Origin: Escherichia phage F2
Length of the DNA: 64,000 nt
Sequence record: NC_054913.1
Direction: 5' to 3' (one strand)
In this document: positions 1 through 64,000 of the stretch, piece after piece
Layout: each line of letters opens with the position of its first letter
Numbering within the stretch: the first letter of the stretch is position 1
The notes under the pieces: generated by a model
What the model saw: only the letters and a program-made list of their open reading frames with translations
Told to the model about the DNA's origin: nothing
The model's database searches: none
Position numbers and translations under genes: made by a program

Positions 1-2
1 AT

Positions 3-218
3 ATGTTTGAAGTGCTTGATAATGCAGCCGAACTCAGAGTTCATGCTCAACTAACTCATGTACTCAATGCTTTGCTCCCAGACCAAGTAGATTCTATTGC
101 TATTACTCTTCTCCCTGGGTCTGCACACGTCATAGTGGTATTTGATCTTGACGGCGATTTAGTTATCCAATGTGATATCAATTTCGGTACACAAAAAATT
201 GAATGCAAAGCAATTTAA
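3..218 (+). CDS. hypothetical protein (ORFan)
   Basis: 71-codon ORF from the track; co-directional with the early genes; no recognisable motif. Confidence 0.3.
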   Translation: MFEVLDNAAELRVHAQLTHVLNALLPDQVDSIAITLLPGSAHVIVVFDLDGDLVIQCDINFGTQKIECKAI

Positions 219-278
219 TGGTTTACAACATGGTGGAGTTGTGATACTATAACTCTACCAACAAATGAGGAAATAGAA

Positions 279-515
279 ATGCTAAGTGAAAACCCAATTA
301 CAGTACACGAATTTCAGATTAAAGTAAAAGAATTTGCTCAAGCACTCATCAATAAAGTGTCTGAACGTTTCCAAGATGCAACATTACGAGTTATTCAAGA
401 ATCTCCACGTTCTTTTCTCATAATCGTTAATCCTAAAGATGGTGACCAAATTACTAATCTTAAATTAGGCAGTGATGGTCTTGTTGAAGCAACTCGAGTA
501 TATGGAACACTATAA
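279..515 (+). CDS. hypothetical protein (ORFan, 78 aa)
   Basis: ORF preceded by GAGGAAATAGAAATG; no recognisable motif. Confidence 0.4.
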   Translation: MLSENPITVHEFQIKVKEFAQALINKVSERFQDATLRVIQESPRSFLIIVNPKDGDQITNLKLGSDGLVEATRVYGTL

Positions 516-635
516 TGAGAGCTATCTCATTACTATCGTGAATGGTCATAAATCTGAGAACTACCAACTTAGCCTGTCTAATCCGGTTAAAGGTATTGTT
601 GAATCAGAATCTGTTTATATCTCCTAAGGATTGTT

Positions 636-1628
636 ATGTTACCTGTCATCAGAAAACTTATTTCTCCAAAAGAACTGGCTGAGATTATTCCTTTGTCGGA
701 AGCTTACGCATCACAAGTGGCTTCTCATCGCGAACAAGTTAATTCGATTATGAACGGTGAAGACCCACGCAAACTTATTGTTGTAGGTCCTTGTTCAATT
801 CATGACCCTATTGCTGCTGTTGAATACGGCAAACGTCTGGCTGAACTTCAAACTCGTCTTCCTAATGTTCTGTTAGTGATGCGCGTTTATTTTGAAAAGC
901 CTCGAACTACCGTAGGTTGGAAAGGTCTTGTAAATGATCCATATCTTGACGGAAGTTTTGATATGAACCACGGTCTTATAGTTGCACGAACATTGTGTCG
1001 TAAACTTCTACGTATGGGACTTCCATTAGCAACTGAAGTATTAGACCCATTCACGATTAAGTATCTTTCTGGTATTTTCTCATGGGTTGCTATTGGCGCC
1101 CGTACGACTGAAAGTCAGACACATCGTGAAATTGCTTCAGGTCTACCGATGTGCGTAGGCTTCAAGAACGCAACCAATGGTTCTATTAAAGTAGCTACAG
1201 ACGCGATGTATAGTGCCGCCTGGCCTCATCGGTATATGGGTATGGACGTCGATGGTACTGTAGGCATTGTTGAAGCTGAAGGTAATCAGAATACGCATAT
1301 CGTATTGCGTGGCGGGACCAACGGCCCGAACTATCATTCTTCTGATATTCAAGAAGCTTCTAACAAAGCAAGGGCAGTAGGTCTGAATCATTATGTAATG
1401 GTTGACTGTAGCCATGCAAACGCTGATGGTCATTATAGCAATCAAATTGGTATTGGTAAAAATTTAGCAGCTAATGATTTGGTCAAAGGAATTATGATAG
1501 AATCATTCCTACATGAAGGAAATCAAAAAATTTCTGATAATATGTCCTATGGCGTTTCCGTTACCGATGCGTGCATCAGTTGGGAACAAACTAAAGAGCT
1601 GTTAACTTATATTAATAAGGTTCAATAA
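636..1628 (+). CDS. 3-deoxy-D-arabino-heptulosonate-7-phosphate (DAHP) synthase, class I (AroG/F/H-like)
   Basis: 330 aa; blocks LIVVGPCSIHDP, MRVYFEKPRTTVGWKGL, IGARTTESQTHRE, GFKN, HIVLRGG, GIMIESFLHEGNQ match class I DAHP synthases; stop overlaps cd start (TAATG). Confidence 0.9.
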   Translation: MLPVIRKLISPKELAEIIPLSEAYASQVASHREQVNSIMNGEDPRKLIVVGPCSIHDPIAAVEYGKRLAELQTRLPNVLLVMRVYFEKPRTTVGWKGLVNDPYLDGSFDMNHGLIVARTLCRKLLRMGLPLATEVLDPFTIKYLSGIFSWVAIGARTTESQTHREIASGLPMCVGFKNATNGSIKVATDAMYSAAWPHRYMGMDVDGTVGIVEAEGNQNTHIVLRGGTNGPNYHSSDIQEASNKARAVGLNHYVMVDCSHANADGHYSNQIGIGKNLAANDLVKGIMIESFLHEGNQKISDNMSYGVSVTDACISWEQTKELLTYINKVQ

Positions 1629-2209
1629 TGAAAGCTAGCACATACCTTCAGATTGCATATCTGATTTCTCAAGAATCAAAATGTTGTTCATGGAAAGTTG
1701 GCGCAGTCATTGAAAAAGATGGGCGCATTATTTCTACTGGGTATAACGGTTCACCTGCAGGTGGCGTTAACTGTTGCGAACATGCATCTGAAAATGGTTG
1801 GTTGAAGAATAAACCAAGCCCGGTCATCGTTGCTGGACATAAAGAAGGCACTACAGCATTTGGACGGGTGGATAATTTTGTTTTGGCTAAAGAACATCGG
1901 GCCGCTCATAGTGCATGGTCTGCTAATAACGAAATCCATGCTGAATTGAATGCAATTTTGTTTGCAGCTCGTAAAGGTAATTCTATTGAAGGTGCTACGT
2001 TATATACGACGCTTTCTCCGTGTCCTGATTGCACTAAAGCTATTACGCAGTCAGGTATTAAAAAGGTTGTATACGCAGAATTATATGACAGATCTCCTGA
2101 AAATTGGGCAGACATTCTAAAACAAGCTGGTATTGAAGTAATTCAGTACTCTCGTAATAATCTTCGTTCTCTGAATTGGGAACAAATCCGAAACTTTTGT
2201 GGTGAATAA
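1628..2209 (+). CDS. cd: dCMP deaminase
   Basis: 193 aa as in T4 Cd; zinc-binding HAELNA and SPCPDC motifs of the cytidine/dCMP deaminase fold. Confidence 0.9.
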   Translation: MKASTYLQIAYLISQESKCCSWKVGAVIEKDGRIISTGYNGSPAGGVNCCEHASENGWLKNKPSPVIVAGHKEGTTAFGRVDNFVLAKEHRAAHSAWSANNEIHAELNAILFAARKGNSIEGATLYTTLSPCPDCTKAITQSGIKKVVYAELYDRSPENWADILKQAGIEVIQYSRNNLRSLNWEQIRNFCGE

Positions 2210-2210
2210 T

Positions 2211-2507
2211 ATGATTTTAACTGAACAGGAAACTATGGTTCTTCGTGAACGTATTAAAACTATTCTGTCTGTAGGCGTTCATTGTGTTGTATTTGAAAAG
2301 GCTAACGGTGAGGTACGCACTATGTTTGCTTCGCGCGATGAACTTGAAGTCAAATATGAAAATAACAATCCGGCAACAGAAGTTCGTTATGAACCTCGTG
2401 AATCAGTTCGAGCATTCGATACCAAGTTAGGTCAGTGGCGTTCTTTCCGCCTTGATAAAGTAATTTCGGTTGATGGTACTCCTGTAGAACGTTTGCTTCT
2501 TATGTAA
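2211..2507 (+). CDS. hypothetical protein (gene 31.x-like position)
   Basis: ORF with ATG at 2211 just after the cd stop; track start at 2199 is GTG. Confidence 0.5.
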   Translation: MILTEQETMVLRERIKTILSVGVHCVVFEKANGEVRTMFASRDELEVKYENNNPATEVRYEPRESVRAFDTKLGQWRSFRLDKVISVDGTPVERLLLM

Positions 2508-2534
2508 TATGCTTTACGAATAGTATGGTATTAT
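2508..2534 (+). promoter_or_regulatory. putative MotA-dependent middle promoter upstream of gene 31
   Basis: MotA-box-like TGCTTTA at 2510-2516 and TATTAT 12 bp downstream at 2529-2534. Confidence 0.45.
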
Positions 2535-2564
2535 TAATCTATCGTCAAACAACAAGGAAATAAG

Positions 2565-2897
2565 ATGTCTGAAGTACAACTCCCAATTCGTGCTGTTGGT
2601 GAATATGTCATTCTGGTTTCTGAACCCGCTCAAGCAGGTGATGAAGAAGTTACAGAATCAGGACTTGTGATTGGTAAACGTGTTCAAGGTGAAGTTCCTG
2701 AACTATGTGTAGTTCATTCTGTAGGTCCTGATGTTCCTGAAGGTTTTGTTGAAGTCGGTGATTTGACTCCACTACCAGTTGGACAAATTCGAAATGTTCC
2801 ACATCCATTTGTGGCTTTGGGACTTAAACAACCTAAAGAAATTAAACAGAAATTCGTAACATGCCACTATAAAGCTATTCCGTGTCTTTATAAGTGA
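2565..2897 (+). CDS. 31: gp31 co-chaperonin (GroES-like)
   Basis: 110 aa; near-collinear with T4 gp31 from recall ([34 protein letters not shown] ... [13 protein letters not shown]). Confidence 0.85.
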
Positions 2898-3021
2898 TAT
2901 AAATAACTATATGAAGAGAACACTCTTCTAAGCGGTAGCCTACAACTGAGAGACTTGTCGAAAGAAGGTGAAATTCAGACGAACGTGGCTACTAAATATT
3001 ATCTCGAATTGAGAATTTAAA

Positions 3022-3270
3022 ATGATTAAACAATTACAACACGCTCTTGAACTGCAACGAAACGCATGGAATAACGGTCACGAAAACTACGGTGCGTCAA
3101 TTGATGTTGAAGCCGAAGCACTGGAAATCCTGCGATATTTCAAACATCTGAATCCTGCTCAGGCTACTCTGGCTTCTGAACTGGAAGCTAAAGATGAATT
3201 GAAATATGCTAAGCCTCTGGCTTCTGCAGCACGCAAAGCAGTTCGTCATTTTGTTATTACCCTGAAGTAA
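3022..3270 (+). CDS. hypothetical protein (82 aa)
   Basis: ORF in the hyperplastic 30.x region; no motif recognised. Confidence 0.45.
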   Translation: MIKQLQHALELQRNAWNNGHENYGASIDVEAEALEILRYFKHLNPAQATLASELEAKDELKYAKPLASAARKAVRHFVITLK

Positions 3271-3292
3271 GTTAAATCGAGGAGCCGTCGAA

Positions 3293-3484
3293 TTGTCTGA
3301 TTATCGATTTGCGAATCGGTATGTTTTAGAAGTACCGCCCCGACAATTTTACGGTGTACCTCTTGAATGTTACTATCATGCGTCAGAAAAGTGTTATCTG
3401 TGTAAGTCTTGGTGGTATGATGACGAGGTTTATGGTTATCCTGTCGTTAAATATCCAAAACCTATGTTCCCCTTGAGGGCTTGA
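3293..3484 (+). CDS. hypothetical Cys/Tyr-rich small protein
   Basis: 63-codon ORF with TTG start preceded by GAGGAG; weak. Confidence 0.3.
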   Translation: MSDYRFANRYVLEVPPRQFYGVPLECYYHASEKCYLCKSWWYDDEVYGYPVVKYPKPMFPLRA

Positions 3485-3532
3485 GCAGGCCATGTCAATA
3501 AGTCCTGCATTTTCATTTAAAGAGAATTTATA

Positions 3533-3712
3533 ATGGCAAAACAAGCTAAAGCAAAGAAAGCAGTTGAAAAGAAAGTTGATGGTACCTCTAAACGCGCTGG
3601 ATACAAGCGTGGGTCGAACTCTCGTATTAATCAAACAGTTGAGAAGATCATGCGCAGAGCACGTGCAGTTCTTCGAGATGATGCTTCTCGTTTTGGAAAG
3701 GTTGTTGCATAA
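3533..3712 (+). CDS. small highly basic protein (59 aa), not in the ORF track
   Basis: ATG at 3533; translation MAKQAKAKKAVEKKVDGTSKRAGYKRGSNSRINQTVEKIMRRARAVLRDDASRFGKVVA; followed by a terminator hairpin. Confidence 0.45.
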   Translation: MAKQAKAKKAVEKKVDGTSKRAGYKRGSNSRINQTVEKIMRRARAVLRDDASRFGKVVA

Positions 3713-3717
3713 TTTTA

Positions 3718-3740
3718 GGGAGACTTCGGTCTCCCTTTTG
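3718..3740 (+). terminator. rho-independent terminator hairpin
   Basis: GGGAGAC-TTCG-GTCTCCC followed by TTTTG. Confidence 0.6.
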
Positions 3741-3772
3741 TGCGTTTAGGGCAGAAAAAGTTTAAAAAAGAT

Positions 3773-3801
3773 GTTTACTCTCCTGTAGGATGTGTTACTA
3801 T
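3773..3801 (+). promoter_or_regulatory. T4-type early promoter
   Basis: GTTTAC at 3773-3778, 17-bp spacer, TACTAT at 3796-3801; downstream block shared with the other early promoters. Confidence 0.55.
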
Positions 3802-3842
3802 AGACTTGTACCACCTAATCAATAAAACAATCGGAGAATAAA

Positions 3843-4211
3843 ATGAAAATCAATCTGAACTCATACATCAAATGTAAAGACCACGACGGTTATAAAGCTA
3901 TCGAAATTAAAGAATTCCAGTGGATGTTATACAAAGAGCAATTTGAGTTCGTAGGTTGTATGACCCCTGAAGGTCCTTCAGATGATTTCTCTTGGAAAAT
4001 TGTGTTAGCAAACTTTTTCACAGGTGACACATACGAATTAAAAACTATTATTACCGGTAAAATTCGTTCAGAAACATATGTTGACGAAGAAACTGGTTAC
4101 TCTGAAGATGTTACATGGTATCAAAATGGACGCATTACAGCAGATAACCTGATCGAAAAAATGAAAGCCAAAGGTGTTTTAAATTTAGACAATTGGATTA
4201 AAGTTGCATAA
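3843..4211 (+). CDS. hypothetical protein (ORFan, 122 aa)
   Basis: ORF with RBS GGAGAATAAAATG and its own early promoter. Confidence 0.55.
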   Translation: MKINLNSYIKCKDHDGYKAIEIKEFQWMLYKEQFEFVGCMTPEGPSDDFSWKIVLANFFTGDTYELKTIITGKIRSETYVDEETGYSEDVTWYQNGRITADNLIEKMKAKGVLNLDNWIKVA

Positions 4212-4215
4212 AACA

Positions 4216-4255
4216 GTTTACTTTGGTACAGGTTATGTTATTATAGACCTGTACC
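4216..4255 (+). promoter_or_regulatory. T4-type early promoter with stem-loop (PeSL-like)
   Basis: GTTTAC at 4216-4221, 17-bp spacer, TATTAT at 4239-4244; perfect 8-bp inverted repeat GGTACAGG (4225-4232) / CCTGTACC (4248-4255). Confidence 0.6.
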
Positions 4256-4285
4256 AACAAACAACTTAAACATCTGGAGAATAAA

Positions 4286-4651
4286 ATGAACTACACCAAC
4301 TTCGAACGCAAATATGTTTCTAACGGTATCGCTGGTTCTATCGATATGGTTTGTTTGTGGAAGCATAAAAATGGTTCAGTATGTGAAATTGAGCAGTGCA
4401 TGACTCCTAATTATGTTTATATGCGATTTGAAAATGGCATCACTGTTTCAATCACGATGGAAGGTTCCAACTTCAAAATTGCATTAGATGACGATTTCCG
4501 TCAACGTGATTTAGGTACTCATCCTTGCTGGAACGGTGTTAATCGTAAACTTCTGGTTAAAACTTGGATTCGTCATATCCTGAGTAACCGAGCTAAACCT
4601 GAACATCTCGAAGCAATCTTTGATGTAGTTCTTAACGAATTCGATATCTAA
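4286..4651 (+). CDS. hypothetical protein (ORFan, 121 aa)
   Basis: ORF with RBS GGAGAATAAAATG and its own promoter and hairpin. Confidence 0.55.
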   Translation: MNYTNFERKYVSNGIAGSIDMVCLWKHKNGSVCEIEQCMTPNYVYMRFENGITVSITMEGSNFKIALDDDFRQRDLGTHPCWNGVNRKLLVKTWIRHILSNRAKPEHLEAIFDVVLNEFDI

Positions 4652-4658
4652 TTTAACT

Positions 4659-4674
4659 GGGAGCTTCGGCTCCC
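4659..4674 (+). terminator. stable hairpin (putative terminator or RNA-stability element)
   Basis: GGGAGC-TTCG-GCTCCC; no T-run follows. Confidence 0.4.
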
Positions 4675-4686
4675 ACTGAGGAAATT

Positions 4687-5301
4687 ATGTTTAAAGTTAA
4701 TACTTTTTATAAAATGAATTTTAAAAATGGGGATATTACTCCACGCCTTAAAAACATGTTCTCATATGACCTTATCGAGCCTTTTGAAGTTTTAGAAGTT
4801 ACTGATGCCGGCTCGGTTTGTGAAATTAGAACTTCTGAAGGTAAAATTTATCAGGCAGGTGTTGGTAAATTCAGTAATTGTTTTACTTTAATATTCTCGA
4901 CCGATTTAGATGAGCATTTTATTGAATGTCCTAACCCTAAGGTCCACGAAGTTCCACATCAAGAAACTAAGAAAAATGGCCCGCACGAATATACGAAGGT
5001 TGAAACTCCTCACGGCGTGATGTGGCGTCATAACTCTCCTTTTGGAAGTAAAGGAACATTTGCTCAACCGTCTAAACCGTATGACGATGAAAAATACATC
5101 GTCGTCTTTTTATCTGAACAGGGTACTCAAGACAGTGGATGCCAACGTTCCGGTTTATTGAGTGAACTTGAAGCTCATAACCAAGCACGTGAATTCGTTG
5201 AGAAAAATCCTGGTTCTGAAGCTCTAGTCATGAAAGCAATTACTCAATATATCACTGCTCAACCTGTTGTTCATCCAGTAGAAATTAATTTCGTTAAGTA
5301 G
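4687..5301 (+). CDS. hypothetical protein (ORFan, 204 aa)
   Basis: long ORF with RBS GAGG before the ATG; no motif recognised. Confidence 0.55.
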   Translation: MFKVNTFYKMNFKNGDITPRLKNMFSYDLIEPFEVLEVTDAGSVCEIRTSEGKIYQAGVGKFSNCFTLIFSTDLDEHFIECPNPKVHEVPHQETKKNGPHEYTKVETPHGVMWRHNSPFGSKGTFAQPSKPYDDEKYIVVFLSEQGTQDSGCQRSGLLSELEAHNQAREFVEKNPGSEALVMKAITQYITAQPVVHPVEINFVK

Positions 5302-5331
5302 TTTACATCCAAGGACGGATTAGAGTATAAT
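5301..5331 (+). promoter_or_regulatory. putative early promoter
   Basis: GTTTAC at 5301-5306, TATAAT at 5326-5331; spacer 19 bp, slightly long. Confidence 0.4.
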
Positions 5332-5355
5332 GATTTCTTTAGTAAGTGGAAAAAT

Positions 5356-5553
5356 ATGAAATTTTTAATAGCACAAACAGTTCAATTAAAAGGTGTTGGA
5401 ATTCCTGGGGTGATTTTTAAAGTTCTCCCTGAATTTAAAACCGGCGCTGGAATTATCAATGAAGCGTATGCTGTTCAATGGGTTGATTGGACTTCTGACA
5501 TACGTATGGGTAAAGAGTTATCTCCTATTAAAGGGTTGAAACATGTTGAATAA
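5356..5553 (+). CDS. hypothetical small protein (65 aa)
   Basis: ORF; no motif. Confidence 0.4.
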   Translation: MKFLIAQTVQLKGVGIPGVIFKVLPEFKTGAGIINEAYAVQWVDWTSDIRMGKELSPIKGLKHVE

Positions 5554-5755
5554 ATTAATCCAGAAATTGTTTGGTACGGAAATGATCGAAGTTACTTATC
5601 GTGTAACAGACTGCTCGCCTATTCATCCACAGGATGAACCGTTTATCAAGACAATTAAAATGCTTAAAAATGACGGTGGTTTATCTATTGAAGACCGTCT
5701 GCCTAGTTACGGACATTGGGCTGATGTTGAAATTATAAGTGTTAAAGATGTCTGA
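5543..5755 (+). CDS. hypothetical small protein (70 aa)
   Basis: ORF overlapping the neighbours at both ends. Confidence 0.4.
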   Translation: MLNKLIQKLFGTEMIEVTYRVTDCSPIHPQDEPFIKTIKMLKNDGGLSIEDRLPSYGHWADVEIISVKDV

Positions 5756-6206
5756 ATTAGAAATAAGAAGCAATTTCAAATGGCCGTCATGCGCATTAAG
5801 TAATTTCGCCCAATGGCCTTTTGTTATGGATGGTATTCAATTCGGAGGACTTGAAGGATTTCTCCAAGGATGTAAGGTGAAAAATGTTGAACAACAAAGA
5901 CGTATATTTGGGCTGTCAGGACTGGCCGCACAGCAAGCTGGAAGGTCTTATGCAAGAGCTCAGGACCATGGGACTCTCTTCTGGTTAGGAGTTCCATTTT
6001 CAAGATACTCTGAAGCATGGAAAGAATTATATACAAATGCATATTTTGAAGCAGCGATCCAAAACAAGGGGTTTCGCGACGCCTTACAAGCCTCTAAAGG
6101 AAAAATTTTGAAGCACAGCATGGCCAGCCACCTAACAAAAGATGATACAATATTAACTGAAGCTGAATTTATTGATGTGTTAAACCTATTAAGAGACTCT
6201 TTATGA
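5748..6206 (+). CDS. NADAR-domain protein (YbiA-like; putative ADP-ribose or N-glycoside hydrolase)
   Basis: LSNFAQWP and DGIQFGGLEGFLQGCKV match the NADAR signature as recalled from E. coli YbiA (FSNFAAWP, DGKTWPTSEHYFQAQKF); ATG at 5748; stop overlaps next start (ATGA). Confidence 0.65.
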   Translation: MSELEIRSNFKWPSCALSNFAQWPFVMDGIQFGGLEGFLQGCKVKNVEQQRRIFGLSGLAAQQAGRSYARAQDHGTLFWLGVPFSRYSEAWKELYTNAYFEAAIQNKGFRDALQASKGKILKHSMASHLTKDDTILTEAEFIDVLNLLRDSL

Positions 6207-7018
6207 AGCCTACTATTTTGACTGATATTGATGGTGTATGTTTAAGCTGGCAATCTGGACTTCCTTATTTTGCCCAAAAATATAATCTTCCATTAGAACA
6301 TATTTTAAAAATGATTCAGGACGAAAAATTTATTTCTCCTGGTAAACTGTTCAATACCGACGATAACCTTGGTAAACAATTAATAGAAAAATATAATAGC
6401 TCTGATTTTATTCGTTACTTAGCGCCTTATTCGGATGCTCTTCGAGTTATCAATAAACTAAAAGAAGACTATAATTTTGTAGCCGTGACGGCGCTAGGTG
6501 ATTCAATTGATGCTCGATTGAATAGACAATTTAATTTGAATGCTTTGTTCCCAGGCGCTTTTTCTGAAGTAATGATGTGTGGTCATGATTCGTCAAAGGA
6601 ACAATTATTTGAACTAGCTAAAACAAAATATAACGTGATTTGTTACGTTGACGATTTAGCTCATCACTGTGACCATGCGGCAGAAATTCTTAATGTACCG
6701 ATTTATTGGTTGGCTCGTGGTGAACGTGATGATATTCCTCGCACTGCACAACGTGTACACACGTGGGATGATATTGAATCTCGTTTGGTTTCACCCGAGC
6801 ATAATTCAGATTCAGATCGTGAAGACCTTTTAAAACGATTGGCGGATTTGCTTAAAGAATCTGGTGCAACAAGTCCAGGTGCATGGCCTAATCAAATTGG
6901 CGCTCCGTCGAATCCGTATACCTGGCGAAACCAAGGACCGACTGATATGCAGCCATGGTGGACGATTCAAAACTTTCCTTTAGATTCGTCCAAATGGACT
7001 TGGTCTACAAATTGTTAA
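6203..7018 (+). CDS. HAD-superfamily phosphatase (5'(3')-deoxyribonucleotidase-like) with a Trp-rich C-terminal extension
   Basis: HAD motifs DIDGV (motif I), VAVTAL (II), conserved Lys, YVDD (IV); C-terminal ~80 aa unrelated and W-rich. Confidence 0.6.
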   Translation: MKPTILTDIDGVCLSWQSGLPYFAQKYNLPLEHILKMIQDEKFISPGKLFNTDDNLGKQLIEKYNSSDFIRYLAPYSDALRVINKLKEDYNFVAVTALGDSIDARLNRQFNLNALFPGAFSEVMMCGHDSSKEQLFELAKTKYNVICYVDDLAHHCDHAAEILNVPIYWLARGERDDIPRTAQRVHTWDDIESRLVSPEHNSDSDREDLLKRLADLLKESGATSPGAWPNQIGAPSNPYTWRNQGPTDMQPWWTIQNFPLDSSKWTWSTNC

Positions 7019-7027
7019 GGGTTAATT

Positions 7028-7297
7028 ATGTTTGTAGTTCATGATATTACAGATGGCAAAAACACCACACGTGACTACGGTCACGTTAACATGTTCTTTC
7101 GAGACTGGCCATTGTTTCGTTCAGTAAAAGACGCAGAAATATTTAAAGAGTGTGTTGAACAAGGGTTCATCTACATTTCAGAATACTATGTTGAAGGACT
7201 CGGTAAATGGATTACCACTTATCAGAAAACGCTGAAATCGCTTCTAGATGAAGTGGCTTATAATAGAACCGTAACCAAAATCGAGGACATCAAATGA
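7028..7297 (+). CDS. hypothetical protein (89 aa)
   Basis: ORF directly upstream of the ligase gene with a 4-nt overlap. Confidence 0.5.
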   Translation: MFVVHDITDGKNTTRDYGHVNMFFRDWPLFRSVKDAEIFKECVEQGFIYISEYYVEGLGKWITTYQKTLKSLLDEVAYNRTVTKIEDIK

Positions 7298-8787
7298 TTT
7301 TAGATATTTTAAACCAAATAGCTGCGATCGGTTCTACTAAAACAAAACAAGAAATCCTTAAGAAAAATAAGGACAACAAATTACTTGAACGTGTGTACCG
7401 TTTAACATATGCACGTGGTATCCAGTATTATATTAAGAAATGGCCAGGACCTGGTGAAAGGTCTCAAGCGTATGGACTTCTTGAATTAGATGACATGTTG
7501 GATTTTATTGAGTTCACATTAGCCACTCGTAAACTCACTGGTAATGCTGCAATTAAAGAGCTCATGGGTTATATCGCTGATGGTAAACCTGATGATGTAG
7601 AAGTCCTTCGTCGCGTAATGATGCGCGACCTTGAAGTAGGTGCTTCAGTGTCTATCGCGAATAAGGTGTGGCCTGGACTTATTCAATTGCAACCACAGAT
7701 GTTAGCATCTGCATATGATGAGAAATTGATTACTAAAAATATTAAATGGCCCGCATTTGCCCAATTAAAAGCAGATGGTGCTCGTTGTTTCGCTGAAGTC
7801 CGCGATGGTGGTGTTCAATTCTTTTCTCGTGCCGGTAACGAATACCATGGTCTTACTCTATTAGCGGATGAACTAATGGAAATGACTAAAGAAGCTCGTG
7901 AAAGACACCCTAATGGGGTTTTAATCGACGGTGAATTAGTTTATCATTCATTCGATATTAAAAAGGCTGTGAGCTCAGGAAATGATCTGTCGTTCTTATT
8001 TGGTGATAATGAAGAATCCGAAGAAGTACAAGTTGCAGACCGTAGCACTTCAAATGGTTTAGCAAATAAATCTCTTCAAGGGACTATTTCTCCTAAAGAA
8101 GCGGAAGGTATGGTTCTTCAAGCCTGGGACTATGTTCCTTTAGATGAAGTCTATTCTGATGGCAAAATTAAAGGTCAGAAATACGATGTTCGTTTTGCTG
8201 CTCTTGAAAATATGGCTGAAGGCTTTAAACGAATTGAACCTATCGAAAACCAGTTAGTTCGTAATCTTGACGAAGCTAAAGTGGTTTATAAAAAATATGT
8301 TGACCAAGGTCTTGAAGGTATTATCCTTAAAAACCGTGATTCATACTGGGAAAACAAACGCTCTAAGAACCTAATTAAATTTAAAGAAGTTATTGATATC
8401 GCTTTAGAAGTTGTAGGATACTATGAACACTCTAAAGACCCTAACAAATTAGGTGGTGTCGAACTCGTATCACGTTGTCGTCGTATTACAACCGATTGTG
8501 GTTCAGGGTTTAAAGATACAACTCATAAAACAGTTGATGGTGTAAAGGTTCTTATTCCTTTAGATGAGCGTCATGATTTGGACCGTGAACGATTAATGAC
8601 CGAAGCTCGTGAAGGTAAATTGATTGGACGTATTGCTGATTGTGAATGCAATGGTTGGGTTCATTCTAAAGGACGTGAAGGCACTGTAGGTATTTTCCTT
8701 CCAATTATTAAAGGGTTCCGTTTTGATAAAACAGAAGCGGATTCGTTTGAAGACGTATTTGGACCGTGGTCCCAGACAGGTTTATAA
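7294..8787 (+). CDS. 30: ATP-dependent DNA ligase
   Basis: 497 aa; N-terminus collinear with T4 gp30 from recall (MIL.ILN.IA.IGSTK.KQ.IL.KNKDN.LL.RVYRLTY); adenylation motif KADGAR. Confidence 0.9.
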   Translation: MILDILNQIAAIGSTKTKQEILKKNKDNKLLERVYRLTYARGIQYYIKKWPGPGERSQAYGLLELDDMLDFIEFTLATRKLTGNAAIKELMGYIADGKPDDVEVLRRVMMRDLEVGASVSIANKVWPGLIQLQPQMLASAYDEKLITKNIKWPAFAQLKADGARCFAEVRDGGVQFFSRAGNEYHGLTLLADELMEMTKEARERHPNGVLIDGELVYHSFDIKKAVSSGNDLSFLFGDNEESEEVQVADRSTSNGLANKSLQGTISPKEAEGMVLQAWDYVPLDEVYSDGKIKGQKYDVRFAALENMAEGFKRIEPIENQLVRNLDEAKVVYKKYVDQGLEGIILKNRDSYWENKRSKNLIKFKEVIDIALEVVGYYEHSKDPNKLGGVELVSRCRRITTDCGSGFKDTTHKTVDGVKVLIPLDERHDLDRERLMTEAREGKLIGRIADCECNGWVHSKGREGTVGIFLPIIKGFRFDKTEADSFEDVFGPWSQTGL

Positions 8788-8975
8788 TGAAAGCTTATTT
8801 AGAAACAGTTATTGTAGCTAAGAAGGATGGTGGAGATGTTTCCACCTCTTGCTCTCAGATTATATTAGATTTTCCTAATGAAAATTCGTATCGGGTTTTC
8901 GTAGATAACGTTAATGGGTACGAAAAAGGCCCTAATTTTGAAGTTTATCGTACTTTGCTCCCGATTGTGGATTAA
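8787..8975 (+). CDS. hypothetical small protein (62 aa)
   Basis: ATG overlaps the ligase stop (TAATG); followed by a terminator. Confidence 0.4.
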   Translation: MKAYLETVIVAKKDGGDVSTSCSQIILDFPNENSYRVFVDNVNGYEKGPNFEVYRTLLPIVD

Positions 8976-8996
8976 GAGCCTTCGGGCTCTTTTTGG
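8975..8996 (+). terminator. rho-independent terminator
   Basis: AGAGCC-TTCG-GGCTCT followed by TTTTT. Confidence 0.6.
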
Positions 8997-8997
8997 C

Positions 8998-9011
8998 ATA
9001 AATATAAATTA
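8998..9011 (+). promoter_or_regulatory. putative late promoter upstream of alt
   Basis: overlapping near-consensus CATAAATA / TATAAATT about 20-30 bp before the alt ATG. Confidence 0.35.
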
Positions 9012-9030
9012 TTACTAAAAGGAAAACACT

Positions 9031-11118
9031 ATGTCTGAACAATTAAATGAAGTGTTTGAATCTGAAGGCAGTCTTCCTGTCGTCAATTTGAACCCTAAAG
9101 CTAAAGTTCCACAAGTCTGGAAAATTGGTGATATCGATACAAACATCGTAGTTCGCTTATTCTCTTACCTTTCTGAAGGCGATGCTGTAAAACAAGTTAA
9201 ACTTGGCGACAAATACGCTCATGTTGTTATTATGAGTCTGTCTGAAAAGGGTAATCTCGCTGAATTGAAAAATGGCCTTGGTCCTGCTCCTATTGATGCA
9301 ATCAACACCATTTTCAATACGGTATATGAACAGGTTAAAGCTCTTCGTATGGATGCAGTTCTGTTCCGGTTCCCTACCAAGAAATTGAAAGGACGTGGAC
9401 AACAGCTTCAAACTCTTCTTGCTCGTTTAGTTTCTACTAAAACTGGCGGTCGTTTTAAAGTATTGTCAGCAATGTATCAATTCACAGGTAAACACACCTA
9501 TGTGATGATGGTTCGTAAAAATGCCAACATTGAAGATATTAAAGGCATCCCTAACATTAACACAGAGTTGTACACGAAAGTAGATTCTGATGTTGGCGAA
9601 GTTTATGTGAGTAAAAAGACTGGTGAAATGGTCACCAAAGAAGCGGCTATCGCTGGTTCTATTGCTGCTGTAGAAGAAAAACGTAAAGATAAGCCTGTTA
9701 TTGCTCGTACTAAAATTTCTCGTCGTGCTATTGCAGCAAGTCAATCTTTAGAAGCTGACCGCCAAGAAGGTGAGTTATTCCAGAAATACGAAAATTCTGC
9801 TAAAGAAGTTAGTGGCCCAGCTACAGCCGAATTACTTCCTGAAGCATATGAAATCGTACTAGCCCAAGCATCGTCCACAGCAAAAGGCACTTTAGTTGCT
9901 GATATCGAAAATAAGATTTATAATCGTATTGATGAATCCTTTAGATTTGCTGATGAAGTTTCTTATGGTAGTGTTATTAAGCCAACTTTAGAAAAGTTTG
10001 CTAAGAAAATTAAAACTGAAAAAACAACATCTGTTAAAGCATTAGCTGCTTTTGTTGAAGCTGCAAATGAAATTGCAGACTCTATTAAAGACGAATGGTT
10101 TGAAGATTTTAGACGTGATAATTTCCAACTGGCCGACGACGTTTTAGCTGAAGTATCTGAAAAAACTTGGAAACAACGTAAATCAGCGTTCTTGTCTAAT
10201 GTGATGTATACTTATGCACGAGAATCGGCTAGAGGCACCTTTAATATAACAATGAATCGGGACCCTAAACAATACTCTGTTGCTGAAAAACGAGCTATTC
10301 GTGAATATGCCTCTTCTGCGTATACCGATATCAATAATATGTTGTTAGGTCGTTATAAACCAGATTTTTACGATGTTGCAGATGAAGATGAAGTTAAACG
10401 CGCTATTGATGGTCTTGATTCGGCGTTTTTAAATGGAGACCGTTTACCTGAAGGACTAACGTTATATAGAGCCCAGTCTATCAGAATGCCTATTTACGAA
10501 GCAATGGTTAAAAATAAGGTATTCTACTTCAGAAACTATGTTTCCACTTCACTAGCTCCTATTATTTTCGGTGGGTTTAAAGAGAACGTTGCCCTTGGAC
10601 TTGCTCCTGAAGAAGTTCGCAAAGAGCTTAACATTGACAATAATGACGAAGGTGTTACTATTTCTCCTAGTCAAGTAAGAACAGCTATGCATGCACCAGA
10701 CCAAATCCGTGTTAACGTTGGATGGGCTATTGATGGCGCCCATAAAGTTAACGTGATTTATCCTGGACAGTTGAGTAATCACCCTAATGAGCAAGAAATT
10801 ATTTTGCCTAGAGGCATTCTCTTGCAGATAAATAAAATTACGGATGCGTCATCTGACACTGGTGCAGGTTTAGAATCCAACCTTAAATTTATTCAAGCTG
10901 AAGTCATGTCCTCAGACCAGTTGGACGAAGTTGTCATTTACGATGGTGATGTTCTCATGGAAACAGGCGAGGTGGTTGCTATGACTGGTGAAATCGAATC
11001 AGATGAGCCGATATCGTTCTCCTCATTTGTAGAAAAAACTAGTGCTCCTAAAGGATTGAAATTGTTAGCATCTTTAATGGATTTAGAATCAGTTCCGTTT
11101 AAATTTGTCCAAGGATAG
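9031..11118 (+). CDS. alt: Alt-type ADP-ribosyltransferase (capsid-packaged, modifies host RNA polymerase)
   Basis: 695 aa versus T4 Alt 682; position between gene 30 and gene 54; ART motifs YRAQS (Arg), YVSTSLA (STS), QEIILPRG (catalytic Glu region). Confidence 0.75.
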   Translation: MSEQLNEVFESEGSLPVVNLNPKAKVPQVWKIGDIDTNIVVRLFSYLSEGDAVKQVKLGDKYAHVVIMSLSEKGNLAELKNGLGPAPIDAINTIFNTVYEQVKALRMDAVLFRFPTKKLKGRGQQLQTLLARLVSTKTGGRFKVLSAMYQFTGKHTYVMMVRKNANIEDIKGIPNINTELYTKVDSDVGEVYVSKKTGEMVTKEAAIAGSIAAVEEKRKDKPVIARTKISRRAIAASQSLEADRQEGELFQKYENSAKEVSGPATAELLPEAYEIVLAQASSTAKGTLVADIENKIYNRIDESFRFADEVSYGSVIKPTLEKFAKKIKTEKTTSVKALAAFVEAANEIADSIKDEWFEDFRRDNFQLADDVLAEVSEKTWKQRKSAFLSNVMYTYARESARGTFNITMNRDPKQYSVAEKRAIREYASSAYTDINNMLLGRYKPDFYDVADEDEVKRAIDGLDSAFLNGDRLPEGLTLYRAQSIRMPIYEAMVKNKVFYFRNYVSTSLAPIIFGGFKENVALGLAPEEVRKELNIDNNDEGVTISPSQVRTAMHAPDQIRVNVGWAIDGAHKVNVIYPGQLSNHPNEQEIILPRGILLQINKITDASSDTGAGLESNLKFIQAEVMSSDQLDEVVIYDGDVLMETGEVVAMTGEIESDEPISFSSFVEKTSAPKGLKLLASLMDLESVPFKFVQG

Positions 11119-11152
11119 TTTACAAACACATGGATGTGTGATACTATCATCC
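11118..11152 (+). promoter_or_regulatory. T4-type early promoter (PeSL-like)
   Basis: GTTTAC at 11118-11123, TACTAT at 11142-11147, imperfect inverted repeat GGATG / CATCC around the -10. Confidence 0.5.
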
Positions 11153-11163
11153 CATCAACAACA

Positions 11164-11470
11164 CGAGGAAAACGTTATGAAATCTATGCTTCGCTTTAAT
11201 GGTCAAGAACTAGTAGTTGAAGATGTTATCCCAGCGGATGATGCTTTTAACGAAGCTGTGATTGACGAATTGAATCGAGTATTCCCAGGTGCATTCCATA
11301 TTGCTATGGAACCTCTTAAAAACTTTCGTGACCCTGAACACACTGATCAAATTTTTGTCGGTGTAGTGACGGGTCATTTAGAAACAGAGGTACCAATGGT
11401 CGTATTAGTTAAATACTCTAAAGATGATACTCCATTCCGAGCACCAGCATTCCTTTCATTCCGTAAATAA
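11164..11470 (+). CDS. hypothetical protein (102 aa)
   Basis: ORF with RBS GAGGAAAACGTTATG; own promoter and terminator. Confidence 0.5.
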
Positions 11471-11479
11471 ACCCCTAAA

Positions 11480-11502
11480 GGGAGACGTTGTCTCCCTTTT
11501 TC
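11480..11502. terminator. bidirectional terminator hairpin between convergent genes
   Basis: GGGAGAC-GTT-GTCTCCC followed by TTTTTC on +, A-run on the other strand. Confidence 0.55.
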
Positions 11503-11503
11503 T

Positions 11504-12466
11504 TTATAGTCCTAAAACTCTTGACGCAGAATTCACCACACCTGTCAATGTGTTTATATTAGACACACCTCCAGCAGTCCCACCTAATCTAGAAAGTCTT
11601 GATACTGCACTTCCTAGACCAGAATCATTCTGATTATTTCCAAACATTCCTGAAACACTACTAATAAGTCCTGATTCCAGCCATTCTAAAGCAGCCTGTC
11701 TATTTACAGCACCTGATTGCATAACGCGATAAGCAAATGTTACATCAAAAACTGTTATCTGATTATCACCGTCATACGTTAACTCAGGAGAAGAGACACT
11801 AACAGGAATACATCCAGTGAACATGACAGCGGTATGTGGTAAACCATTTCGTGCATGTAAATTAACCTGAATATCTGCTTCGACGTCTTGTGGTAAAGCA
11901 CGAAGACCTGTTACAGGGTCTTGGACTGAGTTTACCCAGTCTTGCATTGCTCTAAAGTTAGATGCTTCGGAATCCATTCTAAAGCTTATTACTAACGGGT
12001 CCATTTCACGGCCGGTAATTCGGATGTTCGGTGAGTTATAGTTGAAATCTGTTTCATAAGATAATCGGTTCTCAGGCATTTTTACAGAATAAATCATTAA
12101 ACCTGTATTATTATATGCCATATTGAAGAAGTCTATCAGATAAGATCCTACTGTGAACTCGCCTAACAAGCTTTGTACCGTACGTTGACTCATTGCTCCA
12201 ATCAGATATTTACTTACACCTGATTTTCGAATTAATTTCTGTGTTCCTGCTGTAATCAGGGTTGTTACGCCCTGATTGATATCACCTTGAGTCAATCCTA
12301 GCCAATCAGAATCCAACCCTAAGTTATTATAAGCAAAACTACCAATTGACGAAATTAGTGAAGATGATTTAGTCGACGGTGTAGTAGCAAATACACAACT
12401 AAACATATTGTTTCGTTGGAAATCTGCATTTATAGCTTGGTTATTAAATTCTTCTAAAGAGTACAT
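11504..12466 (-). CDS. 54: baseplate tail-tube junction protein gp54
   Basis: 320 aa, T4 gp54 size and position after gp48. Confidence 0.75.
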   Translation of the reverse strand: MYSLEEFNNQAINADFQRNNMFSCVFATTPSTKSSSLISSIGSFAYNNLGLDSDWLGLTQGDINQGVTTLITAGTQKLIRKSGVSKYLIGAMSQRTVQSLLGEFTVGSYLIDFFNMAYNNTGLMIYSVKMPENRLSYETDFNYNSPNIRITGREMDPLVISFRMDSEASNFRAMQDWVNSVQDPVTGLRALPQDVEADIQVNLHARNGLPHTAVMFTGCIPVSVSSPELTYDGDNQITVFDVTFAYRVMQSGAVNRQAALEWLESGLISSVSGMFGNNQNDSGLGSAVSRLSRLGGTAGGVSNINTLTGVVNSASRVLGL

Positions 12467-13575
12467 TAGAAAGTCCCCGCATAAAGTGAAGAACGGTTTA
12501 ATGTAATAATTTCTCGCATTGTTATCTCTAACGTAAATGTTGACGGTAAGTTAGGAGCAACAGCAAGACCATTAAATTGTCCATTTGGAGTTTTATCAAA
12601 ACGTACGCTTTGAATTTGGCATGGGCCAAATACGTCAGTTAATCCATCAAATTTAGACGTATAACCAAAGTTTTTAACCATCCAAATTGTAGGGTTGCTT
12701 ACAACTAATACGTTTGTTAATGACGCAGTAATCTTTTCAAACAACGTCTTATTTTTTACTGCATCATCCGGCGTCATAGGCTCAATAAACGTTGAACGGT
12801 ACCATTCGTCTAAATAACTTTTAATCTCTTGGGCGTACTGTGATTTACCGGTCTCACCATATGAGAAATAGTTAAAATACTGGTAAATGTTTATAATAGC
12901 CATAAGGTCTTCAGTTGAACGTGGAGTTAAATCCCATGTAAAGACTTTAGTACGGTTCTCAGCACCACCATACATACTACGAGAAGTCGTATAAATCTGT
13001 TCGTTATTATCAGCCATAAGCCCTTGAGTAATAGAATCTAATGCACCAAAAACTGCAGTAGAAGCAATGTTACTTAAAACACCCGTAGCAGTACCTCCAC
13101 CTTTAGTAATAAGGCTATCACCAACATCATTAAAACGATGTGAAGTTGTATCAACGTCAGATTTGGAACGCGGCAAAAGTATATTAGCAACAGGAGTTTT
13201 ATTTATAGTAGGTTTATTAGCTCCGGCAGGAAGCAACCCATTAGAGAATTTAGTCACTGCATCTTTCACATTATCAGTTAAATCTGATATGATACCATTA
13301 GATGAAGTGCCGGCGTATGCCGGACGTAAATTCCTGAGGGATCCTGAATCGCGTGCAGACATATTGTACGCGGTAAATAATAATCCATTCTTATAAAGGT
13401 CTGTTACCTGGAAGTCTCCTGTGGAGTCATTTCCGGCTGCTCTTCCTGTAGGAAATTGAGCAACATAAGTTTTAGTAGTTGTTTCGGTTTTAGTGCTTTG
13501 CCCAGCACTTTCTGAGACTGGGATTGCTTTATTTAAATCCTTTGCATCTACTACTATTTCTTTTACACTAATCAT
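12466..13575 (-). CDS. 48: baseplate tail-tube junction protein gp48
   Basis: 369 aa, T4 gp48-like size and synteny. Confidence 0.75.
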   Translation of the reverse strand: MISVKEIVVDAKDLNKAIPVSESAGQSTKTETTTKTYVAQFPTGRAAGNDSTGDFQVTDLYKNGLLFTAYNMSARDSGSLRNLRPAYAGTSSNGIISDLTDNVKDAVTKFSNGLLPAGANKPTINKTPVANILLPRSKSDVDTTSHRFNDVGDSLITKGGGTATGVLSNIASTAVFGALDSITQGLMADNNEQIYTTSRSMYGGAENRTKVFTWDLTPRSTEDLMAIINIYQYFNYFSYGETGKSQYAQEIKSYLDEWYRSTFIEPMTPDDAVKNKTLFEKITASLTNVLVVSNPTIWMVKNFGYTSKFDGLTDVFGPCQIQSVRFDKTPNGQFNGLAVAPNLPSTFTLEITMREIITLNRSSLYAGTF

Positions 13576-13583
13576 GATAATCC

Positions 13584-15356
13584 TTAATTAACACCGGTGG
13601 CATGGAAAATTCCAGGAGCCGTTGTACTTGTTACAGGGGTCATATTCTGGACTACGGTATTCTTTTTGACGACATTATTTGTGTTACTAATCGCCGCTAC
13701 CGGTTGCTGTTGTTTAGATTCAGAAGCACGTCCTTTCTCTATTGACTGAACTTGTTTTGCTTCAGGAGATTTAGTCGAAGATTCAGGCTTAACTGTTGTC
13801 TGGGCTTTTTTGGCTTCAGCCATTTTATTATTTAGCTTTTCAAATCTAGCATCCAATTCCTTTTTAACAACAGGAGTTTTATTAAGTTCAGGGTCTTTAA
13901 TAAGTTTACTTAAATCAGCATAAGACTTCTCGACGTTTTTAGCATTTTCTGGATTAGTCATATCGATTTTATCGATATAATCCTCAAATCTAACTAGTGC
14001 CGCACGAGTTTCATTAGCTTTTATATACGCCTCTTTACGCTCCTCTTCAGGTAACTCTTTTAATTTTGCTGATTCCGCAGCACGCTCATCGCTTGTACTA
14101 AACTCTTCTTTATTGTCATTACCACGAACCCAGTTAGTAACGAATGTTTTGCCGCGTTGTAACATATCAAGACCTTTAGAAACGGTTCCTAATTCCCCAT
14201 CGTCACGCTTCATTTGATATTTAGCGACTTTCTCTTGGTCTTCTTTCTTTAATGTGTTCCCAGTAGTTTCTTGGAATCCTTCCAAAGCACGTCCTTCTAT
14301 TTCGTCTGCGGTATCACCAAAACCTATAGCACGCAATATAGACGCGGAGAGTTTAGCCATTCCTAATTGAATTAGTTCACCTAAGTTCATTAATGCTGTT
14401 CCTACACCTTTGACAATAGCAACGGTTAAACCACCCCAGTCTCCAGCTTCCCACAATTGTTTTATAGAGTCAATAGAAGTGAATATATCACTTAAGAATT
14501 TACCCCACTCTTTAGCTTCATCGGAGAATTTAGTAAAGTTTTCATCAAATAAATCCCAGGCAGAAGTGAACTTGTCTGTCCAATATTTGAAATGGACTAT
14601 CAATAAATCAATACCGATAACAATACCAAGAATAAGTGCGGCCATTTTTGCTGCTTCAATAGCAGCCGTTATAGTGTATTTGAAAAGCATTCCAGCAATT
14701 CTGTCAGAAATTGATATTGATTTATTAAACCCGGCTTGAACTGTTTTGGTGAGCATTGCAATTTTATCGCTCAATTTAAAGCTAATCCCGCCTTTAGAAT
14801 CAGAAGTAGAATTAGCACTTTCTTGAACCGGGGCTGGGAAGAAATCTTCGTCTGGCTTATTATCAATCTTTTCAGGTGTAGGTAATGCTTTAAACAGCTC
14901 ATCATAAGTTTCATTCTCAACCACTTTAACAGGTATTGCGTTCTCAATTACTTCAAGAGAGGTGCCTCCTGTATTTTGAATAGCGGTAGATGTTTGTAAT
15001 TTTTGCTCTAATAATGTAGCTAATCGGTCTAACTTGGAGCTTATTGCACTAGAAACTTCGTTTATACTTTTAGTGACTTCAGTTTGTTTTTCAATAACTT
15101 CTGCGATAAGCTCTGTGCCTTCAGCAGTATTATCTGTCGAATTCTTTAAGTCTCCAATTGATTCAATAATTCCATTGCCTTTATCTTCTACACTTTGTGA
15201 TGTGAGTTCAGACGCGGCTTGGACATCGTCTAGTTTTGATGAAATATCATTCAATGCTTCTAATGAATCAGTAGCTGCTGTTGCAGCTACTTTTTGTGGT
15301 TTATTATCGGCAATGACCTTATTTCTACGCATGGATTTCATTTCTTCAGGTTTCAT
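13584..15356 (-). CDS. 29: tail length tape-measure / baseplate hub protein gp29
   Basis: 590 aa as T4 gp29; synteny 27-28-29-48-54. Confidence 0.75.
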   Translation of the reverse strand: MKPEEMKSMRRNKVIADNKPQKVAATAATDSLEALNDISSKLDDVQAASELTSQSVEDKGNGIIESIGDLKNSTDNTAEGTELIAEVIEKQTEVTKSINEVSSAISSKLDRLATLLEQKLQTSTAIQNTGGTSLEVIENAIPVKVVENETYDELFKALPTPEKIDNKPDEDFFPAPVQESANSTSDSKGGISFKLSDKIAMLTKTVQAGFNKSISISDRIAGMLFKYTITAAIEAAKMAALILGIVIGIDLLIVHFKYWTDKFTSAWDLFDENFTKFSDEAKEWGKFLSDIFTSIDSIKQLWEAGDWGGLTVAIVKGVGTALMNLGELIQLGMAKLSASILRAIGFGDTADEIEGRALEGFQETTGNTLKKEDQEKVAKYQMKRDDGELGTVSKGLDMLQRGKTFVTNWVRGNDNKEEFSTSDERAAESAKLKELPEEERKEAYIKANETRAALVRFEDYIDKIDMTNPENAKNVEKSYADLSKLIKDPELNKTPVVKKELDARFEKLNNKMAEAKKAQTTVKPESSTKSPEAKQVQSIEKGRASESKQQQPVAAISNTNNVVKKNTVVQNMTPVTSTTAPGIFHATGVN

Positions 15357-15886
15357 TCAAGCAATCCAATAATTTCTGCTATACCCTTAATAGGGCCATT
15401 AGGGCCTGGAATAGCAATAGTTGTCGAAAGGTCTTCTGCCCATTTGATTACAAAAGCAGGCATCTCAAGGAAAGAAATTTCTTTCTCTTCGTCATTAACT
15501 TTTATTAAGCAATTTGATAGCATTTCACTGATTGTAGCGAATTGTTCAAATTTGCCTGGGGGTCTAAAATAAAAAGTATTACCTTGAAATTGGAATTCTG
15601 TTCGTTGGCATACATAGACGTCATCTAGTTTATAAGTGAATCCATCTTTTTCAACTTCAGACTTAAGTTTGTTATTAAATTCCAATATGTGTAGACATGC
15701 AAAATCAAAATCTGCTGGACTCATATTTTTACAAATAGAATCTGCTAAGATTTTCATGTTTTCATCAGGGCCTTTAACGTCCTTTAAAAGATTATAATGT
15801 TTGAGCCCTAATTTGGGAATCATTACCTTTTTATTAGACTGTGGTAGAATTATTTTCTTTAGAGGTAGAATCAGATTTAAGTTCAT
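15353..15886 (-). CDS. 28: baseplate hub distal subunit gp28
   Basis: 177 aa as T4 gp28; overlaps gp29 start (ATGA). Confidence 0.7.
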
Positions 15887-17006
15887 TTTTAACCTTAACT
15901 GGGTTAACAGGTTCTAACACCATTGAGTTGGTAAACATGTACAGATGAGTTTGTGAGTTGTTATTTGATAACTCATGAATAACTTCATCCACGTAAAATT
16001 CGGATTTGAATTGGTTCTTTTGGTCGACAAATATAATTTTAGTAGCAGGCGTTATGTTAAAATTACCTGTAGTAGTGCATTTAGCATATCCGTCGTATTG
16101 AGCCATTGTCTGAAGACGACTTGCTTCTTCAAATCCATTACGATAGGTCATTTCTGAATATCCACCTGATCTTGACACAAGAATAGCATTATCACCATCA
16201 CCTGTAACAATAACCGGAATAGATGTATCTAAAAATGAATGAGCGAATATCGTGGCGTTTTTAATAGGGTCTCTTGTAAATTGGTTAGCTTTAGTCATCC
16301 AGGTGAAATCCCATACTAATGGATACTCAAGCTCTTGAATATACTGACCTACAGTATTTGGCTCGCCTACAACCATCTTAATGCCTTCCTGACCAATAAG
16401 AGTATCATAGTCAATCATGTTTACGCCTAAAATATCTTGCCATACGAATACGAACTTATCACTCGCTGTAGCAAGTCCTAATTCTCTGACATATGCCAAA
16501 TAATCGTCAAATGTGCTTGTCCAAGGGATATCAGGAACATAAGCATTAATAGTGTTTATTGGCGGAGTAATTAACGTACGGTCTTTATATATGACACCTA
16601 ACATTTCACGTATAGATTCTCCTGCGTCTGAGAAGAATGGTCGCCCAAATTTAAGATTCTCTATAGAATGTATTGTTCCAAGCTCAATTGCAATAATATT
16701 GTCACCTTTTGAGTCCACAGACACAGAATAATGTCTACATCCATAAATTCGAGTTCTAACTTGGAGAGGTGTGTTTGAATTTGAAACAGAGATTTGAACT
16801 ATCTGTCTACCGTCCATTTTAGTGTGGATGTTTTTAGTGTCATAAAATTGAAGAATCCCTTCATTTCTTCCATATAGCGAATCTCGCATGGTTAAAGTTG
16901 TTATTGTTGCTGCGAGTTCAACGTATCTATTTTCTTGCCAAGCCGAATAATCTTGGTATAATTTAACGCTTAAGTTAGGATATCCTGGACGTTGGAATAC
17001 TGTCAT
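15834..17006 (-). CDS. 27: baseplate hub subunit gp27
   Basis: 390 aa versus T4 391; synteny. Confidence 0.8.
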
Positions 17007-17755
17007 TTTTTATGGTCCTTTTCTACTAATGTTAAAGCAATACCACGTTCAACAGGAATCATTTGCATAATAGAATCCAATGTGTATTGACTCTTTACTA
17101 GTGAATGGTTTATCTGATAGAATGTAAAAATCTCATCAGGGTTAACTAACAATTTAAAAACCTCTAAGATATCAGTATATGTTTTAACATGGCGTTCACA
17201 ACAACCTAATCTAAGGGTCAAATTAATAGGGTTCATAGAAGCAATAACCTTCTCGAGAGAGTCAATGTCTATTGCTTCTATTACTTGGATTTGGTTCTCT
17301 TCAGTCAAATCATTCCATGGGTACCATTCATCATTATAATATATTTCTTTTATGTTTTCACTTATCATTAATGCTTTATTGTCATAAAACTTTTCAGGGA
17401 AAGAAAAACGTATTTTTATACCAGCAACATCAAGTTCAGGTTCGACTAGTTCTTTTTGATATATCTCAAATGGTGCAGTTTTTTCTTTAGAGCATTTAGG
17501 GCAAGTGAAAATAACGGGAACTTTTGTTTTGCCTATAGAGCCTGCAAAAACTTGCAGGAATATAAATGGTTGCCATGTTTTAGGGTACTCGCCAAAATAA
17601 TCATCAATCAGATCGGCAATTATTTCTTTTTGTTCTTGCGGCGAACGATGTTCGATATCATTTCTAACTAGTAAAAAGTCTCTATAATCCGCCACAGTGA
17701 ACGGCTTAAAACGATGAACACCATCCGGTAATTTACAACGAATTATATTAGCCAT
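17003..17755 (-). CDS. 51: baseplate hub assembly catalyst gp51
   Basis: 250 aa versus T4 249; synteny. Confidence 0.75.
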
Positions 17756-17772
17756 AATTACTCCTTTTCTAT

Positions 17773-17784
17773 TATTTATAAATA
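17773..17784. promoter_or_regulatory. divergent overlapping late promoters for gene 51 (-) and gene 26 (+)
   Basis: TATTTATAAATA: TATAAATA readable on both strands between divergent late genes. Confidence 0.55.
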
Positions 17785-17802
17785 CACAATAAAGGAGTTA
17801 AC

Positions 17803-18429
17803 ATGTACAAATATACGTTTACCGTACGTTTAGGCGATAAAGAAGTGAATTGTAGAGCCTTTACTTTAAAAGAATATTTAGGACTCATAGGTGCGCGGGC
17901 TACCGGTACTATTGAATCAGCAGTGAACAATATTATCACTAATTGCTCTAACGCTAAAAACTTGACTAAACAAGAAGCCGAGCTATTGTTGGTAAATCTG
18001 TGGGCACATTCGTTAGGTGAAGTGAATCAAGAACACACCTGGAATTGTTCCTGTGGGCATTCATTTCAAGTCTATATGAATTTATTGCACACTCAATTAG
18101 ATGAACAGGCCGATCCCTGGTATTCGTTCAGCGGTATTAAAATTAAATTCCGTCAACCTAAATTATTTGACGATAAAAATATCGCATTAATGATTGCTTC
18201 ATGTATTGAGGCCGTTTTTGTCAATGGAGAGTCCATCCCTGTTGAAGATTTAACTGAAGCAGAAATAAACGACCTTTACGGCCTTATAACAGAAGATGAC
18301 ATGATCAATATTAAAAATCTTTTAGTATCGCCATCAATTTATCTGGCAACCCCTATTAAATGTCCCAAATGTGGGGCGTCACACGTTCACACAATACGAG
18401 GCCTCAAAGAATTCTTTGAGTTACTATAA
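17803..18429 (+). CDS. 26: baseplate hub subunit gp26
   Basis: 208 aa as T4 gp26; synteny. Confidence 0.75.
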   Translation: MYKYTFTVRLGDKEVNCRAFTLKEYLGLIGARATGTIESAVNNIITNCSNAKNLTKQEAELLLVNLWAHSLGEVNQEHTWNCSCGHSFQVYMNLLHTQLDEQADPWYSFSGIKIKFRQPKLFDDKNIALMIASCIEAVFVNGESIPVEDLTEAEINDLYGLITEDDMINIKNLLVSPSIYLATPIKCPKCGASHVHTIRGLKEFFELL

Positions 18430-18827
18430 TGTCTAATATCAATAAACTTTATTCAGATATCGACCCAGAAATGCGTATGGATTGGAACAAGGACGTTGCT
18501 CGTTCTGTAGGACTTCGTTCTATTAAAAATAGTCTTCTTGGCATAGTGACAACTAGAAAAGGCTCACGCCCCTTCGACCCTGAATTTGGATGCGATTTGG
18601 TCGACGAACTTTTCGAGAACATGACACCACTTACAGCCGATACGATTGAGCGTAATATCCAGGCAGCTGTTCGTAACTATGAGCCACGCATCGACAAACT
18701 TTCTGTGAGTGTAACGCCAGTATATGATGACTATACGGTTATAGTAGAGATTAGATTTTCGGTCGTAGACAACCCTGACGATATTGAACAAATTAAACTT
18801 CAGTTAGCGTCAAGCAATAGAGTGTAA
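18429..18827 (+). CDS. 25: baseplate wedge protein gp25
   Basis: 132 aa as T4 gp25; synteny. Confidence 0.8.
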   Translation: MSNINKLYSDIDPEMRMDWNKDVARSVGLRSIKNSLLGIVTTRKGSRPFDPEFGCDLVDELFENMTPLTADTIERNIQAAVRNYEPRIDKLSVSVTPVYDDYTVIVEIRFSVVDNPDDIEQIKLQLASSNRV

Positions 18828-18907
18828 TGCTTCAAGGCAACCTATGTATAATGGTTTTAGGTCCTTCCGATACAGCCGGGAGATTATTAGTTAAAAGAGA
18901 GAACATT

Positions 18908-19321
18908 ATGAAGCTGGAAGATTTACAGGAAGAGTTAGACGCAGACTTAGCTATTGATACGACAAAGTTGCAATATGAGACTGCGAATAATGTTAAGTTA
19001 TACAGCAAATGGCTACGTAAGCACTCATTTATTCGTAAAGAAATGTTGCGTATAGAGACTCAGAAGAAAACTGCTCTAAAAGCAAGATTAGACTACTACT
19101 CGGGACGAGGTGACGGTGATGAATTCAGTATGGACCGATACGAGAAGTCTGAAATGAAAACTGTCCTGGCTGCAGATAAAGATGTGCTTAAAATAGAGAC
19201 TACTTTACAATACTGGGGAATTTTACTTGAGTTCTGTAGTGGTGCACTTGACGCAGTTAAGTCTCGTAGTTTTGCACTTAAACATATCCAAGATATGCGA
19301 GAATTTGAAGCGGGGCAATAA
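18908..19321 (+). CDS. uvsY: recombination mediator UvsY
   Basis: 137 aa from ATG 18908 (T4 UvsY 137 aa); position after gene 25. Confidence 0.75.
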   Translation: MKLEDLQEELDADLAIDTTKLQYETANNVKLYSKWLRKHSFIRKEMLRIETQKKTALKARLDYYSGRGDGDEFSMDRYEKSEMKTVLAADKDVLKIETTLQYWGILLEFCSGALDAVKSRSFALKHIQDMREFEAGQ

Positions 19322-19545
19322 TGCGTTATTCAATTGAAGATGCCTTTAATAATGATGAAGAATTTGAAACTGAAATTAAATTCTTAATGGAAAAGTATCA
19401 TCTACGTCGTCAGGATATTCGTATTCTGGCAGACCACCCTTGTGGCGAAGACGTCCTTTATATTAAAGGGAAGTTTGCCGGGTACATCGATGAGTATTTT
19501 TATACAAAAGATATGGGTATCGATATGTGCATGCGAGTGGTATAA
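19321..19545 (+). CDS. hypothetical protein (uvsY.-1 position)
   Basis: 74-aa ORF overlapping the uvsY stop. Confidence 0.5.
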   Translation: MRYSIEDAFNNDEEFETEIKFLMEKYHLRRQDIRILADHPCGEDVLYIKGKFAGYIDEYFYTKDMGIDMCMRVV

Positions 19546-19549
19546 ATAG
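19542..19549 (+). promoter_or_regulatory. late promoter
   Basis: exact TATAAATA 29 bp before ATG 19578. Confidence 0.5.
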
Positions 19550-19577
19550 ATATGTAATTTCAACTTAGGAGGCAATC

Positions 19578-19745
19578 ATGTCAGATAAGATTTGTGTTGT
19601 CTGTAAAACTCCAATCGATTCTGCATTGGTTGTTGAAACAGACAAAGGTCCAGCACATCCTGGTCCTTGTTATAATTATGTCCAACAAATGCCGGTTTCA
19701 GAAAGTTCAGAAGAGCAATTGAACGAAACCCAACTTTTACTATAG
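19578..19745 (+). CDS. small Cys-rich protein (55 aa; uvsY.-2 position), not in the ORF track
   Basis: strong RBS AGGAGG; MSDKICVVCKTPIDS...PGPCYNY zinc-ribbon-like. Confidence 0.45.
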   Translation: MSDKICVVCKTPIDSALVVETDKGPAHPGPCYNYVQQMPVSESSEEQLNETQLLL

Positions 19746-19761
19746 TGTTACCTTTTTTGCC

Positions 19762-19800
19762 TATGGTTTTTGGCCCTTCCAAAAAGGTCGGGCCTTTTTT
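19762..19800. terminator. putative bidirectional terminator
   Basis: TTTTTGG-CCCTT-CCAAAAA and GC hairpin followed by TTTTTT between convergent genes. Confidence 0.4.
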
Positions 19801-19802
19801 AA

Positions 19803-20036
19803 TTAGAAGTCTTCTTCCTCATCCTCATCATCGTTGCCTTCAAGTTCGGCACGCTTACCTGCTAAGGCATCCCTGACAGAAATATCATCTGTATCTTTTA
19901 ATTCCGTTTCTTTTATACGTTTCTTATAATAAGCTTCCAATTCTTCAAGCCCTTCTAAGGTATGACAACTAGCAATTTTACCCATGAATTCGTCAATAGA
20001 TGCTTCGTATAAAAATTGTTTAAATTCAAGTACCAT
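19803..20036 (-). CDS. uvsW.1: UvsW.1-like small acidic protein
   Basis: 77 aa (T4 UvsW.1 76 aa) with acidic C-terminus, directly downstream of uvsW. Confidence 0.6.
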   Translation of the reverse strand: MVLEFKQFLYEASIDEFMGKIASCHTLEGLEELEAYYKKRIKETELKDTDDISVRDALAGKRAELEGNDDEDEEEDF

Positions 20037-20047
20037 TTTTATCTCCT

Positions 20048-20063
20048 AAGGGCCGAAGCCCTT
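20048..20063 (-). promoter_or_regulatory. intercistronic UUCG-type hairpin
   Basis: AAGGGC-CGAA-GCCCTT between the uvsW stop and the uvsW.1 start. Confidence 0.4.
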
Positions 20064-21576
20064 ATAAATTAATTGTTTTCATTACATAGTTAAATTTCTC
20101 ATCAGCGTAACGTTGGATACGATCAATACCGTGTTTTAACAAGTAATTAAGATGAGTATACTTCTTTTTAGTATTTAATGATTTAGGTTTTACACCTGCG
20201 TCATCTATGAGATCCCAAACTGTAGCAACAGCTTTAGAACCATGCTTACGAAGCACACGACCTACGGTTTGAAGTACGATAATTTTTGATTTAACACCAT
20301 GGGCGAAAATAACATGATGAAGATTCTTGACTGAAATACCAGTAGAGAATACTCCATATGATGCGACAATAATAATGCCTTTACCATTTTCTGCCATGAC
20401 TTTAAGCGCGTTACGTGTTTCAGTATCAACTTCACCTGATACGTAATAAACTTTTTCGTATCCAAGCTCTTTAATAGCTTCAAATATTTCTTTACCGTGT
20501 GTAACGTGTTTAAACATTACAAAGGCGTTCTCGTCTTTCTTAGCCAATTTGACTGAAAGTTGAGCAATCCACTTTGTACGTCGTTTTAGTCCAGTAATAA
20601 TTTTAACTTCTTCTTGGTATGTTTTACCTTTTAATTTAACGGCGAATTCGTCCGGATAACGAAGGAAAATACTATTAATCTTAAGCTCAGTTACCTGTCC
20701 GTCTTCCATTAATTTAGACGTGCTAACAGGACGGAAGATTTCGCCGAACATACCTACGTACTGCATTACATTAGCTTTTCCGTCTCTTAATGAGCCAGAT
20801 AAACCGAATTTAAACATGCAATTATTTAATCCTGAGATGATTGAAGAAATACTTTTGCCTGTGGCTAAGTGGCATTCATCGTTCATCATCATACCGAACT
20901 GAGAGAACCATTCTTTAGGCTGCTTAACTACTGTTTGCCATGTACCAACAATAATTGGAGCGTCGTTTTTAGCTCTGTCCGCTTTATCAGCACCACCGCC
21001 AATTTTCTTAATCATCGAATGACTAAACAAACGATAATCAACAAAATCATTAGCCATCTGGGTTGTCAATGCTGTTGTAGGGACGATAATGAGAATTTTA
21101 CCTTCATAGTTCTCTAGATAATATCGAGCTAAAAGTGCTTGGATTAGTGATTTACCTGCTGATGTCGGAAGGTTTAAAATTCGACGACGATTAACTAGTC
21201 CTTCGTATACTGCATCTTTTTGATACCAATGTGGTTCGATTTTGGCGTTGCCCGAATAAATTTCTTGTTTAGAAAGCCATGCGTCAAAATCTTCCCTGGT
21301 AAGGTCTTCAGTCTCAAAGATTTTAGGGTCAATCCATACAGAATAACTCATATTGTTACAGAACTTTTTTATTTGTCCTACAAGTCCATATGGTAACAAA
21401 CGGTTATAATCTAAAAGTCGAATTCTACCATCCCATTGCCCATAGCGATATTTTGGGTTAAATTTATACCCGTCAGCTTCAAAGCTAAAAAAGTCACGAA
21501 GTTCGTAAAACGTACTTTCGTCGCATTCAATGCGCACGTGACTAAAATCATAAAAATGTACTTTAATGTCAGTCAT
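20062..21576 (-). CDS. uvsW: UvsW RNA-DNA / DNA helicase
   Basis: 504 aa versus T4 502; Walker A PTSAGKS, DECH box, SF2 helicase motifs. Confidence 0.85.
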   Translation of the reverse strand: MTDIKVHFYDFSHVRIECDESTFYELRDFFSFEADGYKFNPKYRYGQWDGRIRLLDYNRLLPYGLVGQIKKFCNNMSYSVWIDPKIFETEDLTREDFDAWLSKQEIYSGNAKIEPHWYQKDAVYEGLVNRRRILNLPTSAGKSLIQALLARYYLENYEGKILIIVPTTALTTQMANDFVDYRLFSHSMIKKIGGGADKADRAKNDAPIIVGTWQTVVKQPKEWFSQFGMMMNDECHLATGKSISSIISGLNNCMFKFGLSGSLRDGKANVMQYVGMFGEIFRPVSTSKLMEDGQVTELKINSIFLRYPDEFAVKLKGKTYQEEVKIITGLKRRTKWIAQLSVKLAKKDENAFVMFKHVTHGKEIFEAIKELGYEKVYYVSGEVDTETRNALKVMAENGKGIIIVASYGVFSTGISVKNLHHVIFAHGVKSKIIVLQTVGRVLRKHGSKAVATVWDLIDDAGVKPKSLNTKKKYTHLNYLLKHGIDRIQRYADEKFNYVMKTINL

Positions 21577-21626
21577 GTCAAATTACCATGTAATAAATAT
21601 AGTTATATTTATAATGAGGAAATATC

Positions 21627-22295
21627 ATGATCGATAAAGACTATATTGAAGAGTTACGTGCTCTTTCTGATAAAAAGGAAGCCAAAGCTAAACTGTTTGA
21701 ATATGCGGAACAATTTGGTATTAGTGTTAAGAAAACAAAATCATTCGATAATATTGTTATTGATATCGAAGAAGCTCTTAACGCACTGGCTGATGAACCA
21801 TTACCTGAAACTGATGGATTATCTATCACCGATTTAATTACTGCAGCAGATGATGTGGACGGTGTTAATTTCACCAACGAAGAAGTTAAAGAAGAAGCTA
21901 TTCTGTTGTTTGATTCTCCAACAGAACAAGTTGAAGTATTAGAAGTTGTCGAACAAGAAAAAGAATTCGACCATGATAAATTCGAAGAAGCAATTACTCA
22001 GGTTGTTGAATCTGAAAAAGAGCCTGAGGCAGAGGTAAATAAAGAAGTAAAATTTGTTCTGCCTGAAAATTTTAGTCCTACACTCATTAAATTAGGCAAA
22101 AGCCCAGGATATGTTACTGTTCCTTGGTGGATTTATCAATGGATAGCCGAAACCCCAGATTGGAAATCTCGCCCAACTAGTTTTGTGCATGCTTCTGCTC
22201 ACCAAACATTATTTAGCTTAATTTATTATATTAATCGCGATGGATCAGTTCTAATTCGTGAATCTCGTAATTCTTCTTTCGTAACATTAAAATAA
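21627..22295 (+). CDS. inh: Inh-like protein (putative inhibitor of prohead protease gp21)
   Basis: 222 aa versus T4 Inh 226; acidic central region; position adjacent to hoc. Confidence 0.5.
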   Translation: MIDKDYIEELRALSDKKEAKAKLFEYAEQFGISVKKTKSFDNIVIDIEEALNALADEPLPETDGLSITDLITAADDVDGVNFTNEEVKEEAILLFDSPTEQVEVLEVVEQEKEFDHDKFEEAITQVVESEKEPEAEVNKEVKFVLPENFSPTLIKLGKSPGYVTVPWWIYQWIAETPDWKSRPTSFVHASAHQTLFSLIYYINRDGSVLIRESRNSSFVTLK

Positions 22296-22304
22296 GGATA
22301 ACTT

Positions 22305-23147
22305 ATGGCTTTTACAGTTGATATAACTCCTAAAACACCTACTGGAGTTATAGATGAGACTAAGCAGTTTACTGCTACTCCCAGTGGTGAAACTGGAGGT
22401 GGAACTATTACCTATGCATGGAGTGTAGACGGTGCTCCTCAAGTAGGATCGGCAGAAACTTTTGATTATATGTTAAAAGGACCTGCTGGAACAAAAACAA
22501 TTAAAGTTGTTGCAACAAATACTATTCCTGATACTGAAGCTGAAACAGCAGAAATTACTACGACTATCACGGTTAATAAGAAGACAATGAATCCACAGGT
22601 TACATTGACTCCTCCTTCTATTAACGTTCATCAAGATGCTTCGGCTACATTTACTGCTAATGTAACCGATGCTCCTGAAGAAGCGCAAATCGAATATTCA
22701 TGGAAGAAAGATTCTTCTCCTGTAGAAGGGTCAACTAATGTATATACCGTTGATACTTCATCTGTTGGAAGTCAAACTATTGAAGTTACTGCAACTATTA
22801 CTGCAACTGATTACGATAGCAAAACTATTACAGCAGAAGGTCAAGTTCAAGTGACTGATAAAGTTGCTCAAGAACCAGAAGGTGAATTACCTTATGTTCA
22901 TCCTCTTCCACATCGTACTTCAGCTTATATCTGGTGCGGTTGGTGGGTTATGGATGAAATCCAAAAAATGACTGAAGAAGGTAAAGATTGGAAAACTGAC
23001 GACCCAGATAGTAAATATTACCTGCATCGTTACACCCTTCAGAAGATGATACAAGATTATCCAGAAGTTGATGTTCAAGAATCACGTAATGGATACATCA
23101 TCCATAAAACTGCTTTAGAAACTGGTATCATCTATACCTATCCATAA
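22305..23147 (+). CDS. hoc: Hoc-like highly immunogenic outer capsid protein
   Basis: 280 aa; two Ig-like T/V-rich repeats plus a conserved C-terminal capsid-binding module; T4 Hoc is 376 aa. Confidence 0.7.
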   Translation: MAFTVDITPKTPTGVIDETKQFTATPSGETGGGTITYAWSVDGAPQVGSAETFDYMLKGPAGTKTIKVVATNTIPDTEAETAEITTTITVNKKTMNPQVTLTPPSINVHQDASATFTANVTDAPEEAQIEYSWKKDSSPVEGSTNVYTVDTSSVGSQTIEVTATITATDYDSKTITAEGQVQVTDKVAQEPEGELPYVHPLPHRTSAYIWCGWWVMDEIQKMTEEGKDWKTDDPDSKYYLHRYTLQKMIQDYPEVDVQESRNGYIIHKTALETGIIYTYP

Positions 23148-23152
23148 TCGTA

Positions 23153-23180
23153 AGGGGCTTCGGCCCCTTTCTTCGTTTTT
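23153..23180 (+). terminator. rho-independent terminator
   Basis: AAGGGGC-TTCG-GCCCCTT followed by a T-rich tract. Confidence 0.6.
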
Positions 23181-23234
23181 AAAGCATACAAAACACATCT
23201 TGAGATTGATGTATAATGGCACAAACCAAATGAT

Positions 23235-23441
23235 ATGGGATTGATTATGAGAGTTGAAGTTGAAGTTTATACATTACATGAGGCGGGATTTTCATTCGTA
23301 GAAATTGCTCAAAAAATCGGTTTACAACCTAAAGAAGTTGGATTACTATGGACTAAAGCCGAGACAGCTCGGTCAAAGTTTAAAGCAAAAGAAAAAGTTG
23401 TATACCGTAAACGTTTGATTAACAGAAAGGTGAAGAAATGA
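23235..23441 (+). CDS. hypothetical small protein (possible HTH)
   Basis: 68-aa ORF; alternative start at 23247. Confidence 0.4.
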   Translation: MGLIMRVEVEVYTLHEAGFSFVEIAQKIGLQPKEVGLLWTKAETARSKFKAKEKVVYRKRLINRKVKK

Positions 23442-23689
23442 GTTTTGCACAGGAATTAAGAGAAAGGGCCCTGGCCACTAAAGCCAATTTGTTGAAAGAT
23501 TTTATTGCTAACTTCTCTGTGATGGCAGAGAAAGCCGCTGACAAAGGCCAGACACAATTTACATACTATCCGTCAAAGAATGATTTAACTATCACCGAGC
23601 AAATCGGGGAGTGGTTCCGTGATAACGGCTTTCAGTACAAAATTAATCACGACCAGCGTGATGGGCACTGGATAGAAATCAAGTTCTAG
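23438..23689 (+). CDS. hypothetical protein (83 aa)
   Basis: ORF overlapping the upstream stop (ATGA). Confidence 0.5.
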   Translation: MSFAQELRERALATKANLLKDFIANFSVMAEKAADKGQTQFTYYPSKNDLTITEQIGEWFRDNGFQYKINHDQRDGHWIEIKF

Positions 23690-23691
23690 TA

Positions 23692-23718
23692 TGCTTTACA
23701 TTTTTTGATGGTATAATG
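23692..23718 (+). promoter_or_regulatory. putative middle promoter upstream of rnlB
   Basis: TGCTTTA at 23692-23698 and TATAAT at 23713-23718; spacing 14 bp, slightly long. Confidence 0.35.
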
Positions 23719-23808
23719 AATCTAGGTTCTATCCATTCAAATTAAACATTGGGTCAGAGATAGAGTCTCTGCTAATTATTTTGATATTATTATTTATAAT
23801 GGTGATTT

Positions 23809-24816
23809 ATGTTTAAGAAATACAGCAGTCTTGAAAACCACTACAACTCTAAGTTTATTGAAAAACTCTACACTAATGGTTTGACTACTGGTGTTTGGGT
23901 AGCACGTGAGAAAATCCATGGGACCAACTTCTCGTTAATAATTGAACGTGACAACGTCACATGCGCCAAGCGCACAGGCCCTATTCTTCCAGCAGAAGAT
24001 TTTTACGGCTATGAAATCGTACTCAAGAAGTATGATAAAGCTATTAAAGGTGTTCAAGAAGTCATGGAAAGTATTTCAACTTCAGTGCCGGTGTCATATC
24101 AAGTCTTTGGTGAATTCGCCGGTGGTGGAATCCAGAAAGGTGTTGACTACGGTGAAAAAGATTTTTATGTGTTCGATATCATCATAAACACGGAAAGTGA
24201 TGATACTTATTATATGAGTGATTACGAAATGCAAGATTTCTGTAATACGTTTGGTTTTAAAATGGCACCAATGCTTGGTCGTGGAACATTTGATTCTCTT
24301 ATCATGATTCCAAATGACCTTGATTCCGTCTTAGCCGCTTATAATGCTACTGCGTCAGAAGACCTTGTAGAAGCAAATAATTGTGTATTTGATGCTAATG
24401 TTATTGGCGATAATACGGCAGAAGGTTATGTTCTGAAGCCTTGTTTCCCTAAATGGCTGCCAAACGGTACTCGTGTAGCTATTAAGTGCAAGAACTCTAA
24501 ATTCAGTGAAAAGAAAAAGTCAGATAAGCCTATTAAAACTCAGGTTCCATTATCCGAAATTGACAAAAACTTGCTTGATGTTCTAGCTTGTTATGTTACA
24601 TTAAATCGTGTTAATAATGTGATTTCTAAGATTGGGACTGTAACGCCAAAAGATTTTGGCAAAGTGATGGGATTGACTGTTCAAGATATTCTGGAAGAAA
24701 CTTCTCGTGAAGGTATTGTATTAACATCATCTGATAATCCGAATCTTGTTAAGAAAGAATTAGTCCGAATGGTGCAAGATGTTCTGCGTCCTGCATGGAT
24801 TGAATTAGTATCATAA
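23809..24816 (+). CDS. rnlB: RNA ligase 2
   Basis: 335 aa; near-collinear with T4 Rnl2 from recall ([21 protein letters not shown] ... [12 protein letters not shown] ... [11 protein letters not shown]). Confidence 0.85.
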
Positions 24817-24817
24817 C

Positions 24818-24846
24818 GAAAAAGGGACCGTAAGGTCCCTTTGTTT
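24818..24846. terminator. bidirectional terminator between rnlB and gene 24
   Basis: AAAGGGACC-GTAA-GGTCCCTTT flanked by A and T runs. Confidence 0.6.
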
Positions 24847-26129
24847 TATTCATCAATAATAATTTTTGGTAGCTTAACACCTAATAAAACAGACAAATCT
24901 GAACGTCCTGCCATTTTATCCATGTCCCCACCATCAATTACTCTCGCTTCTTTTTCATCTTTTGCTACTGTGTAAGGATTCGCAGATAAAGCATATCTAA
25001 CCAATAATCCGATAGATGGTTGCAAGCTTTCTGGATCAACTACGACTTTAAATGCACCGACATGTTCCGGGTCATCTAAATCTACTCCTTCAGTGTATGG
25101 AGCATAAAAGATGGACCCCACAATTTCTTTTTCGCCGATATTTTCTACAACACCCACAATAACATAATCTAACGGACTGTTGGTATCGCAGTAAAGAGGT
25201 AATCCATTTGCCAAGAATCCATAAGCATTTTGTGAAAGATACTTGTCATCTTCTGGCTTATGTTTTAACCAACCAGAAGCAGCAAGAATAGCAGCTGCAC
25301 GAGCTGAGGCTACACAAAACGTTGCAGTATAAGTTGTCTCTTTTTGAATGTGTGATACCATTTCACACACCATTCGATATAATGAACGACCTGCTTCTGG
25401 AGCGGATGCATAGCTCAAGTCAATAAATCCGGTGTCAGTAATTCCAGTAACTTTATAACGTTTCGATACAGTAATTAAAGACTGAAGAATATCTTTATTA
25501 ATTTCATCAGCCATTTCAGTAGCAAGCAAATCTTCTAAGAAGTTAGGGGCATCAAATCCATTCGCTTCCAAATCTTGCGCTAATTCAACCGTGAGGCCAG
25601 TTTTAAGTTTACGAGATTTGACTGAAGTTTGCCATTTATTAATCTGGAATCTTGCATCAGAAATTTCGCTATCAGAGCTTTCAAATTTGCTTGTTACCGC
25701 TGCATCTGAAAATAACCGTACCTTTAAATGAACGACTGCAATCTGAAGAGCTAATTCTAGATCACTTTCTTGAATATCTGCAAATGGTGTATCTTCTAAC
25801 ACTTTATAGACGATATTATTATATTTGAAAAAATCGCCTTTATTTAGTGTGACTTTTGATTCTTCTGTGAGCTCAGTAATTTTTTCTCGGTCTACATATC
25901 CAACTTCACCAGCATAAGTAGCACCAGTTTTAAATGTGAATTCGTTATCTGGGTTAAGATATTTGATACCATAAAAAGCAGCAACAGGTTGATTAGTTCT
26001 TTGTGTTGCTACAATGTCAGAATATATTAATTTAGTCGTAGCGCGAGTCAAAGCAACGAGATTTGGGCGACCGATTGAGTTGCTAGTAGACGTTGTAGAT
26101 TCACGCAATAATTTTTGGATTTTACTCAT
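24846..26129 (-). CDS. 24: head vertex protein gp24
   Basis: 427 aa as T4 gp24; gp23 paralogue. Confidence 0.85.
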   Translation of the reverse strand: MSKIQKLLRESTTSTSNSIGRPNLVALTRATTKLIYSDIVATQRTNQPVAAFYGIKYLNPDNEFTFKTGATYAGEVGYVDREKITELTEESKVTLNKGDFFKYNNIVYKVLEDTPFADIQESDLELALQIAVVHLKVRLFSDAAVTSKFESSDSEISDARFQINKWQTSVKSRKLKTGLTVELAQDLEANGFDAPNFLEDLLATEMADEINKDILQSLITVSKRYKVTGITDTGFIDLSYASAPEAGRSLYRMVCEMVSHIQKETTYTATFCVASARAAAILAASGWLKHKPEDDKYLSQNAYGFLANGLPLYCDTNSPLDYVIVGVVENIGEKEIVGSIFYAPYTEGVDLDDPEHVGAFKVVVDPESLQPSIGLLVRYALSANPYTVAKDEKEARVIDGGDMDKMAGRSDLSVLLGVKLPKIIIDE

Positions 26130-26159
26130 TGCATTTTTTCCTTATTGAGAATATAATTT

Positions 26160-26167
26160 TATTTATA
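26160..26167 (-). promoter_or_regulatory. late promoter for gene 24
   Basis: TATTTATA on + (TATAAATA on -) 31 bp before the gene 24 start. Confidence 0.5.
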
Positions 26168-26173
26168 AAAGTG

Positions 26174-26203
26174 GTTTACACACAAAAAGTGTTGTGTTAC
26201 TAT
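26174..26203 (+). promoter_or_regulatory. T4-type early promoter
   Basis: GTTTAC at 26174-26179, 18-bp spacer, TACTAT at 26198-26203, shared downstream block TAGACCTATCAA. Confidence 0.55.
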
Positions 26204-26232
26204 AGACCTATCAAAACATGAGGAGATTAAAA

Positions 26233-26499
26233 ATGAACAAATTAAACTTTATCCGTACCACACTTTCTAACCTTGACAAAGACATCAAAGCTCTGGTAGA
26301 AAAATTTGGTACCAATCCTAATGGTAATGCAGTTAATGCATTGGTTAAGAAATACGAAGCCCTGGCTTATGAAACTGACTTCTGGTGGAACGGTGAATAT
26401 TCTACCCATACCAAAGACAAATCTGGTAACTGGCTGAAAATCCAAGAAAATCGTATTGACTTCCGTGATATCATCAACCGTCGTGTCAAAGCAGCGTAA
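26233..26499 (+). CDS. hypothetical protein (88 aa)
   Basis: ATG 26233 after RBS GAGGAG; track start at 26218 is upstream in frame. Confidence 0.5.
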   Translation: MNKLNFIRTTLSNLDKDIKALVEKFGTNPNGNAVNALVKKYEALAYETDFWWNGEYSTHTKDKSGNWLKIQENRIDFRDIINRRVKAA

Positions 26500-26502
26500 A
26501 TT

Positions 26503-27162
26503 ATGAATTATTTAATTTACAAAATAACCAATCTCATTAATAACAAGATTTATATTGGAGCCCATGCCACTACAGATGTTAACGATTCTTATATGGGTTC
26601 CGGGGTTAACATAGTAAAATCCATAAAGAAATACGGCTTAGAGAATTTTAAAAAGGAAATCCTTTTCAATTTCGAAACATCTGAAGAGATGTATGCTAAG
26701 GAAGCCGAACTAGTTGACGAGGCTTTTGTCATGAGAACAGATACTTATAATGCCGCCTTAGGCGGCAAGGGTAATCCTGTTATAGTAGCTTTACAGGAAC
26801 CTGGGTATCGTGAGATGTTATCCGAAAAGACAAAAGCTGGTATGACTGAAGAAGTTCGGGCCAAAATATCTAAAAAGAAATTAGGTTCTAAAGAATCTAA
26901 AGAACATCGAGAAAACAAATCTATATCAAATAAAAAGTTTTATAAAAATAGAGATTCTCATCTTAAAGGTAGAAAACTATCAGAAGAGCATAAAGCAAAA
27001 ATTAGAAAGAATTCTAATAAAGGTAAGAAATTTGTATTTGTGGATATTTCTATTAAAGGTCATGAATTTAACCACTACGATTACGCTGCCGAATTCTTTA
27101 ACGTATCCGCAAAAACTATAAGAAATTGGATTAATGAACGCGATGATTGTTTTAAGCTATAG
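26503..27162 (+). CDS. GIY-YIG homing endonuclease (segD-like position)
   Basis: N-terminal YLIYKITN...IYIGAH GIY-YIG motif with downstream E and N residues; T4 has segD between genes 23 and 24. Confidence 0.75.
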   Translation: MNYLIYKITNLINNKIYIGAHATTDVNDSYMGSGVNIVKSIKKYGLENFKKEILFNFETSEEMYAKEAELVDEAFVMRTDTYNAALGGKGNPVIVALQEPGYREMLSEKTKAGMTEEVRAKISKKKLGSKESKEHRENKSISNKKFYKNRDSHLKGRKLSEEHKAKIRKNSNKGKKFVFVDISIKGHEFNHYDYAAEFFNVSAKTIRNWINERDDCFKL

Positions 27163-27172
27163 AAACAAGAAT

Positions 27173-27190
27173 GGGAGACCGGAGTCTCCC
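27173..27190. terminator. hairpin between convergent genes (putative terminator)
   Basis: GGGAGAC-CGGA-GTCTCCC. Confidence 0.45.
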
Positions 27191-27219
27191 ATAAGGTTAT
27201 GTATTTTAACGTTAAAGCA

Positions 27220-28788
27220 TTAAATTCCTTTAACGTAGACGCGTCTAAAGTAAGCGTTCTTACCAAGGCTGTTCAGGATAGACGGCATACCGGACTGGAT
27301 GCGAGCACCTGGAGCCTGCAGGGAACTTTCAGCAAACGGGTTAACACCGATACCGTAACGAGTTTTAAAGCCCATTACTGGCTGGAAGTTCTTAGGATCG
27401 GAACCACGTAGTGGGGTAAGTGCAACGTAAGGAGCATAGTAAATACCTGCATCCATTTCGTTAGCGCCTTTGTAACCAACGGTGAAGTAATCCTGTTTAG
27501 CATACTGGTCGATGTATACTCGGTATTTACCACCAAGTACACCGGCAAATACAGATTTAGTAGTGTCGGTATTAAAACCAGAAGCCAGACCCTGTGCAGC
27601 ATAAGAAATACCAGTATCAACTGAAGCCAGTACGTTAACTACGTTACGGGAAGCGATAATGAAGTTACCTTCACCACGACCGGTTTGACGAGCAATTTCA
27701 ACTGCTTCTTTATCAATCTGGAACAACAGAGCTTTAAAGCTTTCACCGGCCCAACGAGCACCACGGATATCAATCGGGTCCTGGAAGTCAAATACACCAG
27801 CTTTAGAACCAACGATATTAGTCATACCAGATTTACCAACCTGAGCGGAGTAGTTAATCCAGTCAACAACTTCACGGTTGATTTCCAGCATAATTTCAGT
27901 GGCAAGAATACCGCTCAGTTCAGCATCAGCATCCATACCGTGTACTGCACGGAGGTCTTGTGCCAATTCGATGGAGTAAGCTGCTTTCAGCTGACGAGAT
28001 TTAGCTTCAATAACTTGTTTGTCGATACGGAAGCCCATTTCGTTCCACGGGTTGTCGGTAGAACCATTGAAGCCTTCCTGAAGTTCAGCGATAGAAGTAG
28101 CCATACCTTCAGCGATTTCTACCAGTACACCAGCTTCCATTTGTTTCTTAATTTCAGCATCCAGTTTAGTTGCATCGGTAGCGCCAGCATCGATTGTTAC
28201 TACAGCGGAAGCTTGTAGATACACAGTACCAGTTTCCTGGAAGAAGTGAGTATAGATATCACCTACAACGGTTTGTGTGCTAGCAGCCAGAGCTGGGAAT
28301 TTCTTAGCAGCACCCTGACCAGAGAACATCGCGTCTGGAGCATACATCGGATGGAAAGCTTCTTTAGCGTCAGCAGCGATAGGGTCTTTACCATATACTG
28401 CACGGAGAGCAAATACCTGACCGGTAGGGCTGTTCATAGGCTGAACACCACAAATATCGAAAGCGATCAGATTAGGAATAGCACGACGAACCATACCCAT
28501 AACTGCCGGCCCAATCTGGGTTACTGCACCAGAGGTTTGACCTGCTGCGATGTTCTGAGCATTATAACCATGGTCGCCACCAATTTCAGCTTCGGTCAAG
28601 AAAGAACCAAATGCCTGAGCGATTTTCTCGTCTTTATATTCAGGGGATACTTCGAAATCTTTTTCCTGGTTTTCGAAGATTTTAGCGATAATAGCCTGCT
28701 TGCTATTAGCGATTTCCGGCAGGCCTTCACCTTCCAGCAGTTCTTTCCATTTGTCTACGAGCTGAGCTTTAGTTTTGATAGTAGTCAT
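27220..28788 (-). CDS. 23: major capsid protein gp23
   Basis: 522 aa; near-collinear with T4 gp23 from recall (GEGLPEIANSKQAIIAKIFENQEKDF ... AFGSFLTEAEIGGDHGYNA). Confidence 0.95.
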   Translation of the reverse strand: MTTIKTKAQLVDKWKELLEGEGLPEIANSKQAIIAKIFENQEKDFEVSPEYKDEKIAQAFGSFLTEAEIGGDHGYNAQNIAAGQTSGAVTQIGPAVMGMVRRAIPNLIAFDICGVQPMNSPTGQVFALRAVYGKDPIAADAKEAFHPMYAPDAMFSGQGAAKKFPALAASTQTVVGDIYTHFFQETGTVYLQASAVVTIDAGATDATKLDAEIKKQMEAGVLVEIAEGMATSIAELQEGFNGSTDNPWNEMGFRIDKQVIEAKSRQLKAAYSIELAQDLRAVHGMDADAELSGILATEIMLEINREVVDWINYSAQVGKSGMTNIVGSKAGVFDFQDPIDIRGARWAGESFKALLFQIDKEAVEIARQTGRGEGNFIIASRNVVNVLASVDTGISYAAQGLASGFNTDTTKSVFAGVLGGKYRVYIDQYAKQDYFTVGYKGANEMDAGIYYAPYVALTPLRGSDPKNFQPVMGFKTRYGIGVNPFAESSLQAPGARIQSGMPSILNSLGKNAYFRRVYVKGI

Positions 28789-28805
28789 TTGTGTTAACCT
28801 TTAAA

Positions 28806-29618
28806 TTAGAAACGAGATGCGACTTTCGCATATAAACTTACATTAGAATTCTGTTCTACCTGAGTTGTGGTAGTGTCAACTGCTTCGGCAACAAAATTAA
28901 GACCGGCAGCGTCATTGTCAACTGTATTTATACCTTCGGTAATAGCGGCTTCTTCTTTAGTAGAACCTTTAACCATTTCTACAATAGCAGTTAACTTAGT
29001 ACCAAATGCGTCAGAATAATCCATACCTTCAACCAGGCCAATAACTTTTTCTTTCTGAGATTCAGTCAGGTCTTTTACGCTTTCATTAATAGCGGTTTCA
29101 CGCTGAACGTAATTGATATATGCATCACGTTTGGTAACTTCTTCGAACAAACGAGCGGTTTCTTCTTTATGTTCGGCCAGCTCTTCTTCCATTTCTGCTA
29201 CAACATCTACAGATTCTTCTGGAACAACAACGTTATGTTCAACAAACAGTTCTTTCAGACCACCAAGCATGGATTCGAACAAATCAGCTTTAATGCCTTT
29301 ATCAACTGCGATTTGGTTTTCTGCGAGCCATTCTTTTGCAAGATGGTCTAGGAATTTAGAAGCTTGTTCAGCCAATTTTTTATCAGCTTTCTCTTCAGCA
29401 TCTTCTTTAGCCTTTTCAACTTCTTCTTCGGCTTTTTCGGCGATGGCTTTGATATGAGATTCAGCCAGTTTGACTGCTTCCTGCTTAACGGTGGCTTCGA
29501 ATACAGTGCTGAAATTAGCTTTAACGTCCGGAGACAGTTCTACTGATTCGAAAACACTATTAAGAGCAACTGAAGTCTCGATGTTTTGAGCTTCTTTCAA
29601 AAGTTGTTCTTTGATCAT
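28806..29618 (-). CDS. 22: prohead core scaffold protein gp22
   Basis: 270 aa versus T4 269; acidic coiled-coil composition. Confidence 0.8.
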   Translation of the reverse strand: MIKEQLLKEAQNIETSVALNSVFESVELSPDVKANFSTVFEATVKQEAVKLAESHIKAIAEKAEEEVEKAKEDAEEKADKKLAEQASKFLDHLAKEWLAENQIAVDKGIKADLFESMLGGLKELFVEHNVVVPEESVDVVAEMEEELAEHKEETARLFEEVTKRDAYINYVQRETAINESVKDLTESQKEKVIGLVEGMDYSDAFGTKLTAIVEMVKGSTKEEAAITEGINTVDNDAAGLNFVAEAVDTTTTQVEQNSNVSLYAKVASRF

Positions 29619-29648
29619 TTTAGTGTCCTGTGGTTTAGATTACATTAT

Positions 29649-29656
29649 TATTTATA
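29649..29656 (-). promoter_or_regulatory. late promoter for gene 22
   Basis: TATTTATA on + 31 bp before the gene 22 start, inside the gene 21 3' end. Confidence 0.45.
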
Positions 29657-30293
29657 ATGCTTTTAAACTCTCTGTGAGAGCTTTAAATGCTTCATCAGCA
29701 CTGTTTTTGGTGATTTCCACCGAATTTTCTGATTCTGATATTTGTTTAGGAGTAACCCAAGCATCTGGAGCAGAAGGTCCCCATACGGCATCTACGCCGA
29801 CGGTTAATTTAAATCCTTCGTTCACGATACGGTACCCTTTATTGGTGTCGGTTAAAGAACCAAGACCACGAGAGGAAACACCTGGAATCCAACCGGCGCG
29901 TATATTAGCAGCTAATTTATCGCCGGGACCATGGTCGCCTTCAATAATTCTAGCACGTCCATATACATCGTTTCCTTTCCACCACATATCTTCAATAATG
30001 ATAGCGGCTTGCATAGGGTCAACATTTGCACGAGGTGGATGGTTTAATTCTCCAAGGGCTTGTTTGGTTTCGACTTGTTCTTTAATATAGTCACTTACTG
30101 CTTTTTCCAAAACACGTTTAGGATATAAACGTTTATTTCGGTTAACAACCTCTGCCTGAAGAAAAATACCTTCTATATAAAGCCCTGGTTTTAAGCCAGA
30201 ATCTTTTCCATCATGAGATTCCAACATTGGAACGCCATCAATAATCTCACCGGGTTGACCCCAAGTTTCAATAAGTAACTCGGGTTTATTCAT
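29652..30293 (-). CDS. 21: prohead protease gp21
   Basis: 213 aa versus T4 212; synteny. Confidence 0.85.
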   Translation of the reverse strand: MNKPELLIETWGQPGEIIDGVPMLESHDGKDSGLKPGLYIEGIFLQAEVVNRNKRLYPKRVLEKAVSDYIKEQVETKQALGELNHPPRANVDPMQAAIIIEDMWWKGNDVYGRARIIEGDHGPGDKLAANIRAGWIPGVSSRGLGSLTDTNKGYRIVNEGFKLTVGVDAVWGPSAPDAWVTPKQISESENSVEITKNSADEAFKALTESLKAL

Positions 30294-30718
30294 TAGCTTA
30301 ATCCTAATGCTTTACGACGTTTAAGAGCTTTTTTACGCTTACGCAAGCCTTTAACTTGGCCTGAAGGGTTAGCTTTTTTAGCTTTAACGACCTTACGAGC
30401 GATTTGTCTACGTTTTGCTTTAGAAAGACCAGTTGTTTGGAACGCGTTACGTTCACGAGTTTTACGGTCTTTAGTGCGAGTGACTTCACCACGAGAAGAA
30501 ACATGTTTAACGATAAACTCATTTAACTGTTCTTCATTAATAATGGAAGCCATTGCAACAGCTAAATCCGTTTCAGTTTCAAGCATGTTCTCGATAATAG
30601 TATTTATATCGTCAATATCGAGAGCAGAAGACAATGCATCGATTCGGCCCTGTGCTTCAGGAATAAGTGCTTCGACATTTTCGAGTACCAATTCATAAGA
30701 TTCAGGGATAAGATACAT
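30293..30718 (-). CDS. 68: prohead core protein gp68
   Basis: 141 aa as T4 gp68; basic C-terminus. Confidence 0.6.
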
Positions 30719-30954
30719 TATTCATCGTCCTCATCATCTTCGTCTTCGTCGTCATCGCCTTCATCAGCGTCGTCTTCCGAAGCTTTAGCTTTCTTTTCTT
30801 CTTCAGGTTCTTCGCCTTCAATCAAAAATTGAGAAGCGATTTCTGCTTTGCGTGCTTCAATCAAACGAACCGTTTTTTCTGCCATTGCACTTTCAAAAAA
30901 CTTTCGAGTAGCAACGAGGTCGTTTGATTTAATAGCTTGAATTAAATCGTCCAT
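30718..30954 (-). CDS. 67: prohead core protein gp67
   Basis: 78 aa versus T4 80; acidic C-terminal tail. Confidence 0.6.
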
Positions 30955-32525
30955 TAAAAATCCTCTTGTTCTTGGTCGGGGTCTTGGAAACGAGCCTCTT
31001 TCGACTCTTCTTCAATTTGCTTAGCCTCTTGTTCAATTTCCTCGTCAGACATCTGAAGAATATCTTTCATAGCTGTTCTGTGAGAAATATATTTACCAAT
31101 AAATGGTTCGGCCATCTGAAGCATATTAATGCGACGCTCCAGAATCTCAGCATCCTTTAATTCCGAGAAATAACTATCCCGATGAAATTTTATCTTAATA
31201 TTATTTATTTCATCATTCCACTCATCTTCTGTAATAATTCCTTTAAGAATTAAATTAGTTTTAAGCGGGTCTAGGAATATCTCTTCAAATTTATGTTGCA
31301 GCTCACGAATAAATTTACCAAACGACAATTCATCTCGTGTAATAGAAGTACCAGCATCAAACTGTATACCACCTTGGTCACTTGGAATACGGGTAATAGG
31401 AATACGTAAAGCCATATAAAGCGCATTACGGAACCAACGTACATCTTCCATATTTCCAGTATTATCTGCACCTGGTAATGTGTCAACTTCTGTTACTGCT
31501 TTACCATCACGTCGTTGTAACCAATAATCTTCGGTCATCGACATAATATGCTGCTGGTTTTTAATCTTGCCTGTAGTAGCATCATATGCAATACGGTTTT
31601 TCATAGTATTCATAACATGTTGCATATGTTCTGCTGCTTTTCTTGAAGGCATATTACCTGTATCAACGTACCATACACGACGATCAGGAGCACGAGTAAT
31701 ACGATAAATTACTACGGCATCCTCAAGAAGTTTTAATTGGTTCGCTGGCTTAATAGCCCGATGCAAATAACCGATGATATTTTTACCACAACAATCAACT
31801 AAACCAGAATGGGCATAAACAATCGCGGCTTTAGGGATTTTTATTTTTGTGCCAGCTTCATATATGCGACCATCACAAGCATAAGATTCGTGTGATGTGT
31901 CATAAATGAAATATTCTTTATAACCCTTGACTATTTTAACACCGGCTTCAGTGGTTGTAATAACTTCACGGACATATTGAACTTGACGTGGGTCTAAACG
32001 ACGAAGCTCTTTAATACCTTCTTTAGGGCGTTTAGGGTCAATAATTTTATGGAAGAAAATTCGAGAATCCACATACCAACGTCTAAAATGATCTGAACCT
32101 TTACGTTGGAAAGATAAATGATTTAACACTTCGTTAAATTCATCCAACATCATTGATTTGATGTTTGGACTAAATTTTGTGTTGTCTAAATTTATAGAAA
32201 CGACTTCTGTATCATCTTCATACACGATAGCATCGGAAACTATTTCAGAGACCGCGTTATCCACTTCATAGTTCGTCATCAAATTTCGATACGTATCGAT
32301 TAATTCACGGGTTGATTTGAGCCCTGGTTCTTGACTACCGAACATTCTCTGAAACATAGCATTATATGTTTGCTGTGCTTCATTTTCAGATACTTCGTAT
32401 TCTTTAGCGCCGTCGTCTAATTTTGGTGTGGTGATAGATTCTAAATTTTCTTTTTCTTGGTCTTTGTAATCACGTTCGTCCATTTTTGCCCATGGAGCAA
32501 ACAAACTTAAGATATTAAATTTCAT
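30954..32525 (-). CDS. 20: portal vertex protein gp20
   Basis: 523 aa versus T4 524; synteny. Confidence 0.9.
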
Positions 32526-32553
32526 TGTATTCTCCGAATGGGAATTATAGTTA

Positions 32554-32561
32554 TATTTATA
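32554..32561 (-). promoter_or_regulatory. late promoter for gene 20
   Basis: TATTTATA on + 29 bp before the gene 20 start. Confidence 0.5.
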
Positions 32562-32587
32562 TGGACTTCTCCGTCATCACGGGAAGC

Positions 32588-32603
32588 TGGGGATTTCTCC
32601 CCA
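32588..32603 (-). terminator. hairpin after gene 19
   Basis: TGGGGA-TTTC-TCCCCA. Confidence 0.4.
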
Positions 32604-32609
32604 ACCAGA

Positions 32610-33101
32610 TTATTCCCACCAATCAAGAGCAAGAGTTACTTCGAACGTTTCAATCTCGTTATTGCTGTCCCAGTCAAGAGATACTTCACCAACGTTAGTA
32701 GGCCACAAGCCAACAATTTCAACTTCTTTAGTGACCGTTTTAGCATCACGAGCAAATTGACGAACGATAGCAGTCTTTTTATATTCAGCAGGTTTACCAC
32801 CGGTAATTTCATTACCTTGTCCTGCTGCAATACCTTGCCAATCAACAAATTTCTGACGAATGCTATGAGCATCATCGTTCATTACTGTAATAGTCCAATC
32901 ATCGAATGTACGATCACCAGCCACGTTAATTTTACGGTTCATATAAGAAACAGGAACCTTTTCAACGATCGCAGCAGGAAGAGCCGTAGCACGACACTGG
33001 AAGCTAAAGTTTTGCCCAAGATAAGAGATTTCTACTTCAAACAGGTTAGGGCGAGCGAAATCACCTGATTCGAAGGCACGAGTTACGTCATCTACAAACA
33101 T
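32610..33101 (-). CDS. 19: tail tube protein gp19
   Basis: 163 aa as T4 gp19. Confidence 0.85.
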   Translation of the reverse strand: MFVDDVTRAFESGDFARPNLFEVEISYLGQNFSFQCRATALPAAIVEKVPVSYMNRKINVAGDRTFDDWTITVMNDDAHSIRQKFVDWQGIAAGQGNEITGGKPAEYKKTAIVRQFARDAKTVTKEVEIVGLWPTNVGEVSLDWDSNNEIETFEVTLALDWWE

Positions 33102-33174
33102 ATTAGCCTCTGTAGTAATATGGGCTTAGGATTAACCAGATGCCCATAGAATTAATTTTTAAACGATATAGTTA

Positions 33175-33182
33175 TATTTATA
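33175..33182 (-). promoter_or_regulatory. late promoter for gene 19
   Basis: TATTTATA on + between the gene 18 stop and the gene 19 start. Confidence 0.45.
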
Positions 33183-33203
33183 TGGGCTACCGAAATAGCC
33201 CAT
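33182..33203 (-). terminator. hairpin after gene 18
   Basis: ATGGGCTA-CCGAAA-TAGCCCAT. Confidence 0.45.
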
Positions 33204-33214
33204 CAGGCGTCTTA

Positions 33215-35197
33215 TTAGCCACTTACAGTACCAATTAGTTCGTCGAAATCGGCACCAGTTGCTGTTGCTACAAAGTTCAACGTAATATAATTTATCGAGC
33301 GGGCAGGTTGTAAGTAGAAAGTAGCTACAAATTCATTACGGTCGATAACTGCTGGGGTGTTATTGGTAGTATCACAAACAACTTTAAAGTTATATACACC
33401 ACCAAGAGCTTTAATACCCTGTAGATATTGAGAAGTCTCTGTACGGAAAGAAGAACGGGTAAATGCGTTGTTCAATTCAAACAGGCGATATTTAGATGCT
33501 GAACCAATGTTCGTTTTAACCATATTGAACAAACGACGAACGTTAATACGGTCAAATGGTGAAGGAACAGAAGTGGCAGTTTTATCACCATACAGAACAT
33601 ACCCATCACCACCGGTACCAGTAACAGGGTTAATAGCTTCCTGATACAAACGATCACGCTGTGGTTGGCGAGTTTCAATTGCAAGCTTAATAACGTTAAG
33701 AATTTGTCCACGGTTATAACCGGCAGGAGACATCCAAGGCTGAGAAATATTGTCTGTGCGAGCACAAAGACCAGCAATATCAGCAGCTAATGGAACCCAA
33801 CGATTCACGTCATTATATTTGTCATATTGATATTTATAGTTACCGTCAATAGCAGCATAAGTAGAACTTATATTAAAGTTATTATCAGTGTAAGTTCCTG
33901 ACGCAGTACGCCAATCGACCAGATTATCAACTGCACGATTAACAGGAATACCGACTACAGTTGCACGTGGCGGTGAGCAAAGAACCAAACAATCTTGGCG
34001 AGAATCACCAATTGCTACAACATGTTTCTGAACTGTAGAAGCAACTTCTAAAGATTCACCTGCACAAGAACCGGCAATAAACAACTGCGCATTAACAGAT
34101 TCACGGTCAGCAAACAAATCCCAAGCTTCCATTAAATCACCAGCGTCAACCGTTTCATTAGATGATAAGCCACCACTCAGTTTGATTACGCCAGAGAAAC
34201 CTTTTGGCCAACCTTGTGCAGTAGCGAAAATATAATTGCTTGCGCCTTTAGCAAAGAAATCATCAATAAAGATATTACTACCATAAATATCGCGTTCACC
34301 ACGCTTAGTAGAAAGAATTACGCTCTGAACTACAGCATCGTTACGACGAACGATAATTGCATATTGGTCATCAGTTTGTGGGCCATATCCAAAGATTGCT
34401 TTAGCAGTAGATGCACGAGTACCACCATCAGGATAAATTTTTAACTGGGCTGAAGCACCTTTGTCATAGTCTGCTTTAGATACGATTTCAATTTCGAGCT
34501 GGTCGCCAAGTTCACCAGGATAAAGAGCAACTACGCCTGGGACACCGTATTTTTTAATAGATTCTTGGAAAGTTAGAGAAGTAATAGCTTCTTCAGAAGT
34601 TTCAACTTCAGTTAACAGAATACCTGAATCGGTTACGATAGAACCAATTGTAATAACGCCAGAAAGTCCAGAAGAAGAACTGGCAACTTCGGCGGTCCAA
34701 TTAGAACCCAATGCCGGATATTCATTAATTTCTTTTGCACGAGCAATAATTTTACCGGTTGGGATATAAATGTTAAGAATTTTACCATCGACATCAACTG
34801 AAGTGACATAACCATCTGCTTCAACAGTTTCGGTCAAATACTTAACGATAATTTTATCACCAACTGCATAGTTACTACCAGCAGCAGAGATTGTGAATTC
34901 AATATTGCCTGCTACAGGAGATGAGTTCTTAGCAGCATCACGATCAACTGCGCGTACAACACGAAGGTCATTACCATATTGAAGGAAGTTCATAGCAGAC
35001 ATGAAATAATCTGCTGTATCCGTATTAGGAGTACCAAACATATCAACCAATGCAACTTCATCAGTGATTTGTTTAATCTGGAATGCAGGTCCCCATTGGA
35101 ATTTTCCAGCCAGGGCAGCGGTACCAGTGGAGTTATTAACTACAGTACTCTGTACGGTAGTTTCTTTGAGCTCAACGCCCGGAGAGAGAAGTGCCAT
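33215..35197 (-). CDS. 18: tail sheath protein gp18
   Basis: 660 aa versus T4 659. Confidence 0.9.
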   Translation of the reverse strand: MALLSPGVELKETTVQSTVVNNSTGTAALAGKFQWGPAFQIKQITDEVALVDMFGTPNTDTADYFMSAMNFLQYGNDLRVVRAVDRDAAKNSSPVAGNIEFTISAAGSNYAVGDKIIVKYLTETVEADGYVTSVDVDGKILNIYIPTGKIIARAKEINEYPALGSNWTAEVASSSSGLSGVITIGSIVTDSGILLTEVETSEEAITSLTFQESIKKYGVPGVVALYPGELGDQLEIEIVSKADYDKGASAQLKIYPDGGTRASTAKAIFGYGPQTDDQYAIIVRRNDAVVQSVILSTKRGERDIYGSNIFIDDFFAKGASNYIFATAQGWPKGFSGVIKLSGGLSSNETVDAGDLMEAWDLFADRESVNAQLFIAGSCAGESLEVASTVQKHVVAIGDSRQDCLVLCSPPRATVVGIPVNRAVDNLVDWRTASGTYTDNNFNISSTYAAIDGNYKYQYDKYNDVNRWVPLAADIAGLCARTDNISQPWMSPAGYNRGQILNVIKLAIETRQPQRDRLYQEAINPVTGTGGDGYVLYGDKTATSVPSPFDRINVRRLFNMVKTNIGSASKYRLFELNNAFTRSSFRTETSQYLQGIKALGGVYNFKVVCDTTNNTPAVIDRNEFVATFYLQPARSINYITLNFVATATGADFDELIGTVSG

Positions 35198-35224
35198 TTT
35201 AATTCCTCTTAATTTGCTTTATTT

Positions 35225-37550
<2,326 letters not shown>

Positions 37551-38375
37551 TTATTGTTTTCTAGGACCAGGAGGGGTTGGTGGAGTCGGGATTGGAATAT
37601 CATGAGTATAAGTTTGTTCAACTTCGCCATTCCAATCTTGTGCTTCAACGTCTCTCGGTTTAATTTCTGTATCAACTGATTCAAAAACGCTGGCGGCTGA
37701 TTGAAGGTCTCGTTCATTAGCATGAAAATCAAGATAAGTCGTTTTAATAAGGCCTTCTGCTGCGCCTACCGGAGGATACATCCATCCATTTACTTCAAAT
37801 GTTAATGACCACTCTAAACGTCGACGGGATAAATTATCACCGTCTATTTGTTCATCCATTGCTGCTGCCATCCATACGACTTTAATATCCCTTTCAAATG
37901 GAATATCCTGCCCATATTGCTCAATCATAGTCGTATTAAAATGCGGCTGAAAATATGGAATAATTTGCTCAACGATTTGGAACATATCATCTTCATAACG
38001 AGTAAAGATGCTCAGTTCAAAAATCATTTTAATTGGTGATGGGTTGTATTGGTCTACAATATCCTTAGTCGATTTACTCAAAAGAGAGTTATTCAATATA
38101 TTCGTTTTAAACGTTGGGTTATAAACGAAATCTACCATTTGGAGATTTATACGTGGTAGAATAGTTTCGACTTTAGCCACATCTTCTTGTGAGTTTATAG
38201 AGGTCCATTTATTAAGTTTCATCATAAAGTGCTCTTTAGATGCATACGTAATAGGAACTCTAATTAATTTATTGCCTGTAGACAATTGACGGTTAACTTG
38301 GATATTTGAAAACAAATCGCCCATCATTGTGATATATCGCCTGAACGACGAGTTGTAAAAATAACCAAACATCAT
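37551..38375 (-). CDS. 15: tail sheath stabiliser / completion protein gp15
   Basis: 274 aa versus T4 272; synteny. Confidence 0.8.
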   Translation of the reverse strand: MMFGYFYNSSFRRYITMMGDLFSNIQVNRQLSTGNKLIRVPITYASKEHFMMKLNKWTSINSQEDVAKVETILPRINLQMVDFVYNPTFKTNILNNSLLSKSTKDIVDQYNPSPIKMIFELSIFTRYEDDMFQIVEQIIPYFQPHFNTTMIEQYGQDIPFERDIKVVWMAAAMDEQIDGDNLSRRRLEWSLTFEVNGWMYPPVGAAEGLIKTTYLDFHANERDLQSAASVFESVDTEIKPRDVEAQDWNGEVEQTYTHDIPIPTPPTPPGPRKQ

Positions 38376-38424
38376 TTCTCCTAACCGGCCTTTCGACCGG
38401 TGTTTGCTTTATCTTATCTATTTA

Positions 38425-39189
38425 TTAATTCATAAACCCATCGTCAAATGGTGAATTTTGTCTACCACGGTTGTTAACTACTACATACGGCTCAACGTAT
38501 TCACTTGCCTCTGAATTGATTTGCTCAACTTCAGAATATTCATCGATATTAATGTCATGGATACCGTCAAGATTTCTAACAGGGTTAAGTTCCAAGTCAC
38601 TAAATTCAGGTATATTGATACCTTCATTTTTCTGAAGCACCGGATTGATTTCTTCGCCAGAGTAAATAAACTTGCCTGCAGTAATTTTACGAATCGCATT
38701 TTTACCTACTTGATAGAATGGGTCATATGGTTCAACCCAGTTAATCTCAAACAAACTGTTATCCATTGGGAAGTATATTAAATCACCTTCCTTGGGCTCC
38801 TGATTGTTGACCTGGTGTTTGAAAAGACCTGGGTTAATAGATAATGTAACTTCGTCTTGAACTTGCATTCCGAAGTTGCTGAAGAACGATTTCGCTCCTT
38901 CATAACCTTCAAAAGAGTTCAGATATGCAGCAAATTTCCATGCTTTAGTAAATTTATTTTTAAGGTCCTCACCAAAGATAAGGTCCACGGCAACATATTC
39001 ACGTGGAACATAAAAACATTCAATACCGCGCATCTGTATGCTTTCTGCTACTAACACATCAGCTAGGGTTTGACTATTTTCGTATTTGTTGAAGTTCACG
39101 TATTTGTTTAAAATCTCGGTTTCATTAGTTTTAGAATAGCCTTCTCGGTTTTCTAACTTTGCAAATAAATTTGAATTATACGTCGACAT
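38425..39189 (-). CDS. 14: neck protein gp14
   Basis: 254 aa versus T4 256; synteny. Confidence 0.8.
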
Positions 39190-39811
39190 AATTCCATCCT
39201 GCCCATTTAGGTTTGTTGTTTTTGCATCGGCCTATAACCGCGCTTGATGTGATATTAAATTCTTCACCACATTCTTTGCAGGTGTTAAATATTTTACCAT
39301 TTACACTAACTTTTCGAGCTGCTGGATTTTTTGAACCAGAAAAATCAGGATGTCTATGTTTGAAATCTTTCCACATTCTTGCTGTAGATTCTTTACGTTT
39401 TCTTAACCCTTCTTCAGTCCATTTTCTTGATTTTGCGGCGTCAGACATTTTCTTTTTAGATTGGGCTGAACGTTTTTGTCCTATAGATGGATTATCTTCT
39501 GGGTTAATATACGACCTTCCGCCTGCACCACCTTTAACAAGATTTGCGCAATTTTCTAAAATGGATAATTCATCTACCAGTAACTCTTCAGCTTCATCCA
39601 TTAGAGCTTTAGATTCAAATGGCTTAGACCATATAATTTCTTTTATACAAGACGGACCGTATTTTCTTTTGGCCCTTCGTATAAAGGTACCAGACCCAGT
39701 ATAAGGGTCTTTTGAAGGGTCTTCGTAAACTGATTTGTGTTTACCACCATAAATCTTTATACCGGTGGATGTTTCAAATGTTGTAATATACAATCTGTAG
39801 TATGTTGCCAT
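39176..39811 (-). CDS. GIY-YIG homing endonuclease inserted between genes 13 and 14
   Basis: [28 protein letters not shown] motif, downstream R, E, N; NUMOD-like basic repeat; C-terminal CKECGEEF Zn finger. Confidence 0.65.
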
Positions 39812-39812
39812 A

Positions 39813-40739
39813 TTAACCTACCAAAATACCTGCAGGAGGGTCCAGTAAATATAACTCTTCTCGTAAAGCTTCTTTCTCTAAACGAGCTTCTTCAATTAAT
39901 CGAACACCATCAACAGTGACGCCACCAGGTAACATCATACCTTGATGTCTAGCAAGAATTTGTCCGTTAAGCTCTTTAGCTAATGCAGTTGCATAATCTT
40001 TAACCCAGCGGTTGTTATATGCGCCTTGTTTAGTTGCAGGATCTTCACCAACTCGACGTCCGACCAAATTATGGTCTGGATTATCATAACGTTCAGAAAT
40101 AGACCATGAATCACGAGGACCGACCTGTCCGTACCCTACTGTATTTCCTACCATCTTATGGGTCTCGATATAAGAGCGAACATACGATTCAACGATAATG
40201 ACATCTTTCTGTCTAAAGTTACCCATTACTTTTAATTGCTCGTTTGCAGAGTTAAACCAAAAATCTGGAAGAGGAGCAATCATATCTTGAAGCATACCCA
40301 TATAAGATACTAATTGAGAATAATACCCGAGGTCAGCGCCAAAAGCGTTCGGACCGTAGAATTTACCACAATTACTACCCATACCACCTGAAACACCTGC
40401 CATTCCTAAAAGGAAATCAGTGAACCATGGATAAGTTGCATTACCATCCATTGAAGTAATAGAGCCAACATTTGTTCTTATAATTCTTGTTACAGCAAAT
40501 ACGTTAGAACCGCGCATATCAAATACGCCGTGACGGTATTTTTCTTCGTCATCAACAAAAAATACATGGAAACCTTTATTCAACCCGTCAAAATGGTATT
40601 CGCCATAAAGTTCTAACGCTCGTGAAATACAATCATAAATTTGGTCTGTAGTTAATTCAACATTTACAATAGGAGCGCCTAAACGACGTAATATTACGTC
40701 CTTTAATTCTTTAGGGTTTTGTGCATTATAACCTGACAT
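39813..40739 (-). CDS. 13: neck protein gp13
   Basis: 308 aa versus T4 309. Confidence 0.8.
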
Positions 40740-40750
40740 ATAAATCCTTT

Positions 40751-40766
40751 AGGGCCCGAAGGCCCT
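40751..40766 (-). promoter_or_regulatory. intercistronic UUCG hairpin between wac and gene 13
   Basis: AGGGCC-CGAA-GGCCCT on + (UUCG loop on the mRNA strand). Confidence 0.4.
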
Positions 40767-40771
40767 TTTCA

Positions 40772-42220
40772 TTAAGCTGTAGGAAGTTCAACCCATGCAC
40801 CATCTTTGCGAACATAGAATTTACCGTCTGAAGGAGCATCTTCAATATATCCAGCTTCCTTAAGAGTTTGGATTTCAGCTTCTGCAGCGGCCAAATCAGT
40901 TTCAAGAGTAGCAATTCTAGAAGTTAAACCATTAATTGTCGTATCATGACTTTTAACTGTAGGCAATATACCACGTTCTTCAACAGTCGAACCATTTGGG
41001 TTGGTGCCATTTATAAGAGTATTTAATGTGTTTACAGAACCCTTAATCCCTGTGGTATTAGTCCCAACATCAGTTTGAATGTTCTGAACGTCATTACTCA
41101 TCTCACCGATAGATCCTTCAAGCGCTCGAGTACGATAAAGCAAAGAGCCGTCTGGTTCAGGTTTCCCACCTGAAGCGTCAACACCGACTACGTTATTTAA
41201 CCATGACACATTAAAACGCAATCCTGACGAAGAATCAGAGCCGACAACAGTGTTCAATGCTCCGATAGCATCAGTATTGAGTTTAATACGTCCTTGGATT
41301 GTAGTAGGCAAATCATCGGTGCCGATGGCAGTTTCTACTGTAGTCAAACGAGGTTTAATACCACCTGATTGATTGAGCTCAAGATTAATGTCGTTTATTG
41401 CTGAACTATTCGCATTAGTTGTAGTAATAATGGAAGTCGTATTAGGATACCCAATAGACTGTTTAATGCCATCTAAGTCAGCATTTTGTCGCGACAAAGT
41501 TAAATCAATACCGGAAAGACGACTAAATACTGGAGTAGTGAAAGAAGTGCGAGGTCCCATTTCTTCGCGTAAGTGTTCGACTTCACTAGTTAAAGAGCCG
41601 ACGTCAGAATCAGCAAATTTAGTTTCTAAATCAGTTAATCGAACACCGTGGTCAACAATCACGGAGCTATTAGTCATAATACGGCGTTTCATACCAGTGC
41701 TATCATTTCCTGGAGTAGGAACCCCATTAATATCTTGACCGGTATATTGTCCTAATTCATTTTTAATCCAAAGCAGGTCGTTACGAACAGTTCTATAAAC
41801 TGAATCTGTTTCCTGATTATAAACACCAATATCATCAGTATTCGCATCAATATGTTCATTCAAATCATTCAATTCACTAGCATGGGTTTGAACTGTGACT
41901 TTAATGACATCGATATCTTGGGTGTTCTGACCTATCTGCGCAAGAGCATCAACATCCCCAGAAACATCTAAAATACCTTGAATAACTTTGATATCTTTAT
42001 TGGCTGTATTCAGAGAAGATGCTATAGTTTTAATATTAACATCTAACGCTTCTACGTTACGTTGAACTTCAACAATAGGACGGTTCATTACACCTTCAGA
42101 ACCGTATTTTGTGTCAGCACCTGTTATTTCTTCATCGTTTTTAATCCATTCAATACGACTCTGACCCGCGTCTGGTGGGCCGTCAACATATGGTAAATCT
42201 ACCAGAGTTATATCAGTCAT
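40772..42220 (-). CDS. wac: fibritin (whisker) Wac
   Basis: 482 aa; C-terminal foldon GYIEDAPSDGKFYVRKDGAWVEL. Confidence 0.85.
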   Translation of the reverse strand: MTDITLVDLPYVDGPPDAGQSRIEWIKNDEEITGADTKYGSEGVMNRPIVEVQRNVEALDVNIKTIASSLNTANKDIKVIQGILDVSGDVDALAQIGQNTQDIDVIKVTVQTHASELNDLNEHIDANTDDIGVYNQETDSVYRTVRNDLLWIKNELGQYTGQDINGVPTPGNDSTGMKRRIMTNSSVIVDHGVRLTDLETKFADSDVGSLTSEVEHLREEMGPRTSFTTPVFSRLSGIDLTLSRQNADLDGIKQSIGYPNTTSIITTTNANSSAINDINLELNQSGGIKPRLTTVETAIGTDDLPTTIQGRIKLNTDAIGALNTVVGSDSSSGLRFNVSWLNNVVGVDASGGKPEPDGSLLYRTRALEGSIGEMSNDVQNIQTDVGTNTTGIKGSVNTLNTLINGTNPNGSTVEERGILPTVKSHDTTINGLTSRIATLETDLAAAEAEIQTLKEAGYIEDAPSDGKFYVRKDGAWVELPTA

Positions 42221-43803
42221 TATTTTACCTTAATGATATAGTTTAAAGAAATATTCCATGGGCGAGTTTCATTTCCAATTAATTCCGGACGATTCATGGT
42301 ATATTTAGAGTTACGCTGAGACGCTGGATCAATTTCATATCCCTCGTTAGTAAAATACGAACGGTTATCCCAGTCAAGTCCTTTACGAGTACCAACAAAG
42401 TTTGAACGACGAGTATTACCAAATGCACCGGAATCGTCATGTTCACCAAAACCACCAGCATGCTTATGATATGACATCTGTTGTTTTTGCACTTCACCAA
42501 CATATCCACCAGTACAACCTACCGCCAGACGAGGCTTACCGAATTGGTCATTACCATTAACATTAGGGTTAGTTAAATGGTTACCACGACCTGAGCCGCG
42601 AACAAATAATCCACGCATATCAGGCAAGCCTGGGTTAGAAGAACTACCACCATATCGTGTCCCAATTCTGGAAGCATATACCGGACATTCTGAAGCAGAA
42701 ACAGTCCCACCGTGACAGAAACGCCAGTCAGAACTCGGTAAACTATCTGCAGCCCACATTGTAATAGCGCCAACTGGAAGAATTCGGTCTAATTCATTTT
42801 GAGTCACAATACGATTGCCTTGAATATAACCACCAGTCATATTGACATTACCCGTTATATTAGCGCCACCAGAACCAACCGTCAACGTATTATTAATGCG
42901 AAGCGTGCCATTAATAGTTTGTCCACCTCGTTGGTGGATAACATCAGCATTCCAAGCAAGGGCAGAAGAACCATCACCACCTGATTGGCTACCCGCTTGT
43001 GTAGTTAAACGAACAACTCCACGTAAAGAAGTTGTAGCCCCACGCCCGTTTAATGTTGCGCCGGTCACTACAACTGAAGAGTTGTTACTATTTACTTCAG
43101 TCTGTGTCCCTAGTTTAACGACACCTTTATTAGTTTCTGATGCTACTGAATTCATAAAGGTATAAGGTGAAATTGCATAGCCTTCACGCAGGGTGCCTTG
43201 TTGTGCTTGAGCAACTGTAGCCAAACGAACAACACCTGTAATAGATTCGGTGGCGTCACTATTATTTGGAGCAATTTGCGAAATAAGTTTAATTGCTAAT
43301 TGTTGCGTTTTTAACGGAGTCATTGCCGTTGTATCGTCAGAACCAGCTAATGCCGCGGCAGAAGTTGAAATTTTAATTACACCATTTGTTGCTTCTGTTG
43401 ACACTTTTGTCTGAAATACATTGTCTATTTTTTGATTCAATTTAAGCGGAGTAATTGATGCATCGTCAATAGCTCCGGTTACTGCTTCATCTTCAGTAGC
43501 ATAACGAGTTAAGCCATATTGTGTTTCGGTTGCATTAGGATATTGTAGACGAGCATTCAGTGTTGCCGGAGTAACAGCTTTACTATTATCTAATCCATCA
43601 ATAACTTCTTGTGGAGTAGCTATTTGAATAATTCCTGGTGTAGTAGTTGTTGCTTCCGGTACGCCATTAACACCTGAAGGAGAAATAGCAGCTAATGCGG
43701 CTTGGACATTAGTGACTGTATCTGGAAAATTCGACCCCGTAGGGTCGAATTCAACGTAAATGGATTCGTTTGAAACGTGTTGGTATGTATTGTTATTACT
43801 CAT
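42220..43803 (-). CDS. 12: short tail fibre protein gp12
   Basis: 527 aa as T4 gp12. Confidence 0.85.
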
Positions 43804-44459
43804 GAGGCTCTCACAAAGTGGTAGAAAACGGTAGGAGTGTTATGGTTATCAAGAGTAACCGTTTGGGCACCCAATAAATTCCATGTTCCGTATCCGGATT
43901 TTGCTTCAGACAAAATTTCTTGTGAAATTGTTACACCAAACGAAGCATATGTTGGCAACACATGACGTTGGTTATCTAAATATGTCACCTGAAGTTTATT
44001 ACCTTCGGTCGGATGGTCTTTATAAGAAGAAATAGCGATTTGATTAGCAATGGCTTCTTGTAAAGCTATACGAACTTGTGCCGTTAATTCGTTATCAGTC
44101 ATACCGATTGTTGCTTTAACAGCAAGTCCAAATACGTTAATAACGACCGGCGTTCCAGGGGCCAAAGTATCGTCGAGAACATCACCAGAAAAAGTCCAAT
44201 AATCAACTTGTGCTGTACCTTCAGGCGATACGCCTGAAGTGTTTGTGACAACAGTACCAATATCAGCTCGTGCCATATTATGGACATCATTTATTGCAGA
44301 TTCTACGTTAGCATCATAAAAACCGCGAGCTAACTGAGAAATAGTCACTGAACCTACAGCTTGGTTGTTTAAAACATCAATTTGAGCTGGATTTTTTCTG
44401 TAATTCAAAAAATCAGCATGACGGGAAATAACTCCCGCCTTTGTATTAAGTACAGTCAT
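43800..44459 (-). CDS. 11: baseplate wedge / short-fibre attachment protein gp11
   Basis: 219 aa from internal ATG ([13 protein letters not shown]...), as T4 gp11. Confidence 0.8.
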
Positions 44460-46264
44460 TATGCAATCCTTACCCAACGGTATACAGTTATAGATGGCTG
44501 AATATTAGTTATAGAACGCGCTGGAACATGAGATCCGTTAGTCTTTGCATGGTCTTCACGATATTTAGTGTAAATAGGACCTTCTTCATCTGGGTCATAT
44601 TGGCAACCGCCTATAATTACTGTACCATTATCATCAGAAATAAGAACCTTTTCATCGGTTTGCGTAGCTGGTAAATCAGCATTTTCTAATGTGATGGTTG
44701 TTACACCAACGGTACCACCTGCGGTATGAGTAGGGTTACCATTGATGTCAAGGTCATTATTATTTAATGCAAAATTAGGATCCGACGCGTCGTCATTCCA
44801 ACCTGCTAATACTTTGCCTTGTCCCCAAATTTTCCACGAACCAAAACCTAAATAAGTTGCCGGATTATTAGGGTTAACCGCATTTTCGTAAATAGTCCCG
44901 ACAGGATAAATTGTATCAAATATTGCTGAGATAGTCGAGAATTCACGTTCATACTTAGGAACAGGTTCTACATTAGGCCATCCAATTTTATCGAAATCGG
45001 TTAATGCAACGTCACCAGTAATTTCAATGTTAGACCCTTGAGAAACATATTTCTCATCAGCGACATCAAGGATTTCGTCCATTTCAAGAAGAGTTCCTAA
45101 ATCGTTATTAAACCATGTGATGGTAATAATGTCTTGGTCTTCAAATTGACGATCAAACAAAATTGCGCTAGGGATATTATCAGTATACTCAATCGCATAA
45201 TCTGTATACGATTGAGTCCATGTCCCGCCGAGGTTTGTGCATGACTCTTCAGAATCAGCATCCACACCTTCACAACGGAAAATAGGAGTACCAACAGTGC
45301 CAGCTAATTCTTGGAGAATACCATTGAAGCGAACTTCTAACGAATTCGGGTTAGGTGGTTCCGTAGGATTAATACCAAATGCTGTAAATGGAATAGACCG
45401 GAACGTACTCAAATCAGTGACGTAAATACTTCCGTCAATAGACTTTTTAGCAGTCAATTTACTATCTAAAATGCGAACTTGGCGACGAGTATATGAACTA
45501 CGCCACTGAGAAACACCATCTAGGAATGTCTCAATTTGTACGGTGTCCCCAACATTACATGGTTGGCGTAATCTGATATTAAATCCATCAAGTGCAACCA
45601 GTTCACCGGGATTAGCGCCTGGAGAACCAAAATCACTATTATCACTGAATACATCACCATAATACAATTCGTTGCCACGATGTTTTACGCGAATGTTGTT
45701 AACGTTATAAGAGGTCCCGTTAAAAACATCCATGAAATCGGTCTGTCCTTGGGTTTCAACCAGATATTCTCTACGAGCAACATTACTAATGTCAGAGCTA
45801 ACTATTTTATCAATTTGTTTGTTCTTGATATATTCCCAACGTCCAGGAGCACAATAAACTAATTCTAAATCAGAGAACTGAACGTTAATTTCTACCGGAG
45901 ATGAAGAACCTTTAATCGTGTCTCCGTTTGCCGGAATTAAAGTAACAGGGTTAATGTTCCAAGTTGCAAATACGTCACGAGCACGAATAACTTTATTATA
46001 GTCTGCAATTGTCCCTTTAGGAAGATTTACCGAAACCCGGCCAGAAGTAGTATTAATTGCATAAGATTTACCCCAAGCCGCCTTAAGATTAAGACCATCA
46101 GCCGCATCATAAGTCTTCCATGCGCCAGCGGAATAAGGAACTTCACCATCACCTAATTCATAATAGATTTCGTCAAAGTTCTCATTTATTTTTTCACCAC
46201 CTCGACGAAGGTAATCGCCTTGTCCGTCATCAACGACGTTACCAATTTTAATATTTTGTTTCAT
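44459..46264 (-). CDS. 10: baseplate wedge protein gp10
   Basis: 601 aa versus T4 602. Confidence 0.8.
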
Positions 46265-47136
46265 TATTGAGCGACCCCAATTTTCTGAGTTGAGATAATT
46301 TTAACTGCCGAACGTAATCCAATAATATCAGATGTAATCGTCATAGTAACAAAGTTGTTAATAATACTAAAGCTAATATTAGCAATCTCGTCGGTTTCAT
46401 CTACATTACCAACTCGCATTACTGCAAATTCGGTAGAAAGAACTTCTGAGTTAATTGTATCTATTAGAATATTTATTTCGCATGTTTTTATTTTTCTACC
46501 GTCAGCGGATTGGCATGTAACAAGCAATTTAGCCATGTTATAATCTGTACGATAAAAGAGAGGAATAGAAACTGTGTTTCCTGTAAGACTCCAAGTCCCA
46601 TCGACAGGAGATTCTTTCTGCCCAAACATGCTATCAGTAGAATAATTCCATACTGAAGTTGGCCCATTAATTTCAATACAACGAAGAACAACATGGGTAT
46701 AAGGGGTGGAAATAACAAGATTATTAAGAACGCCTTTAATTGAACCATCGGTTACTTGGATACTTAAAGGATTGTTAACAGAAATAGACCCATTAGAGTT
46801 TATGAATTCTACAGAGTCACCTAATTCAGGACGGTCAATAATAACAATCACACCGCCATCAGAAGCATCAATATCATGCATGGTGCCAGGTTTAATAGGA
46901 GTTTGATAATCGACAGCCTTTCCTTTTTGATAATAGCCTGTGGCATGAATAGTTTGACCTGTTGGTCCGGTTCCATCTGCTACGGCCATTTTACGTTGAT
47001 CGCCAAATGCATTGTAAATAGCGTTGATATCGTCATTTATTTTATTACCACCGTCGAATAAGATATCACCTGTTGAGGCATTACCAATTTCGCCGGTATC
47101 GATTAATTGTTTAGGAGTTTGCTTAAAAAATGCCAT
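46264..47136 (-). CDS. 9: baseplate wedge / long-fibre socket protein gp9
   Basis: 290 aa versus T4 288. Confidence 0.8.
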   Translation of the reverse strand: MAFFKQTPKQLIDTGEIGNASTGDILFDGGNKINDDINAIYNAFGDQRKMAVADGTGPTGQTIHATGYYQKGKAVDYQTPIKPGTMHDIDASDGGVIVIIDRPELGDSVEFINSNGSISVNNPLSIQVTDGSIKGVLNNLVISTPYTHVVLRCIEINGPTSVWNYSTDSMFGQKESPVDGTWSLTGNTVSIPLFYRTDYNMAKLLVTCQSADGRKIKTCEINILIDTINSEVLSTEFAVMRVGNVDETDEIANISFSIINNFVTMTITSDIIGLRSAVKIISTQKIGVAQ

Positions 47137-47168
47137 AATTCTGCCTTTTGTTGTCCGATATTATATTC

Positions 47169-47176
47169 TATTTATA
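47169..47176 (-). promoter_or_regulatory. late promoter for gene 9
   Basis: TATTTATA on + 33 bp before the gene 9 start. Confidence 0.45.
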
Positions 47177-47187
47177 GATACAAAAAT

Positions 47188-47205
47188 GGGAGCCCGAAGG
47201 CTCCC
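47188..47205 (-). terminator. hairpin after gene 8
   Basis: GGGAGCC-CGAA-GGCTCCC. Confidence 0.45.
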
Positions 47206-47208
47206 TAA

Positions 47209-48213
47209 TTAAAACATAAACAAAATGTTAATTTCTTCTGTTTGGTCCATTGCCATAATAACAGGTGGTCGGTTTTCCATATAAATCATTTCACCGGAAT
47301 GACGCTGCAGGTCTCTAGGGTCGTAATAATCCTTTTCTGCTTTAACATTAGGGTCATTTGGATTTTTCTTAGCTTCTAACGGGTTTGTGATAATTGATAT
47401 CTGTCTAAAACCCTTGTTACCAGGCAAAGCTGCCTCAGGGAAATAAACAGAATCAAAATATGCTTTAAACCGCATCGTATTGGCTTTAACACGGTAAATC
47501 AAGCCGTAGTCATCTTGTTGCCAAGTTAAGTTATTTTCATATCCCCAACGGGCGGGGTCTTCTTTAATTTCTTCCGGCCATGGAACTACAAGATATTCAT
47601 TAGTGCAACGGTTAATTGACACATCGGCAGGAATCTCATAAAGGTATTCCCAAATATATCCATCACCGGTTTCGATAACCCCATTAGCATCGCCTCTGCC
47701 TTCAGGAGGAGACATAGAACGAACAGACGGAGTCCATTTACCACCTAATTTAAGACATTCATCTTTATTATCTAAAGATTCTATTGAACAGAGCCCTACG
47801 TCAGGGACATCTAAACAACGGTAAATTAACCAACCAGCTCCAACTTCTGTCGCGTTGTACGGAGCAGTATTACATGCGACTATATCGTTAATTCTAAACG
47901 TGTAAGGGTCTGGATATCGCACATCTCCCCAATCACGTCTAGGAATAACAGAATCTAACATTGAAGGTAAAACTTTAACGGTACCCATCATATGGGACCA
48001 CATATCAGTAACACCAAGAACAGAATCTGTAGGATAAGGTGGGGCGAAGCCCACCTCATTTTCATTTGACGCCCAAGGCTCTGAACGTCCAAACGTAATA
48101 TAAATGGAGTTCTTATCATCTCCATCCCCAACTGAATTATAAAAATTCAGCATTTTCTCTGTTCTAAATTTTGATGTAACTATTGCACGATAGATAACAC
48201 TTGAATCATTCAT
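47209..48213 (-). CDS. 8: baseplate wedge protein gp8
   Basis: 334 aa as T4 gp8. Confidence 0.8.
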   Translation of the reverse strand: MNDSSVIYRAIVTSKFRTEKMLNFYNSVGDGDDKNSIYITFGRSEPWASNENEVGFAPPYPTDSVLGVTDMWSHMMGTVKVLPSMLDSVIPRRDWGDVRYPDPYTFRINDIVACNTAPYNATEVGAGWLIYRCLDVPDVGLCSIESLDNKDECLKLGGKWTPSVRSMSPPEGRGDANGVIETGDGYIWEYLYEIPADVSINRCTNEYLVVPWPEEIKEDPARWGYENNLTWQQDDYGLIYRVKANTMRFKAYFDSVYFPEAALPGNKGFRQISIITNPLEAKKNPNDPNVKAEKDYYDPRDLQRHSGEMIYMENRPPVIMAMDQTEEINILFMF

Positions 48214-51200
48214 CTAATTTAACCTGTGGTGGATTCACGGGGTCTCTTGGATTTCCTACATTATCGATTAACCGTTGTTCAACCAAATCTCTAAATCTAG
48301 AGAATGTTGTTCCGGACGCATCAAATAATGGGCTCATCAGTTTACGTCGTTCCGATGGAAGTTGACCTTGAAATATAGAGTTATTGTTTTCAGCGTTATA
48401 ATCTTCAGGCAATGGATAATCTTGACCAGCCATAGGGCCTATTTCATATATCGCTTTACCTGTAATAGGGTCAAACTCAACATTTCCTTGTGGGTCTAAT
48501 TTAGCCACTCGGTCTGCATATTTAGTCGGTAATCCAGAATCCCACTTATAGTTTTTGTATTTATTAATAATGGTTTCAACATGTTTAAGTGTTAATCCAG
48601 TGTTAATAAACATTGTGAGAAGGGTAATTGCGATAAATCCAAATCCAACCGGATGAACAAAACGTAATACGTCTGATTTCCAACGAGATGATGGAAGTTT
48701 AGATTTAATCTTCATTACGTAGTATGCTCTACCACGATTTATGTAATCGATGTTGTTCTGAGAAAGCTCTTTACCTTTAATACCACGAACAATTTCACCT
48801 TCAAAACCAGGGAGTCTTTCAGCTTTAACTTCCTGTCCTTGGATTAAACGACCTAAGAGGTTGTGAATTGTTACAGCCCATTGTAATTTACCTTTAGAGT
48901 AACTTCTCTCGATATACGTCACATTACAACGTCCTGTAGCGGTGTATATGGTTTGTCCGACCAAATCTTCTGTCAACGAATCAGATTCAATGATGATATC
49001 ATATTCGGTCCCGGAACTAGATTCAATTTCAATTTCAACATCTTCATTATAAAGCACTTTAAACAAGAATTTATATGATGCTTCAGTTCCTTTAGTTGAA
49101 TAGAAGTCATAACTTCTTGATTCAAAGAAACGAGACACTAAATCGCGTTTTTCGGCGTTTAAGTAAATGTTTCGTTTATAAATCTCAGACCATAAATATT
49201 CCCACGCATGTTCTTCTCGTGGATATTGATTTTTAATAAGATTTAAAAGGTTGTTATAATGGGTCCCATAACCGTCAGAAAGATACTGAATATAAGCCTC
49301 GCAGAATGCTTCGAAGTTTGTATTATCTAAAAGATAAGACTCCGGCATCATTGTAGTGAGCAATGGTCGTAAATCTGGGTCCGCAATACCATTCTCTTCC
49401 ACAGGAGCCCATGTGGTATCTTTTTCTTGGTTTTGTAACGATGCTGTTAAGAATACATTAGTAGGCTTCCAAATTATAGAAACATTATCTCTAACACGGT
49501 AACTAAAATCATAATAAGAAATAATCTCACCTGATGCTTTATAGAAAATCATGCCGGATGCATATTTTTTAAATCCGGCGAAATCTACGTTAGGCATCAC
49601 TATTGTACAGTCTCCATCATTCCAATATTCATGAACTTCACGGTCTGAAGAACTAAGTGGGTGACTCTCAATAACCTTAGTGTAAAGTAAATCAGAATAA
49701 ATTACAACGGCCTTGTCTGAGTTATTAATCCAACAACGAGTACCAGACTTTCTAGAATAACTAAAGAATGGCTCAGCATAGTATTCCATCGGTTGAGGAG
49801 TGAACGATTCCCATTGAGAGTCTTCAGTTGAAATAAATGACATCATATGATAATGTTTATCAGCCAACCATTCGCGAGGATACTCGTATTTAACAGCACC
49901 GATTAAACCGTACTTGGTTTGTGTTTTTTGGTCATCAACAATATCTGATTCTAAAAATTTAAAATTACTAGATGAAATAGATAACTCAACACCATCAGTA
50001 GACATACTGGTGTACCCAGGTTCAATACGACGGCGTTCTTCTTCAGTATTACCAAACACACGTTTAAATGTGCCAGCATCATGGTCTAGAACGTAAACAC
50101 CTTTATCAGCAGAATCAACAATAGGAGTGGTCCTCGGGTCGTCATTAAGATTAACAACTTCACCGATAATCAGTGCAAATATTTTACCACCGACAGAATC
50201 CATTTTATAGCAAACTGCCTTAGGGTTACCTGTGATGTTAAATGTTTCTTGTTCAAACAAACGTTCGGAATATGTCGGAGATAATGGGTCTGAATCAATA
50301 GGGGCATTACTAGTTTTAATAAAACGGACTTTATCTCGAGCAGCAACATATACATAATCGTCATTGCAAACGATAGCTTCTGCAATACGTGATACGTTAG
50401 CAGGTAATGATGCGTAGTTACCAAATATTTCTACATCAAATCCTAAATTTAACTGGTCACCAATTTTAGCAAATGTTATATCTTGAGAACTAAATCTCAC
50501 ATCATCAGCAGACCAACGAACGTCAGTTGATTTACGGCCGTAAAATAATTTATCATACCCAAGAACATACGTGGTGTAATCTGTCTGGTAATACACTGTT
50601 CTTGATACAGGGTACCCTACACGGTCATTAAACAATTTAACCGATTTCCAGGTTTGTCCCTTATCATTAGAGACTTTAACCACAGGCTGATACCGTTCAA
50701 ACAAATAAAGAATTCCTTCGGATTCCATCAAATAAACACGGTTTATATCATGACACACCTGTTGAATCGAACCTTGAATTTCATGATACTCATTTTCACC
50801 AATAATGAAATTTTTAATAGATGAAATATCCGCATAAGCAGGGCTAAATTGGAACGATTCATTCATTAGAGCTGCCATTATAGTGTCGTTATTAAAATCG
50901 ACATAAGCCGTGTTGTTATTTGTAAATTTTTCTCTAATAAAAGTATTAGCCAATTGCATTTCAATCATATGTTGAAATGTATACGCGTTAGTCTGAAATG
51001 ATTCAAATATTTCGGTATATACCCAATCAGATCTCTCGAAGCCTTCAGCGGCAGTTGATACACGAATAATATAAGAAGTTAATGGGTCTAAGCTACTTTC
51101 GAACCAGTTGCTATTAGGAGTATATCCTAAATTTGTCCATCTGTAGCTGGCAGGGGGAATTATTTCCCCGTCTGCCGTTTTAGTCTCAGCGATTTCTACG

Positions 51201-51304
51201 AAATAGTAGAAATTAGCACCAACGTCATCCCAGCGTATTTGAACTTGGTTAGCGGACAACTTGGATATTCTGAGACTTGTGACTGCTGGCGCTTTTACTG
51301 TCAT
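48206..51304 (-). CDS. 7: baseplate wedge initiator gp7
   Basis: 1032 aa as T4 gp7. Confidence 0.85.
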   Translation of the reverse strand: MTVKAPAVTSLRISKLSANQVQIRWDDVGANFYYFVEIAETKTADGEIIPPASYRWTNLGYTPNSNWFESSLDPLTSYIIRVSTAAEGFERSDWVYTEIFESFQTNAYTFQHMIEMQLANTFIREKFTNNNTAYVDFNNDTIMAALMNESFQFSPAYADISSIKNFIIGENEYHEIQGSIQQVCHDINRVYLMESEGILYLFERYQPVVKVSNDKGQTWKSVKLFNDRVGYPVSRTVYYQTDYTTYVLGYDKLFYGRKSTDVRWSADDVRFSSQDITFAKIGDQLNLGFDVEIFGNYASLPANVSRIAEAIVCNDDYVYVAARDKVRFIKTSNAPIDSDPLSPTYSERLFEQETFNITGNPKAVCYKMDSVGGKIFALIIGEVVNLNDDPRTTPIVDSADKGVYVLDHDAGTFKRVFGNTEEERRRIEPGYTSMSTDGVELSISSSNFKFLESDIVDDQKTQTKYGLIGAVKYEYPREWLADKHYHMMSFISTEDSQWESFTPQPMEYYAEPFFSYSRKSGTRCWINNSDKAVVIYSDLLYTKVIESHPLSSSDREVHEYWNDGDCTIVMPNVDFAGFKKYASGMIFYKASGEIISYYDFSYRVRDNVSIIWKPTNVFLTASLQNQEKDTTWAPVEENGIADPDLRPLLTTMMPESYLLDNTNFEAFCEAYIQYLSDGYGTHYNNLLNLIKNQYPREEHAWEYLWSEIYKRNIYLNAEKRDLVSRFFESRSYDFYSTKGTEASYKFLFKVLYNEDVEIEIESSSGTEYDIIIESDSLTEDLVGQTIYTATGRCNVTYIERSYSKGKLQWAVTIHNLLGRLIQGQEVKAERLPGFEGEIVRGIKGKELSQNNIDYINRGRAYYVMKIKSKLPSSRWKSDVLRFVHPVGFGFIAITLLTMFINTGLTLKHVETIINKYKNYKWDSGLPTKYADRVAKLDPQGNVEFDPITGKAIYEIGPMAGQDYPLPEDYNAENNNSIFQGQLPSERRKLMSPLFDASGTTFSRFRDLVEQRLIDNVGNPRDPVNPPQVKLDE

Positions 51305-53274
51305 TGTGAAATAGGCTCCAAATCTATAGTTAAGTACTGAGGACGTAAGTCATTTTCGAATACGATTAAAGAACCATCCTTTGTAAAAATAATATCATCT
51401 GCAGGGTCGGAATAAAGTTCAATTGTTTGAACTTCAAAACGGTCTGAAGTGAGGTCAATTTTAGCAATGTTCCAATAAATCGAATCGGCAGGATAATTCA
51501 CTTCACCAATTGAATAGTATTTGTTTCGTCCGTCAGTAACAGTAAGTTTATTAAAATCATTACCTGTATAAGGTTGTATATTTTCGTTTTCAACAACATC
51601 ACCGTCTGCAAATGGACCAATAATAACTTGACCTATGCCACGGTCATTACGGTCAGAAGATACTATGCGAACACCGTATTTAATAGTTTCGTTTGCATTT
51701 TCTGGATTAGGTCTGTGCGAATCAAACGAGAATATATTAGATTCCATCGATCTATCTTTAATCTGATTATTGTATTTAATACCGGCCTCAGGCGTTTTAT
51801 AGAAGTTTTGTACTTCGCGAACCATTTGAATAGTAGCTGAAGAACCAATAATAGAAATATCTGCATCATCGACATAAGTTAGCATTTTAGATTTTGCAAA
51901 TGATGAGTTAAAAATTTCTACATCTTCAATATAATAACGGTCTATTTTATTAATAATCTGCCCTTCAAGATATTGTTCTGATTCCTGGAGTTTATTCAAC
52001 GCGTACGTAACTTTGATATTCATTTTGATAAACAAATAATCAGGCGAAATAACAACAGGTGTAATAGTCCCTAAGTTATAATCATTCAAATAGTTTTTGA
52101 TATCATCACGTTGAACAGAAGTCAAATACAATCCAGATTTAGGCTTAGCAGCAATATATGCGTACCCTGGTTTAGATGAATCCGTGAATGTTTGAACAGC
52201 TTGAATAATAGAACCAAACCGCTCAGAGACGAATGTGTCATAGTCGGAAGCGGTTACACAACGTTGTTGAGTTTCGCGTTTAATTGTGCCTAATTCGCGG
52301 ATACGTTCAATATCTTCAGGGTCGCCGCCACCATCGGCCCCAACAAAGTCTGGGTTATTGCTAGGGTTCTCGTTAATACCGATTACCGTGATATTAGCTA
52401 ATGTATCAGCATAAGAAAATCCTACAGCACCGTTAGCATCTGCGCCGTTAGTAGAAATATACTCAATTACGATTTTAGAACCCTGAACAGGTTTAAGGCC
52501 ACCAATATAGTTAGATGTTAACGCACCTTCTGATGTGTTAATAGAGATTTCGCCTTCACCAAAATAAAATTCAGTGTTCCCATCAACTGTTTCACGCATA
52601 TAATAGATTGTTGACGTAGAACCAGCGTGAACCATCGACTTACGAGTCCAGTTAATCCATTCTGCTCCGTCAACATACAACTTAACCAAATTACGGTCAA
52701 TATTCTTATCACGAATAATGATAGGTTTTAATCTATCAAATGTTAATTCAGTGCGAACAATACGTCCTTGAGCTAATCGAAGACGTGGAAAATATTGGTT
52801 ATTTTTGTCTTTAACTACAATGACATCTTCAGTAGAAACAAAGTTATACGGGTTAACAGAAGTATCTTTAGCGTATGCTAAGAAACGAGTGCCACGTGGA
52901 ATGGTGATATAGTTTCTATTTAATGCATCAGTACATGTGAGCATAATTTCTGTTTGTGCTGCTGATTTAGATGAAGGCAGATATCCGTTATCTTGAGCCG
53001 CTTGTACAACAGAACTACGCAAGTTTGCAGTACGCATAAAACTTTCATACACTGCACTATTACTGAACTGTTGGATGTAAAGAGTGTTATATGCTAAAAG
53101 GTCACACAATACGTTTAAACGCGAACCTTCAAAATCATAATCAAGAAATTCATTCTGTCCATTGAGCCATTCGATAATGTTCTGTTTGATTTCGGCAAAT
53201 GTGCCCCCGATAAAAATCTCGGGAATAGCATTCGCTGTTCGGGTTAATTGATAATTTACAGGAGTGTTTGCCAT
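51301..53274 (-). CDS. 6: baseplate wedge protein gp6
   Basis: 657 aa from internal ATG (MANTPVNYQL...) preceded by AGGA; track ORF extends 19 codons upstream. Confidence 0.85.
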   Translation of the reverse strand: MANTPVNYQLTRTANAIPEIFIGGTFAEIKQNIIEWLNGQNEFLDYDFEGSRLNVLCDLLAYNTLYIQQFSNSAVYESFMRTANLRSSVVQAAQDNGYLPSSKSAAQTEIMLTCTDALNRNYITIPRGTRFLAYAKDTSVNPYNFVSTEDVIVVKDKNNQYFPRLRLAQGRIVRTELTFDRLKPIIIRDKNIDRNLVKLYVDGAEWINWTRKSMVHAGSTSTIYYMRETVDGNTEFYFGEGEISINTSEGALTSNYIGGLKPVQGSKIVIEYISTNGADANGAVGFSYADTLANITVIGINENPSNNPDFVGADGGGDPEDIERIRELGTIKRETQQRCVTASDYDTFVSERFGSIIQAVQTFTDSSKPGYAYIAAKPKSGLYLTSVQRDDIKNYLNDYNLGTITPVVISPDYLFIKMNIKVTYALNKLQESEQYLEGQIINKIDRYYIEDVEIFNSSFAKSKMLTYVDDADISIIGSSATIQMVREVQNFYKTPEAGIKYNNQIKDRSMESNIFSFDSHRPNPENANETIKYGVRIVSSDRNDRGIGQVIIGPFADGDVVENENIQPYTGNDFNKLTVTDGRNKYYSIGEVNYPADSIYWNIAKIDLTSDRFEVQTIELYSDPADDIIFTKDGSLIVFENDLRPQYLTIDLEPISQ

Positions 53275-53282
53275 TTTAATTC

Positions 53283-53576
53283 CTATTTTATAAAGACTTT
53301 TGACGAGGCCTGAGAAACAGTATCCCCGCATGAAATTGGGTCAGCCATTTGAACAGCCTTTTTACCGGTGACATATACTTTAGATGTACGAGGTTCAGTA
53401 ACACCTCCATGAGTCTCGTATGGTTTTTTAATTTCTGTATGAGGTGTTATTTGGTCTCCTGCCACAAGAACAGGAATACCGCCGGTGAATACTTTAGATT
53501 GGGAAGCATTTATTACAGTAGGAGGCCATGCTTCATGACCTGTTGTAACGCACTTGTCGTAACTTAAGCCAGACAT
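53283..53576 (-). CDS. 5.4: PAAR-repeat spike tip protein gp5.4
   Basis: 97 aa from internal ATG, as T4 gp5.4; Gly/Thr-rich beta-repeat composition. Confidence 0.7.
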
Positions 53577-53578
53577 TT

Positions 53579-54094
53579 TCACGGCCTCACATAAACATAG
53601 TTTCGTAATTGTTGAGCCCATTTGCTCCAATTTCCTACTATAGTTTTTGTATAAACCTTAGTAAGAGTTTTTTGTACTGGAGCCGGTGGAGGTTCTGTAC
53701 CAGAGTCACTTCTAGAACCGCCTGATGAACTTTCTTCTTGGTAGTTATAAATCATTTCAACCGTATAACTAAACACTTTACGAAGATTCTGAGGAGCTCT
53801 CCACAAATATAACTGTGTGGATTCATCTTTTGGTAAATCATCCCATGAAGATGCGGTTTCAAAATCATCATTTAATCGGTATTTCAATGCATCCGAAGAA
53901 AAGCTAAACACACTTTCATATGTTCCATATAAACGATTACCATCTACCGTAATGCCTTGTGTCGGTTCATAATCTGTTATATTTATTGACACTAAAGTTT
54001 CGGTTGTTTCTAACTGTGGAGTAAAAAGGACGTCAATAGACGCCCCTTCCATGTCTTCTCCTAAGTCGGTATTTAAAGGAAGTATATTAGCCAA
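53579..54094 (-). CDS. hypothetical protein (gene 5.x position)
   Basis: 171-aa ORF between the seg-like gene and 5.4. Confidence 0.5.
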
Positions 54095-54950
54095 TTACTG
54101 AATTCTCCAATGGTGTAAATTTATAATCACATTTTTTCAATGCTTTTAAAATTGCGTTATAACTTACATCCGGTAGATTATGTTCAATTGCTTTTTCTCT
54201 AAACCATTTATATTTCTGCGGATGAGGTTTTCCCAAATCCTCCCAAAGTTTTTTGACTTTTTCAATACTAATCCAAGGTTCAACTGATCTTAGTTTTTTA
54301 TTTCTAGTATCTAATCTTGATTTTCTTATTAAAGGATTATTCCAGGATTTTTTCGTTCCTTCTATTTTTCCTGGATGATTAATTAATTTGTTTCTATATT
54401 CATCGGATTTCCATAAAGATTTGACAGTATTAGAAATACGAATTTTTAATGTGGGATCATTTTCAAAAGCAGTTTTCATCGCATTACTCATTTTCTTTCG
54501 ATATTCCGATTCCGAACATCTAAGTTTATTAATTTTTGAAATTTTTTCTGAAAATTCTTTTGTAGATTTTCCTTTTGCCAAAGCTTTAAGTTGAGTTTCT
54601 CGATACTCAGGATTAGACCACATTCGTTTTAAATCGTTTGAAGAAAATCCATCTCCACCGTCTTTTATATTAACACACTGGCCTGTTTTTCTATATTCAG
54701 ATATCCAAAATTTTTCTCTTTCATTTAAAACATCGAGTGTTGAAACGAATTCGATAATTTCGAAATCTATAGCATAGCCTGGTTTGTTTTTAATCTTTTG
54801 TATATAATCCCCGCTTCCTACGTAATTATCATCCTCTAGATTAAAATATCTGGATTCATGCTTTCCTATATATATTCGAACCAACCCCTTTGGGTTGGTT
54901 ACTGTTGATTTATAAATGTAACGGAATTGTATGGTTTTGGATTTCTTCAT
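54087..54950 (-). CDS. GIY-YIG homing endonuclease (segC-like position)
   Basis: FRYIYKSTVTNPKGLVRIYIGKH GIY-YIG motif; C-terminal Lys/Arg-rich NUMOD-like repeats. Confidence 0.7.
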   Translation of the reverse strand: MKKSKTIQFRYIYKSTVTNPKGLVRIYIGKHESRYFNLEDDNYVGSGDYIQKIKNKPGYAIDFEIIEFVSTLDVLNEREKFWISEYRKTGQCVNIKDGGDGFSSNDLKRMWSNPEYRETQLKALAKGKSTKEFSEKISKINKLRCSESEYRKKMSNAMKTAFENDPTLKIRISNTVKSLWKSDEYRNKLINHPGKIEGTKKSWNNPLIRKSRLDTRNKKLRSVEPWISIEKVKKLWEDLGKPHPQKYKWFREKAIEHNLPDVSYNAILKALKKCDYKFTPLENSVIG

Positions 54951-54965
54951 AATTTACCTCTGAAT

Positions 54966-54973
54966 TATTTATA
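54966..54973 (-). promoter_or_regulatory. late promoter for the seg-like gene
   Basis: TATTTATA on + 16 bp before the seg start, inside the gene 5 3' end. Confidence 0.45.
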
Positions 54974-56705
54974 ACCCGACATCCACACGGCTACCATCAA
55001 TTGTGTATTGACCAGATGAAATAGAACTCATAGATGCCATTGTTTCTGCCCAATCCCCGGCAACAGTCATATCAACATTACCATTAACAGTCCATTTAAC
55101 GTTTCCGTTGACGGTGTAATCATGATTCCCTTCGACCTGAGTTTTAGCATCACCTTTAACAAGAATATCTGCATTTCCGTCAACAACTATTTTGATATTA
55201 CCCTTAACGTAAAGAGTTCCATCGCCTTCAACAGTTTTAGATTGGTTACCGCGAATAAAGATTGTGTCATTGCCATCTATTTGATGGAGGCGGTCTGCCA
55301 TGTTATAATATATTTCATTAGCACCAACGTTAACAAGCTTATCGCCAGAAATCAAGAAGTTCCCATCACCATTAGTGATGTCAAAAAGGTCTTCTACAGT
55401 TTTACGAGTACGACGCCCAGACGGAGAAACTTCCTCATATGACCCTGTTGGATGAACTAAGCGATAACGTTCATTACCTGGAGTATCGTCAAATTCTTGG
55501 ATATGGCCGCTTTCTGTTTCCATAGCATGAACGTATGGATACTCACCACGATAACTTGATTCCGGTTCTTTAAAAAGGATACGTGAATCTAATGGAACAG
55601 GAGGACCAGCCGGGTCTTCTGGATCGGTATTTCTAGTAACTAAATCGGCACCAACTCCTGGTGAAGGCGGTGTTTTAACAGGAACGCCATATGATTCCAT
55701 GTTACCAGTTAAAATAATTGTTGTTACACGTGAAGCACGCCCTTTAGTCTGTTGGAACCATAACGAATCGCGTCCAGATTTGTATGCAGTTTTCCAATCA
55801 CCTGTGGCCATTGCTTTAAGCATAGTATTGAATTTTGCTACACCACCAACGCCCATCTGGAAGCACATGTTTTCTAATGCCATTTGGCGAGATCTGTTCA
55901 TTTTAGCATAAACAGGACCTACTTTAGAATTAGAACGAATGTCTTTTTGCATCTTAGCAAGGTCCTTCTCAAATAACGCTGTTGCTTCTTCTAATGTAAT
56001 AGTTCCCGGATTTCCTGTTACTTCACGCCCTACTTGATCAGATAACAATTTATTAATTCGAGACATATCTCGGGTTTTTTCCATTACTATAAGGTGTCCA
56101 ATACCTACTGTAGGATATCCGAGATGGTCCCAATACACTTTATCACGAAGACCTTCGTCACGACGTAACATTTCTGTTATTGTAAAATTAGGGTCATCAT
56201 CTTCTGGAATATTTGCTAAATCTGTATCGTCTGGGTTTATACCATAATCCAAGTTGTTATCTTGAATTACGTTAGAGTTTGAATAATAACCAGCTTCGCC
56301 GCCTTGGTTTAATACGTTCGTATCATTACCTAAACGTCGCGGATACTGGCCTGTCGGGTCTGAAAAACCTTCAAGTCTATTAGGCTTTTCACGTACTATT
56401 CCGCCATATGTACCAAGTACAATCCCGTTTGTTTTCCATTTGTCTAAAAAATGACCATATACTCGAGTTCCTTCAACAGGACCTGTAACAGAACCACCAA
56501 TACCTGACATTGATGCAGACGTAATAGGTTGAATAACAGTCATCCATGGAAGTTTTTCTGTAGGAATACCTTGTACATCACCTTGTGTTCTCTGCGCCGG
56601 ATGAAGACCAACGACTCGAACTCGAACTCGCCCTTGTTTTAATGGGTCCATTCTATCCTCGACAACACCCACGAACCAATTAAGGCTACTGCTAATCATT
56701 TCCAT
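54969..56705 (-). CDS. 5: baseplate central spike and tail lysozyme gp5
   Basis: 578 aa versus T4 575; lysozyme block DEGLRDKVYWDHLGYPTVGIGHL; C-terminal beta-helix VxGxxxxx repeats. Confidence 0.9.
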   Translation of the reverse strand: MEMISSSLNWFVGVVEDRMDPLKQGRVRVRVVGLHPAQRTQGDVQGIPTEKLPWMTVIQPITSASMSGIGGSVTGPVEGTRVYGHFLDKWKTNGIVLGTYGGIVREKPNRLEGFSDPTGQYPRRLGNDTNVLNQGGEAGYYSNSNVIQDNNLDYGINPDDTDLANIPEDDDPNFTITEMLRRDEGLRDKVYWDHLGYPTVGIGHLIVMEKTRDMSRINKLLSDQVGREVTGNPGTITLEEATALFEKDLAKMQKDIRSNSKVGPVYAKMNRSRQMALENMCFQMGVGGVAKFNTMLKAMATGDWKTAYKSGRDSLWFQQTKGRASRVTTIILTGNMESYGVPVKTPPSPGVGADLVTRNTDPEDPAGPPVPLDSRILFKEPESSYRGEYPYVHAMETESGHIQEFDDTPGNERYRLVHPTGSYEEVSPSGRRTRKTVEDLFDITNGDGNFLISGDKLVNVGANEIYYNMADRLHQIDGNDTIFIRGNQSKTVEGDGTLYVKGNIKIVVDGNADILVKGDAKTQVEGNHDYTVNGNVKWTVNGNVDMTVAGDWAETMASMSSISSGQYTIDGSRVDVGL

Positions 56706-57280
56706 TATGCAATCTCCATCTCACGAATCAAATCAGTAATAAACGAGTTTATATCTTCTTTTGCAACAATTTTTATTTTACGAAGTTTTTCATTATTTAA
56801 TATTGCCGCTTCATAAGTATCTACTGCAGCTAAAGGTCCTTTATATTGCGGGTACTTACGAGCTTCATCACCTTTATCATACCACACTAAAGGCTCATCA
56901 GGATATGAAACTAAATTGTAAAATTTCTCACGGTTCTCGTTAATATGGTAAAGAATTTGGTCTCCACCAGCATTTGCATATTTCTGAATAGACGCTTGAT
57001 ACGCTGCTTCCTGAGATGTAATCCAACCATAATACGGATCATAGTTATCATTACACATCAAAAGGACCCAGTATAATTGAGGGTTGCCATAAATTATGTT
57101 TGCTAGTTCTTCAGGACGTGGAGAGCCTTTAATGTAATAAGAACGTAATCTATAATTGGCAGCAACACGTTTAAAGTACTCTTTATAGTTACGAAATATG
57201 TCTGTCATAGGAATAGTAGGTGCATTCTTATCAACTGTTTTAGCACTATATCCTATTGGGTCGAAGAATGTAAATAACAA
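56705..57280 (-). CDS. 53: baseplate wedge protein gp53
   Basis: 191 aa versus T4 196; synteny. Confidence 0.75.
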   Translation of the reverse strand: MLFTFFDPIGYSAKTVDKNAPTIPMTDIFRNYKEYFKRVAANYRLRSYYIKGSPRPEELANIIYGNPQLYWVLLMCNDNYDPYYGWITSQEAAYQASIQKYANAGGDQILYHINENREKFYNLVSYPDEPLVWYDKGDEARKYPQYKGPLAAVDTYEAAILNNEKLRKIKIVAKEDINSFITDLIREMEIA

Positions 57281-57307
57281 AATAGTCTCCTTCCAATATG
57301 AAATTGG

Positions 57308-57330
57308 TATAAATAATAATACTATTTATA
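57308..57330. promoter_or_regulatory. divergent late promoters for gene 4 (+) and gene 53 (-)
   Basis: TATAAATA on + at 57308-57315 and TATTTATA at 57323-57330. Confidence 0.5.
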
Positions 57331-57341
57331 AGGAGGACAAC

Positions 57342-57791
57342 ATGGCCTACTCTGGTAAATGGGTCCCGAAAAATTTAAAAAAATACCGTGGAGACCATAC
57401 CAAAATAACGTATCGTTCAAACTGGGAAAAATTCTTTTTCGAATGGTTGGATAAAAATCCAGAAATTATTGCATGGGGCAGCGAAACGGCAGTAATTCCA
57501 TATTTTTGTAATGCTGAAGGTAAGAAACGTCGATACTATATGGACATATGGATGAAAGATGCATCAGGTCAAGAGTTCTTTGTAGAAATAAAACCAAAGA
57601 AAGAAACTCAGCCACCTATTAAGCCTGCAAATCTTACTACCGCAGCAAAGAAACGTTATATGAATGAAATATACACCTGGTCTGTGAACTGCGACAAATG
57701 GAAAGCTGCTTCTGCTGTCGCAGAAAAGAGAAATATAAAATTTCGAGTTCTAACCGAAGACGGACTTAGGAAACTCGGATACAAGGGGTAA
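57342..57791 (+). CDS. 4: head completion protein gp4
   Basis: 149 aa from ATG 57342 after AGGAGG; N-terminus [11 protein letters not shown]...[27 protein letters not shown] as T4 gp4. Confidence 0.8.
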
Positions 57792-57793
57792 TT

Positions 57794-58615
57794 ATGAGCA
57801 TATTCCAAATTATATCTGAAGGCGTACAAGCCCCTAAGATTGCTCAGTCTATGAATGAAAGAAAATGGATTGAGATAGGATTAGAATACAAGAAAGCTAA
57901 AGAGAAAGGAATCACTGCAAAAGCATTTGCAGAATCAAAAGGAATAAAATACTCGTCGTTTACATCTGCAATGTCTAGATATGCATCATCTATTAAGACT
58001 GCACAGAAAATTGAAACACTTGAATCTAAACCTAAAAATAAACTCAATAAGCAAGAACGTCAACTTCTGATGATAAACTCGTTTCGCAGTTCAATACGAG
58101 AAAAGATTAGAAATGAAGGCGCAGCAGTAAACAACAAATCATCGAAGTGGTTTGTTGAAACAATTAAGAAAAGTGTAAAAGGTCATAAAGTAGTCAAGCC
58201 TACGCCAGGCAAAATTTATACTTACGTGTATGATGCTAAACATAAAGATACTCTGCCATACTGGGACCGATATCCTTTGATTATTTATTTAGGATTAGGT
58301 AAACATAATTTGATGTATGGGTTAAACTTGCACTATATCCCACCTAAAGCACGACAACAGTTTCTTGAAGAATTGCTGAAGCAATATGCTAGCACAACTA
58401 CTATTACTAATAACACAAAGTTGAAGATAGACTGGAGCAAGGTGAAAGGATTTCAAGGTGCTGACAAAATGATTAAAGCATACCTGCCAGGCCACATTAG
58501 AGGAACAATAACAGAAATCGCTCCTAAAGACTGGGCTAACATAATCATGTTACCTACTCAGCAATTTATGTCAAAAGGAAAACGTTTCTCTGCGAATACT
58601 GTTTGGAAATCTTAA
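57794..58615 (+). CDS. 2: DNA end-protector protein gp2
   Basis: 273 aa versus T4 274. Confidence 0.8.
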
Positions 58616-58717
58616 TTCTATTCTCTTCCGTTCTTCTGATATTCTGTTGAACCAGATTAATGGAAGAGACCTAAAACCATTATACTGCATTTTTATTAAA
58701 GCGTTTTTGAGGTGCTT

Positions 58718-59302
58718 ATGACTCGTCCAACGAGACAGATTTTTAACCAAACAAATATAACAAACTTTGTTGTGGATATCCCGGATAGTACACGAACTTC
58801 AGGTTTTGTGCTCAATGCCCAAACGGCACCGTTGCCAGGTGTGAGAATTCCTGTTGTTGAAACCGTGACAGGCACAATGGGGTTAGGACGTGCAATGCGC
58901 GCAGGCACCACATTTGAATATGACCCTTTTGTTGTACGATTTATAGTTGATGAAGACATGACGTCCTGGATGAACATGTATAAATGGATGCTCAGCACTA
59001 ATAACTATATAACCGGACATAATACGGCCCACTCCGATGGTCCTGAGTTTGTTACTTTGCACATTTTAAACAACAATAAGACCGAAGTAGTTTTGACGGC
59101 AAATTTCTATAAACCATGGATTTCTGATTTGAGTGAAATTGAATTTAGTTACACCGAAGACTCTGACCCTGCCGTTACGTGCGTAGCAACTATTCACTAC
59201 GCGTATATGACGATAGAAAAGGATGGCGAAGTCATTGTATCTCAACAACCACGTCAAGCAGTCGAATCTAAATCCATTTCTAGACACCCTTCCTTGCGTT
59301 AA
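58718..59302 (+). CDS. 3: tail completion / sheath terminator protein gp3
   Basis: 194 aa from ATG 58718 after GAGGTG (T4 gp3 176 aa); synteny 4-2-3-1. Confidence 0.7.
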   Translation: MTRPTRQIFNQTNITNFVVDIPDSTRTSGFVLNAQTAPLPGVRIPVVETVTGTMGLGRAMRAGTTFEYDPFVVRFIVDEDMTSWMNMYKWMLSTNNYITGHNTAHSDGPEFVTLHILNNNKTEVVLTANFYKPWISDLSEIEFSYTEDSDPAVTCVATIHYAYMTIEKDGEVIVSQQPRQAVESKSISRHPSLR

Positions 59303-59355
59303 TCGCTTCTAGCTCCGTATGTTATAATCACTCATAAATTATATGAGGAAAACCT

Positions 59356-60090
59356 ATGGAGCTAATCTTTTTAAGCGGCATCAAACGTAGTGGTAAAGAC
59401 ACCACTGCCGATTACATCAATTCAAACTTTAAATCCGTAAAATACCAATTGGCCTATCCGATTAAAGACGCCCTAGCAATAGCCTGGGGACGTAGACATG
59501 CCGAAAACCCTGATGTATTCACTGAGTTGAAATATGAATACTTTGAAGGCATTGGATACGACCGTGAAACACCATTAAATCTCAATAAGTTGGATGTTAT
59601 TGAATTATTGGAAGAAGCGCTAATTTATTTACAAAGTCAATATTTACCAATTAATAATGTTAAAGTATTATCATCATTAGAAGGTGGGTATTCATATCTA
59701 GATATTAAACCATATGAAGCCCTGCGTGAAGCTATAAATAATATCAACGACACATGGTCAATCCGCCGTCTTATGCAAGCCCTCGGTACGGATGTTGTCG
59801 TTAATTTATTTGACCGTATGTATTGGGTTAAACTTTTTGCATTAAACTATATGGATTATATTGGAAGTGATTTCGATTACTATGTTGTAACCGATACACG
59901 CCAAGTCCATGAAATGGAAACCGCTAGAGCGATGGGTGCTACAGTTATTCATGTGGTTCGCTCTGGTACGGAATCCACTGATAAACATATTACAGAAGCT
60001 GGGTTGCCTATTGAAGAAGGCGATTTAGTTATTACAAACGACGGCTCTTTAGAAGAGCTTTATTCTAAAATTGAAACAATCTTAAGGTAA
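59356..60090 (+). CDS. 1: deoxynucleoside monophosphate kinase gp1
   Basis: 244 aa versus T4 241; P-loop GIKRSGKDT. Confidence 0.85.
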   Translation: MELIFLSGIKRSGKDTTADYINSNFKSVKYQLAYPIKDALAIAWGRRHAENPDVFTELKYEYFEGIGYDRETPLNLNKLDVIELLEEALIYLQSQYLPINNVKVLSSLEGGYSYLDIKPYEALREAINNINDTWSIRRLMQALGTDVVVNLFDRMYWVKLFALNYMDYIGSDFDYYVVTDTRQVHEMETARAMGATVIHVVRSGTESTDKHITEAGLPIEEGDLVITNDGSLEELYSKIETILR

Positions 60091-60094
60091 TAAA

Positions 60095-60780
<686 letters not shown>

Positions 60781-60793
60781 TTTTCACAAAACA

Positions 60794-60829
60794 GTTTACA
60801 TAAGGATGATGGTGTGTTACTATCATCCT
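60794..60829 (+). promoter_or_regulatory. T4-type early promoter with stem-loop (PeSL-like)
   Basis: GTTTAC at 60794-60799, TACTAT at 60818-60823; 8-bp inverted repeat AGGATGAT / ATCATCCT around the -10. Confidence 0.6.
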
Positions 60830-60857
60830 ATCAAATAAACGACCTCAAGGAAATAAA

Positions 60858-61145
60858 ATGAAAACCTATAAAGAATTTATATCACCTGTTGCTAACGTTT
60901 CTACTCTGACCGAAGCAACCCTTACTTCCGAAGTTATTAAAGCAAATAAAGGACGTGAGGGTAAACCAATGATTAGTCTGGTTGACGGCGAAGAAGTAAA
61001 AGGTACTGTTTACTTAGGGGATGGATGGTCTGCTAAGAAAGATGGCGCTACTATTGTTATCTCTCCGGCTGAAGAGACTGCACTGTTTAAAGCTAAGCAT
61101 ATTTCTGTAGCTCAGCTTAAAATTATTGCAAAAACTCTTCTGTAA
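60858..61145 (+). CDS. internal-protein-like capsid-packaged protein
   Basis: 95 aa; N-terminus MKTYKEFISPVANVSTLTE matches the T4 internal-protein capsid-targeting sequence (MKTYQEFIAE, recalled) and an L-x-E protease-site pattern. Confidence 0.6.
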   Translation: MKTYKEFISPVANVSTLTEATLTSEVIKANKGREGKPMISLVDGEEVKGTVYLGDGWSAKKDGATIVISPAEETALFKAKHISVAQLKIIAKTLL

Positions 61146-61149
61146 AGTA

Positions 61150-61186
61150 GTTTACATGCTGATAGGACTATGTTATAGTAGTCCTA
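61150..61186 (+). promoter_or_regulatory. T4-type early promoter with stem-loop (PeSL-like)
   Basis: GTTTAC at 61150-61155, TATAGT at 61174-61179; perfect 9-bp inverted repeat ATAGGACTA / TAGTCCTAT. Confidence 0.6.
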
Positions 61187-61216
61187 TCAAATCAAATGAG
61201 TAAATGGAGAAATAAA

Positions 61217-61402
61217 ATGAAACGCGCTGAACTGATTCGTAATGTTGCTGTAGTAATTGCTTCAATGGCTTTTAGTTTTTCGATGTTTGTAGGATTCATT
61301 TGTGGACTACTGACAACAACAGAAAATTCTATCTCATTGGTAGTAGCATTTCTAATCGGTTTAATCGCTATCGTTATGGATAAAATTTCTAAAGGTGAAT
61401 AG
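61217..61402 (+). CDS. small membrane protein (61 aa, two predicted TM helices)
   Basis: ATG 61217 after GGAGAAATAAAATG; hydrophobic stretches VAVVIASMAFSFSMFVGFICGLL and LVVAFLIGLIAIVM. Confidence 0.45.
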   Translation: MKRAELIRNVAVVIASMAFSFSMFVGFICGLLTTTENSISLVVAFLIGLIAIVMDKISKGE

Positions 61403-61403
61403 A

Positions 61404-61778
61404 ATGTATAAAGTGTACGCGGATTATCAGGCTAATCCATCTGAAAAGCCAGATTGCCAAATTGGATGGGCTCATGATACCCTGCTTGAAGCAGTAGATG
61501 CTGCTCAAAAATTAGGATATAGTTATGTGGATATTGTTCAACCTGGTGGAACAGTTATTACTCTTGAAGAGTTTAATAATATTAAACCAAACTTTTTACT
61601 TTTTGCAGGTGATAATTATTATCCTCGTGGTGGATATGCTGATTTAATCGCGAAAGCCGCTACTGAAGATGAATTACGCCAAATTATTGAAGACAATAAA
61701 TCAAAACGATTTGGCGATAGTTTTGACTGGTGGCAAATCGTAAATGCCCATACACATACTATTGTTGATAAAGGTTAA
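61404..61778 (+). CDS. hypothetical protein (124 aa)
   Basis: ATG 61404 after AAAGGTG; ORF. Confidence 0.5.
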   Translation: MYKVYADYQANPSEKPDCQIGWAHDTLLEAVDAAQKLGYSYVDIVQPGGTVITLEEFNNIKPNFLLFAGDNYYPRGGYADLIAKAATEDELRQIIEDNKSKRFGDSFDWWQIVNAHTHTIVDKG

Positions 61779-61780
61779 TA

Positions 61781-62071
61781 ATGATTCTTTATGCGAAAGT
61801 ATCATCCATTGAAAATGGATATAAATATGATCAAGAAGCAGCTAAAGCCTTGATTGATGATTATGGCATTTTAACATGTTTTGAAGTTGAAAAGGTTTAC
61901 ATCGACCGTTCGTCTTCACAGGTTAAATTACTCTGTGAAGATGATAAATTTAACACAGTTAACTTTGATTTCTTTATTGAAACAGAAAAAGGTCCTCTTG
62001 AATATGATATTTTCAAGAATCCTTTGAAATTACGTTGCATTGAATATAATTACATTAATACGGTACGGTGA
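61781..62071 (+). CDS. hypothetical protein (96 aa)
   Basis: tightly packed ORF. Confidence 0.5.
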   Translation: MILYAKVSSIENGYKYDQEAAKALIDDYGILTCFEVEKVYIDRSSSQVKLLCEDDKFNTVNFDFFIETEKGPLEYDIFKNPLKLRCIEYNYINTVR

Positions 62072-62075
62072 TTAA

Positions 62076-62591
62076 ATGAATATTTGTTTAGGCAGTACAA
62101 TTCCTAAAGGTTATGTAATTGATGTCACTACTTGGGAAAATGACGGTGACAACTATAAAACCAAAACATTATTTGGTGTAGAAGAGCATGAGCTCCAACA
62201 GTTTAAATATCTCTTGAAGAAATTTAAGAGTCGTCATTCTAGTACTAAAGCTGAACGTTACTGTGGTAATACACTATTCAGTGATTGCTCGCTTTTAATC
62301 TATGAATACTTGGTTGAAGGACTGTTCTCAGACCAGCTTTATCCAGAATTCATTAAAAAGGTCTTTGATATTGAAGTCGACCTCGGTAATAAATCTGAAG
62401 AAGACGAATCACGTGTATTTGACCTGTTCCGTGAGAATGGATATTTGGTATCAGAAGGTCTCACTGATATTCTTGGCCATGCTTCCGAATATTATGATTA
62501 TGATTTCTTGCGTGTAGTTGAACGTGTCGAATTTGCTTATATTGAAGAAGAAATCGTTTTGCCAACCGTTAAAATGATTGATTTGCTTTAA
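62076..62591 (+). CDS. hypothetical protein (171 aa)
   Basis: ORF; acidic C-terminal half. Confidence 0.5.
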   Translation: MNICLGSTIPKGYVIDVTTWENDGDNYKTKTLFGVEEHELQQFKYLLKKFKSRHSSTKAERYCGNTLFSDCSLLIYEYLVEGLFSDQLYPEFIKKVFDIEVDLGNKSEEDESRVFDLFRENGYLVSEGLTDILGHASEYYDYDFLRVVERVEFAYIEEEIVLPTVKMIDLL

Positions 62592-62670
62592 GAATTATGT
62601 GTTATTATTAATTCATACCCTCTATTACCAAAGGTGCTCTAAAGTGCCTTTCATAATAGAAAGTTATTTA

Positions 62671-62745
62671 GGCCCTGTAGCTCAATGGGAGAGCTGTCAG
62701 CTCATAACTGATAGGTAGCTGGATCGAAACCAGCCAGGGCCACCA
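62671..62745 (+). tRNA. tRNA with CAU anticodon (Met, or lysidine-modified Ile2)
   Basis: manual cloverleaf: acceptor GGCCCTG/CAGGGCC, D arm GCTC/GAGC, anticodon loop CTCATAA, T arm GCTGG-ATCGAAA-CCAGC, encoded CCA. Confidence 0.8.
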
Positions 62746-62751
62746 AACAAA

Positions 62752-62823
62752 TGGTGCATCGTATAAAGGTTATTACGGGGAGCTGTTAACTCCTTTATCT
62801 TGGTTCGAGTCCAAGTGCGCCAG
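62752..62823 (+). tRNA. tRNA-Asn (GUU anticodon), putative
   Basis: manual fold: acceptor TGGTGCA/TGCGCCA with one G-U pair, anticodon loop CTGTTAA, T arm CTTGG-TTCGAGT-CCAAG; D stem has one mismatch. Confidence 0.55.
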
Positions 62824-62868
62824 TAATTTAAACGAAGTAAATTAAGTGCTCTATCCAAATAATAAATA

Positions 62869-62887
62869 CTCCTATATTTTATAGGAG
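62869..62887 (+). promoter_or_regulatory. RBS-sequestering hairpin upstream of the endonuclease gene
   Basis: CTCCTATA-TTT-TATAGGAG perfect 8-bp stem containing the Shine-Dalgarno GGAG; AATAAATA late-promoter-like box at 62861-62868. Confidence 0.5.
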
Positions 62888-62897
62888 ATAATTGGTA

Positions 62898-64000: not shown

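Follow-up and report, generated by a model that had tools for sequence, protein, structure and literature searches.

A T4-type early promoter with an inverted repeat around its -10 element between genes 30.8 and 30.7 of an RB69-like coliphage, a probable member of the PeSL cassettes

In the 64,000-nucleotide stretch of Escherichia phage F2 DNA analysed here (the window), a T4-type early promoter beginning at position 4216, between the homologues of T4 genes 30.8 and 30.7, carries its -10 element in the loop of a perfect inverted repeat. This element is very probably of the PeSL kind (early promoter plus stem-loop), in which the stem-loop lies mostly between the -35 and -10 elements or overlaps the -10 element (PMC2839356, PMC4122927). 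Overall, it is considered probable that the element is a PeSL-type composite, which would combine a promoter, a hairpin insulator formed in read-through RNA, and a recombination linker between 30.8 and 30.7. Cassettes of this kind have been described before (Arbiol 2010; Comeau 2014), and a 2006 study had already predicted the promoter in RB69; the hairpin in RB69-like phages is a further example. A search of the literature found no report of these hairpins, or of PeSLs, in RB69-like phages.

Genomic Context of the Element

The window belongs to a Mosigvirus, an RB69-like T4-type coliphage with approximately 99% identity to HX01, JS09, and JQD51. The unit upstream of the element is closed after gene 30.9 by a canonical intrinsic terminator (3717..3736, plus strand; AGGGAGAC-ttcg-GTCTCCCT followed by TTTG). 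The TransTerm list published for RB69 includes its counterpart between 30.9 and 30.8, and no terminator between 30.8 and 30.7 (PMC1524935). The homologue of gene 30.8 (3843..4211, plus strand; 122 aa; Pfam Phage_30_8, E 7e-44) is a hypervariable allele, and the identity of its protein ranges from 37 to 88% at the amino acid level among relatives (57% to RB69). The homologue of gene 30.7 (4286..4651, plus strand; 121 aa; Pfam Phage_T4_Gp30_7, E 1e-51), which the 4216 promoter would drive, encodes a protein with 88-96% identity among relatives. The step from variable 30.8 to conserved 30.7 falls exactly on the promoter.

Several other features were recorded in the window. A DAHP synthase gene at 636-1628 (Pfam DAHP_synth_1, E 5e-75) is located between a cd.2-like ORF and the dCMP deaminase gene; because cd.2 directly adjoins cd in RB69, it is regarded as an inserted metabolic gene of the HX01 group. 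Three tRNA genes (Met-CAT, Asn-GTT, and Arg-TCT) lie within 62671-63624, and an Rfam scan of the window returned these three tRNAs only, with no match at any hairpin or promoter element. Between the second and third tRNA genes there is a 223-aa ORF (62892-63563), for which DUF559 scored just over the Pfam cutoff and the RAP domain just under it, and which may be an endonuclease-like mobile gene. In addition, the terminator-type hairpins at 3717-3736, 11477-11499, and 27171-27192 have the near-identical stem GGGAGAC / GTCTCCC, and further stems beginning with GGGAG (AGGGAGC and GGGAGAC) are found just upstream of early promoters in HX01. These GGGAG-stem terminators look like a repeated terminator family.

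Structure of the Promoter and Its Predicted Start Site

All parts of the element are on the plus strand. The -35 element GTTTAC (4216..4221) directly follows the A-rich stretch CATAAAACA and is separated by a 17-nt spacer from the -10 element TATTAT (4239..4244), which is preceded by TG. The 5' arm of the inverted repeat, TTGGTACAGGT (4223..4233), is within the spacer, and the 3' arm, ACCTGTACCAA (4247..4257), spans the discriminator and the predicted start G4251. In the preliminary description, an 8-bp stem, GGTACAGG/CCTGTACC, was reported to bracket the -10 element; its location and motifs are correct, but the repeat is longer, being perfect over 11 bp (4223-4233 / 4247-4257; 5 of the 11 pairs are G-C) with a 13-nt loop that contains the -10 element. 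The stop codon of 30.8 (TAA, 4209-4211) is located within GCATAAAACA, immediately 5' of GTTTAC and 12 nt ahead of the hairpin. The sequence after the stem, CAAACAACTTAAAC, is without a T-run, and the Shine-Dalgarno (SD) sequence and start codon of 30.7 (GGAG 4275-4278 and ATG 4286, together 4275..4288) lie at least 17 nt past the hairpin and are not sequestered.

The interpretation of GTTTAC, the 17-bp spacer, and TATTAT as a T4-type early promoter, which had been proposed at the outset, is borne out by both enrichment and orthology. The pattern GTTTAC-N17/18-TANNNT occurs 10 times in the window versus 2.06 +/- 1.45 times in shuffled sequences, and none of 100 shuffles reached 10. A generic sigma-70 scan of the window showed no enrichment (37 sites versus 35 expected), so the T4-type motif is the informative one. 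The RB69 orthologue (GTTTACTTTGGTACAGG..CCTGTACCAA, between 30.8 and 30.7) is the predicted early promoter Pe:131670 (Nolan et al. 2006, PMC1524935, Additional file 3), and this site has the same promoter and stem sequence as position 4216 of the window. A hairpin, stem-loop, or inverted repeat is nowhere mentioned in that paper (PMC1524935). These data establish GTTTAC-N17-TATTAT, at the level of sequence, as a T4-type early promoter, which would be read by the host sigma-70 RNA polymerase.

A chance origin of the 4216 repeat can be excluded. Perfect stems of at least 11 bp are present in just 0.18% of random 70-nt windows, and every other perfect inverted repeat in the 64 kb (loops of 3-20 nt) is shorter than the 4216 repeat and that at 61160-61189. 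The hairpin folds with -18.0 kcal/mol as RNA (z -4.7) and with -10 kcal/mol as DNA (z -4.6), and the DNA folds of both strands are significant (z -4.6 and -4.0).

In the published RB69 model of Pe:131670, the 3' end (the putative start) corresponds to the G of GTTTAC + 35, which is G4251 of the window (PMC1524935). The 30.7 transcript should thus start at approximately G4251 with an unstructured leader, and the predicted fold of RNA from 4251 is indeed unstructured (z +0.46). Relative to this start, the 5' arm occupies -29 to -16, in the spacer, the 3' arm -5 to +8, the SD sequence +25, and the ATG +36. With the predicted start falling within the 3' arm, transcripts from this promoter would be without the 5' arm and could not form the hairpin; the -18 kcal/mol structure would be possible only in RNA that reads through from the promoter at 3773 across 30.8. 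In the read-through fold, the hairpin does not reach the 30.7 SD sequence, which is unpaired, and since this sequence is untouched, the hairpin cannot block translation directly. We infer both the start site and the read-through for this phage; a literature search for genome-wide datasets of transcription start sites (TSS) or 3' ends in T4 or RB69 found none.

Related Promoters in the Window

Hairpins are present in four of the eight T4-type promoters of the window (those at 221, 4216, 60794, and 61150). All four belong to the early blocks, at 1-11.5 kb and 59-64 kb, and the late block (12-59 kb) has none. A search of the window for copies combined with RNA folding, similar to the whole-genome check suggested in the preliminary description, confirmed the members at 60794 and 61150, dropped a proposed one at 11118, and added the one at 221. 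The 60794 promoter (60794..60829, plus strand; GTTTAC 60794-60799, TACTAT 60818-60823) has the same layout and, as described, a perfect 8-bp stem (60803-60810 / 60822-60829), which may also be drawn as 12 RNA pairs (60803-60814 / 60818-60829; z -4.0). The same layout is seen in the 61150 promoter (61150..61189, plus strand; GTTTAC 61150-61155, TATAGT 61174-61179; predicted TSS A61186; z -5.2), for which a 9-bp stem had been given; the stem is in fact perfect over 11 bp (61160-61170 / 61179-61189). The supposed imperfect member at 11118 has a stem of only 5 bp, and its fold is no better than those of shuffled sequences (z +0.68).

The promoter at 221 (221..260, plus strand; GTTTAC 221-226, TACTAT 245-250), which was absent from the initial list, is located upstream of the cd.2-like ORF at 279-515, and its RB69 counterpart is Pe:134561 (PMC1524935). 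Its RNA stem (231-243 / 248-260) has 13 pairs, including 3 G.U pairs, and folds with -16.9 kcal/mol in the sense orientation (z -4.5) versus -8.1 kcal/mol in the antisense orientation (z -0.6); as DNA, the stem is weak (z -2.0 and -0.9). A search for relatives with the gene downstream of 221 retrieved identical promoters only, which provide no covariation information.

The downstream block said to be shared by 3773 and 26174, extending from the -10 element to the TSS (TATAGAC..), was found at both positions, where folding detected no hairpin (z +0.40 and +0.55). The hairpin-less T4-type early promoter at 3773 (3773..3801, plus strand) has TATAGAC(T/C)TGTACCA in common with 4216. It matches RB69 Pe:132117 by position upstream of 30.8, and no GTTTAC-type motif was recovered at that RB69 site. 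In general, the promoters form sequence sub-families that share the block from the -10 element to the TSS.

Evidence for Selection on the Pairing

Forty-five GTTTAC-type promoters with an SD sequence and an ATG downstream were collected from the window and the rest of the HX01 genome, and pairing was measured between each spacer and the downstream sequence from the -10 element to the ATG. Such pairing was significant (p<0.05 against spacer shuffles) in 47% of the promoters, and about 21 of the 45 have hairpins. The promoters' own pairings have a mean of -10.8 kcal/mol, versus -7.5 +/- 0.39 kcal/mol when spacers and downstream sequences are permuted across promoters (0/5000). In T4, the same spacer pairing was observed in three of nine promoters (first 45 kb).

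Two layouts could be distinguished. In class A, which includes all four elements of the window, the 3' arm is placed around the start site. In class B, which is found outside the window only (for example, at the regB promoter), an anti-SD sequence, TTCTCCTC, at the start of the spacer pairs with the SD sequence of the downstream gene. This sequence directly follows the -35 element in many early promoters outside the window, with 10-15 bp of pairing to the downstream SD sequence; examples are L017:10659-10718 (HX01 regB), L018:14771, L018:1849, and L017:7551, as well as positions of about 8218 and 20612 in the T4 record. At the regB promoters of diverse T4-like phages, the helix between spacer and SD sequence is kept via compensatory changes. 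No description of spacer/SD pairing at early promoters was found in the literature searched. The regB promoter of two distant relatives (L044 and L045, about 225-300) also has a G/C-rich stem, GGGCCAT/ATGGCCC, that tightly brackets the -10 element; it resembles RB49-type PeSL stems, and a short anti-SD pairing is present as well.

Covariation evidence comes from the sister elements, the 4216 stem itself being nearly invariant. When the 61150 element is compared with its orthologues and in-register paralogues, both sides have changed in 7 of the 11 stem pairs. The alignment contains 16 cells with double changes versus 6.0 +/- 1.9 in shuffles (0/500), and 90% of its cells are paired, versus 25-60% when the partner is slid. 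One of the changes, from GATAGG/CCTATC to GGTAGG/CCTACC, leads from an A-U to a G-C pair via a G.U intermediate. In 15 orthologues of the 4216 element, the core GGTACAGG/CCTGTACC is invariant except for one C-to-T change that gives a G.U pair; the loop and leader positions vary, and both flanks are mosaic. A lack of conservation in close relatives, which had been named at the outset as grounds for giving up the proposal, is contradicted by the retention of this 8-bp core in 15 relatives. In a distant orthologue (L016), a different repeat is found, and its 5' arm is once more in the spacer. Taken together, the comparisons show that the pairing is under selection.

The observations are suggestive of an action of the pairing at the RNA rather than the DNA level. 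Folds in the sense orientation exceed those in the antisense orientation in stability (Wilcoxon p = 0.035), the 221 stem is sense-specific, and G.U intermediates occur among orthologues. When internal mismatches were counted in a strand-symmetric way, the numbers (3 G.T versus 1 A.C) were too small to prove pairing at the RNA level.

Mosaic Boundaries at the Promoter Cassettes

Comparison with relatives revealed that homology is repeatedly interrupted next to the element. With four relatives (L002, L004, L007, and L009), homology ends at 3700 and resumes exactly at 4216, and with five others (L005, L006, L008, L011, and L015), it ends at 3859 (3864 for L011 and 3849 for L015) and resumes at 4217. 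Most of the 15 relatives show a further gap in homology, from 4693 to 5353-5356, whose downstream edge adjoins the hairpin-less promoter at 5301. The 204-aa ORF at 4687-5301 (phrog_17531) is absent or replaced in nearly all of the 15 relatives.

A similar junction was found in the second early block. A 356-bp cassette (60801..61156, plus strand), with direct GTTTACA repeats (two -35 elements) at its ends, is absent from two IMG/VR relatives (L022 and L023). The second of these is collinear with 60260-60800 and 61150-61456, with a 7-nt overlap (GTTTACA) between the blocks; the window therefore carries a 356-bp cassette bounded by two -35 elements. The gene in the cassette (60858-61145) encodes an ipI-like internal virion protein (phrog_4363); an IMG/VR search with this ORF found no relatives. 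The same junction pattern is described in the PeSL papers, which also cite the plasticity of the IP locus, the site of the 356-bp cassette (PMC2839356, PMC4122927).

These alignments firmly place the points where homology with relatives starts or stops at the conserved promoter cassette. It thus serves as a homologous linker at which recombination exchanges the neighbouring gene cassettes. The earlier suggestion that such cassettes mediate the shuffling of ORFans holds with respect to the breakpoints, which lie on the element, but not with respect to its flanks, since Pfam identifies 30.8 and 30.7 as conserved T4-family genes.

Possible Function and Alternative Explanations

In the composite, the 4216 element would be the early promoter of 30.7, and the hairpin would form 12 nt past the 30.8 stop codon in read-through RNA that starts at 3773 and crosses 30.8. 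There, it may serve as an intercistronic insulator that attenuates read-through, comparable to the stem-loop of one RB49 PeSL, which cut lacZ expression as much as rrnB T1 (PMC2839356). It may also be a 3'-terminal barrier that protects the 30.8 mRNA after a downstream cut, for example by RegB at GGAG 4275-4278; attenuation, a decay barrier, or both could be involved. In that case, 30.7 would be expressed chiefly from its own early promoter. This insulator mechanism is preferred, although we rate it at about an even chance. The lack of a U-tract after the stem counts against it, as does the fact that the hairpin leaves the SD sequence unaffected, and any termination would have to be non-canonical. 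A crude first count had seemed to suggest that hairpins are absent where a canonical terminator precedes the promoter; this was rejected once objective criteria were applied (3/7 versus 22/47, Fisher p = 1.0). As a pure read-through insulator predicts such an anticorrelation between hairpin and terminator, its absence is evidence against that form of the mechanism.

Five other explanations were considered, all of which are less well supported than the PeSL composite. The stem-loop might be an efficient factor-independent terminator for the upstream gene with no other role, as the PeSL papers propose. Its stability (-18 kcal/mol), its position 12 nt after the 30.8 stop codon, and the lacZ reduction by the RB49 stem-loop (PMC2839356) would agree with this, but none of the four hairpins in the window is followed by a T/U tract or was called in a scan for terminator-like structures, whereas the true terminators of the window (3717, 11477, 15270, and 24821) have tetraloops and T-runs. 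Moreover, TransTerm found none at the RB69 30.8/30.7 site (PMC1524935), and some promoters bear both a canonical terminator and an embedded hairpin; thus, a terminator alone is an unlikely answer. A little less likely again is a role of the inverted repeat at the DNA level, in which single-stranded or supercoiled DNA would fold into a hairpin or cruciform that is bound by recombination or repair proteins and forms a structure-specific recombination hotspot. The homology breakpoints at the elements and the significant DNA folds on both strands point in this direction, and a stem-binding recombination protein was speculated on by Arbiol et al. (PMC2839356). The mapped junctions, however, are at the -35 hexamer (GTTTAC/GTTTACA) and not at the stem, and the hairpin-less promoters at 3773 and 5301 coincide with breakpoints too. 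In addition, variant pairs are mostly G.U, sense folds exceed antisense folds in stability, and the 221 stem is weak as DNA.

The remaining explanations appear still less probable. That the palindrome is an operator, at which a dimeric phage or host protein shuts off early promoters, had been raised in the preliminary description; the repeat brackets the -10 element, and the mechanism of early-promoter shut-off in T4 is not fully understood (PMC3014915). Yet the stems GGTACAGG, AGGATGAT, GATAGGACT, and GGTGGAGTT have no sequence in common, they evolve by compensatory change such that pairing rather than sequence is conserved, and about half of the early promoters are without any repeat, all of which makes a common operator very improbable. 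To a similar degree, it is hard to credit that the repeat has no function and arose incidentally, for instance through a template-switch mutation or because the promoters descend from a common ancestor. Common descent would fit the sub-families sharing the block from the -10 element to the TSS, but own pairings beat cross-promoter pairings in every permutation, compensatory changes are present, and the stem core is invariant, unlike loop and leader positions. The other role that had been envisaged for the stem, as a 5'-UTR structure in the transcript made from this promoter, is the most remote of the five. The hairpin does lie upstream of the 30.7 ribosome binding site, but the 5' arm is outside the transcript, given the predicted start at 4251 within the 3' arm, and RNA from that start is unstructured; this geometry excludes the idea unless the TSS differs from where every T4-type model puts it. 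An N4-like hairpin promoter was rejected along with the operator and 5'-UTR ideas, in view of how much the stems differ in sequence, where the TSS is placed, and how clearly the sigma-70 consensus is recognisable.

Besides the PeSL composite, a broader and more tentative idea, to which we give somewhat less than an even chance, is that spacer-embedded hairpins are more than terminators or recombination linkers, namely a genome-wide RNA device of T-even phages, by which read-through and locally initiated RNAs of the same gene would fold differently. It would include the anti-SD class, found at regB, motB.2, and other genes of HX01 and T4, in which the spacer pairs with the GGAG of the downstream gene; both translation of that gene and its exposure to RegB would then be confined to transcripts initiated at the gene's own early promoter. 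It would also include the insulating variant of the 4216 type, in which the hairpin would separate neighbouring cistrons without touching the SD sequence. If true, many early genes would share the mechanism known from the late genes e, soc, 49, and I-TevI. Roughly one in two early genes would then be able to tell its own transcript from read-through, and temporal control in this classic model would have a further, simple level. The cassettes themselves are exchange junctions for small early genes in T4-type phages, including genes for internal proteins, host takeover, and anti-defence, and their recognition is helpful in predicting the transcription units and the mosaic boundaries of RB69-group therapeutic coliphages.

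Comparison with Known Systems

The match to PeSL cassettes proposed for the 4216 element extends to every PeSL feature that can be examined in a sequence. It has an early promoter with a spacer within 17 +/- 1 nt and the consensus of the lineage, an AT-rich stretch upstream of the -35 element that holds the stop codon of the upstream gene, a stable stem-loop overlapping the promoter, and an SD sequence and start codon (GGAG 4275-4278 and ATG 4286) at the 3' end. It is also repeated in early/hyperplastic regions, as indicated by the four hairpin promoters of the window, and coincides with indel or replacement junctions among close relatives (4216/4217 and the GTTTACA-bounded 356-bp cassette). 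The order of stop codon, early promoter, stem-loop, SD sequence, and ATG is the same as in the PeSLs of Arbiol et al. 2010 (PMC2839356) and Comeau et al. 2014 (PMC4122927). On the other hand, the PeSLs of RB49 and phi1 have G(n)..C(n) stems, whereas the stems of the window contain no such runs and vary between sites; in PST and T4, the stem is just upstream of the promoter, and PeSLs are also known from nt-1 and KVP40. PeSLs flank ORFans, unlike the 4216 element with its conserved neighbours. The PeSL kind further involves attenuation or termination of upstream transcription, strong promoter activity in vivo, and mini-circles formed between neighbouring elements; the 4216 element is likened to it on the basis of sequence.

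With respect to terminators, the 4216 hairpin resembles the intrinsic type in being stable and located just after a stop codon, but it differs in the lack of a U-tract, the 13-nt loop, and the low share of G-C pairs (5 of 11), where a G+C-rich stem, a short loop, and a U-tract would be expected. Another related system is the switch of T4 genes e, soc, 49, and I-TevI, in which the promoter starts inside the hairpin and only longer read-through RNAs fold (reviewed in PMC3014915). The same logic would apply to the 4216 element, whose local transcripts would be without the 5' arm; here, the start inside the hairpin follows from promoter geometry and the published RB69 model only. The T4 genes differ in having late promoters and a sequestered SD sequence or AUG, whereas the 4216 promoter is of the early type and its SD sequence is not sequestered, being 17 nt outside the stem. 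In this respect, the 4216 element is also unlike other early promoters of HX01 and T4, such as that of regB, in which the spacer pairs with the SD sequence.

Follow-up and report, generated by a model that had tools for sequence, protein, structure and literature searches.

An intact adfN gene beside a gene for a HAD-fold hydrolase in Escherichia phage F2: probably independent members of the T-even 30.x cluster

The locus described here raises the question whether a NADAR-type gene and the HAD-type phosphatase gene whose start overlaps its stop serve a common purpose in Escherichia phage F2 (NC_054913.1), of which a stretch of 64,000 nucleotides, hereafter the window, was analysed. The original prediction, made from the letters alone, was that the two are translationally coupled and could be an anti-defence or salvage module, one that seemed to be missing from the T4 reference gene set. 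In our reading, to which we assign a probability of roughly 85%, the NADAR gene (ORF1, gene 30.3 or adfN) and the HAD phosphatase gene (ORF2, gene 30.2) are independent genes of a conserved T-even early/middle cluster and do not make up a two-part module. Both open reading frames (5748-6206, 152 aa, and 6203-7018, 271 aa) and the motifs quoted for them were recovered exactly where they had been placed, and nucleotides 6203-6206 do read ATGA. Judged by their sequences both are real genes, and chance reading frames can be excluded since ORF1 matches PF08010 with E=4e-69, ORF2 matches phrog_420 with E=1.8e-78, and both have homologues by the hundreds.

Over the region from 5300 to 7400 the identity is about 99% to Escherichia phages vB_EcoM_JQD51 and ZQ3 and about 97.7% to JS09, and to the right of position 6221 the identity to RB69 is 97-100%, which marks the window as belonging to an RB69-like (Mosigvirus-type) T-even phage. 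The order of the genes is that of T4, namely 30.8, 30.7 and so forth to 30.4, 30.3, 30.2, 30.1, 30 (ligase), alt.1 and alt, and the features considered here are collected in Table 1. A GTG at 5739 offers an alternative start for adfN that would give a product of 155 aa instead of the 152 aa read from the ATG. The best sigma-70-like site is located in the intergenic gap that precedes the string running from 5356 through 30.4, 30.3, 30.2 and 30.1 to 30, and it should be mentioned that the total number of promoter-like sites across the region shows no excess over the shuffled expectation.

Table 1. Features of the adfN-30.2 locus and its surroundings (positions in the window; aa, residues of the protein)
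Feature	Position	Strand	Basis or remark
Best sigma-70-like site, TTTACA-18-TATAAT	5302..5331	+	11/12 consensus match only
Gene 30.4 homologue; overlaps the adfN start by 8 nt	5543..5755	+	49% identity to T4 gp30.4; phrog_2042
adfN (gene 30.3), NADAR-superfamily DNA ADP-ribosylglycohydrolase, 152 aa	5748..6206	+	PF08010 E=4e-69; T4 gp30.3 146/152
ATGA, TGA stop of 30.3 overlapping ATG start of 30.2	6203..6206	+	direct sequence reading
Gene 30.2, HAD-superfamily hydrolase, 271 aa	6203..7018	+	motifs, fold model
gp30.2 HAD core with C1-type helical cap	aa 1-~196
gp30.2 helical linker	aa ~188-219
gp30.2 C-terminal tail, Trp/Pro-rich, disordered, fast-evolving	6878..7015 (aa 226-271)	+	pLDDT <50
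Gene 30.1 (DUF3045)	7028..7297	+	PF11243 E=1.4e-26
Gene 30, ATP-dependent DNA ligase, downstream of the HAD gene	7294..8787	+	PF01068 E=2.9e-26
Alt-type ADP-ribosyltransferase ORF	9031-11118		PF03496 E=6e-28; 41% identity to T4 Alt

The identity of ORF1 is readily established, as it matches the family 'Bacteriophage protein GP30.3' (PF08010, Phage_30_3) with 231 bits against a cut-off of 36 and over the whole profile (1-138 of 138), and as it aligns without gaps and at equal length with T4 gp30.3 (96% identity), the six substitutions from the window to T4 being K11R, H74R, E89P, I120V, M124I and H128G. The assignment to the NADAR superfamily had been made from YbiA motifs, LSNFAQWP (aa 17-24) and DGIQFGGLEGFLQGCKV (aa 28-44), and it holds up. 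A single-sequence phmmer search of ORF1 against PDB sequences gave no match, and the relationship emerged only with a family profile and with a structure model; the profile finds E. coli YbiA (2b3w) with E=1.4e-3 in the motif region only, and the AF2 model, built on 33 homologues and having a pLDDT of 93.8, gives meaningful Foldseek matches in the PDB only to NADAR proteins, which occupy the top three places. These are 2b3w (E=9e-5, TM 0.66) and the Geobacter and Phytophthora NADARs 8bat and 8bau (probability 0.97-0.99). Residues E36, K43 and H123 are invariant among the 33 homologues, and H123, found in the sequence LKHSM directly after a predicted strand at 120-122, is the histidine typical of the phage proteins.

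Furthermore, the anti-DarT role that had been proposed for ORF1 is already on record for its T4 orthologue. The DarTG1 resistance of T-even phages was mapped to gene 30.3, which was consequently renamed adfN (Johannesman, Carlson & LeRoux 2024, PMC11257639), and the gene is both necessary, since T2 and T4 deletions lose about 4 logs on DarTG1, and sufficient, since its ectopic expression rescues RB69. In the same study the substitutions E36A and K43A abolished AdfN function, and purified AdfN was found to take ADP-ribose off DNA modified by DarT1, while an independent study reported that phage gp30.3 hydrolyses ADP-ribosyl-guanosine in vitro and that the last strand of phage NADARs contains a histidine in place of the Glu or Asp of other NADARs (PMC11125620). 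In the published mechanism, DarT1 ADP-ribosylates guanines of the replicating phage DNA and thereby blocks replication, and AdfN hydrolyses the N-glycosidic bond that joins ADP-ribose to guanine by means of E36 and K43, the last strand contributing the phage-type H123, whereupon phage replication is restored. That the NADAR gene is AdfN, and that the pair is found in the T4 reference genome, was thus known before the present analysis.

What the window adds is a comparison with a close relative. RB69 is sensitive to DarTG1 owing to the insertion of a T at nucleotide 411, which truncates its copy of 30.3 (PMC11257639), and a three-way DNA alignment confirmed the extra T in RB69 and its absence from adfN of the window, the C-terminus of which is intact with 152 aa as in T4, whereas the RB69 copy is without the last 15 aa. 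The residues E36, K43 and H123 and the position within the series 30.4-30.3-30.2-30.1-30 are likewise common to the window gene and T4 adfN, although the host phage of the latter is a Tequatrovirus and the window phage resembles RB69. ORF1 therefore looks like an intact and functional adfN, given that the NADAR fold and these three residues are kept and the RB69 frameshift is absent, and we infer that the copy in the window is active. With its adfN intact, the window phage would, unlike RB69, be predicted to resist DarTG1 and to plate on hosts that carry it, so that this counter-defence gene seems to vary even among close relatives.

It may be asked how ORF1 relates to the NADAR antitoxins associated with DarT1. 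With these and with YbiA (8bat, 8bau and 2b3w) it has in common the NADAR fold (TM 0.54-0.66) and the N-terminal SNF...EG/H..Q..K motif, but sequence identity to the three structures is only 15-18%, and the residue in the last strand is His in ORF1 and the phage NADARs, Asp in the DarG1 type and Glu in the YbiA type. Activity on ADP-ribosyl-guanine has been published for phage gp30.3 and DarT1-associated NADARs alike (PMC11125620), but outside infection phage gp30.3, unlike the DarG1-type antitoxins, fails to neutralise DarT1 (PMC11125620, PMC11257639). Nor is there a DarT toxin gene beside ORF1, its neighbours being 30.4 and 30.2 and the sole nearby ADP-ribosyltransferase being Alt at a distance of 2.8 kb. 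ORF1 is thus an orphan antitoxin-like gene outside the DarTG1 toxin-antitoxin arrangement.

The notion that ORF1 is instead an N-glycosidase of riboflavin intermediates like YbiA, or a hydrolase of soluble ADP-ribose signals, stems from the fact that E. coli YbiA is the PDB entry it matches best, by structure as well as by profile, and it could further appeal to Iyer et al. (2022), who argued for soluble ADP-ribose derivatives as the targets of most phage NADARs. We nevertheless regard it as exceedingly improbable, since the T4 protein of 96% identity removes ADP-ribose from DNA and is required specifically against DarTG1 (PMC11257639, PMC11125620), and since the last strand of ORF1 has the histidine and not the glutamate of the YbiA type.

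For ORF2 the assignment as a HAD protein is likewise upheld by motifs and fold, but not by any curated profile. The four motifs DIDGV (8-12), VAVTAL (93-98), K132 and YVDD (148-151) are well conserved in an alignment of 37 homologues, in which D8, D10 and G11 of motif I, the motif that supplies the nucleophile and the general acid/base Asp of HAD phosphatases, and K132 are invariant, T96 of motif II is replaced by S in a few members, and D150-D151 is kept in at least 90%. The ORF2 model has the Rossmannoid HAD fold, and Foldseek with this model returned HAD enzymes with a probability of 1.0, headed by 5'(3')-deoxyribonucleotidases (2jao with E=3e-8, followed by 3bwv, 2i7d and 1q92). None of the curated HAD profiles however reached its cut-off on ORF2 (HAD_2 16.0 bits against 23.8, TIGR01428 12.8 against 125), the other family members likewise stayed below threshold, searches against PDB sequences and NCBIfam gave sub-threshold matches only, and the sole match among PDB sequences, the cdN structure 2jao, is a weak one (E=0.18-0.24) in which DIDGVCLSW is aligned with NMDGVLADF. 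The NT5C family PF06941 does not match ORF2 itself, but 5 of the 37 family members match it weakly (best E=2.9e-3), and a distant relative (L075), recovered by the gp30.2 profile with E=2e-24, matches it over the full length with E=4e-5 and 24.0 bits, the cut-off being 24.8. The neighbourhoods of the most distant relatives, L075 and L078, contained only an AAA ATPase and a holin-like protein and were uninformative. All this points to a HAD-fold hydrolase whose nearest relatives, as far as the model tells, are 5'(3')-deoxyribonucleotidases of the NT5C type, even though identity to the NT5C enzymes cdN and mdN (2jao, 2i7d and 1q92) and to the Staphylococcus protein 3bwv is about 17%.

The model is confident across most of residues 1-225, and the helices at 16-86 form a sizeable cap between motifs I and II. 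Beyond the enzymes of the NT5C family ORF2 has a further 75 residues of linker and disordered tail, and the last 45 residues include 6 Trp. The tail evolves fast, and it is missing, unalignable or different in many homologues. ORF2 is 98% identical to gp30.2 of RB69, tail included, and 69% identical to that of T4, where about 90% identity over the N-terminal ~195 aa contrasts with a tail of unrelated sequence; at the nucleotide level the identity to T4 is 33-44% in the tail and 74-92% in the core.

As to what gp30.2 does, the family is listed as PHROG 420 'unknown function', and a literature search on its function found no experimental report. The most likely substrate is small and nucleotide-like, e.g. 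a (deoxy)nucleoside monophosphate, and the protein would act on it as a Mg-dependent phosphatase; an activity on small phosphomonoesters is suggested since the DxD of motif I speaks for the chemistry, the cap speaks for a substrate of small size, and the nearest structures speak for a (deoxy)nucleoside monophosphate. A phage enzyme annotated as having such an activity is Dmp of T5, a deoxynucleoside-5'-monophosphatase with a DxDG motif. Dmp was considered as a relative of gp30.2 but rejected, since hhalign gave a probability of 1.4% with motif I alone aligned; Dmp furthermore matched no family in Pfam, and it may at most be called a functional analogue of the predicted gp30.2 activity.

We may now return to the question whether the two genes form a unit. 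The alternative reading is that of a two-enzyme anti-defence or ADP-ribose salvage module, in which gp30.2 would process ADP-ribose, ADP-ribose-1''-phosphate or ribose-5-phosphate after AdfN has acted, or would aid AdfN in vivo. At first sight the gene arrangement lends itself to this, since the pair, which had seemed to be missing from the T4 reference genome, occurs there as 30.3 and 30.2 and likewise overlaps by 4 nt, and the overlap (gap -4) is also kept in the 14 closest viral loci. Its presence in T4 means that the pair has not been newly acquired. In the homologous stretch of T4, however, the identical 4-nt overlap is found at 9 of 29 consecutive same-strand junctions and an overlap of any kind at 16 of 29. 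The ATGA is accordingly an expression of the compact packing typical of the cluster and no sign of a shared pathway, although it may serve to equalise translation of 30.3 and 30.2. Moreover, the frameshift in RB69 breaks the overlap, and yet 30.2 of RB69 is still intact.

Linkage across phages leads to the same answer. Among 75 informative viral loci with a gp30.2 homologue, 18 have a NADAR gene that adjoins the HAD gene, another 18 have one 21-1600 nt upstream of it, and 39 have none within about 4 kb; the distance is 65-70 kb in the Aeromonas phages 44RR2.8t and AS-zj. It does speak for the module that the NADAR gene, wherever it is near the HAD gene, invariably precedes it in the same orientation, and that the two families have nearly identical distributions, being found in 1509 (NADAR) and 1438 (HAD) phage records with matching genus and host counts. 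Taken alone this distribution is compatible with a looser functional tie, but in the light of the linkage data the two families co-occur as inherited genes of the Straboviridae and not as a linked unit.

The most direct evidence comes from published transposon sequencing of T4 (HIDEN-SEQ, bioRxiv 10.1101/2025.11.20.689424, Data S6), which covers one DarTG1 system in one host in rich medium. On the DarTG1 host, insertions in 30.3 vanish (log2FC -7.25, padj 0), whereas those in 30.2 are not depleted (log2FC -0.12, p 0.61, 71 sites). The mild depletion of 30.4 (log2FC -1.79, padj 0.014) is probably a polar effect on 30.3. Gene 30.2 of T4 is moreover non-essential on K-12, with insertions at 72 of 72 sites, and neutral in M9 compared with LB (-0.10), and T4 30.2 is thus, by published data, dispensable for growth and for evasion of DarTG1. 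It could still be held in favour of a partnership that AdfN needs the context of a T-even infection, being active there but inactive in uninfected cells, for T5 and for Bas25, a dependence that the authors ascribe to hydroxymethylcytosine DNA (PMC11257639) and that a phage cofactor could also explain. Since insertions in 30.2 are not depleted on DarTG1, gp30.2 is however excluded in T4 as the phage-specific cofactor of AdfN. The observation that ectopic AdfN alone restores the plating of RB69 points the same way, though it is a weaker argument as RB69 has a 30.2 of its own. A two-enzyme module directed against DarTG1 is therefore largely refuted already, and in its wider form we consider the module quite improbable. 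A weaker variant, in which gp30.2 would help AdfN with forms of DarT that differ from the one screened, is unlikely too.

An ADP-ribosyltransferase downstream of the pair had also been predicted, and the Alt-type ORF in Table 1 is indeed there, but the accompanying idea of a writer and an eraser encoded by the same genome fares less well. T4 Alt ADP-ribosylates proteins, and the substrate of AdfN is ADP-ribosyl-guanine in DNA. Given that the substrates differ, and that insertions in T4 alt are neutral on the DarTG1 host (log2FC -0.01; bioRxiv 10.1101/2025.11.20.689424), the pairing of Alt with AdfN was rejected.

If gp30.2 is tied to any neighbour, this would rather be the DNA ligase, since 71 of 77 viral loci have the ligase gene downstream of the HAD gene in the same orientation, often at a distance of 0-300 nt. 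The HAD gene keeps this neighbour much more faithfully than the NADAR gene, which could suggest that gp30.2 is a phosphatase that heals nucleic acid ends, e.g. a DNA 3'-phosphatase preparing nicks for the ligase, with the tail docking to replication or repair proteins. HAD-type DNA 3'-phosphatases do exist, the phosphatase domain of T4 PseT/PNK being an example, and so the reading is not without precedent. The predicted helical cap is however sizeable and suited to small molecules, and in the 2006 HAD classification of Burroughs et al. such caps are reportedly associated with small-molecule over macromolecular substrates. In addition, the structures that match best are those of nucleotidases and of phosphatases acting on small molecules, with PNK-type domains not among them, T4 already encodes PseT, 30.2 is fully dispensable while the ligase is essential, and the adjacency of the HAD and ligase genes may be plain inherited synteny. 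A function in end healing is for these reasons unlikely in our view. Somewhat less doubtful, but still speculative, is the broader proposal that gp30.2 is a phosphatase of the Straboviridae that partners the ligase and 'cleans' nicks or nucleotide pools under particular conditions, which could include a further defence system, a nucleotide pool that is damaged or modified, or a different host, with the tail as a lineage-specific docking element. Under the preferred reading of independent genes, gp30.2 belongs to a family of HAD phosphatases that is widely conserved among phages, with members in about 1,400 records, and its stable position beside the DNA ligase makes it a reasonable, if modest, target for biochemistry.

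The gp30.2-type HAD gene has its stable partner in the DNA ligase gene (window 6203-8787 for the two together), since in 71 of the 77 viral loci carrying a gp30.2 homologue (L002-L079) the ligase gene lies downstream on the same strand, frequently at a gap of 0-300 nt, and a NADAR gene is found near the HAD gene in only 36.

Nucleotide identity to T4 rises to 85-92% in an island (window 5722-6321) made up of the counter-defence gene adfN and the initial ~120 nt of gene 30.2, whereas the flanking genes are 45-79% identical to T4. The protein comparison agrees with this nucleotide island, AdfN being 96% identical to its T4 counterpart as opposed to 49% for gp30.4 and 41% for Alt. Nucleotide identity to RB69 is 90-96% within adfN versus 97-100% to the right of it, and left of position 5722 it drops to 78% or less. 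Judged from these identity profiles, the borders of the island look like mosaic or recombination junctions. The ORF immediately upstream of the cluster, which is located where identity of the window to both RB69 and T4 collapses, has a small PHROG as its sole match, gave no match in a Pfam search and has no counterpart in the T4 gene order; it is likely a variable insert.

Features located in this part of the analysis
Feature	Sequence	Coordinates	Remarks
204-aa ORF upstream of cluster	window	4687-5301	phrog_17531, E=4e-145
Counterpart of T4-annotated internal ORF 30.3'	window	5884-6111	+1 frame inside adfN; stop codon after 34 codons
gp30.2 relative, 193 aa	L075	3989-4570	25% identity to gp30.2

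The early stop codon in its frame means that 30.3' is not conserved as an ORF here. Among the ORF1 homologues, many T-even relatives have truncated gp30.3 products of 83-126 aa (e.g. P0103-P0107, P0112 and P0113) and others have chimeric products also matching Pfam PF11097, PF06919 and PF06019, which suggests that natural disruption of adfN, of which RB69 is one case, is frequent.

As for gp30.2 itself, many homologues including that of T4 share a short C-terminal motif, G-x-G-IEYLxxQPT (alignment A1, columns ~340-360), which may be a linear docking motif; the tail of the window and RB69 proteins is without it. The distant relative in L075, a non-T4-like 64-kb viral contig, reaches 24.0 bits against Pfam NT5C, just under the cut-off of 24.8 bits, and on sequence grounds is a putative bridge between the gp30.2 family and the deoxyribonucleotidases.

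Follow-up and report, generated by a model that had tools for sequence, protein, structure and literature searches.

A SegD-type endonuclease gene probably inserted behind a resident, predicted early gene between head genes 24 and 23 of Escherichia phage F2

In Escherichia phage F2, a Mosigvirus-like T4-type phage, two closely spaced genes lie between two head genes, and the locus raises the question of whether this pair moves as one unit or was brought together at the site. We analyzed a stretch of 64,000 nt from the F2 record (NC_054913.1; one strand, 5′ to 3′), hereafter the window. A sequence-only reading of the window had described an 88-aa ORFan followed 3 bp later by a GIY-YIG endonuclease gene, on the strand opposite to gp24 and gp23, and had suggested that the ORFan is a cargo gene co-mobilized with the endonuclease. 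The layout was recovered with matching coordinates (Table 1), the ATG of the endonuclease gene lying exactly 3 nt past the TAA of the 88-aa ORF. Such an arrangement is ordinary for T4-like phages, and none of its components is new, all being annotated in GenBank.

Table 1. Coordinates of the features of the gp24-gp23 region of phage F2, as positions in the window.
Feature	Position	Strand	Remarks
gp24	24846-26129	-	flanking head gene
Dhakavirus-type block	26130-27249	.	from sliding-window and segment identities
gp24 late promoter box	26160-26167	-	TATTTATA, the reverse complement of the T4 late-promoter box TATAAATA
Candidate early sigma-70-type promoter	26174-26203	+	-35 GTTTACA, 17-nt spacer, TGn and -10 TACTAT; from a consensus scan
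SD of the 88-aa ORF	26220-26225	+	GAGGAG; 7 nt 5′ of the ATG
88-aa ORF	26233-26499	+	antisense to gp24 and gp23
Left junction of the endonuclease insertion	26480-26502	+	last 7 ORF codons, stop codon and 3-nt spacer
GIY-YIG endonuclease gene, 219 aa	26503-27162	+	antisense to gp24 and gp23
Terminator hairpin	27171-27192	.	between convergent units
gp23 (major capsid gene)	27220-28788	-	flanking head gene
Last 10 codons of gp23, recoded	27220-27249	-	right edge of the foreign block

The product of the endonuclease gene aligned end to end with T4 SegD (59% identity, 130 of 221 residues; E = 2e-88), and the two genes share locus and orientation, which bears out the remark that T4 has segD here. 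The GIY-YIG call likewise stood: the protein passed the cut-off of the I-TevI-like model TIGR01453 (56.5 bits against 56.05, residues 5-214) and matched phrog_314 (E = 5e-54) and the PADLOC HEase model (E = 8.9e-23), and two Pfam families scored just under their cut-offs (SegE_GIY-YIG, 23.1 against 25; GIY-YIG, 15.9 against 22.6). The motifs LIYKITN, KIYIGAH, EMYxxEAxLV, and TYNAAxGG are common to the endonuclease and T4 SegD. Pfam matches in the C-terminal part were weak and under the cut-offs (NUMOD3, E = 0.063; HTH_17, E = 0.0082), and the alignment with T4 SegD extends over this part, including the stretch KTIRNWIN; a sequence search against solved structures gave no match for the endonuclease. 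Five endonuclease-bearing alleles were inspected, each with an intact reading frame, and dN/dS of the gene was 0.10-0.12. By these comparisons, the 219-aa protein is a full-length ortholog of SegD and is predicted to act as a free-standing GIY-YIG homing endonuclease.

The upstream ORF is present as described but is not an ORFan. Its product matches phrog_6003 (E = 1.2e-48), and the ORF was found in 118 phage records; homologs include RB69ORF188c (31% identity) and, via the copy in VR7, JS98 ORF173c. A further homolog is found in Acinetobacter phage ABPH49, where its surroundings are unrelated. With dN/dS of 0-0.10 for the ORF, both genes are under purifying selection (dN/dS about 0.1). An AlphaFold2 model of the 88-aa protein (pLDDT 93) consists of three helices and a β-hairpin. 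A fold search with this model returned no informative match, searches of Pfam and PADLOC with the protein returned none, and NCBIfam gave only a sub-threshold chance match. Our best guess is that the product is a small early host-interaction protein.

The states of the 24/23 gap among relatives were measured using a query of joined flanks together with fetched loci. The gap was found empty in RB32, RB6, and T2 (about 83 nt), occupied by segD only in T4 (about 811 nt), by the ORF only in PhAPEC2, HX01, JS10, PSD9, VR7, and SQ17 (about 420-437 nt), and by both genes in F2 (1090 nt). The allele of PhAPEC2 is a divergent homolog of the RB69ORF188c type, and six other sampled Mosigviruses have a gap equal in size to that of PhAPEC2. 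Of the 118 records that carry the ORF, about 82 are without the endonuclease, and the ORF fills the gap in about 80 records of Dhakavirus and Gaprivervirus that have no endonuclease; the ORF-only state occurs in all three genera (SQ17, Mosigvirus; PSD9 and JS10, Dhakavirus; VR7, Gaprivervirus). T4 and three other lineages have a SegD-like gene but no ORF at the site (seen in T4, PYPS2T, L017, L030, and L035), and SegD-like genes recur at the 24/23 junction in several genera and in both orientations. The 88-aa gene unit, that is promoter, gene, and terminator, is a resident of Mosigvirus, Dhakavirus, and Gaprivervirus.

The F2 locus is mosaic. The block listed in Table 1 is 96-100% identical to the Dhakaviruses 04086, PSD9, 005, and UP19, whereas gp24 of F2 is 99% identical to that of PhAPEC2 and 62-67% identical to those of Dhakaviruses, and gp23 beyond codon -10 is 99 and 83% identical, respectively. 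The junctions of the block fall exactly at the start of gp24 and 10 codons inside gp23. One mobile cassette with the ORF as cargo has in its favor that both genes lie on this foreign block and that their linkage is close: the adjacent ORF is found in all 36 records in which the endonuclease is at least 80% identical, and of 29 records with the Dhakavirus-type ORF allele on a Mosigvirus backbone, 28 have the endonuclease too, SQ17 being the exception. These counts are not independent events, as the 28 block-bearing records may stem from one transfer. We nevertheless judge the cassette decidedly unlikely in view of the ORF family standing at the site without the endonuclease in Dhakavirus and Gaprivervirus, the divergent ORF allele at the site in the endonuclease-free sampled Mosigviruses, the SegD-like genes without the ORF, and the ABPH49 homolog. 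Moreover, IME08 matches F2 at 91% identity in the ORF and at 98% in the 5′ half of the endonuclease gene, showing that the histories of the two genes are uncoupled. Thus, the comparison of relatives found the ORF conserved essentially independently of the endonuclease, the pattern that the sequence-only reading had itself named as contrary to its cargo proposal, and that proposal is not upheld. The 28/29 linkage on the foreign block fits allele replacement by homing co-conversion rather than a two-gene mobile cassette, and F2 probably acquired its ORF allele by co-conversion, as flanking DNA of the endonuclease gene.

The signals around the two genes were consistent with a resident unit. The late promoter of gp24, which had been placed just upstream of an early promoter, is present at that position; its box lies 31 nt 5′ of the gp24 ATG and is conserved throughout the aligned relatives, even in RB32 and T2, whose 83-nt spacers are empty. 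An early-type promoter ahead of the 88-aa ORF was also found as claimed, in the form of a TTTACA box (26175-26180) and a TACTAT box (26198-26203) preceded by TG. The pattern GTTTAC-N16-18-TANNAT matched seven times within the 64-kb window, always on the + strand, compared with a shuffle mean of 0.87, and none of 100 shuffles reached seven; the early (+) strand of the window is thus enriched for this class of promoter. Both boxes are conserved, with a variable spacer, in JS10, VR7, PhAPEC2, T4, L017, L030, and L035, and it is this conservation, together with the consensus, that suggests promoter function and early timing. The hairpin that had been given at 27173-27190 as separating the convergent transcripts is present with the limits measured here (Table 1). 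It has 9 bp and -17 kcal/mol, with z about -4 on both strands, and a T-rich tail on the - strand only (the gp23 side). It was found at empty, ORF-only, and SegD-only sites alike, and its stems vary yet remain self-complementary (GGGAGAC/GTCTCCC, GGGAACC/GGTTCCC, GGGAGAGC/GCTCTCCC). The hairpin is a resident terminator.

In some respects the unit resembles the PeSL modules of T4-like phages (Arbiol et al., 2010; Comeau et al., 2014). The F2 sequence TTTACA-N17-TACTAT fits the T4/PST PeSL promoter consensus TTTACW-N17-TAYWAT (PMC4122927), and the unit, a small gene framed by a promoter of its own and a stem-loop terminator, is present or absent among relatives and has a homolog in an Acinetobacter phage. 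Unlike in PeSL modules, the stem-loop lies downstream of the unit, the element upstream of the early promoter is the gp24 late promoter and not a terminator, and the site is inside a conserved head-gene block rather than in a hyperplastic region. A full PeSL cassette was rejected because no stem-loop directly precedes the promoter and the site belongs to the head-gene core.

Comparison of alleles with and without the endonuclease located the boundaries of the insert. The left junction reads CGTCGTGTCAAAGCAGCGTAA in F2, IME08, and 005, and CGYCGAGTTAAGRTTGCATAG in the endonuclease-free SQ17, PSD9, and JS10; at the right edge, the insert reuses the backbone sequence TATAGAAACAAGA for the endonuclease stop codon. 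SQ17 is 98-100% identical to F2 on either side, is without 26503-27162, and has the endonuclease-free ORF end. The unit that varies between the two phages is the endonuclease plus about 20 nt, the ORF not included, and SQ17 may either reflect the state before insertion or have lost the gene secondarily. Within Dhakavirus, PSD9 and JS10 are without the insert and 005, UP19, 04086, and IME08 carry it. Close relatives thus differ in the presence or absence of the insert, whose boundaries are clean and whose neighboring genes are undamaged. In F2 the ORF is intact at 88 aa and ends K-A-A*, compared with K-I-A* in the endonuclease-free version; on direct translation, the endonuclease-free alleles proved to be full length, with differences confined to the last 2-3 residues. 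An altered C-terminus in these alleles, suggested by a tblastn alignment of residues 1-72 only, was an artifact.

We consider it likely that a SegD-family gene inserted behind a resident early gene and spread by homing with co-conversion of its flanks. On this account, an antisense early unit of promoter, 88-aa gene, and hairpin would already have been resident in the 24/23 gap when the endonuclease gene inserted at the extreme 3′ end of the 88-aa gene, ahead of the resident terminator, swapping the final ORF codons for its own version and leaving the ORF intact. The resident early promoter would then transcribe the endonuclease as a second cistron. In 04086 and UP19 the junction holds an SD for the endonuclease (GGAG or GAGG), whereas the same stretch in F2 is GCAGCG, without an SD for this gene. 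Translation in F2 would probably start by reinitiation of ribosomes that terminate 3 nt upstream, implying a low level of endonuclease. In other T4 endonuclease genes RNA structure hides the start codon; no significant structure of this kind was seen at the start of the F2 endonuclease gene (z = -0.47). During mixed infection the enzyme would cut endonuclease-free genomes near the junction, and repair of the break would copy the endonuclease-bearing genome together with flanking DNA. Such a homing repair would have carried the Dhakavirus-type block, consisting of the gp24 upstream region, promoter, ORF allele, endonuclease gene, hairpin, and 10 gp23 codons, into a Mosigvirus backbone. T4 Seg endonucleases are well known to co-convert the markers that flank them (review, PMC2988022; SegB, PMC2330249). 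The F2 locus would be a clean natural case in which an endonuclease gene drags a neighboring allele and the end of the essential capsid gene across genera, and such drag matters for the use of major-capsid and vertex genes as phylogenetic markers of T4-like phages.

T4 segD is the closest known counterpart. It likewise occupies the 24/23 gap antisense to genes 23 and 24 (PMC2988022), has an I-TevI-like architecture, and is directly followed by a terminator hairpin. T4 differs in having no 88-aa ORF, segD beginning where the ORF begins in other phages, whereas the F2 endonuclease gene is a second cistron without its own SD and the putative C-terminal DNA-binding part of its product has diverged. 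The region upstream of T4 segD aligns with the promoter and SD region of the F2 ORF, and this promoter-like element, homologous to the ORF promoter, contrasts with the review's statement that no promoter could be identified for T4 segD (PMC2988022). The genes for SegB, SegE, SegF, SegG, and MobE also lie intergenically by a conserved essential gene, with intact flanking ORFs, tight packing against the upstream ORF, and co-inherited flanks, but they are co-directional with their neighbors and have middle or late promoters (PMC2988022); the F2 gene is antisense to both neighbors and lies behind an early-type promoter.

T4 SegD has been reported not to home (Sokolov et al., 2018, as cited in PMC9523250), and the review argues for negligible expression of segD (PMC2988022). 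The F2 endonuclease gene might likewise be an immobile, silenced, or domesticated remnant, its distribution being due to ordinary recombination in the head region and not to homing. The degraded SD in F2 agrees with such a remnant, and general recombination and PeSL shuffling are known in T4-like phages (PMC2839356, PMC4122927). Against it stand the intact frame of the five inspected alleles and their low dN/dS, the block of 94-100% identity shared across two genera with exact junctions between flanking head genes of 62-83% identity, the recurrence of SegD-like genes at one junction in several genera and both orientations, and the enrichment of a recoded gp23 end among endonuclease-bearing lineages. 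We therefore regard a remnant as unlikely; in contrast to T4 SegD, the F2 subfamily has been transferred recently between genera.

The 3-nt spacing of the two genes within one predicted operon, and the ORF adjoining all close copies of the endonuclease, could also be read as marks of a functional pair, with the ORF product regulating or inhibiting the nuclease or both proteins acting together against a host defense or a competing phage. Each gene is widespread without the other, and the ORF product has no detectable likeness to nuclease inhibitors or to defense and anti-defense families in Pfam, PADLOC, NCBIfam, or fold searches, which makes such a pair highly improbable.

The right edge of the block alters the end of the major capsid gene. 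In F2 the last 10 codons of gp23 read TTT AGA CGC GTC TAC GTT AAA GGA ATT TAA, a synonymous recoding of TTC CGN to TTT AGA, and this AGA is the sole AGR among the 18 Arg codons of gp23 in F2, T4, and T2. The tail is 100% identical to that of Dhakavirus UP19 and 70% identical to that of Mosigvirus PhAPEC2, and the 540 nt beyond it are 83 and 99% identical, respectively. Most SegD-bearing lineages have the recoded tail (Fisher p = 8e-4, phylogeny not taken into account). It also occurs in the endonuclease-free T2, SQ17, L016, L021, L024, L034, L050, and L060, and the tail of T2 exactly equals that of T4. The recoding may confer immunity, or it may be a scar left by co-conversion. As a tentative joint proposal, which we hold to be possible rather than likely, the target of the SegD family would be the conserved end of gp23 with the terminator, the recoded tail would confer immunity, and the endonuclease would be driven by the early promoter and translationally coupled. 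If this is true, the endonuclease-free phages with recoded tails would be immune survivors, the failed homing of T4 SegD would be explained provided that T2 was the partner phage, and the F2 subfamily would represent the first case of a free-standing homing endonuclease of T4 type with an early promoter and translational coupling to a resident gene. T2 was reportedly the partner phage in the SegD crosses, and the SegD site is said to be identical in segD+ and segD- phages. The recoded tail offers a handle on the target and mobility of SegD.

The overall weight of the finding is low, the F2 gene being one more SegD-type selfish gene at a known site, annotated in dozens of genomes. The Dhakaviruses IME08 and IME341 carry segD-annotated genes in the same ORF-endonuclease arrangement, and cassettes identical or nearly identical to that of F2 occur in JQD51, PNJ-9, JK45, ATK47, and mobillu; the nucleotide identity of these to F2 is 88-100%, and their GenBank labels are "SegD homing endonuclease" and "hypothetical protein." IME08 differs from F2 in having a C-terminal variant of the endonuclease (223 aa; 3′ half of the gene 78% identical, falling to 67% nucleotide identity over the segment 27056-27143, which holds the last ~90 nt of the gene) and a gp23 tail that begins TTC CGT and ends in a TGA stop codon.

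The window belongs to a T4-type phage, and the region around the spacer between its head genes gp24 (vertex) and gp23 (major capsid), hereafter the 24/23 site, was 100% identical to that of Escherichia phage vB_EcoM_JQD51 and 95-99.8% identical to that of 27 other Mosigvirus-backbone records. A sequence-only reading had described a late box, an early promoter, an 88-aa ORF, an endonuclease gene and a hairpin at this site; all were found, and the observation was confirmed overall. The TAA of the ORF and the ATG of the endonuclease gene are separated by a 3-nt gap. A single copy of gene 24 followed by rnlB was seen in the window, SQ17 and PSD9, and a tandem duplication (24a/24b) in several Dhakaviruses and Gapriverviruses (JS10, VR7, IME08). 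In the JQD51 entry (PV204681.1; locus positions 1247-6019), GenBank product names are displaced by one gene, so that "RNA ligase" stands at gp24, "capsid vertex protein" at the 88-aa ORF, "hypothetical protein" at the endonuclease, "homing endonuclease" at gp23 and "major capsid protein" at gp22.

Features of the 24/23 site and its surroundings (window positions)
Feature	Position	Strand	Description
rnlB	23809-24816	+	
gp24	24846-26129	-	vertex
Late-promoter box	26160-26167	-	TATAAATA
Early-type promoter	26175-26203	+	sigma-70-type, TTTACA-17 nt-TACTAT, TG ahead of TACTAT; consensus scan
Shine-Dalgarno			GAGGAG, 7 nt before ATG of 88-aa ORF
88-aa ORF	26233-26499	+	
219-aa ORF	26503-27162	+	endonuclease
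Hairpin	27171-27192		9 bp; -17 kcal/mol, z about -4
gp23	27220-28788	-	major capsid
gp22, gp21		-	beyond gp23

The 219-aa protein was 59% identical to T4 SegD over its full length (E = 2e-88), matched phrog_314 and the PADLOC homing-endonuclease models, narrowly passed NCBIfam TIGR01453 ("group I intron endonuclease") and scored slightly below the cut-offs of the Pfam GIY-YIG models. In T4, segD likewise lies between genes 24 and 23 and antisense to them, as seen in the T4 locus and as described in the literature (PMC2988022). Judged by sequence, the protein is a full-length orthologue of SegD. The components are already known and annotated; the IME08 cassette has been labeled "SegD homing endonuclease" and "hypothetical protein" since its deposit, and PNJ-9 bears the same labels. 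An intact, unannotated 223-aa SegD-like ORF was also observed between the 88-aa ORF and gp23 in phage 04086 (OR842557.1; locus positions 984-1655). SegD-like GIY-YIG genes, 41-52% identical, occur in KP15-like Klebsiella phages (IMG/VR loci L056, L059 and L066, positions about 3677-4280), and the KP15 gene is annotated "SegD". The genes in these three loci directly abut the gp23 stop codon and are co-oriented with gp23, so the gp23 junction is used in both orientations.

The 88-aa ORF had been read as an ORFan and as cargo mobilized with the endonuclease, and both readings were rejected. The ORF matched phrog_6003 (E = 1.2e-48) and was found by tblastn in 118 phage records, about 82 of which lack the endonuclease. 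It stands alone at the 24/23 site of JS10 and PSD9 (Dhakavirus), VR7 (Gaprivervirus) and SQ17 (Mosigvirus), and the Mosigvirus PhAPEC2 carries there a divergent allele (31% identity; E = 3.5e-4 in an exhaustive search) annotated as similar to RB69ORF188c. All 36 records with an endonuclease at least 80% identical have the ORF adjacent. A dN/dS of 0-0.10 and an AlphaFold2 model with a pLDDT of 93 (three helices and a beta-hairpin) establish the ORF as a real gene; sequence and fold searches indicated no function. A homologue (41% identity) was also seen in Acinetobacter phage ABPH49 (locus positions 3001-3267), where its surroundings are co-oriented hypothetical genes and every head gene is distant, so the family exists beyond the 24/23 site too.

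Using joined gp24 and gp23 flanks as query and checking fetched loci, we distinguished four states of the gap: empty (about 83 nt; RB32, RB6, T2 and many Tequatroviruses), segD only (about 811 nt; T4, T4T), ORF only (about 420-437 nt; sampled endonuclease-free Mosigviruses, Dhakaviruses and Gapriverviruses) and ORF plus endonuclease (1090 nt; the window). Three further lineages, from IMG/VR (L017, L030, L035), likewise have SegD-like genes and no ORF. ORF-only sites, SegD-only sites and the many ORF records without endonuclease thus show that, in substance, the ORF is independent of the endonuclease. Upstream of T4 segD, locus positions 2402-2500 align with the promoter and Shine-Dalgarno region of the ORF (window 26130-26232) and contain a promoter-like ATTTACA-N17-TATTAT and a GGAG, both absent from the empty spacers of RB32 and T2. 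Because of this match, the T4 state may derive from an ORF-plus-segD ancestor through loss of the ORF.

A 2010 review assigns middle or late promoters to the free-standing endonuclease genes of T4 and states that a segD-specific promoter could not be found (PMC2988022). In contrast to T4's other such genes, the window endonuclease is antisense to its neighbors and lies behind an early-type promoter, which fits the T4/PST early consensus TTTACW-N17-TAYWAT (PMC4122927). Chance does not account for this promoter: 0.87 matches to GTTTAC-N16-18-TANNAT are expected in the window and seven were counted, every one on the + strand. The boxes are kept across genera and the spacer drifts. Other + strand matches to GTTTAC-N16-18-TA(C/T)TAT were located at 221-250, 3773-3801, 4216-4244, 11118-11147, 23320-23349 (closely preceding an 83-aa ORF, 23438-23689) and 60794-60823. 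The promoter spacer (26180-26197) holds a 6-bp inverted repeat, ACACAA...TTGTGT; the spacer as a whole is the same in the window and SQ17, has two substitutions in PSD9 and is a different one in JS10 and IME08.

Insertion boundaries were defined by aligning endonuclease-bearing junctions (window, IME08, 005, 04086, UP19) with free alleles (SQ17, PSD9, JS10). The left junction falls within the last seven codons of the ORF, reading CGTCGTGTCAAAGCAGCGTAA in the window, IME08 and 005 and CGYCGAGTTAAGRTTGCATAG in all three free alleles. The resident gene remains intact because the insert supplies a new ORF C-terminus: KAA*, KAE* or KVEA* where KIA* or KVA* would otherwise stand. The right junction, at TATAGAAACAAGA, is backbone sequence and provides the endonuclease stop codon. 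The hairpin is present in every gap state, including empty 83-nt spacers; it is a resident terminator and lies outside the insert. The endonuclease ATG of 04086 and UP19 is preceded, at a distance of 6-9 nt, by a Shine-Dalgarno (GGAG or GAGG) that lies within the replacement stretch. Because GCAGCG replaces it in the window, as also in IME08 and 005, the window endonuclease is probably translated by reinitiation after the ORF stop codon; no significant RNA fold masking its start was found.

Identity along the 24/23 site of the window
Segment	PhAPEC2	Dhakaviruses
gp24 5' part	99%	Dhakaviruses 62-67%
26130-26479 (gp24 upstream region, promoter, ORF)	52-76%	Dhakaviruses 96-98% (04086, PSD9; ORF also 005)
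Endonuclease gene 5' half	absent	Dhakaviruses 97-98% (005, 04086, IME08)
Endonuclease 3' half, hairpin, last 30 nt of gp23	70% (hairpin and gp23 tail; gene absent)	Dhakaviruses 99-100% (UP19)
Remaining gp23	99%	Dhakaviruses 83%

These identities indicate that a foreign block, itself recombinant, crossed a genus boundary and now lies in a Mosigvirus backbone. The Dhakavirus-type ORF occurs in 29 Mosigvirus-backbone records, 28 of which, possibly stemming from a single event, carry the endonuclease; the sequence of the exception, SQ17, fits a precursor and a secondary loss alike. Other sampled Mosigviruses have a spacer of the size of PhAPEC2's RB69-type spacer. Co-conversion of flanks is established for T4 Seg endonucleases (PMC2988022), and the Dhakavirus-type allele probably arrived as a co-converted flank. 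Of the co-mobilization idea, the cargo part is rejected, and co-transfer at the level of the allele is plausible.

As an element it is unremarkable and of a type known before, and the one new lead, which is testable, concerns the gp23 terminus. In a comparison of 77 loci, the canonical ending was TAC TTC CGN CGN GTA TAT GTT AAA GGT ATC TAA. A synonymous variant, TAC TTT AGA CG, was present in six of nine lineages with an antisense SegD-like gene, on several backbones (window, UP19, 005, T4/PYPS2T, L035, L030), and in 7 of 61 endonuclease-free loci (uncorrected Fisher test, p = 8e-4). Its AGA, codon 515 of 522 in the window (tail 27220-27249) and codon 514 in T4 and T2, is the sole AGR among 18 gp23 arginine codons in these three phages; PSD9 has none. 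The window compared with PhAPEC2, and UP19 compared with PSD9, both change over at TAC|TTT. Variant enrichment, the lone AGR codon, the shared switch point and the SegD genes abutting the gp23 stop point to the gp23 end or the terminator region as a candidate target of the SegD family, and to the recoded tail as either a putative immunity change or a putative scar of co-conversion. Sokolov reportedly found in 2018 that T4 SegD does not home. T2, which lay outside the 77-locus table, is endonuclease-free yet has a tail exactly matching T4's (locus positions 6459-6491), and this may bear on that report.

Follow-up and report, generated by a model that had tools for sequence, protein, structure and literature searches.

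A SegC-like gene, probably a functional homing endonuclease gene, takes the start of gene 14 at the neck gene 13/14 junction of Escherichia phage F2

In T4, neck genes 13 and 14 are separated by a single nucleotide, and T4 has no gene between the two, as the original prediction stated. What, then, is the 211-aa open reading frame (ORF) that stands between them in Escherichia phage F2 (sequence record NC_054913.1)—a structural gene of the neck, a homing endonuclease gene still at work, the remains of one, or a protein turned to some other use—and how is gene 14 started when that ORF lies in front of it? That T-even late operons harbour free-standing Seg endonucleases has been known since the 1990s. 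We examined the junction within a 64,000-nucleotide stretch of the F2 sequence (here called the window), which comes from a Mosigvirus 99.7% identical to phage JQD51. Three genes make up the locus:

39176..39811, minus strand: endonuclease ORF of 211 aa, with its ATG at 39809-39811 and its TAA at 39176-39178 (from the ORF list and a reading of the sequence)
39813..40739, minus strand: gene 13 (neck / head-tail adaptor Ad2), 308 aa (PHROG 211, E 7e-43)
38425..39189, minus strand: gene 14 (neck / head closure Hc2), 254 aa (Pfam T4_neck-protein, E 2e-127; PHROG 679)

Gene 13, annotated as gp13 in relatives, stops with a TAA at 39813-39815, leaving nucleotide 39812 as the sole spacer before the endonuclease ATG, which begins at the second nucleotide past that stop. 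The gene 14 ATG occupies 39187-39189, and the 14 nucleotides 39176..39189 are common to the 3′ end of the endonuclease ORF and the start of gene 14. Extent, upstream spacing and downstream overlap had all been proposed beforehand and are seen in the sequence as described. Genes 13 and 14 are separate genes and neighbours in relatives, placing the endonuclease between conserved genes, and an Rfam search of the window found no RNA family, group I introns included, around the ORF. Elsewhere in the window, comparison with phage moskry revealed three further endonuclease-like inserts.

Whether the ORF belongs to the neck module is answered by close relatives. A 622-bp insert is present in 11 of about 150 close Mosigvirus records and missing from about 140, and the insert-free records match the window in two pieces, spanning 1693 bp against 2315 bp. 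Alignment with insert-free NRG-P0074 and F27 leaves a clean 622-bp gap, and in the annotation of both phages one nucleotide separates gene 13 from gene 14; gene 13 stop, one nucleotide, gene 14 ATG is the arrangement of insert-free Mosigvirus genomes and of T4. The alignment with relatives lacking the insert, which had been put forward as a check, thus uncovers a precise empty site in some 140 close records and in T4. Insert status differs even inside the species Mosigvirus mar005p1, where moskry carries the insert and mar005P1 and mar007P3 do not, and the ORF is intact in every one of the 11 Mosigvirus copies.

Tight spacing and a position within the neck operon are what one would expect of a conserved neck-module gene with a structural or assembly role, and the spacing might equally be that of a chance ORF. 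Against this, the ORF is absent from about 93% of close relatives as well as from T4, and it is homologous to homing endonucleases only, leaving either reading with virtually no probability. A structural neck gene, the alternative that the original prediction had itself raised, is refuted by the insert-free relatives: because some 140 close records and T4 do without the insert, the ORF is no conserved structural gene and is an optional insert.

The protein itself has a two-domain layout with a basic linker:

39527..39811, minus strand: N-terminal GIY-YIG nuclease domain, approximately aa 1-95
39443..39499, minus strand: NUMOD3-like motif in the basic linker, aa 105-123 (Pfam PF07460, 16.9 bits, sub-threshold against a cut-off of 20.4 bits)
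39188..39343, minus strand: C-terminal I-TevI-type DNA-binding domain, aa 157-208 (Pfam PF20987, E 1e-4; 22.6 bits for this protein alone, sub-threshold against a cut-off of 27 bits)

Its family membership is supported by several comparisons. It matches PHROG 314 ‘homing endonuclease’ (E 2.6e-37) and is 100% identical to an annotated ‘homing endonuclease’ of phage SQ17; in several GenBank records the identical protein is labelled ‘homing endonuclease’ or ‘GIY-YIG endonuclease’. T4 SegC aligns with it at 33% identity over 198 aa (BLASTP, E 2e-16), and hhalign places it against I-TevI over the full length with 95% probability (E 3.6e-8). Neither Pfam GIY-YIG (PF01541) nor SegE_GIY-YIG (PF19835) matched, whether the whole protein was searched at E ≤ 0.1 or the N-terminal 100 aa at E ≤ 10, and Foldseek with the predicted model returned no GIY-YIG match. 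T4 SegC and Phi1 SegC both pass the PF19835 cut-off; the Pfam models miss the window protein because its N-terminal hairpin is longer and more divergent than that of T4 SegC. With this qualification, the protein is assigned to the GIY-YIG class from comparisons of fold and profile and from its homology to T4 SegC.

In the nuclease domain, a beta-hairpin (aa 4-27), a helix (42-51), a strand (56-61) and a second helix (68-82) form a three-stranded sheet with flanking helices, as in the N-terminal domain of I-TevI and UvrC. The class-defining motifs are degenerate, reading RLY...IYGG (R-L-Y8 ... I-Y21-G-G), and the conserved residues of the domain are Y8, Y21, G23, D35-x-Y37-x-G39-S40-G41, K50, Y51, E75 and N90. 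Four of these—Y8, Y21, E75 and N90—align to Y6, Y17, E75 and N90 of I-TevI; Y21 is invariant across 21 sequences including I-TevI (as Y17), as are the metal-binding glutamate E75 and the asparagine N90, and Y8 is invariant in the close family.

The catalytic arginine is another matter. Helix alpha1 of I-TevI, which bears R27 and H31, lies opposite a gap or loop at aa 28-41 in hhalign and MAFFT alignments, and this loop carries the Seg signature D35-x-Y37-x-G39-S40-G41. No arginine is invariant: R25, nearly so among close family members, is replaced by H in the window protein, and relatives have N or K in place of R46. These departures, together with the missing direct Pfam GIY-YIG match, would suit a dead or decaying endonuclease. 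T4 SegC, however, which Table 1 of PMC2988022 lists among active endonucleases, equally lacks the canonical arginine helix, bears the same signature and has the same H-K after YxG (GVHKT). Since a demonstrated endonuclease dispenses with the helix too, its absence does not refute activity; the lack of a canonical arginine appears, on these alignments, to be a property of the Seg subgroup and no sign of inactivity. The proposal that the R25H change inactivates the window protein was rejected, given that T4 SegC has the same H-K at that place. The original prediction had named absence of the catalytic Arg/Glu as refuting; the glutamate (E75) is there, and the canonical arginine helix is missing here as in T4 SegC.

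The remainder of the protein resembles the DNA-binding part of I-TevI. Across the family, 14 of 15 members match NUMOD3 (PF07460) at E ≤ 1 (best 3.8e-4), and PF20987 is matched by 13 of 15 (best 1.6e-10); in the window protein this second match spans aa 159-204 and contains a helix-turn-helix at aa 178-197. A family profile aligns with PDB 1I3J, the I-TevI DNA-binding domain (E 5.8e-6, chain residues 37-111), covering the minor-groove helix and the helix-turn-helix and starting past the I-TevI zinc finger. The top Foldseek match of the model is likewise 1i3j_A, and a single-sequence phmmer search against the PDB gave a marginal match confined to the DNA-binding domain. A C-terminal zinc finger, claimed at the outset, does not survive this comparison: the last 35 aa hold three cysteines (C178, C181 and C198), only C181 being conserved in the family, the CxxC...CxxC pattern of a four-cysteine finger was not found in the window protein, and the cysteine-bearing segment is predicted to form two helices. 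The segment taken for a zinc finger aligns to the I-TevI helix-turn-helix and is itself a helix-turn-helix.

Two characterised T4 enzymes frame this gene. Like T4 SegC, it encodes a Seg-type GIY-YIG protein with D-x-Y-x-G-S-G ... K-K-Y-G, NUMOD3 and an I-TevI-like helix-turn-helix, and like segC it forms a promoterless cassette, overlapping the neighbouring genes of a late structural operon (PMC2988022). It differs in site, T4 segC lying between genes 5.1 and 5.3/5.4, and presumably in target as well; T4 segC, moreover, overlaps its upstream gene by 20 bp, whereas the window gene takes the start of the gene downstream, and the window protein has the longer and more divergent N-terminal hairpin. 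I-TevI is encoded in the td intron of T4 and has a zinc finger and helix alpha1 with R27/H31, whereas the window endonuclease lies outside any intron, has no zinc finger and carries a loop in place of the helix.

How gene 14 keeps a start can be read from three elements of the junction:

39800..39811, minus strand: captured start ATG GCA ACA TAC (M-A-T-Y), corresponding to codons 1-4 of gene 14 in insert-free Mosigvirus and in T4
39194..39200, minus strand: replacement Shine-Dalgarno AGGATGG for gene 14, within endonuclease codons
39139..39189, minus strand: recoded 5′ end of gene 14 (nt 1-51), where insert-carrying and insert-free genomes diverge

In insert-free Mosigvirus genomes and in T4 the start of gene 14 reads ...GGTAGGTTAAT ATG GCA/T ACT TAT GAT AAA AAT CTT TT..., and in the window this upstream sequence leads into ATG GCA ACA TAC TAC AGA TTG (M-A-T-Y-Y-R-L-Y). 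Upstream of the start, insert-carrying and insert-free genomes are identical, and the 3′ end of gene 13 holds a GGTAGG ribosome-binding region that is gene 14’s in insert-free phages and the endonuclease’s here. The endonuclease ORF begins, in other words, at the ribosome site, the ATG and the first four codons that belong to gene 14 where the insert is absent. Its description as inserted between genes 13 and 14 was right as to position and a simplification as to structure, since the endonuclease took gene 14’s own start.

Gene 14 is restarted from within the cassette. AGGATGG falls in the codons for a conserved C-terminal motif, K-W-x-x-W-x-Y (here K-W-x-x-W-N-Y), of which K202, W203, W206 and Y208 are invariant or nearly so in the family, and the new gene 14 ATG (39187..39189) sits in the endonuclease N-Y-V codons. 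The restart reads ...AGGATGGAATT ATG TCG ACG TAT AAT TCA AAT TTA TTT GCA AAG TTA GAA AAC CGA GAA GGC. Over about 50 nt after this ATG there are 16 differences from the insert-free allele, with eight synonymous codon changes, and beyond that the alleles are identical. When seven insert-carrying and six insert-free genomes are compared, the two groups diverge by 0.30 over nt 1-51 of gene 14 and by 0.02-0.04 in adjoining segments, and eight differences at 39142-39168 are fixed between the two groups. Because the new N-terminus, MSTYNSN, resembles the MSTYNCS of gene 14 beside the closest orthologue (P0002), and because of this pattern of divergence, the recoded stretch is most readily understood as flanking donor sequence brought in by the cassette. 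We regard this start-capture anatomy as a modest new detail. It also bears on decay: with the gene 14 Shine-Dalgarno and start embedded in the ORF, a dead endonuclease might be kept for their sake, and only a precise deletion that restored a gene 14 start would be viable.

The same junction is occupied in other genera. Searches with tblastn and contig look-ups located orthologues, 53-64% identical, at the 13/14 junction in Gaprivervirus (RZ, VR26 and SP18, the last a Shigella phage, GQ981382, with the gene annotated segC), Slopekvirus (phT4A, ALF_ER54 and others), Dhakavirus (vB_EcoM_005) and Krischvirus (G5211), and in two unclassified T4-like contigs; an IMG/VR scan for more loci returned only three, one of them additional. 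The gene is sporadic within a genus, being carried by 9 of 33 close records for Gaprivervirus and by 16 of about 114 for Slopekvirus. At every family locus examined, the 3′ end of the endonuclease gene and the start of gene 14 have 8 or 14 nt in common. The left junction varies with genus: the captured MATY start is found in Mosigvirus and Gaprivervirus (insert-carrying VR26 matches the gene 14 start of VR7 at 12 of 12 nucleotides), Slopekvirus copies have their own Shine-Dalgarno with a 9-nt spacer and at most the first two codons in common, and the Krischvirus G5211 copy starts within an intergenic hairpin of RB49. Clustering at 50% reduces the close family to a single representative within a superfamily of thousands of Seg-like proteins.

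The finding is already known in kind and in annotation, about ten sequenced phages having been annotated. The label segC is also used in Gaprivervirus RZ and VR26, and orthologues at the 13/14 junction had been called segC by about 2010 (Phi1, SP18). Phi1 ‘segC’ (phi1p149.1), from a Krischvirus, is again a Seg-type GIY-YIG gene at this junction with an 8-nt overlap of gene 14; RB49, a sister phage, lacks it, and it has been noted as specific to Phi1 (Arbiol et al. 2010, PMC2839356). It differs in being only 27% identical to the window protein, a different Seg lineage, and in bringing along 66 nt of upstream sequence that contain a promoter-like element and a hairpin.

The window gene, for its part, looks promoterless, because the late-promoter consensus TATAAATA is missing from the minus strand between 39176 and 47169 and because sigma-70-like matches, in common with terminator-like ones, are at or below shuffle expectation. 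RNA hairpins that would sequester the endonuclease or gene 14 starts are unsupported, with z-scores of about 0. The gene would be transcribed late, within a wac-13-14 message from upstream late promoters, and the endonuclease would be translated by coupling to gene 13, a promoterless and translationally coupled pattern known for segC, segF, segG and several mob genes (PMC2988022).

A gene held within an essential late operon, and co-translated with it, might also have been co-opted, its product serving as a DNA-binding regulator of the neck genes or as a nuclease that purely excludes competing phages, in an insert that does not home; I-TevI, after all, also acts as a transcriptional autorepressor (PMC2988022). 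Set against this, no recognisable operator or promoter adjoins the gene, its sporadic distribution in every genus (7-27% of records) is unlike that of a beneficial fixed function, and shutting out competitors amounts in practice to the homing mechanism. We consider co-option very improbable.

Selection and diversity bear on the alternative of decay and on the age of the insertion. With dN/dS at 0.04 for RZ vs VR26 and 0.10 for phT4A vs ALF, codon comparisons show the orthologues in sister genera to be under purifying selection. Seven Mosigvirus copies differ from one another at only eight sites, and five of these polymorphisms are synonymous. Nucleotide diversity in the seven insert-carrying genomes is 0.004 in the insert, about fivefold below that of adjoining DNA (0.019-0.023 for the gene 13 3′ half, 0.018 for nt 52-400 of gene 14), a contrast that comes from only seven insert-carrying and six insert-free genomes of a group, the T-even phages, whose genomes recombine heavily everywhere. 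At both 39049-39070 and 39937-39968 the two haplotypes occur in insert-carrying and insert-free genomes alike, and the only sequence common to all insert-carrying genomes and absent from the others extends from about 39803 to 39142.

Low diversity in the insert and mosaic flanks point to recent spread of the cassette into different backgrounds, and the claim of a recent invasion fits the difference between the insert and the adjoining gene halves; general T-even recombination could contribute to the pattern. Because the flanks are mosaic, the further suggestion that the 13/14 junction may be a recombination hotspot appears plausible. For decay the balance is unfavourable: the ORF is intact in all 11 Mosigvirus copies, Y8, Y21, E75 and N90 are invariant, sister-genus orthologues have the low dN/dS just given, the H25-K26 pair and the absent helix recur in active T4 SegC, and an insert less diverse than its flanks speaks for recent movement. 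A dead or decaying endonuclease is, on this evidence, unlikely.

We are thus fairly confident that the ORF is a functional, promoterless, free-standing T-even ‘Seg’ homing endonuclease gene of the SegC-like kind—a real but ordinary selfish gene. Apart from its zinc finger, the original interpretation holds up. In a mixed infection the protein of this gene would cut both strands of the insert-free allele carried by a co-infecting phage, and repair from the insert-carrying genome would copy the cassette in (intronless homing). Promoterless cassettes, translational coupling and co-conversion are described for Seg endonucleases (PMC2988022). A search of the searchable literature found no experimental work on the 13/14-junction endonuclease or its orthologues.

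The flanks also suggest where such a protein might cut. DNA between break and insert must co-convert, yet no donor haplotype common to insert-carrying genomes extends beyond about 100-150 bp on either side; the recognition and cleavage site would therefore probably lie no more than about 100-150 bp from the insertion point, and the likeliest place is across the gene 13 stop and the gene 14 start. Free-standing endonucleases typically cut hundreds to thousands of bp from their insertion point (PMC2988022), so that the predicted distance is more like that of intron-encoded than of free-standing enzymes.

Immunity of insert-carrying genomes would then come from a site that the insert splits and whose right half is recoded. 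Recoding of the gene 14 5′ end as a general mechanism of immunity is weakened by alleles from two other genera: in Slopekvirus, gene 14 of ALF (insert-carrying) and KLB27 (insert-free) is identical after codon 3, and the Dhakavirus insert-carrying allele equals the Mosigvirus insert-free allele in its LFAKLEN codons. Because of these alleles, recoding alone cannot account for immunity, and a site split by the insert would be the more economical idea. The only nucleotide block conserved in empty sites across genera is the stretch coding for LFA(K/R/Q)LE. That cleavage falls near the insertion point, at a site spanning the gene 13 stop and gene 14 start that the insert splits, has in our estimate something approaching an even chance of being right. 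More tentatively still, the 13/14 Seg family may be an ‘intron-like’ endonuclease whose site spans the insertion point and whose portable cassette takes the gene 14 start and supplies a replacement Shine-Dalgarno, ATG and 5′ coding end, a proposal that could well prove mistaken.

For T4-like phages, the cassette shows how a selfish gene can sit harmlessly in a translationally coupled essential operon, by taking the downstream start and supplying a new one, and the new gene 14 start comes from the cassette’s own conserved C-terminal codons. If the intron-like proposal is true, the 13/14 cassette would be hard to lose and able to move between at least five T4-like genera. For a free-standing endonuclease, the predicted cleavage site would lie at an unusually short distance from the insertion point, and T4 has a matching empty site. 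For phage-therapy genomics, the 13/14 junction would mark recombination between co-infecting Mosigviruses.

Measured against moskry, a Mosigvirus that also has the endonuclease between genes 13 and 14, the window carries further putative mobile nuclease genes. At the gene 24/23 position, approximately 660 nt are extra in the window, and this segment contains an open reading frame with Seg-type GIY-YIG motifs, lying antisense to both flanking genes:

24846..26129, minus strand: gene 24
26503..27162, plus strand: Seg-type GIY-YIG ORF, 219 aa, with motifs MNYLIYKITNLINNKIYIGAH...DSYMGSG...KKYG
27220..28788, minus strand: gene 23

Its score against Pfam family PF19835 (23.1 bits) fell slightly under the cut-off, and the slot it occupies is that of segD in T4. 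Seg-like motifs recur between genes 5 and 5.1, within an insert of approximately 870 nt that is missing from moskry:

53579..54094: gene 5.1
54087..54950, minus strand: ORF with Seg-like motifs, 287 aa (IYIGKH...DNYVGSG...EREKFWISE...NIKDGGDG)
54969..56705: gene 5

A Pfam search with this 287-aa sequence returned no match.

An ORF of a different type, also absent from moskry, sits in the tRNA cluster, where its final 15 nt overlap the tRNA-Arg gene:

62752..62823: tRNA-Asn
62892..63563, plus strand: ORF, 223 aa, NUMOD3-like linker, DUF559/Vsr-like nuclease domain at the C-terminus
63549..63624: tRNA-Arg

The domain was recognised by Pfam family PF04480 at 21.3 bits, which exceeds the cut-off. 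Of the 165 phage records that matched, just 10 hold a full-length copy, under the name ‘hypothetical protein’. This ORF may be a non-GIY-YIG homing endonuclease residing within the tRNA cluster, a type of slot like that of T4 segB.

Two further genes deserve mention. The hoc-like PKD-domain gene (window ~22570-22590) is approximately 560 nt shorter than in moskry, a repeat-number difference in a head decoration gene. The counterpart of a moskry gene annotated as phospho-2-dehydro-3-deoxyheptonate aldolase (DAHP synthase) adjoins the dCMP deaminase gene and is an auxiliary metabolic gene that is not known from T4:

636..1628, plus strand: DAHP synthase-like ORF, 330 aa

In the GenBank record of vB_EcoM_JQD51 (PV204681.1), product names are displaced by one gene: ‘endonuclease’, for example, stands against gene 13, ‘head closure protein’ against the endonuclease and ‘tail sheath’ against the large terminase. 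One database copy identical to the window protein (39176..39811) goes under the name ‘hypothetical protein ABH225_001158 [Shigella flexneri]’ and lies on a 90-kb contig, probably phage DNA inside a bacterial assembly.

Other phages show varied arrangements at the 13/14 junction. Upstream of the endonuclease in the Dhakavirus Escherichia phage vB_EcoM_005 (MK295203; ~1360-1506 of the extracted locus), 99 nt of the original 5′ end of gene 14 survive as a remnant, and next to them comes a second, 48-nt copy of the 3′ end of gene 13: an apparent footprint of imprecise invasion, in a record whose assembly quality is uncertain because genes 13 and 14 are split into fragments. The Krischviruses Phi1 and G5211, compared with RB49, which has no endonuclease at this junction, carry two unrelated Seg lineages there (27% and 56% identical to the window protein, respectively). 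The Phi1 copy is accompanied by a 66-nt upstream element (1435-1500 of locus L008), with a sigma-70-like sequence (TTGACT-N18-TATGAT) and a hairpin, and recalls the mobile promoter/stem-loop cassettes that have been reported from Phi1/RB49 (PMC2839356).

Follow-up and report, generated by a model that had tools for sequence, protein, structure and literature searches.

A 287-aa open reading frame located between gene 5 and gene 5.1 of a Mosigvirus, a T4-like phage, is very probably the gene of a free-standing Seg-type GIY-YIG homing endonuclease. It is a common sort of selfish gene, here well preserved, and its compact cassette was inserted into the terminal codons of gene 5. The gene was studied within the window, i.e., the whole stretch of 64,000 nucleotides that was analyzed, and the features of the locus are collected in Table 1. 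Genes for Seg-type homing endonucleases belong to the textbook picture of T-even phages. The locus carries little weight as a discovery, given that orthologues and the predicted late promoter are already labeled in public records. What makes it useful is that one site offers an uncluttered natural illustration of a complete homing cycle.

Table 1. Features of the gene 5 to gene 5.4 region, with window coordinates
Feature	Position	Strand	Basis
Gene 5 (baseplate hub/tail lysozyme), host gene invaded at its 3' end	54969..56705	minus	Pfam Gp5_OB, Phage_lysozyme, Gp5_C
44-nt gene 5 tract identical to T4/T6, unlike Mosigvirus	54994..55037	minus	interpreted as co-conversion tract
Recoded last codons of gene 5, cassette-supplied (…G SRVDVGL* versus …G SRIDIG*)	54969..54993	minus	alignments with gene-less alleles
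T4-type late promoter motif TATAAATA, cassette-borne, over the gene 5 stop	54966..54973	minus	conservation, fPS-2 annotation
GAGG Shine-Dalgarno sequence, 6 nt before the ATG	54957..54960	minus	direct reading; kept in all gene-bearing loci
Homing endonuclease gene, free-standing, Seg-type GIY-YIG, 287 aa	54087..54950	minus	ATG-start ORF, PHROG 314, dN/dS
GIY-YIG nuclease domain, residues 9 to 101	54648..54926	minus	YIY 11-13, YIG 27-29, E79, N94
9-bp hairpin in the coding region, codons 17 to 24 (VTNPKGLV)	54879..54900	minus	conserved; synonymous changes that compensate across lineages
Lys/Arg-rich helical repeat region, residues 104 to 225; presumed extended DNA-binding linker	54276..54641	minus	repeat statistics, model
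C-terminal region, residues 226 to 287; possibly a helix-turn-helix or winged-helix DNA-binding domain	54090..54275	minus	low confidence
8-nt direct repeat TTATAAAT, right copy (left copy 54967-54974)	54119..54126	minus	deletion footprints
T4-type right junction ATTGGCTAATATACTTCC	54078..54095	minus	alignments with gene-less alleles
Gene 5.1, native Mosigvirus allele, 157 aa when started at the T4-homologous ATG	53579..54052	minus	PHROG 1168 (E 5.5e-72), annotations
Gene 5.4 (PAAR spike tip), native Mosigvirus allele	53283..53576	minus	Pfam PAAR_motif (E 5e-10)

Nuclease domain and basic repeat region

The protein matches PHROG 314, "homing endonuclease," with an E value of 7e-20, and a family profile made from six sequences matches the catalytic domain of I-TevI (E 2.3e-6). 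The six-sequence profile was required for this match, as phmmer with the single sequence against the PDB matched I-TevI with an E value of only 0.2. By BLASTP, the nuclease domain is 32% identical over 122 aa (E 3e-8) to SegC of T4, an experimentally active endonuclease (PMC2988022). In a search of cluster representatives, the profile picked up 71,950 relatives at E ≤1e-3. In the structural model the nuclease domain adopts the GIY-YIG alpha/beta fold, and GIY and YIG occupy neighboring beta strands (residues 9 to 18 and 24 to 33, pLDDT about 96). The GIY-YIG assignment is supported by profile, pairwise, and structural evidence. The proposal of the earlier note that a GIY-YIG endonuclease gene of this length lies between gene 5 and the 5.x genes is confirmed.

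When the protein was scanned with Pfam and NCBIfam, no model reached an E value of 0.01, with chance matches at E >0.04, and the curated GIY-YIG models PF01541 and PF19835 gave no match to it even at an E value of 10. When six relatives were compared with these two models, a single one matched, and weakly (E 0.02 to 0.04). The miss reflects the restricted reach of those models among Seg-type sequences, and passing them is not a biochemical hallmark. A Foldseek search of the PDB with the full-length model gave no significant match.

At the level of single residues, Y13, Y27, and G29 are unchanged across 62 relatives, and the invariant E79 and N94 align with the ERENFWI…YNI segment of I-TevI that holds the catalytic E75 and N90. 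Compared with close relatives, GIY and YIG stand 5 residues further apart. R27 of I-TevI falls in an insertion of the HMM alignment, and the equivalent Arg could not be placed; R34, in the segment YIGKHESR, is kept in three orthologues and not across the wider family.

The nuclease domain is followed by the basic region, in which Lys and Arg make up 24% of residues 101 to 240. In this region a W/C-x-x-(P/D/S)-(E/L)-(Y/I)-R unit recurs four times, and there are K(I/M)S motifs that resemble NUMOD3; the region is helical in the model, with a pLDDT of 88 to 97 for residues 130 to 190. The Lys/Arg-rich NUMOD-like repeats described previously from the sequence are real as repeats, with a best self-match score of 43 against a shuffle maximum of 36; in Pfam the protein matched none of the NUMOD models, although three distant relatives (P0004 to P0006) match NUMOD3. 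The C-terminal 60 residues were modeled at a pLDDT of 45 to 67.

Cassette borders, neighboring genes, and loss of the gene

The earlier note had proposed comparing the gene 5 to gene 6 interval across phages. In the comparison made here, close relatives differ at a single exact position in whether they have the endonuclease gene, a stand-alone ORF that lies between conserved phage genes and outside any intron or intein. The 4.3-kb region is matched by 152 records at 90 to 99% identity; among the matches listed, ZQ3 alone gives a single unbroken alignment at this level, and the rest align in two pieces with 78 to 80% coverage. The ORF was found in none of the five Mosigvirus relatives at this level that were read directly. 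DNA of the endonuclease gene occurs in 33 phage records, namely, 30 of Tequatrovirus at 82 to 83% identity, ZQ3, and two CEV1 contigs, and the identical protein is encoded in ZQ3 and on 13 contigs. The gene is rare in Mosigvirus. About 30 Tequatrovirus records, T6 and Yersinia phage fPS-2 among them, have an orthologue of 85% identity in the same slot between gene 5 and gene 5.1, and the annotations given to such orthologues already read "seg-like" or "homing endonuclease"; a literature search found no paper characterizing this orthologue group.

Alignment with the gene-less alleles of p000y, TH58, PNJ-6, ST0, ATK47, and T4 revealed the borders of the cassette. On the left, gp5 gains one Leu and undergoes Ile to Val changes; the extra Leu codon (TTA), which completes TATAAATA, is confined to cassette-derived alleles. 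Because the cassette brings this recoded terminus along, gp5 stays intact. On the right, the last two codons and the stop of the endonuclease ORF correspond to the ancestral T4-type end of gene 5, and all five gene-less Mosigviruses have ATTGGGTAATATATGGCACAAATACTTCC in place of the junction ATTGGCTAATATACTTCC. The foreign flanks of the gene are short, amounting to at most about 18 nt downstream and to 2 to 44 nt upstream. The right-hand switch from T4-type to Mosigvirus-type sequence lies within about 8 to 9 nt of shared sequence, which is short for ordinary homologous repair. The 44-nt tract upstream is present in the window and in two further loci (L013 and L015) and absent from ZQ3 and five other gene-bearing Mosigvirus loci. 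Two classes of left co-conversion tract, read as sequence traces and not from a cross, exist among Mosigvirus loci that encode an identical endonuclease, which argues for repeated recent transfer or recombination.

The neighboring genes 5.1 and 5.4 of the window are, by sliding-window identity, 97 to 100% identical to those of the gene-less Mosigvirus p000y and about 50 to 83% identical to those of T6. Likewise, the gene-bearing T6 and the gene-less T4 are 97 to 100% identical over 5.1 and 5.4, except where T4 has segC and 5.3. The suggestion that the endonuclease shuffles alleles of the PAAR gene (5.4) is not supported, given these native neighbors and the short foreign flanks; only the C-terminal tip of gp5, the seat of the PAAR protein, is rewritten and differs between cassette-bearing and cassette-less phages. 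The 8-nt overlap reported for the endonuclease ORF and the ORF downstream depends on an unsupported TTG start at 54094. The ATG at 54052 is the homologue of the gene 5.1 start annotated in T4, T6, ZQ3, and p000y and is preceded by GGAG; a start there leaves a gap of 34 nt, and we recommend this T4-homologous ATG for annotation.

The endonuclease gene evolves under purifying selection, with dN/dS values of 0.05 to 0.10 against two other lineages. Between the window and T6, synonymous sites of codons 1 to 148 are saturated (pS 0.84, pN 0.15), and codons 149 to 287 are near-identical, with a dS of 0.23. The gene is a chimera with a recombination breakpoint inside it. The gene has also been lost: in Tequatrovirus ESh36 and LF73P1 the recoded gene 5 end runs at TTATAAAT into what is left of the endonuclease gene, its last 13 codons, and two more Tequatrovirus records (215Ecol030PP and LF73P3) display the same pattern as seen by BLAST only. 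The gene has been deleted in at least two, and probably four, Tequatrovirus records. Recombination between the two copies of TTATAAAT would explain the footprints in ESh36 and LF73P1, and the existence of such footprints indicates that the cassette is dispensable.

These data bear on whether the gene could be a remnant that has lost catalysis or been domesticated, and that persists for its gene 5 terminus and a promoter for 5.1, 5.4, and 6, or as a DNA-binding protein only. The failure of the curated GIY-YIG models, the unplaced equivalent of R27, and the 5-residue insertion between the GIY and YIG strands all fit such a remnant, and the identical protein on 13 contigs means that its spread could be clonal. 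We nevertheless consider it unlikely, given the invariance of Y13, Y27, G29, E79, and N94, a dN/dS of about 0.1 or lower in the nuclease half, the synonymous saturation against T6 at a pN of 0.15, the two tract classes around an identical gene, and a cassette that can be deleted.

Late promoter motif and translation signals

An exact late promoter motif near the endonuclease start had been claimed for this locus, inside the 3' end of gene 5. The motif is indeed exact and is carried by the cassette, but its position needs restating: TATAAATA is not deep inside the gene but overlaps the last sense codon and the stop of gene 5 (GGG TTA TAA ATA), and 15 nt separate it from the endonuclease ATG at 54950. 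In the window there are 21 copies of TATAAATA, compared with 8.1 ± 2.9 in shuffled sequences (2.6-fold; none of 100 shuffles reaches 21), and 11 of them sit 15 to 32 nt before the ATG of a same-strand ORF of at least 50 aa. The endonuclease spacing is the shortest among those 11, followed by 17 and 18 nt. The motif was found in all 12 gene-bearing loci examined (three lineages, 74 to 100% aa identity) and in none of the six intact gene-less alleles examined (five Mosigvirus and T4), and the homologous motif of fPS-2 is already annotated as "predicted late promoter." This distribution supports the assignment of TATAAATA to the inserted cassette.

The T4 late promoter consensus lies at positions −13 to −6 of the transcript start (PMC1524935), and for the endonuclease a start at about 54960 is predicted. 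A transcript beginning there, 6 nt past TATAAATA, would open on the GAGG itself with a leader of 10 nt. No hairpin sequestering the ribosome-binding site, as in the intron ORFs of T4, was found upstream of the ORF (fold z-score of 0.31 versus shuffles). A scan of positions 53200 to 55400 for sigma-70 promoters and terminators gave results at or below shuffle expectation, and the one terminator-like site it produced corresponds to the hairpin in the coding region, read on the antisense strand. Further orthologue lineages sought for testing this hairpin and the promoter comprised one T6-type copy from a viral contig collection and none from a metagenome contig collection.

Less probably, TATAAATA does not work as a promoter dedicated to the endonuclease and merely arises from the AT-rich surroundings of the TTA-TAA stop. 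Expression would then come only by read-through from the late promoters upstream of genes 53 and 5, on which translation of the endonuclease from its own GAGG might depend. The motif shares bases with the final sense codon and the stop of gene 5 and is to that extent under coding constraint, which agrees with this, as do a predicted start that would leave the Shine-Dalgarno sequence right at the RNA 5' end, the shortest spacing in the window, and the lack of a sequestering hairpin that would necessitate a separate late start. Moreover, seven free-standing endonuclease genes of T4, segC among them, are promoter-less cassettes (PMC2988022). A mere stop context, however, fits poorly with the retention of all 8 bases in three lineages whose neighboring third-codon positions differ, and with their absence from all six intact gene-less alleles. 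The restriction of the completing TTA codon to cassette-derived alleles, the enrichment of the motif, and its recurrence before ORF starts, including at 17 and 18 nt, likewise favor a functional promoter.

Proposed homing model and comparison with known systems

The protein consists of an N-terminal GIY-YIG nuclease domain, a basic helical repeat linker, and a small putative C-terminal DNA-binding domain. Its cassette supplies the recoded gene 5 terminus, the late promoter motif, the GAGG, and an ORF that stops on the old T4-type gene 5 stop. Late in a mixed infection, the enzyme is expected to make a double-strand break in or near the gene 5 3' end of a cassette-less co-infecting phage, and repair off the cassette-bearing genome would copy the cassette together with a variable flanking stretch of gene 5. 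The recoded gene 5 end presumably keeps the enzyme from attacking the genome that carries it. The analysis shows the homology, the fold, the layout of the cassette, its patchy distribution, the mosaic flanks, purifying selection, and deletion footprints; that the protein cuts DNA, where it cuts, that the recoded allele is immune, and that the promoter is used are what we infer in this scheme. The characterized free-standing endonucleases of T4 usually cut hundreds of base pairs from their own gene (PMC2988022), so the recoded terminus may not be the target. On this reading the cassette originated in a Tequatrovirus-type background and then crossed into Mosigvirus, variants of the gene recombined with each other, and the gene can be lost again through recombination of the two 8-nt repeats. 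The site illustrates the whole course of homing: an essential gene is entered at its final codons and given a recoded end as substitute, the cassette passes from one genus to another with co-conversion tracts that vary, variants exchange nuclease and DNA-binding halves, and short repeats recombine to remove the gene.

The nuclease might instead serve mainly in phage-phage competition (marker exclusion) or in evasion of host defense, and not in its own spread. Free-standing Seg enzymes exclude neighboring markers of co-infecting phages (PMC2988022), and SegB of T6 is reported to drive segmental amplification of loci with anti-defense functions (PMC13096335). This role is very unlikely here, since no repeats or amplification junctions were seen at the locus, the neighboring genes are structural, and co-conversion, patchy distribution, and deletion are traces of plain homing.

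Within the homing model, a more speculative addition is suggested by analogy with I-TevI, which represses itself at an operator overlapping its late promoter. The recoded gene 5 terminus, which overlaps TATAAATA, could be a decayed version of the site at which the enzyme homes; the enzyme might bind it without cutting and so repress its own late promoter, and the covarying hairpin at codons 17 to 24 might add a second control after transcription. We regard this as improbable. If true, it would provide a free-standing Seg enzyme with built-in autoregulation, and late transcription of 5.1, 5.4, and 6 would be adjusted by the cassette as well, besides its rewriting of the PAAR-carrying tip of gp5.

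I-TevI of the td intron resembles the window protein in its catalytic fold and motifs and in a two-part architecture of nuclease, linker, and DNA-binding domain, the last of which is putative in the window protein. It also has a late promoter directly upstream of its ORF (PMC2988022), as the motif suggests for the window gene. It differs in being intron-encoded, in its zinc-finger linker, and in a ribosome-binding site sequestered in early transcripts, whereas the window gene has neither intron nor sequestering hairpin.

SegC of T4 shares with the window gene a homologous nuclease domain, a place in the same spike-gene cluster, and the orientation of its neighbors. It lies, however, one slot downstream, between 5.1 and 5.3, and has 140 aa in the T4 record, whereas the window gene lies between 5 and 5.1, encodes 287 aa, and carries a late promoter motif. 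With a different slot and only 32% identity in the nuclease domain, segC was rejected as the orthologue; segC and 5.3 are absent from the window. Two further Seg-like ORFs of the window, 28 to 34% identical to the gene studied, are at unrelated insertion sites, one of them in the slot between genes 23 and 24 in opposite orientation, as is T4 segD.

The closest counterparts are the seg-like ORF "T6ncORF142" of T6, g146 of Yersinia phage fPS-2, and the "Seg-like homing endonuclease" of Shigella phage vB_SsoM_113, uncharacterized proteins of 85 to 86% identity. They share the slot and the plan of the cassette, with a recoded gene 5 end, TATAAATA, GAGG, and an ORF ending on ATTGGCTAA. The window gene differs from them in being chimeric and in residing in another genus, Mosigvirus.

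A Seg-type endonuclease gene next to gene 5

The open reading frame (ORF) that follows gene 5 is, judging by its sequence, a free-standing gene for a GIY-YIG homing endonuclease of the Seg type. Its orthologues are already annotated as homing endonucleases, but no experimental characterization of this endonuclease was found in the literature. The earlier note described the locus essentially correctly; the role in PAAR shuffling that it proposed is not borne out.

Features of the endonuclease locus and of related or neighboring sites in the window
Feature	Coordinates	Strand	Remarks
Endonuclease ORF	54087..54950	-	ATG start, 287 aa
Gene 5	3' end at 54969	-	Pfam Gp5_OB (E 4e-62), Phage_lysozyme, Gp5_C
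TATAAATA, exact	54973-54966	-	Overlaps last sense codon and stop of gene 5
Hairpin	54879-54900	-	9 bp, perfect, in mRNA; codons 17-24; AACCAACCC-AAAG-GGGTTGGTT
Second Seg-like GIY-YIG ORF	39176-39811	-	211 aa; tblastn with endonuclease, E 3.7e-10; weak C-terminal Pfam I-TevI_DNA-bd match
Gene 14 neck protein	38425-39189		Pfam T4_neck-protein; neighbor of second Seg-like ORF
Third Seg-like ORF	26503-27162	+	219 aa; weak Pfam SegE_GIY-YIG match
Two TATAAATA copies	17773-17784	both	4-nt overlap
Mechanical ORF	57198-57791	+	197 aa; homologous head completion protein (gp4) annotated with 149 aa in relatives

Pfam and NCBIfam gave no match to the protein, even at E 10. The claim of a 287-aa GIY-YIG protein is nevertheless borne out by PHROGs (phrog_314, "homing endonuclease," E 7e-20) and by BLASTP against T4 SegC (32% identical across 122 residues, E 3e-8), a Seg enzyme with experimentally shown activity (PMC2988022). 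A six-sequence profile matched the I-TevI catalytic domain (1LN0) over its full length (E 2.3e-6), and at E ≤1e-3 it retrieved 71,950 cluster representatives, which indicates a very large family. The AlphaFold2 model (62 sequences) also agrees, with residues 10 to 100 at pLDDT 81 to 97 and low confidence for the last 60 residues, as does the invariance of Y13, Y27, G29, E79, and N94 across the 62-sequence alignment; a counterpart of I-TevI R27 could not be placed by profile alignment. A word-indexed protein search gave only six relatives, the sequences used for the profile: three orthologues (74 to 100% identity) and three distant proteins that carry the canonical N terminus (GYIYK…IYIGK…YxGSG…NEREKFWI…YNI…GGDG) and match Pfam NUMOD3.

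Residues 101 to 240 are 24% Lys plus Arg and contain four W/C-x-x-(P/D/S)-(E/L)-(Y/I)-R units (best self-match score of 43 versus a shuffle mean of 23.7 and maximum of 36). The Lys/Arg-rich NUMOD-like repeats described previously are therefore real and the loose label is fair, although the protein itself reaches none of the NUMOD models.

Comparison with the T6 orthologue revealed a sharp shift in synonymous divergence at approximately 54506 (codon ∼148). Up to codon 148 the proteins are 77% identical, and where the residue is shared the codon differs in 54% of cases (pS 0.84, saturated); over codons 149 to 287 these values are 96% and 11% (dS 0.23). The shift marks a breakpoint of recombination that separates the nuclease part from the DNA-binding part, so that same-site variants have swapped halves, with both kept functional. 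For all comparisons among the three lineages with an estimable dS, dN/dS is 0.05 to 0.10, and the gene is under selection as well as being a chimera.

The hairpin listed in the table codes for VTNPKGLV, a stretch that takes in the 5-residue insertion lying between the GIY strand and the YIG strand. A 9-bp counterpart, TACTAATCC-GAAA-GGATTAGTA, is present in T6 and fPS-2, and an 8-bp version in L007, a third-lineage locus. The three stem pairs made of two third-codon positions all differ between the window and T6 and are all still Watson-Crick, the pairing being held although synonymous sites of codons 1 to 148 are saturated. With random synonymous coding of this peptide, a 9-bp stem has a probability of 0.011, and one of at least 8 bp, 0.037.

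Junction with gene 5 and candidate late promoter

The minus strand at the junction reads GGG TTA TAA ATA ATT CAG AGG TAA ATT ATG. An exact TATAAATA thus lies 15 nt from the endonuclease ATG, with GAGG 6 nt upstream of that start. This confirms the exact late promoter motif reported there; its placement inside the 3' end of gene 5 holds as an overlap with the last sense codon and stop. An 8-nt overlap with the next ORF, also claimed, requires that ORF to begin with the TTG at 54094. Homology points instead to the ATG at 54052, which is preceded by GGAG, matches the annotated 5.1 of T4, T6, ZQ3, and p000y, and leaves a 34-nt spacer.

The window contains 21 copies of TATAAATA, versus 8.1 ± 2.9 in shuffles (0 of 100 reach 21), and 11 of them lie 15 to 32 nt before a same-strand ATG (ORFs of at least 50 aa). 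The endonuclease gene has the smallest of these spacings, 15 nt; the next are 17 and 18 nt. The motif, GAGG, and the spacing are kept in all 12 gene-bearing loci read, including L007 (74% identical), and the motif is missing in every intact gene-less allele read. T4 late promoters have TATAAATA at −13 to −6 (PMC1524935), which predicts a transcript start at approximately 54960, the first G of GAGG. The resulting 10-nt leader would be unusually short, a real caveat for the candidate promoter.

The two overlapping copies at 17773-17784 are on opposite strands, each 17 to 18 nt before the ATG of divergent ORFs (250 and 208 aa), and look like a candidate back-to-back late promoter pair.

Origin, spread, and loss of the cassette

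The limits of the cassette were defined by aligning alleles with and without the gene. Gene-less alleles read …GATGG ATCTCGTATTGATAT TGGGTAA in Mosigvirus and …GATGG ATCGAGGATTGACAT TGGCTAA in T4, and both code for a gene-5 end of …DGSRIDIG*. With the cassette present, TAGCCGTGTGGATGTCGGGTTATAAATAATT-CAGAGGTAAATT-ATG…(ORF)…TCAGTAAT stands in place of these 15 nt and is followed by TGGCTAA. The cassette thus brings a recoded gene-5 end (…DGSRVDVGL*), TATAAATA, GAGG, and the ORF, whose stop is the former T4-type gene-5 stop (ATT GGC TAA). Gp5 ends in …AETMASMSSISSGQYTIDGSRVDVGL in the window versus …AETMSTMSSVASGQYTVDGSRIDIG in gene-less Mosigvirus, and this C terminus is what the element alters. 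Gene-bearing Mosigvirus loci have a T4-type right junction, ATTGGCTAATATACTTCC, where the five gene-less Mosigviruses read all have ATTGGGTAATATATGGCACAAATACTTCC; the cassette was thus assembled in a Tequatrovirus-type genome and then transferred to Mosigvirus.

Gene 5 is a 578-aa ORF in the window and other loci; in ZQ3 its annotated 560-aa version lacks 18 codons from the 5' end. In L009 (positions 1235-2981; ENA metagenome scaffold XUQI22-1…scaffold_62) the gene call is split into ORFs of 337 and 243 aa, which points to a frameshift or a misassembly. The head completion protein has a precomputed Pfam Tn7_TnsA-like_N match.

The 4.3-kb region around the ORF is 96 to 99% identical to Mosigvirus genomes. 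At this level of identity, only Escherichia phage vB_EcoM-ZQ3 matched in one piece; the remaining listed relatives aligned as two pieces (coverage of 78 to 80%), and the ORF is missing in all five of these read directly (p000y, TH58, PNJ-6, ST0, and ATK47). ORF DNA was found in 33 phage records: ZQ3, two CEV1 contigs, and 30 Tequatrovirus records at 82 to 83% identity, including T6, ACG-C40, fPS-2, and PYPS2T. Thirteen contigs code for exactly the same 287-aa protein.

The flanks of the identical-protein loci bear traces of homing, and the left flank has two forms. In ZQ3 and five other loci it is Mosigvirus-type until two bases before the cassette; the window, L013, and L015 have 44 additional nt (55037-54994) that are identical to T4/T6. 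On the right, foreign sequence stops within ∼18 nt. Outside the foreign tracts, the window is 97 to 100% identical to gene-less p000y across 5.1, 5.4, and gene 6, versus only ∼50 to 83% for T6; T6 and T4 are 97 to 100% identical over 5.1 and 5.4, except at the segC/5.3 insertion point. These patterns give no sign of the element moving PAAR alleles, and the proposed shuffling is unsupported.

A 96-nt probe spanning the recoded gene-5 end matched, through TATAAAT, four Tequatrovirus records that lack the gene. ESh36 (a Shigella phage) and LF73P1 were read directly; 215Ecol030PP and LF73P3 share only the BLAST pattern. In ESh36 and LF73P1 (L032 and L033, both 1860-1945) gene 5 ends in …DVGL* and is directly followed by TTTACATCATTAGAGAATTCAACAATTGGCTAA, the final 13 endonuclease codons. 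The join lies within TTATAAAT, an 8-nt direct repeat found in the window at the promoter (54974-54967) and near the ORF 3' end (54126-54119). Both loci are deletion footprints of the endonuclease gene. LF73P1 has the window type of recoding, GTGGATGTCGGG, which indicates that this cassette variant has also resided in Tequatrovirus.

Comparison with T-even endonuclease genes

The second Seg-like ORF lies between gene 14 and an upstream 308-aa ORF, probably gene 13. The third lies between minus-strand ORFs of 427 and 522 aa, on the strand opposite to both; with these putative neighbors, it matches T4 segD, located between genes 24 and 23, in both position and orientation (PMC2988022).

Folding of the region upstream of the endonuclease gene was no better than in shuffles (z 0.31). 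Unlike I-TevI, this gene therefore has no ribosome-binding-site trap, and ribosomes could also translate read-through RNAs that start at late promoters farther upstream. The T6 orthologue occupies the same slot ("seg-like hypothetical protein… T6ncORF142"), and in fPS-2 the annotation is "Phage-associated homing endonuclease," the homologous TATAAATA there being labeled a "predicted late promoter." T4, in contrast, has nothing between 5 and 5.1 and carries segC one slot on, between 5.1 and 5.3.
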